41,409 bases of DNA from Escherichia coli (GTDB lineage: Bacteria; Pseudomonadota; Gammaproteobacteria; Enterobacterales; Enterobacteriaceae). Under the pieces are notes generated by a model. It saw only the letters and a program-made list of their open reading frames with translations, ran no database searches and was not told the origin of the DNA. The DNA is taken from NCBI RefSeq assembly GCF_003334815.1, contig NZ_QOWO01000033.1; one strand, written 5' to 3'. This document shows positions 1-41,409 of the stretch, in pieces; positions within the stretch are counted from its first letter, which is position 1; each line of letters opens with the position of its first letter. Both the position numbers and the translations under genes were made by a program.

Positions 1-10771: not shown

Positions 10772-10784
10772 ACGTTGCTTCAGA

Positions 10785-11192
<408 letters not shown>

Positions 11193-11208
11193 TTAACCTG
11201 TGATCCGG

Positions 11209-12198
11209 TTACTCGTCAGCGATGCTTGCCGGTGGCCAGTTTTCCAGGCGCATGCCCAGAGACAGTCCACGGGAAGCCAGCACGTCTTTAATCTCAGTAA
11301 GAGATTTTTTACCAAGGTTAGGCGTTTTAAGGAGCTCAACCTCGGTACGCTGTACCAGATCACCGATATAGTGGATAGCTTCTGCTTTAAGGCAGTTAGC
11401 AGAGCGGACAGTCAATTCCAGATCGTCAACAGGGCGCAGCAGGATCGGATCGAACTCTGGTTTCTCTTCTTTCACTTCAGGCTGACGTACATCACGTAAG
11501 TCAACGAAAGCTTCCAGTTGTTCAGCCAGAATGGTTGCCGCACGACGAATCGCCTCTTCAGGATCGATTGTGCCGTTGGTTTCCATTTCGATGACCAGCT
11601 TGTCCAGGTCGGTACGCTGTTCTACACGCGCTGCTTCAACATTGTAGGCAATACGCTCCACAGGGCTGTAGCATGCGTCGACCAGCAGACGGCCGATTGG
11701 GCGCTCATCTTCTTCCGAATGAATTCGGGTAGAAGCCGGCACATAACCACGACCGCGCTGAACTTTGATACGCATGCTAATAGACGCGTTCTCATCGGTC
11801 AGGTGGCAGATCACGTGCTGCGGCTTGACGATTTCGACATCACCGTCGTGGGTGATATCGGCTGCAGTCACAGGGCCAATGCCAGATTTATTCAAGGTAA
11901 GAATAACTTCATCTTTGCCCTGAACTCTCACCGCCAGCCCTTTCAGGTTGAGCAGGATTTCCAGGATATCTTCCTGAACGCCTTCTTTGGTGCTGTACTC
12001 ATGTAGTACACCATCAATCTCAACCTCGGTCACCGCGCAACCCGGCATCGATGAGAGCAGAATACGGCGCAGTGCGTTACCCAGAGTATGGCCAAAGCCA
12101 CGCTCTAAAGGCTCAAGGGTCACCTTGGCGTGCGTCGAACTCACTTGCTCGATATCAACCAGGCGCGGTTTTAGAAACTCTGTCACAGAACCCTGCAT
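11209..12198 (-). CDS. rpoA: RNA polymerase alpha subunit
   Basis: Track ORF, 329 aa, [26 protein letters not shown]. Confidence 0.98.
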
Positions 12199-12223
12199 TG
12201 TGTCCTCTCTTTGGTACTAAGCT

Positions 12224-13270
<1,047 letters not shown>

Positions 13271-13283
13271 TCAATCACCCCGA

Positions 13284-15266
<1,983 letters not shown>

Positions 15267-15273
15267 CTGCTAC

Positions 15274-16407
<1,134 letters not shown>

Positions 16408-16412
16408 CTACC

Positions 16413-17720
<1,308 letters not shown>

Positions 17721-17747
17721 TTACTCCCGTGATTCAATTGGTGACAA

Positions 17748-18056
<309 letters not shown>

Positions 18057-18067
18057 GTAACCCTACC

Positions 18068-19330
<1,263 letters not shown>

Positions 19331-19384
19331 CTAATGTCAACTACTACTGAGACCCGAAAATCAGGTCGTTAAAAATCCCCATAT

Positions 19385-19420
19385 CGAGGGCGCGGCATTA
19401 TAACACCGCTTCAAGGATAT
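19385..19420 (-). promoter_or_regulatory. spc operon promoter (extended -10 TGTTATAAT; -10 hexamer at 19397..19402)
   Basis: Minus strand reads CCTTGAAGCGGTGTTATAATGCCGCGCCC between the S10-operon terminator and rplN. The -35 assignment is uncertain. Confidence 0.55.
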
Positions 19421-19457
19421 GGGTAGAAAAAATAAACGGCTCATTTCTGAGCCGTTT
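19421..19457 (-). terminator. S10 operon terminator after rpsQ (AAACGGCTCA-gaaa-TGAGCCGTTT followed by a U-run)
   Basis: 10-bp perfect stem plus ATTTTTTCT read on the minus strand, 26 nt after the rpsQ stop. Confidence 0.75.
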
Positions 19458-19482
19458 ATTCGTATTGAGAGAGTGTACTGTA

Positions 19483-21411
<1,929 letters not shown>

Positions 21412-21416
21412 CTACC

Positions 21417-21698
<282 letters not shown>

Positions 21699-21711
21699 TT
21701 ATCCTCTAAAA

Positions 21712-24107
<2,396 letters not shown>

Positions 24108-24127
24108 TCAATCGCTCAATGACCTGA

Positions 24128-24650
<523 letters not shown>

Positions 24651-24676
24651 TGCGAGTAAAGTAAACAGCCTTCGGG

Positions 24677-25096
24677 TTATCTCTCAAGTTCGTTCAGTGC
24701 ATTTTTGACACGCTCTCTTAAACCGGCTTTCTCTTCGCTTTCTTCCACAGTATTTTCTTCGTCTTCAGAAGAAGAGGGGGCATTCTCAACCGCGACGCCT
24801 GGGTCATCTTCCTCCTCGACGGATTCGACGACGGGGAGTGGCTGTTTTTTGAAGAAATAGTGTTGTGTTGATTGTTTAAAAGCGGGCGTTTCAGCCTCTA
24901 CAGTGACTTCGGCTTTTACTATCCAAAGCACCCATAGCTGCCTGGCATACCCACCAACCAGCACCATTCCTGCAAACCACAGGCAAATCAGTAATAAACA
25001 AATTACATATATTATGGTGCTGTGTTTTTGTCGGGAGAAGATACCAGGGTGACCTGTTTCTTTCTGCTCACGCGCGGCGATATAGAATTCAAACAT
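24677..25096 (-). CDS. gspB: Type II secretion accessory protein GspB (139 aa)
   Basis: Track ORF; N-terminal transmembrane segment and acidic C-terminus; lies downstream of gspA. Confidence 0.85.
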   Translation of the reverse strand: MFEFYIAAREQKETGHPGIFSRQKHSTIIYVICLLLICLWFAGMVLVGGYARQLWVLWIVKAEVTVEAETPAFKQSTQHYFFKKQPLPVVESVEEEDDPGVAVENAPSSSEDEENTVEESEEKAGLRERVKNALNELER

Positions 25097-25097
25097 G

Positions 25098-26567
25098 TCA
25101 TTTCCCCTTCACTGTTGTTTCCGGGGAAATATTTGCTTCATCCCGATATAAGTAGGCACTCTCCCCTGCCACCTGCCAGAGATGTACTAACGTTGAAAAG
25201 CCAACAACACCGTCAGTTTTCAAGTGGTGGCTTTTTTGAAATTGCTTTATTTTTTCTACCAACAAGGGACGCCACTCCGCCGAAGGTTCTGTCGAAATAT
25301 GCAATGCGCGGTTTAACATCGTTTCCAGCCAGAGAATCTCTTCCTCGCTGCTATCACGCGTAATGGTACTCTCCCCTTCCGGCGACATTTTCCACAACAG
25401 AAGATAATCACCCGTCCATACCGACTCAAACCATTTATGTGTCAGCGTCCACGTTTGCTGACCTACGAGGACATCAACGCTAGCCTCACCGACGCGAACG
25501 ACCACAACAGGCAATTTTTTGTCCCCGACTTTAAGCGATGCGATCCAGGGCAAATTCTGATCTACCAATGTTTGTAAAGAAGCATTCCCACTTTTACATA
25601 CCAGCCCCGCTCTTACTGCCTGATCGCACCAGGCCGAATCAGCTGGGACCTCGTACCCCCATACGCCGTATAACACGCTTAGCGCCTCACTATCGCGCAT
25701 CACCACATGAGCAATATCCTTAGTCATATCTTGTTTAACTACTGGCGTTACGGGTATCAGCCACGCAGGAACGGGTAACGTAGCTGTAAAAGAGGACAGC
25801 AGTAGCCAACCACAGGTAAGAGCGATAATGGTTCCACTCATCACCACGGCAAGCTGCATTTTCCGGGGGCGGTTATCACCCAATATGCGGTAAATCATTC
25901 GCCATTGTTTTGCTGTGAAAACGCTGGTCTGCTCGGCTTGCTGTAATAAGCGAATTGTTTCGCCGGCAAGCGCCAGCTTTCTGCGATCGCCCCGACATAA
26001 TAAAGCTATCCGTTTCAGAACTCTGGCGGTTAAAAGGAGATCGGGTTGGTCAATATTCTGACCTTCAAGGATGCTTGCCTTAAGTTCGTGCTCCGTCAGA
26101 CGTCCTATCGAGACAAGTTCAATGCCCTGTTTTTTAAAATCACGTTCGACTTTTCGATCGGGTCTGCCGATCAGCAAAAATTGACCGTCAGGAATAAGAG
26201 ATATTGCGCGTTGGAGATCATCAAGTATGCGGCGGTGATTCAGGTGAGCATTTTCAATAATAATAAGAGGGCAGCGACTATCAGTTCGATGAAGCGCATG
26301 CAGTAATTGCCCCGCCATCTCATCTCGCGTCCAGGCGCTGTCACGGCAGCCCTGTTCAGCCGCGTTATCGTCGGTAACGATCCATGCGGCCTTACCTTGC
26401 CAGGAAACAACGAGGCTTAAAGTAATCACACGGCGATGTTTATCTTTTTGCAGTTGCTGCGCCAGCCAGGTTTTTCCACTTCCAGCCTCACCCAACAAAT
26501 AGCATAGACGCCAGGTTTGACGTTTCTCACACAACCAGGAAAGAATAACTTCTCTTCTCGTAGACAT
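25098..26567 (-). CDS. gspA: Type II secretion accessory protein GspA (489 aa), P-loop ATPase with a C-terminal peptidoglycan-binding-like domain
   Basis: Track ORF; Walker A motif GEAGSGKT near the N-terminus. Confidence 0.88.
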   Translation of the reverse strand: MSTRREVILSWLCEKRQTWRLCYLLGEAGSGKTWLAQQLQKDKHRRVITLSLVVSWQGKAAWIVTDDNAAEQGCRDSAWTRDEMAGQLLHALHRTDSRCPLIIIENAHLNHRRILDDLQRAISLIPDGQFLLIGRPDRKVERDFKKQGIELVSIGRLTEHELKASILEGQNIDQPDLLLTARVLKRIALLCRGDRRKLALAGETIRLLQQAEQTSVFTAKQWRMIYRILGDNRPRKMQLAVVMSGTIIALTCGWLLLSSFTATLPVPAWLIPVTPVVKQDMTKDIAHVVMRDSEALSVLYGVWGYEVPADSAWCDQAVRAGLVCKSGNASLQTLVDQNLPWIASLKVGDKKLPVVVVRVGEASVDVLVGQQTWTLTHKWFESVWTGDYLLLWKMSPEGESTITRDSSEEEILWLETMLNRALHISTEPSAEWRPLLVEKIKQFQKSHHLKTDGVVGFSTLVHLWQVAGESAYLYRDEANISPETTVKGK

Positions 26568-26746
26568 AGAACTTCCTGTTTTAATTATTGATTATCCTTA
26601 ATCATAAAAATAATGTATGTATTTATTAATTAAATACATATTACTAATATAAATAAATTTTGCTTGATTCATGCAAGCGGCATTAATACTATTTATACTA
26701 ACGTCAATATACAACCCACCCAATCTATTTTATTAGAACATACATC
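26568..26746. promoter_or_regulatory. Divergent gspA / gspC promoter region, strongly AT-rich
   Basis: 179-bp intergenic gap between divergently oriented genes. The gsp locus of K-12 is known to be H-NS-silenced, which fits the AT-richness. Confidence 0.5.
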
Positions 26747-27562
26747 GTGCCCACACTACGTTTCCCCTTCCATCTGGCGAATCATAATAAAGATGCTGCC
26801 ATCAATATATTGATTATATTTATAAGCATAGGGTCGATTATTTTTAATGTGAATTATTTCCATACAACTATAGTTAAAAATGGACAGATCATTAATCAAC
26901 CAACAAACGCATTTCAGTCTGATTTCAGCCTTGCCGCTTTATGGCGTAACGAAAATCATGCTGGGGTAAAAGATGCAAATCCCGTGGCAGTTAATCAGGA
27001 AACACCTAAGCTCTCTATAGCGCTTAATGGCATTGTACTCACATCGAATGATGAGACTTCTTTTGTCTTAATTAATGAGGGGAGCGAACAAAAGCGATAC
27101 TCCCTCAACGAAGCCCTTGAGTCAGCGCCGGGAACGTTTATTAGAAAAATAAATAAAACCAGCGTTGTGTTTGAAACTCACGGGCATTACGAAAAAGTAA
27201 CTCTCCATCCAGGGCTACCTGACATCATCAAGCAGCCTGATTCAGAAAGTCAAAATGTACTCGCTGATTATATTATCGCCACGCCTATACGTGATGGAGA
27301 ACAGATATACGGGCTTCGATTGAACCCTCGTAAGGGCCTCAATGCATTTACCACCAGCTTGCTACAACCAGGGGATATCGCCCTCAGGATCAATAATCTT
27401 TCGCTGACCCACCCTGATGAGGTTTCACAGGCATTAAGTTTACTGCTAACTCAACAAAGTGCTCAGTTTACAATTCGTCGCAACGGCGTACCCCGCTTGA
27501 TAAATGTTTCCGTCGGGGAACTTACAGGAATGAATGGACTGCGTCATGAAAGGACTCAATAA
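26747..27562 (+). CDS. gspC: Type II secretion system protein C (271 aa), GTG start as in the track
   Basis: Track ORF; N-terminal membrane anchor; first gene of the gspC-O operon. Confidence 0.8.
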
Positions 27563-29498
27563 AATCACCTGCTGCTTGCTGGCAGCACTACTCATGCCTT
27601 GTGCAGGACACGCTGAGAACGAACAATACGGCGCGAACTTCAATAACGCCGATATCCGCCAGTTCGTGGAAATAGTGGGTCAGCATCTTGGCAAAACGAT
27701 CCTGATCGACCCTTCGGTACAGGGAACCATTTCCGTACGCAGTAATGATACGTTTAGCCAACAGGAGTACTACCAGTTCTTTTTAAGTATTCTTGATCTT
27801 TACGGTTATTCCGTGATCACGCTGGACAATGGTTTTCTGAAAGTGGTTCGCTCAGCTAATGTAAAAACATCGCCAGGGATGATTGCTGACAGTTCTCGTC
27901 CAGGCGTAGGTGATGAGTTGGTCACCCGAATTGTACCGCTTGAGAACGTTCCTGCTCGTGACCTGGCCCCCCTGCTCCGCCAGATGATGGATGCGGGTAG
28001 CGTCGGTAATGTTGTGCATTATGAACCCTCCAACGTTCTTATTCTGACCGGTCGTGCCTCCACCATTAATAAACTGATTGAAGTCATAAAGCGCGTTGAT
28101 GTCATCGGCACAGAGAAGCAGCAAATTATTCATCTGGAATATGCGTCAGCGGAAGATCTCGCCGAGATTCTTAATCAATTAATCAGCGAAAGCCACGGTA
28201 AAAGCCAGATGCCAGCCCTCCTCTCCGCGAAGATTGTGGCGGATAAGCGAACCAACTCTCTTATCATCAGTGGACCGGAAAAAGCACGCCAGCGCATCAC
28301 TTCATTACTGAAAAGCCTTGATGTCGAAGAGAGCGAGGAAGGAAATACCCGGGTTTATTACCTGAAATATGCTAAAGCCACGAATCTGGTGGAAGTGCTA
28401 ACCGGTGTTTCCGAAAAGCTGAAAGATGAAAAAGGGAATGCGCGTAAGCCCTCCTCTTCTGGCGCGATGGATAACGTCGCCATTACCGCCGATGAACAGA
28501 CTAACTCTCTGGTCATTACCGCTGACCAGTCCGTCCAGGAAAAACTCGCCACGGTAATTGCGCGTCTGGACATTCGCCGTGCACAGGTGCTGGTTGAGGC
28601 AATCATCGTTGAAGTTCAGGATGGAAATGGACTAAACCTCGGCGTGCAATGGGCGAATAAAAACGTTGGCGCACAGCAATTTACCAATACCGGATTACCG
28701 ATTTTTAACGCTGCGCAAGGTGTGGCTGATTATAAAAAGAATGGTGGGATCACCAGCGCGAATCCTGCCTGGGATATGTTTAGCGCCTACAATGGCATGG
28801 CCGCAGGCTTCTTCAATGGCGACTGGGGAGTACTGCTTACCGCGCTGGCCAGTAACAATAAAAATGACATCCTCGCCACCCCAAGCATCGTAACGCTGGA
28901 TAATAAACTCGCGTCCTTCAACGTGGGGCAGGATGTGCCGGTGCTATCCGGGTCACAGACCACTTCAGGGGATAACGTCTTTAATACCGTCGAACGCAAA
29001 ACGGTGGGGACAAAACTCAAAGTTACTCCGCAGGTCAATGAAGGCGACGCGGTGTTGCTCGAAATAGAGCAGGAAGTCTCCAGCGTTGACTCTTCCTCTA
29101 ACTCGACGCTCGGCCCGACGTTTAATACCCGTACTATTCAAAACGCCGTGCTGGTCAAAACCGGTGAAACGGTGGTCCTGGGCGGATTGCTGGATGATTT
29201 TTCTAAAGAGCAAGTGTCAAAGGTTCCTCTGCTTGGCGATATTCCTTTAGTGGGGCAACTCTTCCGCTATACCTCCACCGAGCGCGCTAAACGCAACCTG
29301 ATGGTATTTATCCGTCCGACGATTATCCGTGACGATGATGTTTATCGCTCACTGTCAAAAGAGAAATACACCCGTTACCGTCAGGAGCAACAACAGCGGA
29401 TCGACGGGAAATCAAAAGCGCTGGTTGGCTCGGAAGATTTGCCGGTGCTGGATGAAAACACGTTCAACAGTCACGCCCCTGCGCCATCGTCACGGTGA
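27546..29498 (+). CDS. gspD: Type II secretion system secretin GspD (650 aa)
   Basis: Track ORF 27534..29498 trimmed to ATG at 27546 ([23 protein letters not shown] signal peptide); conserved secretin C-domain. Confidence 0.92.
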
Positions 29499-29507
29499 GG
29501 CATTCAT

Positions 29508-30989
29508 ATGAGAATTCACTCACCGTACCCCGCCAGTTGGGCGCTGGCACAACGAATTGGTTATCTCTATTCAGAGGGCGAGATTATTTATCTCGCCGAT
29601 ACGCCATTCGAGCGGTTACTCGATATTCAACGTCAGGTTGGCCAGTGCCAGACCATGACCAGCTTGTCACAGGCTGATTTTGAAGCTCGGCTGGAAGCGG
29701 TATTCCATCAGAATACCGGTGAGTCGCAACAGATTGCGCAGGATATCGATCAATCCGTCGATCTTCTCTCGCTTTCGGAAGAGATGCCCGCAAATGAAGA
29801 TCTCCTGAATGAAGATTCAGCGGCACCGGTTATCCGCTTGATCAATGCGATTTTGAGTGAGGCCATCAAAGAAACCGCCTCTGATATCCACATTGAAACC
29901 TATGAAAAAACAATGTCGATCCGTTTTCGCATCGACGGCGTTTTGCGGACAATTTTACAGCCAAACAAAAAACTGGCGGCACTGCTTATCTCCCGAATTA
30001 AGGTCATGGCTCGTCTTGATATCGCCGAAAAACGTATTCCACAGGATGGAAGAATTAGTTTGCGTATCGGGCGACGTAACATAGATGTCCGCGTATCCAC
30101 ACTGCCGTCCATCTATGGTGAACGCGCCGTACTCCGCCTGCTGGATAAAAACAGCCTCCAGCTTTCATTGAACAACCTGGGGATGACGGCAGCGGATAAG
30201 CAGGATTTAGAAAATCTCATTCAGCTTCCGCACGGTATTATCCTGGTGACAGGGCCGACAGGCTCCGGTAAAAGCACCACGCTCTACGCCATCCTTTCGG
30301 CGCTGAATACTCCCGGCCGCAATATTCTGACGGTAGAAGATCCCGTGGAATATGAGCTGGAAGGCATTGGGCAAACGCAGGTGAATACCCGTGTGGATAT
30401 GTCTTTCGCTCGCGGCCTGCGCGCCATACTTCGCCAGGACCCGGATGTCGTCATGGTGGGGGAAATTCGTGATACAGAAACCGCGCAGATTGCGGTTCAG
30501 GCCTCGCTCACCGGCCATCTGGTACTCTCAACACTCCACACTAACAGTGCATCAGGCGCAGTGACCCGGCTCCGCGACATGGGCGTCGAATCATTCCTGC
30601 TTTCGTCTTCCCTGGCAGGGATTATCGCGCAACGTCTGGTTCGTCGCCTGTGTCCGCAATGCCGACAATTCACGCCCGTATCACCCCAACAAGCGCAGAT
30701 GTTTAAATATCATCAGCTCGCGGTGACAACAATTGGCACTCCCGTAGGCTGCCCTCATTGCCATCAATCCGGCTATCAGGGGCGCATGGCGATCCACGAA
30801 ATGATGGTGGTGACGCCGGAATTACGGGCCGCTATTCATGAAAATGTGGATGAACAAGCACTGGAGCGACTAGTCCGGCAACAACACAAGGCCTTAATCA
30901 AAAATGGCCTGCAAAAAGTGATAAGCGGTGACACCTCCTGGGATGAGGTTATGCGCGTCGCCAGTGCCACGCTGGAGAGCGAAGCATGA
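29508..30989 (+). CDS. gspE: Type II secretion system ATPase GspE (493 aa)
   Basis: Track ORF; Walker A motif GPTGSGKST and a C-terminal tetracysteine motif. Confidence 0.95.
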
Positions 30990-32182
30990 ATTATCGCTAT
31001 CGCGCCATGACCCAGGATGGTCAAAAATTGCAAGGGATCATTGATGCTAACGATGAACGTCAGGCACGACTGCGGCTGCGTGAAGAAGGGCTTTTCCTGC
31101 TGGATATTCGCCCCCAAAAAAGTTCGGGAGTAAAAACACGTCGCCCGAGGATCAGCCATAGTGAACTGACGCTTTTCACCCGGCAGTTGGCAACCTTAAG
31201 CGCAGCGGCATTACCCCTGGAAGAGAGCCTTGCCGTAATCGGTCAACAAAGCAGTAATAAACGACTGGGTGACGTGTTAAATCAGGTACGCAGCGCCATC
31301 CTTGAAGGGCATCCCCTTTCCGATGCATTACAGCATTTTCCCACGCTTTTCGATTCGCTCTATCGTACCCTGGTAAAAGCGGGCGAAAAGAGCGGGCTGC
31401 TGGCCCCGGTGTTGGAAAAGCTGGCTGATTACAATGAAAACCGGCAGAAAATCCGCAGCAAGCTCATTCAGTCACTGATCTACCCCTGTATGCTCACTAC
31501 GGTGGCGATTGGGGTCGTGATTATTCTCCTCACTGCTGTCGTGCCCAAAATTACCGAACAGTTCGTGCATATGAAGCAGCAACTGCCGCTGAGTACACGC
31601 ATTCTTTTAGGTCTGAGCGACACGTTGCAACGTACCGGCCCGACATTATTAGCGACAGTGTTTATTGTCGCTGTAGGTTTCTGGCTCTGGTTAAAACGCG
31701 GCAATAACCGCCACCGTTTTCATGCCATGTTGCTGCGCGTTGCGCTCATCGGCCCGCTGATTTGCGCCATTAACAGCGCACGCTATCTCCGCACTTTAAG
31801 TATTTTGCAATCCAGCGGCGTCCCTCTGCTGGATGGGATGAATTTGTCCACCGAAAGCCTCAACAACCTCGAAATTCGCCAGCGTCTGGCAAATGCGGCA
31901 GAGAACGTTCGCCAGGGTAACAGCATTCATCTTTCGCTGGAACAAACCGCAATTTTCCCGCCGATGATGCTCTACATGGTGGCCTCTGGCGAAAAAAGCG
32001 GGCAGCTCGGCACATTAATGGTCAGAGCCGCAGATAACCAGGAGACACTCCAACAAAATCGGATCGCCTTAACGCTCTCCATCTTCGAGCCAGCACTCAT
32101 TATTACGATGGCACTGATCGTCCTGTTTATTGTCGTGTCGGTACTCCAACCTCTTCTTCAACTTAACTCAATGATTAATTAA
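30986..32182 (+). CDS. gspF: Type II secretion system inner-membrane platform protein GspF (398 aa)
   Basis: Track ORF; ATGA start/stop overlap with gspE. Confidence 0.93.
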
Positions 32183-32191
32183 GGAAAGCAT

Positions 32192-32629
32192 ATGCGCGCA
32201 ACGGATAAGCAACGCGGTTTTACATTACTGGAAATTATGGTGGTGATCGTCATTATCGGCGTACTTGCCAGCCTGGTGGTTCCTAACCTAATGGGCAATA
32301 AAGAAAAGGCGGATAAGCAAAAAGCCGTCAGCGATATTGTGGCGCTGGAAAACGCCCTTGATATGTACAAACTCGACAATCATCACTATCCAACCACAAA
32401 TCAGGGGCTTGAATCCTTAGTAGAAGCGCCGACACTGCCACCGCTGGCCGCAAACTATAACAAGGAAGGTTATATCAAGCGTCTGCCTGCCGATCCCTGG
32501 GGCAATGATTATGTCCTCGTTAATCCTGGTGAACATGGTGCATACGATCTGCTTTCAGCAGGGCCCGATGGTGAAATGGGAACCGAGGACGACATCACCA
32601 ACTGGGGTTTGAGCAAGAAGAAAAAGTAA
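32192..32629 (+). CDS. gspG: Type II secretion major pseudopilin GspG (145 aa)
   Basis: Track ORF; prepilin leader with [12 protein letters not shown]. Confidence 0.95.
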   Translation: MRATDKQRGFTLLEIMVVIVIIGVLASLVVPNLMGNKEKADKQKAVSDIVALENALDMYKLDNHHYPTTNQGLESLVEAPTLPPLAANYNKEGYIKRLPADPWGNDYVLVNPGEHGAYDLLSAGPDGEMGTEDDITNWGLSKKKK

Positions 32630-32636
32630 GTCAGCG

Positions 32637-33146
32637 ATGAATCAGCAACGCGGGTTTACCCTGCTGGAGATGATGCTGGTGCTGGCGCTGGTCGCTATCA
32701 CGGCAAGCGTGGTGCTCTTCACATATGGCCGGGAGGATGTCGCCAGCACTCGTGCGCGCGAAACAGCGGCGCGGTTTACCGCTGCACTTGAATTAGCCAT
32801 CGACCGCGCCACGCTCAGTGGTCAGCCTGTCGGTATCCATTTCTCTGATTCAGCATGGCGCATTATGGTACCGGGCAAAACACCATCAGCCTGGTGCTGG
32901 GTTCCATTACAAGAAGATGCCGCAGACGAGAGCCAAAATGACTGGGATGAAGAACTCTCAATTCATCTTCAGCCATTTAAACCTGATGACAGCAACCAGC
33001 CACAGGTTGTGATTCTGGCCGACGGACAAATCACGCCCTTCTCTTTGTTGATGGCTAACGCCGGGACCGGTGAGCCGCTCCTGACGTTAGTCTGTTCAGG
33101 CTCATGGCCCCTGGATCAAACGCTCGCCAGAGATACCCGCCCATGA
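32637..33146 (+). CDS. gspH: Type II secretion minor pseudopilin GspH (169 aa)
   Basis: Track [13 protein letters not shown] prepilin motif. Confidence 0.9.
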
Positions 33147-33520
33147 ACAAACAATCAGGGATGACACTGCTTGAAGTCTTACTGGCGATGAGTATTTTCA
33201 CCGCTGTTGCTCTGACTTTAATGAGCAGTATGCAAGGGCAACGAAATGCCATCGAGCGAATGCGTAACGAGACGCTGGCATTGTGGATAGCGGATAACCA
33301 GCTTCAGTCACAAGATTCATTCGGCGAGGAAAACACGTCCAGTTCTGGCAAAGAGTTAATAAATGGCGAAGAGTGGAACTGGCGCAGCGATATCCACTCA
33401 AGCAAAGACGGCACGCTTCTGGAACGCACCATAACGGTGACATTACCCAGCGGTCAGACAACCTCGCTTACGCGTTATCAAAGCATCGATAATAAATCCG
33501 GGCAGGCACAAGATGATTAA
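33143..33520 (+). CDS. gspI: Type II secretion minor pseudopilin GspI (125 aa)
   Basis: Track ORF 33104..33520 trimmed to ATG at 33143 ([19 protein letters not shown]); overlaps the gspH stop. Confidence 0.88.
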
Positions 33521-34100
33521 TCGCCAGCAGGGTTTCACATTGCTGGAGGTCATGGCGGCGCTGGCGATTTTCTCAATGCTTAGCGTGCTGGCGTTTATGA
33601 TTTTTTCGCAAGCTTCCGAGTTGCATCAACGCTCACAGAAAGAAATCCAGCAGTTCAATCAGCTACAGCGCACCATCACCATTCTTGATAACGATCTCCT
33701 GCAACTGGTCGCCCGGAGGAATCGGAGTACGGACAAAATCATGGTGTTGGGTGAAGAAGCTATTTTTACCACGCAAAGTCGCGATCCGCTGGCTCCTCTC
33801 AGTGAAGCACAAACCTTACTCACTGTTCACTGGTATCTGCGAAATCATACGCTCTACCGTGCTGTTCGTACTTCTGTGGATGGCAGGAAGGATCAACCCG
33901 CCCAGGCGATGCTGGAACATGTCGAGAGCTTTCTTCTGGAAAGTAACAGCGGGGAAAGCCAGGAACTTCCTCTCTCAGTCACGTTACATCTGCAGACTCA
34001 GCAATATGGGGGGTTACAGCGCCGTTTTGCATTACCTGAGCAGTTAGCGAGAGAAGAGTCGCCAGCTCAGACGCAGGCCGGGAATAATAACCATGAATAA
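33513..34100 (+). CDS. gspJ: Type II secretion minor pseudopilin GspJ (195 aa)
   Basis: Track [13 protein letters not shown] prepilin motif. Confidence 0.9.
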
Positions 34101-35076
34101 TGAACAACGCGGCGTCGCGCTGCTCATTGTACTCATGTTACTGGCGCTCATGGCTGCTCTGGCAGCAGACATGACGCTCAGTTTTCACAGCCAGCTTCAG
34201 CGAACCCGCCAGGTAAACCATCATCTGCAACGGCAATATGATATTGAACTGGCGGAGAAACTTGCGCTTGCCAGCCTCACCCAGGACGTTAAAGATAACG
34301 ACAGACAGACCACGTTGCAGCAGTACTGGGCACAGCCACAACAGTTGCAGCTGGAAGATGGCAATACAGTGAAGTGGCAGTTACGCGATGCCCAGCACTG
34401 TTTTAATCTCAATGCGTTAGCAAAAATCTCTGACGACCCGCTGGCTTCCCCTGATTTCCCCGCCCAGGTATTCAGTGCGCTGCTGATTAACGCCGGTATC
34501 GATCGCGGAAACACCGATGAGATCGTGCAATCAATCGCTGACTATATTGATGTCGATGACTCACCACGCTTTCACGGCGCAGAAGATAGCTTTTACCAAA
34601 GCCAGACGCCGCCCCGGCATAGTGCCAATCAGATGCTTTTTCTGACTGGCGAATTACGTCAGATAAAAGGCATAACCGAAAACATCTATCAGCGGCTTAT
34701 CCCGTATGTCTGCGTTCTCCCGACCACGGAACTTAGCATCAATCTTAATATGCTAACGGAGAACGATATTCCGCTCTTCAGAGCGTTATTCCTCAATAAC
34801 ATCACGGATGCTGACGCTCGGGTCTTATTGCAAAAAAGGCCGAGGGAAGGCTGGCTAACCACGGATGCATTTCTTTACTGGGCGCAGCAGGATTTCTCCG
34901 GTGTGAAGCCACTGGTTGCTCAGGTGAAAAGGCATCTCTTTCCCTATAGCCGCTATTTTACGCTGAGTACGGAAAGTATCAGCGACGAACAATCCCAGGG
35001 ATGGCAAAGCCATATTTTTTTCAACCGTAAACAGCAGAGCGCCCAAATCTATCGGCGTACGCTGCAACTCTACTAA
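34093..35076 (+). CDS. gspK: Type II secretion minor pseudopilin GspK (327 aa)
   Basis: Track ORF; position and size. Confidence 0.9.
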   Translation: MNNEQRGVALLIVLMLLALMAALAADMTLSFHSQLQRTRQVNHHLQRQYDIELAEKLALASLTQDVKDNDRQTTLQQYWAQPQQLQLEDGNTVKWQLRDAQHCFNLNALAKISDDPLASPDFPAQVFSALLINAGIDRGNTDEIVQSIADYIDVDDSPRFHGAEDSFYQSQTPPRHSANQMLFLTGELRQIKGITENIYQRLIPYVCVLPTTELSINLNMLTENDIPLFRALFLNNITDADARVLLQKRPREGWLTTDAFLYWAQQDFSGVKPLVAQVKRHLFPYSRYFTLSTESISDEQSQGWQSHIFFNRKQQSAQIYRRTLQLY

Positions 35077-35090
35077 TCATAAGGATCGTG

Positions 35091-41409: not shown

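Follow-up and report, generated by a model that had tools for sequence, protein, structure and literature searches.

Among the described systems, the promoter regions silenced by H-NS come closest to the control region between gspA and gspC of Escherichia coli. As in the case of proU, bgl and hlyE, the operon at the gsp locus is cryptic and accessory and has a promoter region with a very high AT content, H-NS repression and occupancy have been published, and motif-like sites lie upstream and downstream of the promoters with weaker AT-rich DNA between them; in this comparison, H-NS binding at gsp is known at the level of the region. Such an arrangement conforms to the picture of high-affinity H-NS sites, with the motif tCGATAAATT, that are interleaved with weaker AT-rich DNA (Lang et al. 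2007). The inverted repeat in the gspA-gspC spacer, which is the subject of this analysis, differs from H-NS sites in that it is a poor match to tCGATAAATT, and dyad symmetry is no feature of H-NS sites.

Further relatives are the counter-silencing sites of the MarR-family regulators SlyA and RovA (TTAN6TAA or TTAGCAAGCTAA), which are AT-rich pseudo-palindromes, as is the gsp palindrome. SlyA binds the gsp fragment and raises gspC-F, and an exact TTAN6TAA abuts the right arm of the palindrome. Unlike the even 12-bp SlyA/RovA dyad, however, the gsp palindrome measures 23-25 bp, has an odd centre and contains the motif in one-mismatch versions only; moreover, SlyA binding at gsp is known for the whole fragment. 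The sites of the LysR-type regulator LeuO, for which the published motifs are described as 23-nt and AT-rich with a T-N11-A core, are similar to the gsp palindrome in length, AT-richness and core. They overlap H-NS sites, and the LeuO SELEX regulon, as given in Curran et al. 2017, includes the promoter region of gsp. This resemblance is generic, as any AT-rich dyad fits T-N11-A, and it refers to the described core rather than to a LeuO matrix. Finally, quasipalindromes of E. coli are template-switch hotspots at which mutation can turn an imperfect repeat into a perfect one; they are offered here as a possible non-functional source of the symmetry.

The regulation of the gspA-gspC control region is already described. 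H-NS represses gspAB as well as gspC-O, precisely the 179-bp spacer is shifted by SlyA in a fragment-level EMSA (apparent Kd ~50-100 nM), and gspCDEF is up 2.4-fold on SlyA over-production (Curran et al. 2017). The same paper marks the gspC operon as H-NS-bound in two ChIP datasets, and its Table 3 gives a candidate SlyA site, TTATATTAGTAA, '79 bp upstream of gspA'. The spacer has also been recovered as an RNA polymerase SELEX site and flagged for H-NS in genomic SELEX, with predicted promoters TTAATA-17-TATGAT for gspAB and TTGATT-17-TACTAT for gspC (Shimada et al. 2014). In an IPOD-HR study it is the single prominent protein-occupancy peak left in that region, and it is catalogued as a 'promoter island' as well.

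The inverted repeat and the promoters around it

The window, i.e. the whole stretch of DNA that was analysed (41,409 nt), carries a K-12-type gsp locus. An initial annotation had noticed a perfect inverted repeat with 9-bp arms in the gspA-gspC spacer and had read it as typical of a dimeric regulator operator or, alternatively, as a curved-DNA or H-NS nucleation element or a chance palindrome. The repeat is present as it was described (ATGTATTTA at 26617-26625, ttaat at 26626-26630 and TAAATACAT at 26631-26639), and the perfect match is in fact one pair longer, which gives 10-bp arms in the arrangement TATGTATTTA-TTAAT-TAAATACATA at 26616-26640 (Table 1). The length of the spacer, 179 bp, and its AT-richness were likewise correct: the GC content is 22.9% overall and 14% in the core at 26575-26665, and the region 26600-27000 has 30-35% GC. 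The palindrome itself consists of 92% A+T (2 G/C in 25 bp) and includes seven TpA steps. Its supposed position roughly midway between the divergent start codons, however, was wrong, since the centre at 26628 is 61 bp away from the gspA ATG and 119 bp away from the gspC GTG.

Table 1. Coordinates of features in and around the gspA-gspC spacer (window positions).
Feature	Position	Strand	Remarks
gspA CDS	25098..26567	minus	agrees with RefSeq
Promoter-like match TTAATA-17-TATGAT for gspA	26601..26629	minus	-35 inside palindrome; predicted (consensus scan and Shimada et al. 2014)
Left arm TATGTATTTA	26616..26625		repeat scan; earlier 9-bp arm began at 26617
5-bp spacer TTAAT	26626..26630		dyad centre on base 26628
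Right arm TAAATACATA	26631..26640		repeat scan
Candidate SlyA site TTATATTAGTAA (TTAN6TAA)	26641..26652	minus	site of Curran et al. 2017 mapped here; abuts right arm
Best H-NS match of the spacer, TAAATAAATT	26650..26659	plus	8/10 against tCGATAAATT; 7.87 bits, above the window's 99.9th percentile
Putative gspC core promoter	26660..26692	plus	-35 TTGCTT (26660-65) or TTGATT (26664-69); -10 TAATAC (26684-89) or TACTAT (26687-92)
gspA promoter elements	26679..26700	minus	TAGTAT -10 at 26691-26686 and 26700-26695; listed starts 26679 (-112) and 26688 (-121); further listed start 26664 (-97)
gspC CDS	26747..27562	plus	GTG start; agrees with RefSeq
H-NS-motif matches in the AT-rich gspC 5' end	26802..26843	plus	TCAATATATT at 26802-13 on both strands; TCGATTATTT at 26834-43

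For gspA, Mendoza-Vargas et al. 2009 list four start sites from earlier reports, at -97, -112, -121 and -236 relative to the ATG. These sites map to window positions 26664, 26679, 26688 and 26803. On the minus strand, the hexamer TAGTAT is located exactly at -12 to -7 of both the -112 and the -121 site, and this placement supports the listed start-site coordinates. Read on the plus strand, the two TAGTAT -10 elements are ATACTA repeats 9 bp apart (26686-26700), which explains why the listed gspA starts at -112 and -121 are 9 nt apart. When the listed starts at -97, -112 and -121 are taken as a basis, the palindrome belongs to the gspA leader, where it falls between +25 and +73, according to which start is used. 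The promoter-like match TTAATA-17-TATGAT for gspA is a consensus prediction only and fits none of the 5' ends listed as reported (-97, -112, -121, -236, +19 and +65).

An A-rich stretch, the sequence CTTGCTT and then, ~16-18 bp on, TAATAYTATT are retained at loci with no more than 41-45% GspA identity, a conservation that fits a gspC promoter at 26660-26692. Judging from these elements, transcription of gspC would start at about 26696-26699. The centre of the palindrome would then be found at about -68 to -71 of the gspC start, and ~20 bp would separate its right edge from the -35 element downstream. According to this map, the gspA and gspC promoters would overlap back to back, and since the gspA TAGTAT elements overlap the putative gspC -10, the two promoters should compete for RNA polymerase.

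Conservation of the spacer and expectation by chance

E. coli genomes were searched with a 179-bp and a 379-bp query, and the 379 bp around the palindrome proved to be 100% identical to MG1655 derivatives, C600 and many other strains. In a sample of 60 E. coli genomes, taken evenly down the match ranking, the spacer is identical in 54 and has one SNP in each of five; the remaining row is a 35-bp partial match only. The spacer SNPs in E. coli fall at 26620, 26646, 26651, 26662 and 26663. Only one of these five sites lies in an arm, and its variant, T26620C, breaks the left arm without compensation in three E. coli strains. The SNPs at 26646 and 26651, both within the candidate SlyA site, occur in single strains each. 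Among five diverged strains, the spacer has one polymorphic site (T26620C) versus 21 in 400 nt of flanking coding DNA, which are split into 10 sites in 200 nt of gspA (26368-26567) and 11 in 200 nt of gspC (26747-26946). This near-invariance within E. coli indicates that the DNA of the spacer is constrained, though not the palindrome in particular. As to the distribution of the locus, the whole gspA...chiA block is present in only ~58% of complete E. coli genomes.

A single divergent allele was found, represented by a Logan contig (L009) and a metagenome contig (L024, OLSJ01000311.1); a search of 5426 complete E. coli genomes gave no match to it. Compared with the window, its nucleotide identity amounts to 99.4-99.8% for rplC/rpsJ, 93% for gspD, 73-79% for gspA/gspB/gspC and 88% for the spacer. 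The divergent gspA, gspB and gspC would reflect either unusually fast evolution or import from another Escherichia lineage. With 72% identity versus 88% for the whole spacer, the 25-bp palindrome marks the minimum of conservation along the spacer in this allele, and the stretches 26687-26735 and 26591-26615 are 96-100% and 96% identical, respectively. The counterpart of the palindrome reads AATGCATTTA-TTGATA-TTAATGCGTT, i.e. its spacer has 6 bp instead of 5, and the arms carry six substitutions, with the right arm differing at 4 of 10 positions. Nevertheless, eight of the ten arm pairs are kept. Two pairs are broken, and two have changed on both sides, namely 26616/26640 from T-A to A-T and 26620/26636 from T-A to C-G. 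In a simple decay model in which a perfect palindrome received six random substitutions, at least eight pairs survived in 1.7-2.8% of trials. The retention of eight pairs together with two compensatory changes (P = 0.017-0.028, for one allele and one alignment) may thus be taken as a hint that the symmetry is maintained. Template switching at quasipalindromes, however, could give such apparent compensatory changes without selection.

In distant syntenic loci (41-45% GspA identity), the palindrome is absent at the corresponding place, though the gspC promoter core is kept. A metagenome scan with the conserved left flank yielded 12 contigs, ten of which have the K-12-type spacer (one with a single SNP outside the palindrome); the other two are the divergent allele and an unrelated or chimeric contig, and no intermediate spacer alleles were present among the 12. 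When species-representative genomes were scanned with the GspA protein, only two contaminant-like contigs were returned. One of them, filed under a Flavobacterium record, has an intergenic region that equals that of the window apart from single-base indels, and the other is a 273-bp fragment.

Two sequences that came up in the searches may be mentioned here. A contig of ERZ860059 (L018, bases 192-228) has only GATTATCCTTAATCATAAAAATAATGTATGTATTTAT in common with the gsp spacer, and midway through the palindrome all similarity ceases; the contig may stem from chimeric assembly or may match by chance. A locus with 45% GspA identity (L010) contains a perfect inverted repeat with 18-bp arms, TATATTTATAATTATTAT and ATAATAATTATAAATATA, which are separated by 10 nt. 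This repeat occupies bases 239-284 of the stretch that separates the start of gspA from the called start of gspC, at the place expected to encode the Ile-rich N-terminal membrane segment of GspC.

Shuffled sequences had been named in the initial annotation as the control for a palindrome that arose by chance. We shuffled the 179-bp spacer with its mono- or dinucleotide content kept and counted repeats with a spacer of up to 10. Arms of at least 9 bp were obtained in 3.9-6.4% and arms of at least 10 bp in 1.2-2.0% of the shuffled 179-bp sequences; for the shuffled 91-bp AT-rich core the corresponding values are 6.9% and 2.6%. These probabilities apply to one region only, for which the 10-bp arms are mildly unusual, and the excess over chance is marginal. 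Regions bound by H-NS and of similar AT-richness number in the hundreds in an E. coli genome, and therefore a few such palindromes are to be expected by chance. The gsp palindrome is thus mildly unusual for its region, and this marginal signal becomes weak once the many AT-rich regions of the genome are counted.

Altogether the window holds nine perfect repeats with arms of at least 9 bp and a spacer of up to 10. The other eight have 36-70% GC, several of them being terminator-stem-like, and the gsp palindrome, with its 2 G/C in 25 bp, is the only 'AT-only' repeat of that size. Allowing for up to three mismatches, we detected no second copy or near-copy of it elsewhere in the 41-kb window, the chiA control region included, and a literature search with the palindrome string gave no relevant match. 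An operator common to the gsp and chiA regions was rejected, as the local alignment score was 12 versus 10.7 +/- 1.3 for shuffled sequences and the half-site spacing differs. Likewise, NagC, LexA, TyrR and dif/Xer-like sites, which were considered as leads only, either match poorly or are spaced differently. The sequence ATTATTGATTATCCTTAAT (26584-26602), adjacent to the ribosome-binding site of gspA, is Fur box-like, with about 12 of 19 positions in agreement with the consensus GATAATGATAATCATTATC.

Possible readings: silencing tract, operator, RNA hairpin and cruciform

The explanation that we prefer, with modest confidence, is that the palindrome is a segment of a TpA-rich silencing tract that is bound by H-NS/StpA over the gspAB and gspC-O promoters, and that its symmetry is incidental. 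In favour of it, the palindrome has the characteristics of an H-NS spreading zone: its A+T content exceeds ~70%, it is TpA-rich, and it is located inside a silenced region that is occupied by H-NS according to the literature, at the level of the region. To look for H-NS sites we used a PWM derived from the eleven H-NS sites given by Lang et al. 2007. Within 26612-26640, ten overlapping 10-mers score above the window's 99th percentile, and the top hits of the spacer are situated just outside the palindrome, at 26650-59, where TAAATAAATT is identical in the divergent allele, and at 26582-91. The matches in the 5' end of gspC, at 26802-13 and 26834-43, are strong hits, too. Top hits around the palindrome and moderate hits within it match the picture of Lang et al. 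2007. The motif is poorly selective, however, with many equally good hits in the ribosomal protein genes of the window, and the hits are therefore only consistent with H-NS binding and no proof of it. Of the H-NS alternative given in the initial annotation, the H-NS-silenced, AT-rich tract is borne out by literature and composition. A nucleation-grade motif inside the palindrome is not: the best 10-mers there reach 5.3-6.4 bits (99th-99.9th percentile), and none of them matches at 8 of 10 positions. As to curved DNA, the palindrome contains no A-tracts of at least 4 bases, and its seven TpA steps suggest flexibility rather than static curvature.

The following course of events may be envisaged. 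H-NS would nucleate on the better motif matches at 26650-59, 26582-91 and 26802-43, the last of them in the 5' end of gspC, and would then spread across the lower-affinity AT-rich DNA, so that the palindrome itself would presumably be covered. By coating or bridging the DNA on either side of the promoter core (~26660-26725), H-NS would keep both operons cryptic. In such a bridging geometry, which is likewise presumed, the matches at 26802-26843 could possibly serve as the partner flank across the promoters. The counter-silencers SlyA and probably LeuO would bind the same tract and loosen the H-NS complex, the best SlyA motif abutting the right arm. The exact dyad would have arisen by chance in low-complexity DNA or by a quasipalindrome template-switch mutation; its symmetry would presumably be incidental, and no dedicated dimeric regulator would read it. 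A chance origin, which had also been considered in the initial annotation, may well apply (P = 1-7% per region); taken together with the H-NS/curved-DNA alternative, it is favoured over an operator.

That the palindrome is instead the discrete operator of a dimeric or tetrameric factor, be it SlyA (a MarR-family dimer), LeuO (a LysR-type tetramer) or another regulator, appears rather doubtful to us. The dyad bound by such a factor would be situated ~56-80 bp upstream of the gspC start and 25-73 bp downstream of the listed gspA starts; from there, the factor would either displace H-NS and so activate gspC, or prevent transcription of gspA. The perfect 10-bp dyad is of operator-like size, and in this respect the headline of the initial annotation stands; arms of this length are found in 1-3% of shuffles, the symmetry is partly kept in the divergent allele with two compensatory changes, and the whole spacer is very strongly conserved within E. 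coli. On the other hand, no segment of the spacer is less conserved in the divergent allele than the palindrome, whose arm spacing there goes from 5 to 6. The palindrome is absent from distant relatives, is hit by the natural uncompensated SNP T26620C and has no related site elsewhere in the window, not even upstream of the functionally linked chiA. As for SlyA, the protein binds the 179-bp fragment and its best motif abuts the right arm, but an exact TTAN6TAA was not found inside 26616-26640; the best candidates there, TTTATTAATTAA and TTATTAATTAAA, have five of the six fixed bases each, and because of the odd spacer the centre of symmetry coincides with a base, which is not so in the even 12-bp SlyA site. 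As for LeuO, the inner palindrome TTTATTAATTAAA fits the T-N11-A core, albeit trivially, because this core is almost uninformative in DNA of 92% A+T. Moreover, the listed starts place the palindrome in the gspA leader rather than between two promoters.

The location in the leader, at +25 to +73 by the listed starts, would suit a role of the palindrome as RNA, in which a 10-bp A-U hairpin would affect the stability, translation or premature termination of the gspAB mRNA. We regard this as very unlikely. The gspA-sense hairpin is calculated at -6.9 kcal/mol (z = -2.6), T26620C turns a pair into a G-U wobble on the gspA-sense strand at unchanged energy, and in the divergent allele the same pair (26620/26636) is G-C; in addition, a U-rich run follows 5 nt downstream, and the U-run region 26591-26615 is 96% conserved in that allele. 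The stem is weak, however, with only one G-C pair, and the folding of the leader as a whole is not superior to that of shuffled sequences (z = -0.7 and -0.35). The gspA-sense hairpin of the divergent allele reaches only -3.1 kcal/mol (z = -1.0) and the opposite strand folds better, which makes the strand signal inconsistent. The ribosome-binding site, ~40 nt downstream, is untouched by the hairpin, a terminator scan made no call at the palindrome, and an Rfam search gave noise hits only. Neither the stable conserved stem of a structured leader nor the G+C-rich stem with U-run of an intrinsic terminator is therefore seen. Extremely improbable, in our view, is a function as structural DNA, i.e. 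as an AT-rich cruciform or an easily melted, supercoiling-responsive site that tunes the promoters or H-NS binding. The perfect arms, the short loop and the very AT-rich setting would be appropriate, as AT-rich flanks favour cruciform extrusion, each DNA strand folds at -5.9 kcal/mol (z = -3.1), and compensatory changes would preserve the symmetry without base identity. Yet arms of 10 bp are about the shortest that extrude in vivo, two pairs are mismatched and the loop is longer in the divergent allele, and the flexibility suggested by the TpA steps, in the absence of A-tracts, is at odds with static curvature.

The chiA upstream region and cryptic secretion

The region upstream of chiA (41023-41264), which is a second AT-rich silenced region of the window, contains another perfect inverted repeat, with 15-bp arms, ATTCATATTTAAAAT and ATTTTAAATATGAAT, that are separated by 16 nt (41170-41215). 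In shuffles, 0 of 5000 sequences reach 15 bp, and the probability of arms of at least 12 bp is 0.0018. The arms are unchanged in four diverged E. coli strains, in which G41185A lengthens them to 16 bp, and the surroundings show 5-11 differences. Statistically, the chiA-upstream repeat is a stronger candidate element than the gsp palindrome; we found no description of it. One might speculate that the gsp palindrome, conserved in its symmetry, is an operator or supercoil-sensitive hairpin for a factor that wakes cryptic chitinase secretion, and that the chiA-upstream repeat is its counterpart, but we consider this highly improbable.

The chiA gene itself (38329-41022, minus strand) has an in-frame stop at 40261-40263, between IYKNA and WVG, which cuts the 897-codon gene after 253 residues. 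ChiA therefore looks inactivated in this strain. The 301 bp around the stop are identical in 2 of the 3123 E. coli genomes that have the segment, and the next-best among the matches listed are 99.7% identical; the window thus does not derive from MG1655 itself.

The genes for the K-12-type Gsp secretion system and for its substrate ChiA are a classic example of cryptic genes, and we know of no natural condition that induces them. The ChiA endochitinase is thought to be exported by the Gsp system (Curran et al. 2017). The palindrome falls in the tract that is already described as bound by H-NS, SlyA and LeuO; it adds at most a candidate sub-site to it and is no new kind of element. As by-products, the analysis provides a map of the palindrome relative to the listed gspA starts and to the gspC promoter core that is conserved across species, and it reveals that E. 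coli strains hardly differ in the gspA-gspC spacer, in contrast to its variable flanks. A dedicated operator in this spacer, if it were true, would offer a handle on what induces the cryptic Gsp system and ChiA.
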